DNA of 5,633 nucleotides from a virus (IMGVR_UViG_3300014846_000020), one strand, 5' to 3'; shown: positions 1 to 5,633, counted from the first letter of the stretch. Notes: a model not told the origin generated them from the sequence alone. Program-made: numbers and translations.

Positions 1-1
1 A

Positions 2-679
2 GCTGATAGAAACAGAAGCCACTGGAGCACCTCAAAAACACCATCATACACTAAATCAGTAAGTTGGCAGCATCACCTCCCTGGTGATGATCTGAAACTG
101 CAGACAGCGCAGGATTCAGACAATGGATTTTCGGCGCTTGAACAGGCGCTGCTGCGGTATATCGCCGCCGGTCTTGGCGTTTCCTACGAACAGTTGTCCC
201 GTGATTACTCGAAGGTCAGTTACTCAAGTGCCCGCGCCTCCGCCAATGAGTCGTGGCGCTATTTTATGGGGCGGCGAAAATTTATTGCGGCCCGACTGGC
301 CACGCAGATGTTTTCCTGCTGGCTGGAAGAGGCACTTCTTCGGGGGATTATTCGTCCGCCACGGGCACGTTTTGATTTTTATCAGGCGCGATCAGCCTGG
401 TCACGGGCAGAGTGGATTGGTGCCGGAAGAATGGCCATTGACGGGCTCAAGGAAGTCCAGGAATCAGTGATGCGCATTGAGGCCGGACTGAGCACGTATG
501 AGAAAGAGCTGGCGCTGATGGGCGAGGATTATCAGGACATTTTCCGCCAGCAGGTCAGGGAATCTGCAGAGCGGGAAAAAGCCGGACTCTCACGCCCGGT
601 GTGGATAGCGCAGGCGTATCAGCAGCAGATAGCGGAGAGTCGCAGGCCGGAAGAGGAGACAACACCACGTGAGACGTAA
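2..679 (+). CDS. B: Portal protein, C-terminal portion (5'-truncated by window edge); lambda gpB homologue
   Basis: Frame 2 is open from position 2 to the TAA at 677-679 (I translated 2-193 by hand and found no stops), so the track ORF 194..679 is only the part after an internal Met. The translation LEQALLRYIAAGLGVSYEQLSRDYSKVSYSSARASANESWRYFMGRRKF...GRMAIDGLKEVQESVMRIEAGLSTYEKE closely matches the recalled C-terminus of lambda portal gpB. The gene directly precedes and overlaps the protease gene, as in lambda. Confidence 0.9.
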   Translation, partial: ADRNRSHWSTSKTPSYTKSVSWQHHLPGDDLKLQTAQDSDNGFSALEQALLRYIAAGLGVSYEQLSRDYSKVSYSSARASANESWRYFMGRRKFIAARLATQMFSCWLEEALLRGIIRPPRARFDFYQARSAWSRAEWIGAGRMAIDGLKEVQESVMRIEAGLSTYEKELALMGEDYQDIFRQQVRESAEREKAGLSRPVWIAQAYQQQIAESRRPEEETTPRET

Positions 680-2174
680 TCTTTCACACATTATTGCCGC
701 AGCATTCAATGAACCGCTGCTTCTGGAGCCCGCCTATGCGCGGGGTTTTTTTTTCGCGCTCGGGCGCGAGATGGGGGCAGCAAGTCTTTCGGTACCACAA
801 CAACAGGTACAGCTTGATGCTCCCGGAATGCTGGCTGAAACGGACGAGTACATGGCCGGAGGTAAACGACCGGCCCGTGTTTACCGGGTGGTGAACGGTA
901 TTGCTGTCCTGCCGGTGACCGGCAAGCTGGTGCACCGGCTGGGCGGTATGCGGCCATTTTCCGGAATGACAGGCTATGACGGCATTGTCGCCTGTCTTCA
1001 GCAGGCAATGGCAGATAGCCAGGTGCGGGGCGTACTGCTGGACATTGACAGTCCGGGCGGGCAGGCCGCCGGCGCGTTTGACTGCGCTGACATGATTTAC
1101 CGCCTCCGTCAGCAGAAGCCGGTCTGGGCACTGTGCAATGACACGGCCTGTTCTGCAGCCATGCTGCTGGCGTCGGCCTGCTCCCGACGGCTGGTTACCC
1201 AGACATCCCGTATCGGCTCCATTGGCGTGATGATGAGCCATGTCAGCTATGCCGGTCATCTGGCGCAGGCCGGGGTGGATATCACGCTGATTTATGCCGG
1301 GGCGCACAAGGTGGATGGCAATCAGTTTGAAGCCTTACCGGCAGAGGTGCGTCAGGACATGCAGCAGCGGGTTGATGCGGCGCACCGGATGTTTGCCGAA
1401 AAAGTGGCGATGTATACCGGGTTGTCTGTGGATGCGGTCACGGGGACAGAGGCTGCCGTTTTTGAAGGTCAGTCCGCTATTAAGGCCGGACTGGCGGATG
1501 AATTAATCAATGCGTCGGATGCCATCAGCGTGATGGCTGCGGCGCTGAACACTCATGATACAGGAGGCACTATGCCGCAATTAACTGCAACGGAAGCTGC
1601 CGCGCAGGAGAACCAGCGAGTGATGGGGATCCTGACGTGTCAGGAAGCGAAAGGACGTGAACAGCTTGCCACGATGCTGGCAGGACAACAGGGCATGAGC
1701 ATTGAACAGGCCCGGGCGATTCTGGCCGTGGCGGCACCGCAGCAGCCAGTGGCATCCGCGCAGAGTGAAGCCGATCGCATTATGGCGTGTGAAGAAGCGA
1801 ACGGTCGTGAACAACTGGCAGTAACGCTGGCGGCGATGCCGGAGATGACGGTGGAAAAAGCCCGCCCGATCCTGGCTGCTTCACCGCAGGCGAATGCCGG
1901 ACCATCACTCCGTGATCAGATCATGGCACTGGATGAGGCAAAAGGGGCTGAGGCGCAGGCTGAACAGCTGGCTGCCTGCCCGGGAATGACCGTGGAGAGC
2001 GCCCGGGCTGTGCTGGCTGCGGGATCAGGTAAGGCAGAACCGGTCTCTGCATCCACAACCGCCCTGTTTGAACATTTCATGGCGAACCATTCACCGGCTG
2101 CGGTCCAGGGGGGCGTGTCACAGGCGTCAGAAGACGGTGATGCGGACGTGAAAATGCTCATGGCCATGCCATGA
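669..2174 (+). CDS. C: Head maturation protease / scaffold fusion protein (lambda gpC-like, S49/ClpP-type serine peptidase family), 501 aa
   Basis: The translation matches recalled lambda gpC along the N-terminal two thirds: NLSHIIAAAFNEPLLLEPAYARGFFFAL vs lambda NLPHIASMAFNEPLMLEPAYARVFFCAL; VNGIAVLPVTGKLV; PGGQAAGAFDCADMIYRLRQQKPVWALCNDTACSAAMLLASACSRRLVTQTSRIGSIGVMMSH; GVDITLIYAGAHKVDGN; MFAEKVAMYTGLSVDAV; GLADELINASDAISVM. The start is taken as GTG at 669, preceded by GAGGAG at 653-658 (10 nt spacer), overlapping the portal stop by 11 nt. The start is uncertain to within a few codons. Stop is TGA at 2172-2174. Confidence 0.88.
   Translation: MRRNLSHIIAAAFNEPLLLEPAYARGFFFALGREMGAASLSVPQQQVQLDAPGMLAETDEYMAGGKRPARVYRVVNGIAVLPVTGKLVHRLGGMRPFSGMTGYDGIVACLQQAMADSQVRGVLLDIDSPGGQAAGAFDCADMIYRLRQQKPVWALCNDTACSAAMLLASACSRRLVTQTSRIGSIGVMMSHVSYAGHLAQAGVDITLIYAGAHKVDGNQFEALPAEVRQDMQQRVDAAHRMFAEKVAMYTGLSVDAVTGTEAAVFEGQSAIKAGLADELINASDAISVMAAALNTHDTGGTMPQLTATEAAAQENQRVMGILTCQEAKGREQLATMLAGQQGMSIEQARAILAVAAPQQPVASAQSEADRIMACEEANGREQLAVTLAAMPEMTVEKARPILAASPQANAGPSLRDQIMALDEAKGAEAQAEQLAACPGMTVESARAVLAAGSGKAEPVSASTTALFEHFMANHSPAAVQGGVSQASEDGDADVKMLMAMP
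1359..2174 (+). CDS. nu3: Candidate nested in-frame scaffolding protein (Nu3-like), sharing the C-terminus of gpC; start codon uncertain (alternative ATG at 1572)
   Basis: In lambda, Nu3 is translated from an internal in-frame start in C and equals the C-terminal ~200 aa of gpC (established knowledge). The recalled lambda Nu3 start (MDATRQMFAQKV) aligns to RVDAAHRMFAEKV here, where the equivalent codon is GTT, so the start is not conserved. The nearest in-frame ATG with a Shine-Dalgarno-like element is 1359-1361 (GAGG at 1344-1347, 11 nt spacer). An alternative is ATG 1572-1574, preceded by a perfect AGGAGG at 1562-1567 (4 nt spacer), which would give a 200 aa product. Both are inferences. 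Confidence 0.35.
   Translation: MQQRVDAAHRMFAEKVAMYTGLSVDAVTGTEAAVFEGQSAIKAGLADELINASDAISVMAAALNTHDTGGTMPQLTATEAAAQENQRVMGILTCQEAKGREQLATMLAGQQGMSIEQARAILAVAAPQQPVASAQSEADRIMACEEANGREQLAVTLAAMPEMTVEKARPILAASPQANAGPSLRDQIMALDEAKGAEAQAEQLAACPGMTVESARAVLAAGSGKAEPVSASTTALFEHFMANHSPAAVQGGVSQASEDGDADVKMLMAMP
1608..2030 (+). repeat. Three diverged tandem copies of a ~45-50 aa motif in the scaffold part of gpC, in frame (protein-level repeat; nucleotide copies are not identical)
   Basis: The translation shows ENQRVMGILTCQEAKGREQLATMLAGQQGMSIEQARAILAVAAPQQ, then ADRIMACEEANGREQLAVTLAAMPEMTVEKARPILAASPQ, then LRDQIMALDEAKGAEAQAEQLAACPGMTVESARAVLAAGSG. The conserved Met codons sit at 1623, 1782 and 1923 (spacing 159 and 141 nt). 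Recalled lambda gpC/Nu3 has a single copy (ENSRIMGILNCEEAHGREEQARVLAETPGMTVKTARRILAAAPQ). Confidence 0.6.
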
Positions 2175-2210
2175 AGTCAGTGCTGAACATCAATACGAGG
2201 TTTTAACAAT

Positions 2211-2558
2211 ATGGTGACGAAAACCATCACTGAACAGCGTGCGGAAGTACGTATTTTTGCCGGTAATGATCCGGCTCACACCGCCACAGGCAGCAGCGGG
2301 ATTTCCTCGGCAACACCGGCACTGACACCCCTGATGCTGGATGGGGCCACCGGGAAACTGGTGGTCTGGGACGGACAGAAAGCCGGTAGTGCGGTTGGCA
2401 TACTGGTACTGCCGCTTGAAGGCACAGAGGCGGTGCTGACGTATTACAAGTCGGGGACCTTTGCGACGGAGGCAATCCGCTGGCCTGAAAGTGTGGATGA
2501 ACACAAAAAGGCCAACGCCTTTACCGGCAGTGCCCTGAGTCACGCGGCGCTGCCGTAA
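2211..2558 (+). CDS. D: Head decoration / capsid stabilisation protein (lambda gpD homologue), 115 aa
   Basis: ATG at 2211 with GAGG at 2197-2200 (10 nt spacer). The translation NDPAHTATGSSGISSATPALTPLMLDGATGKLVVWDGQKAGSAVGILVLP...YYKSGTFATEAIRWPESVDEHKKANAFTGSA matches recalled lambda gpD ([37 protein letters not shown]...AVGILA...FYKSGTF...WPEAASDETKKRTAFAGTA). It sits between C and E as in lambda. Confidence 0.9.
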   Translation: MVTKTITEQRAEVRIFAGNDPAHTATGSSGISSATPALTPLMLDGATGKLVVWDGQKAGSAVGILVLPLEGTEAVLTYYKSGTFATEAIRWPESVDEHKKANAFTGSALSHAALP

Positions 2559-2565
2559 CACGTTA

Positions 2566-2587
2566 TCAGGCCACCGCGTTGGCCTGA
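2566..2587 (+). other. Perfect 8 bp inverted repeat (TCAGGCCA / TGGCCTGA) with 6 nt loop in the D-E intergenic gap; possible RNA stem-loop
   Basis: Read directly from the sequence: 2566-2573 TCAGGCCA, loop 2574-2579 CCGCGT, 2580-2587 TGGCCTGA, followed by a modestly T-rich stretch (ATTTCTT) and then the E ribosome-binding site AGGA at 2604-2607. Function is unknown. Confidence 0.3.
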
Positions 2588-2615
2588 CTGATTTCTTAAT
2601 GAAAGGAACTGATTT

Positions 2616-3644
2616 ATGGGATTGTTTACGACCCGCCAGTTACTCGGTTATACCGAACAAAAAGTGAAATTCCGTGCGCTATTTCTGGAGCTGTTTTTCC
2701 GCCGTACGGTGAATTTCCACACCGAAGAGGTGATGCTGGACAAAATTACCGGAAAAACGCCGGTGGCGGCCTATGTCTCCCCGATCGTTGAAGGAAAAGT
2801 GCTTCGCCATCGCGGTGGTGAAACCCGCGTGTTACGTCCGGGCTACGTCAAGCCCAAACACGAATTTAATTACCAGCAGGCGGTTGAGCGCCTTCCTGGT
2901 GAAGATCCGGCTCAGCTGAACGACCCGGCCTACCGTCGTCTGCGTATCATTACCGATAACCTCAAACAGGAAGAGCACGCTATTGTCCAGGTGGAAGAAA
3001 TGCAGGCGGTGAATGCCGTGCTGTATGGCAAATACACCATGGAAGGGGAACAGTTTGACACGGTCGAGGTGGATTTCGGACGCTCTGAAGGAAATAACAT
3101 TGAGCAGGCCGACGGTAAAAAATGGTCTGAGCAGGACCGTGATACGTTTGATCCGACGCATGATATTGACCTTTACTGCGATCAGGCCAGCGGTCTTGTG
3201 AATATTGCCATTATGGACGGTACGGTCTGGCGTCTGCTGAATGGCTTTAAGCTGTTCCGCGAAAAACTGGATACCCGTCGCGGCTCAAATTCACAACTCG
3301 AAACGGCAGTGAAAGACCTGGGAGCGGTGGTGTCTTTCAAAGGGTATTACGGTGATCTGGCCATTGTGGTGGCGAAAACGTCTTATGTGGCAGACGACGG
3401 TACCGAAAAACGTTATCTGCCGGTGGGCATACTGGTCCTGGGGAATACGGCAGCAGAGGGCATTCGTTGCTATGGTGCCATTCAGGATGCGCAGGCGTTG
3501 TCCGAAGGTGTGGTGGCCTCTTCCCGTTATCCGAAACACTGGCTGACTGTGGGCGATCCGGCCCGTGAATTCACCATGACGCAGTCCGCTCCGCTGATGG
3601 TGCTGCCGGATCCGGATGAGTTTGTGGTGGTGCAGGTGAAATAA
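2616..3644 (+). CDS. E: Major capsid protein (lambda gpE homologue), 342 aa
   Basis: ATG at 2616 with AGGA at 2604-2607. There are long stretches of identity to recalled lambda gpE: YVSPIV, PGYVKPKHE, EDPxxLxDPAYRR, QVEEMQAVxAVLxGKYTM, KEKLDTRRGSNSxLETAVKDLG, VLGNT, YPKxWxTxGDPAREFTMxQSAPLM, DPDEFV. The length is nearly the same as lambda's (341 aa). Confidence 0.95.
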   Translation: MGLFTTRQLLGYTEQKVKFRALFLELFFRRTVNFHTEEVMLDKITGKTPVAAYVSPIVEGKVLRHRGGETRVLRPGYVKPKHEFNYQQAVERLPGEDPAQLNDPAYRRLRIITDNLKQEEHAIVQVEEMQAVNAVLYGKYTMEGEQFDTVEVDFGRSEGNNIEQADGKKWSEQDRDTFDPTHDIDLYCDQASGLVNIAIMDGTVWRLLNGFKLFREKLDTRRGSNSQLETAVKDLGAVVSFKGYYGDLAIVVAKTSYVADDGTEKRYLPVGILVLGNTAAEGIRCYGAIQDAQALSEGVVASSRYPKHWLTVGDPAREFTMTQSAPLMVLPDPDEFVVVQVK

Positions 3645-3651
3645 TCCGTGA

Positions 3652-3681
3652 GCGGGGGCGAAATGCCCCCGTGTCTTTTTT
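3652..3681 (+). terminator. Rho-independent-terminator-like hairpin and T-tract immediately downstream of the major capsid gene
   Basis: Stem CGGGGGC (3653-3659) pairs with GCCCCCG (3665-3671), a 7 bp stem that is nearly all G:C plus a possible G-U closing pair at 3652/3672; loop GAAAT (3660-3664); then TGTCTTTTTT, with the T-run at 3676-3681. It lies 8 nt after the E stop (TAA 3642-3644) and ends just before the FI ribosome-binding site AGGAGG (3685-3690). Confidence 0.55.
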
Positions 3682-3695
3682 CACAGGAGGCTGAG

Positions 3696-4079
3696 ATGGC
3701 AACAAAAGAAGAAAATCTGAATCGTCTTCGTCAACTGGCTGGCCTGCTGGGGCGCGAGGCGGATATGTCGGGGAGTGCTGCGGATATTGCGCAACGTGTG
3801 TCTGAGTGGGAAGAGGAGCTTGCTGTTTCCCCGGAGGGCATTATGCACTCTGATGAGAGCGGGGCTGATCAAAATCACACAGACGATGGTGAGCAGTTGA
3901 ACAACACGGATGCTCCGGATGATGTTAAAGCCGTCCGGGTACGGAAGTGCCTGCAAGTAATGGGGTATTGCCCGGAGACAGGTCGTCCCGTTGAGCTGGC
4001 GTTACGGGGTATGCGTGTTCTGGTGCCATCATCACTGGCAACGGCCATGATACAGCACGGAACGGCTGAATATGCGTGA
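3696..4079 (+). CDS. FI: DNA-packaging / head assembly protein FI (lambda gpFI homologue), 127 aa
   Basis: ATG at 3696 is preceded by AGGAGG at 3685-3690 (5 nt spacer). The track ORF starts upstream at GTG 3648, but that start lies inside the terminator hairpin and has no ribosome-binding site. The protein has the lambda FI architecture: N-terminal helical segment (KEENLNRLRQLAGLL vs lambda KDELIARLRSLGEQL), an acidic low-complexity linker, and a C-terminal domain. Position between E and FII matches lambda. Confidence 0.85.
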   Translation: MATKEENLNRLRQLAGLLGREADMSGSAADIAQRVSEWEEELAVSPEGIMHSDESGADQNHTDDGEQLNNTDAPDDVKAVRVRKCLQVMGYCPETGRPVELALRGMRVLVPSSLATAMIQHGTAEYA

Positions 4080-4425
4080 TTTTCAGAATGCCTTTGATGC
4101 TGCCCTCGCCGGGGTGGACAGTACGATCGTTGAAGTGATGGGGCTCTGTGCGCAGTTCACCTCGGGGGCACAGTGTGGCAGCGAAGTTCAGGGGGTTTTT
4201 GACGATCCGGAGTCGCTGGGGTTTGCCGGTGGCGGGGTCCGTATTGAAGGAAGCAGCCCGTCATTATTTGTGCGGACGGATACGGTTCGTGCCGTGCGGC
4301 GTGGTGACACGCTGACCATTAATGGTGAGACATTCTGGGTGGATCGTGTTTCTCCGGATGACGGGGGCAGCTGTTATCTCTGGCTCAACCGTGGGCAACC
4401 ACCCGCAGTTAACCGGCGACGATAA
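4072..4425 (+). CDS. FII: Head-tail joining (head completion) protein FII (lambda gpFII homologue), 117 aa
   Basis: Near-identical segments to recalled lambda gpFII: GVFDDPE, GVRxEGSSPSLFVRTD, VRxxRRGDTLTI, FWVDRVSPDDGGSCxLWLxRGxPPAVNRRR. Same length as lambda gpFII. The start ATG 4072-4074 overlaps the FI stop TGA 4077-4079 (ATGCGTGA). Confidence 0.92.
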   Translation: MRDFQNAFDAALAGVDSTIVEVMGLCAQFTSGAQCGSEVQGVFDDPESLGFAGGGVRIEGSSPSLFVRTDTVRAVRRGDTLTINGETFWVDRVSPDDGGSCYLWLNRGQPPAVNRRR

Positions 4426-4439
4426 ACGCAGGGTGAATT

Positions 4440-5015
4440 ATGGCGATAAAAGGGCTTGATCAGGCGATTGACAATCTGAGCCGGGTTCGTAAAAACGCCA
4501 TTCCGGCTGCTTCTGCAATGACCATTAACCGCGTGGCCACAACGGCGATTAATCAGTCTTCGTCACAGGTTGCCCGGGAAACCAGGGTGAGACGGAAACT
4601 GGTAAAGGAACGGTCCAGACTGAAACGGGCGACGGTCAGAAATCCGAATGCCAGAATTATCGTTAACCGCGGTGATCTCCCTGTGATTAAGCTGGGGATC
4701 AGAATGCTGGGGCGTCGTCCGAACAGCATACTCAAAGCCGGTCAGCATCGTTATCAGCGGGCATTTATCCAGCGATTAAATAATGGGCGCTGGCATGTTA
4801 TGCAACGTCTTCCCCAGGCCAGATATGAGGAGGGCAATGACGACAAGGGAAGGAAAAAGCGTAATCGCCTTCCCATTCAGGTGGTGAAAATCCCGATGGC
4901 GGCCCCACTGAAACAGGCATTTGATGAGAATGTTGACCGTATCCGGCGTGAACGCCTGCCTAAAGAACTGGCATACGCGCTGAAACAACAACTGAGGATT
5001 GCGATAAAACGATGA
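4440..5015 (+). CDS. Z: Tail assembly / tail completion protein Z (lambda gpZ homologue), 191 aa
   Basis: MAIKGLDQAIDNLSR, VARETRVRRKLVKERSRLKRATVRNPNARIIVNRGDLPVIKLG, NGRWHVMQR, VVKIPMAAPL and [25 protein letters not shown] match recalled lambda gpZ (MAIKGLEQAVENLSR..., VARETKVRRKLVKERARLKRATVKNPQARIKVNRGDLPVIKLG, NGRWHVMQR, VVKIPMAVPL, RIRRERLPKELGYALQHQLRMVIKR). Confidence 0.92.
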   Translation: MAIKGLDQAIDNLSRVRKNAIPAASAMTINRVATTAINQSSSQVARETRVRRKLVKERSRLKRATVRNPNARIIVNRGDLPVIKLGIRMLGRRPNSILKAGQHRYQRAFIQRLNNGRWHVMQRLPQARYEEGNDDKGRKKRNRLPIQVVKIPMAAPLKQAFDENVDRIRRERLPKELAYALKQQLRIAIKR

Positions 5016-5407
5016 AACACACTGACATTCGTGCCGCAGTGCTGGATGCACTCGAGCAGCATGAACACGGGGCGACGCTGTTTGATGGTCGCCCCGTTGT
5101 TTTTGACGAAGAGGATTTTCCTGCGATCGCGGTTTATCTGACGGATGCAGAGTATACCGGTGAAGAGCTGGATGCAGATACCTGGCGGGCCACGCTGCAT
5201 ATTGAGGTGTTTTTACCGGCACAGGTACCGGATTCAGAGCTTGATCAGTGGATGGAAAGCCGGATTTACCCGGCGATGACCGCGATCCCGGCACTGGCAG
5301 GACTGATTACCACGATGGTTACGCAGGGCTATGAGTATCGTCGTGATGACGATATGGCGTTATGGAGTTCTGCAGATCTGACTTATTCCATTACATACGA
5401 GATGTGA
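5012..5407 (+). CDS. U: Tail terminator protein U (lambda gpU homologue), 131 aa
   Basis: [90 protein letters not shown]...[25 protein letters not shown] is near-collinear with recalled lambda gpU and the same length. The ATG at 5012-5014 overlaps the Z stop TGA 5013-5015 (ATGA). Confidence 0.93.
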
Positions 5408-5414
5408 GGACGAT

Positions 5415-5633
5415 ATGGCAACACCAAATCCCCTTGAGCCGGTAAAAGGTGCCGGCACCACTCTGTGGGTTTACAACGGCAAGGGTGATGCTTATGCAAA
5501 CCCGTTGTCAGACGATGACTGGCAGCGACTGGCTAAGGTGAAGGATCTGACGCCGGGCGAGATGACGGCAGAATCCTACGATGATAACTACCTGGATGAT
5601 GAAGACGCGGACTGGACCGCGACCGGGCAGGGG
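5415..5633 (+). CDS. V: Major tail protein V, N-terminal 73 codons (3'-truncated by window edge); lambda gpV homologue
   Basis: Not in the ORF track because no stop falls inside the window. ATG at 5415 with GAGGA at 5406-5410. Hand translation [73 protein letters not shown] matches the recalled lambda gpV N-terminus ([73 protein letters not shown]). Confidence 0.9.

Follow-up and report, generated by a model that had tools for sequence, protein, structure and literature searches.

Results of our analysis indicate that the window, i.e., the whole analysed stretch of 5633 bases, whose ORFs form the head-gene block of a lambdoid prophage, encodes a homologue of lambda gpC with three in-frame, diverged copies of a unit of 41-45 aa in its scaffold part, whereas lambda gpC contains one. 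The region quite probably represents a phage 21-type variant of the lambda C/Nu3 head-assembly cassette, in which the units would serve as interaction modules and their number would influence the valency of the scaffold. The relevant features of the window are as follows:

To 679: end of the portal gene.
669..2174, plus strand: gene of the gpC / phage 21 gp5 homologue, an S49 prohead protease fused to a scaffold region (501 aa, GTG start).
1562..1567, plus strand: Shine-Dalgarno sequence AGGAGG of the nested scaffold gene, 4 nt upstream of the ATG at 1572.
1572..2174, plus strand: putative nested in-frame scaffold gene, equivalent of lambda Nu3 and phage 21 gene 6 (200 aa).
1608..1742, plus strand: unit 1 (U1), aa 314-358 (HMM E 1e-23), with a long first helix predicted from about nt 1587.
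1638-1742, plus strand: equivalent of the Tri1 box of phage 21, mapping on U1.
1743..1766, plus strand: U1-U2 linker QPVASAQS, of low confidence in the AF2 model (Nu3 residues 57-63).
1767..1889, plus strand: unit 2 (U2), aa 367-407, short-first-helix subtype (HMM E 5e-26).
1779-1889, plus strand: equivalent of the Tri box, mapping on U2.
1890..1907, plus strand: U2-U3 linker ANAGPS, non-helical in the AF2 model (Nu3 residues 104-112).
1908..2030, plus strand: unit 3 (U3), aa 414-454, short-first-helix subtype (HMM E 1e-23).
1920-2033, plus strand: equivalent of the Tri3 box, mapping on U3.
2031..2171, plus strand: C-terminal tail, aa 455-501, with one predicted helix (STTALFEHFMAN) followed by a disordered acidic stretch ending with MLMAMP.
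2211-2558: decoration protein gene.
2616-3644: major capsid protein gene.

The GTG start of the gpC homologue gene lies within the terminal part of the portal gene, and the major capsid protein gene is followed by homologues of FI, FII, Z, and U, which gives the order portal-C/Nu3-D-E-FI-FII-Z-U of lambdoid prophages. In the window as well as in an identical prophage of E. coli with annotated genes, the C/Nu3 gene has the portal gene on one side and the decoration and capsid protein genes on the other. Over region 1560-2174, the identity to a prophage of E. coli O78:H4 APEC E12049 is 100%, and the gene order of this prophage is also the same.

The protease part of the gpC homologue was identified by its match to Pfam PF01343 (Peptidase_S49; aa 146-293, E 4e-36, 124.7 bits vs. 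a cut-off of 24.9), and the protein was assigned to PHROG 53, head maturation protease, with an E of 4e-222. In agreement with the original prediction, in which a protein of 501 aa with a protease half collinear with that of lambda gpC (439 aa, as read from the lambda genome record) was described, these halves are 60% identical, with few gaps. The position of the catalytic serine is kept: Ser162 (...ACSAAMLLASA...) aligns with Ser166 of lambda gpC, which we take to be the nucleophile of the latter.

The scaffold region matches PHROG 8399 (head scaffolding protein) in three stretches. An internal in-frame start, as in cassettes of the C/Nu3 type, is predicted at the ATG at 1572, so that the nested scaffold protein would have a sequence identical to the C-terminus of gpC. 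The length and position of the nested gene match those of the phage 21 gene 6 CDS (603 nt; M81255, OL657228), and a ribosome-binding site is present at the equivalent place in both phage 21 records.

The similarity to phage 21 extends over the whole protein: 477 of the 501 residues of the gpC homologue (95.2%) are identical to those of phage 21 gp5, and the 24 substitutions are scattered and not accompanied by indels. The original paper on the head genes of phage 21 is that of Smith and Feiss (Gene, 1993). In the GenBank record M81255 ("Bacteriophage 21 head gene operon"), the nested gene 6 is annotated together with a separate ribosome-binding site, and the repeat_region features within this gene bear the names "Tri1 box", "Tri box", and "Tri3 box" and the note "function unknown; putative". 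The peptides encoded by these boxes are nearly identical in phage 21 and in the window. As judged from these annotated features, the triplication is already known; it was not recognised in the original prediction as the phage 21 gp5/gp6 'Tri box' triplication present in GenBank. In the complete genome of phage 21 deposited in 2022 (OL657228), the products of the two genes are labelled "capsid protease/scaffolding protein" and "scaffolding protein". Phage 21 and the window have the nested gene, its ribosome-binding site, and the three repeat regions in common, and differ only by the 24 substitutions and by the fact that the window represents a prophage copy. Based on the positions of the units and on the overall identity, we assign the window to the phage 21 gp5/gp6 'Tri box' subtype.

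The internal repeats themselves are highly significant. The three ATG codons by which the copies had originally been located (1623, 1782, and 1923) are in frame and correspond to aa 319, 372, and 419, and successive units are spaced by 53 and 47 aa. When the units were aligned locally in pairs, the scores were 80-101, compared with 24-26 +/- 5 for shuffled sequences (z = 11-16), and in none of 2000 shuffles was the observed score reached. An HMM built of the units matches the window protein in exactly three places and lambda gpC in only a single place (aa 357-400). All three units match the same part of lambda gpC in BLAST searches (aa 353-404; E 1e-15, 2e-12, and 7e-10), while a BLAST search with the single lambda unit (aa 352-401) found no second copy of it within lambda gpC, in accordance with the presumption that lambda has this motif once. 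The hydrophobic core, an arginine in helix 1, and the loop motif E-A-x-G-R-E are nearly invariant in the unit family, although in U3 of the phage 21 group both arginines, that of helix 1 and that of EAxGRE, are lost. The helix-hairpin-helix family (PF00633), considered as a candidate for the unit, matched U3 only, with 13.0 bits vs. a cut-off of 24 (E 0.097).

At the DNA level the copies have diverged, as had been proposed. Their in-register nucleotide identity is 52-67%, the longest exact word common to them is 8-9 nt, and the same codon is used at only about half of the residues that are identical between the units. Tandem Repeats Finder did not report any repeats in the window, because the repeat is too diverged at this level. 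The nucleotide identity of 52-67% indicates that the expansion is old and is not an assembly artefact, and the units are shared with phage 21, Gifsy-1, and a Providencia prophage. Collapse or expansion of repeats during assembly or sequencing is a general risk with such regions, and two singleton relatives with larger duplications (one of 657 aa, the other of 468 aa with a 20-aa duplication) could be errors of this kind. In the case of the window, however, exact words of no more than 8-9 nt between the units are far too short to mislead an assembler, the same arrangement is present in M81255 and OL657228, the phage 21 assemblies obtained by Illumina and dideoxy sequencing were identical according to their authors (PMC9119081), and the region, found with 100% identity in the complete chromosome of an E. 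coli strain, occurs in 1870 complete genomes. The probability of an artefact thus appears negligible, and this explanation can be considered as already refuted by independent sequences.

The pattern of divergence bears also on the supposition that the repeats act at the level of DNA or RNA, as binding sites (e.g., CII boxes) or as a structured RNA, which we find very improbable. The units are conserved at the protein level while their synonymous sites are scrambled. Two 'CII binding sites' of the TTGYN6TTGY type are annotated in the gp5/gp6 gene in OL657228, and the window contains one match to the CII box, at 1577-1590 on the minus strand, but one match is what can be expected by chance (0.95 expected), and the second site of phage 21 is not kept in the window. 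Searches for an Rfam match, a promoter-like site, or a notable inverted repeat gave no result.

The capsid and decoration proteins of the window are 62% and 51% identical to their lambda counterparts, respectively, both nearly gap-free, and the capsid proteins are equal in length, whereas the scaffold parts can be aligned over 95 aa only, with 44% identity and 141 gap columns. It seems fair to consider the scaffold as the main architectural departure from lambda among C, D, and E, in line with the original prediction, in which it was pointed to as the clearest structural departure. The extra length was also correctly placed in the C-terminal scaffold part, although the 62-aa excess over lambda gpC is a net value: it results from two units, linkers, and a longer tail, minus a stretch of 36 aa at the start of Nu3, by which the N-terminal segment of lambda Nu3 is longer. 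Lambda Nu3 has 131 aa, as compared with 200 aa here. What the two systems have in common is the nested in-frame scaffold gene in the same place of the head operon, one homologous unit, and the collinear tail. Tails of one-unit and three-unit proteins are collinear and share the TAL[DF]x[LF]Mxxx[SA]Pxx[VL] motif as well as an end of the hydrophobic-x-x-[IM]-P type. When only the two tail sequences, of lambda and of the window, were compared in a shuffle test, the result was not significant (z = 1); the homology becomes visible with the use of a multi-sequence alignment and an HMM, the HMM of single-unit tails scoring the window tail with 13.5 bits.

Two three-unit relatives outside the phage 21 group, STM2605 of the Salmonella prophage Gifsy-1 (498 aa) and the homologue encoded by a Providencia alcalifaciens prophage, have the same type of tail, but their scaffolds are only about 56% identical to that of the window, and their U3 retains the GRE motif lost in the 21 group. 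U1 of the window is 66-80% identical to U1 of other three-unit proteins and 57-64% identical to the lambda unit. Since U1 is orthologous across these lineages and to the unit of lambda, and the tail is collinear, the extra units are located between U1 and the conserved tail. Comparison of these sequences indicates that the triplication happened before the head lineages of Escherichia, Salmonella, and Providencia separated. Two modules would have arisen by tandem in-frame duplication in an ancestral phage of the 21/Gifsy/Providencia head lineage, and their divergence would by now have reached saturation at synonymous sites.

A wider search indicates that one unit per protein is the norm. When 1.84 billion representatives were scanned by HMMER, with the 200-aa scaffold as a query, 120 matches were obtained, and among these diverse relatives the one-unit proteins are either lambda-like gpC proteins (about 430-450 aa) or Nu3-like proteins (about 115-140 aa). 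In a few lineages there are three units (metagenomic proteins P0123, P0127, and P0130; 46-60% identity), and in a few others there are two. A protein of 853 aa with seven matching stretches (P0150) turned out to be an unrelated low-complexity repeat protein. Four loci only were found in a scan of species-representative genomes, and a search of a set of 5.8 billion proteins with the unit profile returned only fragments of less than 80 aa, which give no census of copy number. Within E. coli, the DNA of region 1560-2174 is present in 1870 of the 5426 complete genomes, i.e., in about a third of them, at 2922 places; the gene is one of the commonest prophage genes of this species.

Results of structure prediction are consistent with a modular scaffold. 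In the AF2 model of the 200-aa scaffold, three separate helical modules (block-mean pLDDT of about 76-87) are joined by non-helical, less confident stretches (pLDDT below 50 for residues 57-63 and a block mean of 64 for residues 104-112) and are followed by the single helix STTALFEHFMAN and the disordered acidic end. The pTM of the whole model is 0.28, and therefore no fixed arrangement between the modules is predicted. U1 modelled alone (1584-1748), with the use of an alignment of 37 diverse relatives, forms a three-helix bundle (helices 2-18, 26-33, and 40-49) with a pLDDT of 91.9 and a pTM of 0.72. U2 (helices at aa 367-372, 381-388, and 395-404) and U3 (414-419, 428-435, and 442-452) represent a shorter subtype, in which the first helix has only about six residues. 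In the original prediction it was proposed to check whether each repeat forms a helical hairpin; the units are predicted to be small three-helix bundles, which Pro/Gln/Ala-rich flexible linkers would join into a beads-on-a-string chain.

Modules of this fold recur, with TM of 0.89-0.91, behind other phage S49 proteases; the prohead proteases that they accompany range from those of enterobacterial phages to that of a cyanophage. Neither Pfam nor NCBIfam contains a model that covers the unit, and there is no solved structure of it; a sequence search of PDB gave only chance matches to lac repressor. The whole 200-aa model was also compared with PDB by Foldseek, with a meaningless result, because the model has no fixed geometry between the modules. 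Among the closest known systems are the tandem three-helix bundles of bacterial surface proteins, such as protein A domains, GA modules, and Embp/Ebh repeats.

Scaffolds of other tailed phages, such as P22 gp8, SPP1 gp11, phi29 gp7, and 80alpha gp46, are transient and largely helical, contact the capsid protein with their C-terminal end, and are removed before or during packaging. The likeness of the window scaffold to them, and to the scaffold domains fused to T1-like proteases, is that of a functional analogy only. We detected no relationship of sequence or fold to any of these systems; the latter scaffolds are long coiled or helix-turn-helix proteins and not tandem three-helix bundles, and no similarity to the coat-binding domain of gp8 was found. 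A scaffold domain fused to a T1-like prohead protease has been described (bioRxiv 10.1101/2023.05.21.541620).

Alignment to other lambdoid relatives, proposed in the original prediction as a means to see how repeat number varies, revealed that besides the usual one unit, proteins with two, about 2.5, three, and four units exist. To survey unit content among close relatives of the gpC homologue, we used the 120 best-scoring clusters at 90% identity. Three full units are present in 12 of these 120. More than half (66) represent an allele of 482 aa, in which a 57-nt deletion between CTGGC repeats removed the C-terminal half of U2, leaving about 2.5 units; one such protein is encoded by at least 1000 contigs. 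An allele of 472 aa without the N-terminal half of U2 was found in 53 contigs of Shigella. Another 25 of the 120 clusters represent clean two-unit alleles (451-452 aa), whose in-register junctions are of two kinds, and two clusters represent four-unit alleles (551 aa), both with the same U3/U2 hybrid junction. Indels of the repeat region are all located in U2 or in the U1-U2 linker and spare U1, U3, and the tail; this linker is the most polymorphic segment among close relatives, with small natural deletions. The polymorphism of unit number, centred on U2, is a modest addition to the existing records, as are the predicted fold of the unit and its lack of a curated family model.

The alleles with deletions in U2, common in prophages, argue against a strict need for three units. 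They also lend weight to the main rival explanation, possible but rather doubtful in our opinion, according to which U2 and U3 are a tolerated duplication, a functionally neutral length that has persisted because it is harmless, and U1 and the tail do all the work, as in lambda. E. coli assemblies very frequently contain alleles in which U2 is missing wholly or by half, lambda and most relatives manage with one unit, and U3 of the 21 lineage is devoid of the near-invariant arginine of EAxGRE. The case for such neutrality is weakened by the retention of three units, in frame and in a foldable form, across Escherichia, Salmonella, and Providencia, in spite of an identity of only about 55%. Moreover, polymorphism within the 21 group is lower in the units than in the linkers and the tail, the deleted unit is never U1 or U3, and all isolated plaque-forming phages of the 21 type in the phage collection have three units (20 of the 20 that cover the region).

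The explanation that we prefer, a phage 21-type cassette with interacting modules, assumes that one reading frame gives two products, the protease-scaffold fusion (gp5/gpC) and, from the start at 1572 with its strong ribosome-binding site, the scaffold (gp6/Nu3), which would consist of a short N-terminal segment, three three-helix modules on linkers, and the conserved C-terminal tail. In the case of lambda, two-hybrid analysis revealed interactions of Nu3 with Nu3, C, and E, and the incorporation of the portal requires Nu3 (PMC3224144). We infer that the modules serve for protein-protein interactions in a transient scaffold of the procapsid and would mediate its self-association as well as contacts with the portal or capsid protein. 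The C-terminus common to both products may carry the fused protease into the shell, and its extreme end, the tail, would be the likeliest site of contact with the capsid protein, as in other scaffolds. Finally, the protease would degrade everything. Three modules per chain would make the scaffold longer and may confer in cis a multivalency for which lambda Nu3 relies on oligomerisation; the suggestion in the original prediction that repeat number could change scaffold length or valency is a reasonable one. Unequal recombination and slippage between the units may still yield the alleles of two, about 2.5, and four units in E. coli prophages, and the existence of these alleles suggests that the middle unit is at least partly dispensable.

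According to another rival explanation, the number of units would be an adaptive setting for the capsid protein or portal of the 21 type, with three modules in cis replacing the oligomerisation of a one-module scaffold and also determining in what stoichiometry or geometry the procapsid core is built. A multivalent tether of this kind is compatible with the beads-on-a-string model with its flexible linkers and with the self-association of lambda Nu3 (PMC3224144), and the three-unit scaffolds form a distinct lineage with its own variant of the tail (FxxFMxxxSP). We nevertheless regard such a setting as unlikely, given that the capsid proteins of the window and lambda are of the same length and 62% identical, and that shortened alleles exist. 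Still more speculative, and in our view improbable, is the possibility that unit number is a naturally variable, selectable setting, and that alleles differ in the efficiency or fidelity of assembly or in their visibility to host defences. Sensing of a scaffold domain by a host defence system has been reported in the case of type I CBASS and the T1-like prohead proteases.

The triplication is thus real but ordinary, and as a discovery it has little weight. Its residual value lies in a compact, confidently modelled three-helix module that lacks a curated family model, and in the fact that lambda and phage 21, together with the natural alleles of two to four units, constitute a ready-made series for questions about the binding partners of a scaffold module and about whether valency in cis is able to take the place of oligomerisation.

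Among closely related prophages of E. coli and Shigella, alleles of the gpC homologue are separated by deletions and duplications at a sole location, namely the second of the three diverged scaffold units, U2 (window 1767-1889), together with the linker that joins it to the first unit, U1, as indicated by the related proteins P0029, P0087, P0090, P0102, P0117, P0002, and P0003. The alleles differ in the number of units as follows.

Unit number in the gpC alleles of different length
482-aa allele: about 2.5 units
472-aa allele: about 2.5 units
451/452-aa alleles: 2 units
551-aa allele: 4 units

The 482-, 472-, 451/452-, and 551-aa alleles were not found among isolated phages.

Larger rearrangements were also observed among the relatives. 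Two singleton alleles carry duplications that may be real or may be assembly errors: one of 156 aa in P0001 (657 aa), which extends from the protease end into part of the third unit, U3, and one of 20 aa in P0015 (468 aa), in which the Nu3 start region occurs twice. Some E. coli assemblies, represented by P0083 and P0084 (577 aa) and P0086 (721 aa), have a gpC frame that continues directly after U3 into tail-fibre-like sequence, an arrangement that looks like the result of internal prophage deletions joining head to tail genes.

In the phage 21 group, U3 (window 1908-2030) has lost two arginines: the family-wide one in the E-A-x-G-R-E loop, where the sequence is GAE, and the conserved one in helix 1, where Q stands instead. 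In contrast, the third unit of Gifsy-1, Providencia, P0123, P0127, and P0130 retains GRE. The C-terminal tail that follows U3 (window 2031-2171) is collinear with the tail that follows the single unit of lambda and with the corresponding segments of further Nu3-like proteins that have one unit; the tails share the motif TAL[DF]x[LF]Mxxx[SA]Pxx[VL] and terminate in hydrophobic-x-x-[IM]-P. A weak likeness to the starts of U2 and U3 (DRIMA and DQIMA, respectively) is seen at the beginning of the tail helix, FEHFMA (nt 2069-2083); this likeness corresponds to repeat family D1 (spacing 141/156 nt) and may be left over from the register of the original duplication.

gpC starts at a GTG codon that lies within the end of the portal gene, and the two genes share 11 nt (window 669-679), as is also the case in phage 21 and lambda; this overlap suggests translational coupling. 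For the identical E. coli prophage, RefSeq (PGAP) lists only the S49 peptidase at this place and leaves the nested Nu3/gp6 scaffold gene (locus L005, 4013-4615, corresponding to window 1572-2174) without annotation, whereas both phage 21 records include it. A TTGCN6TTGC match on the minus strand (window 1577-1590) coincides with a 'CII binding site' annotated in the phage 21 genome record, with one match observed in the window versus 0.95 expected by chance; the second phage 21 'CII binding site' is not kept in the window.

Type I CBASS can be triggered by the scaffold domains that belong to T1-like prohead proteases, and escape mutations are located in these domains (bioRxiv 10.1101/2023.05.21.541620). 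It is possible that such triggering selects for or against scaffold variants generally.
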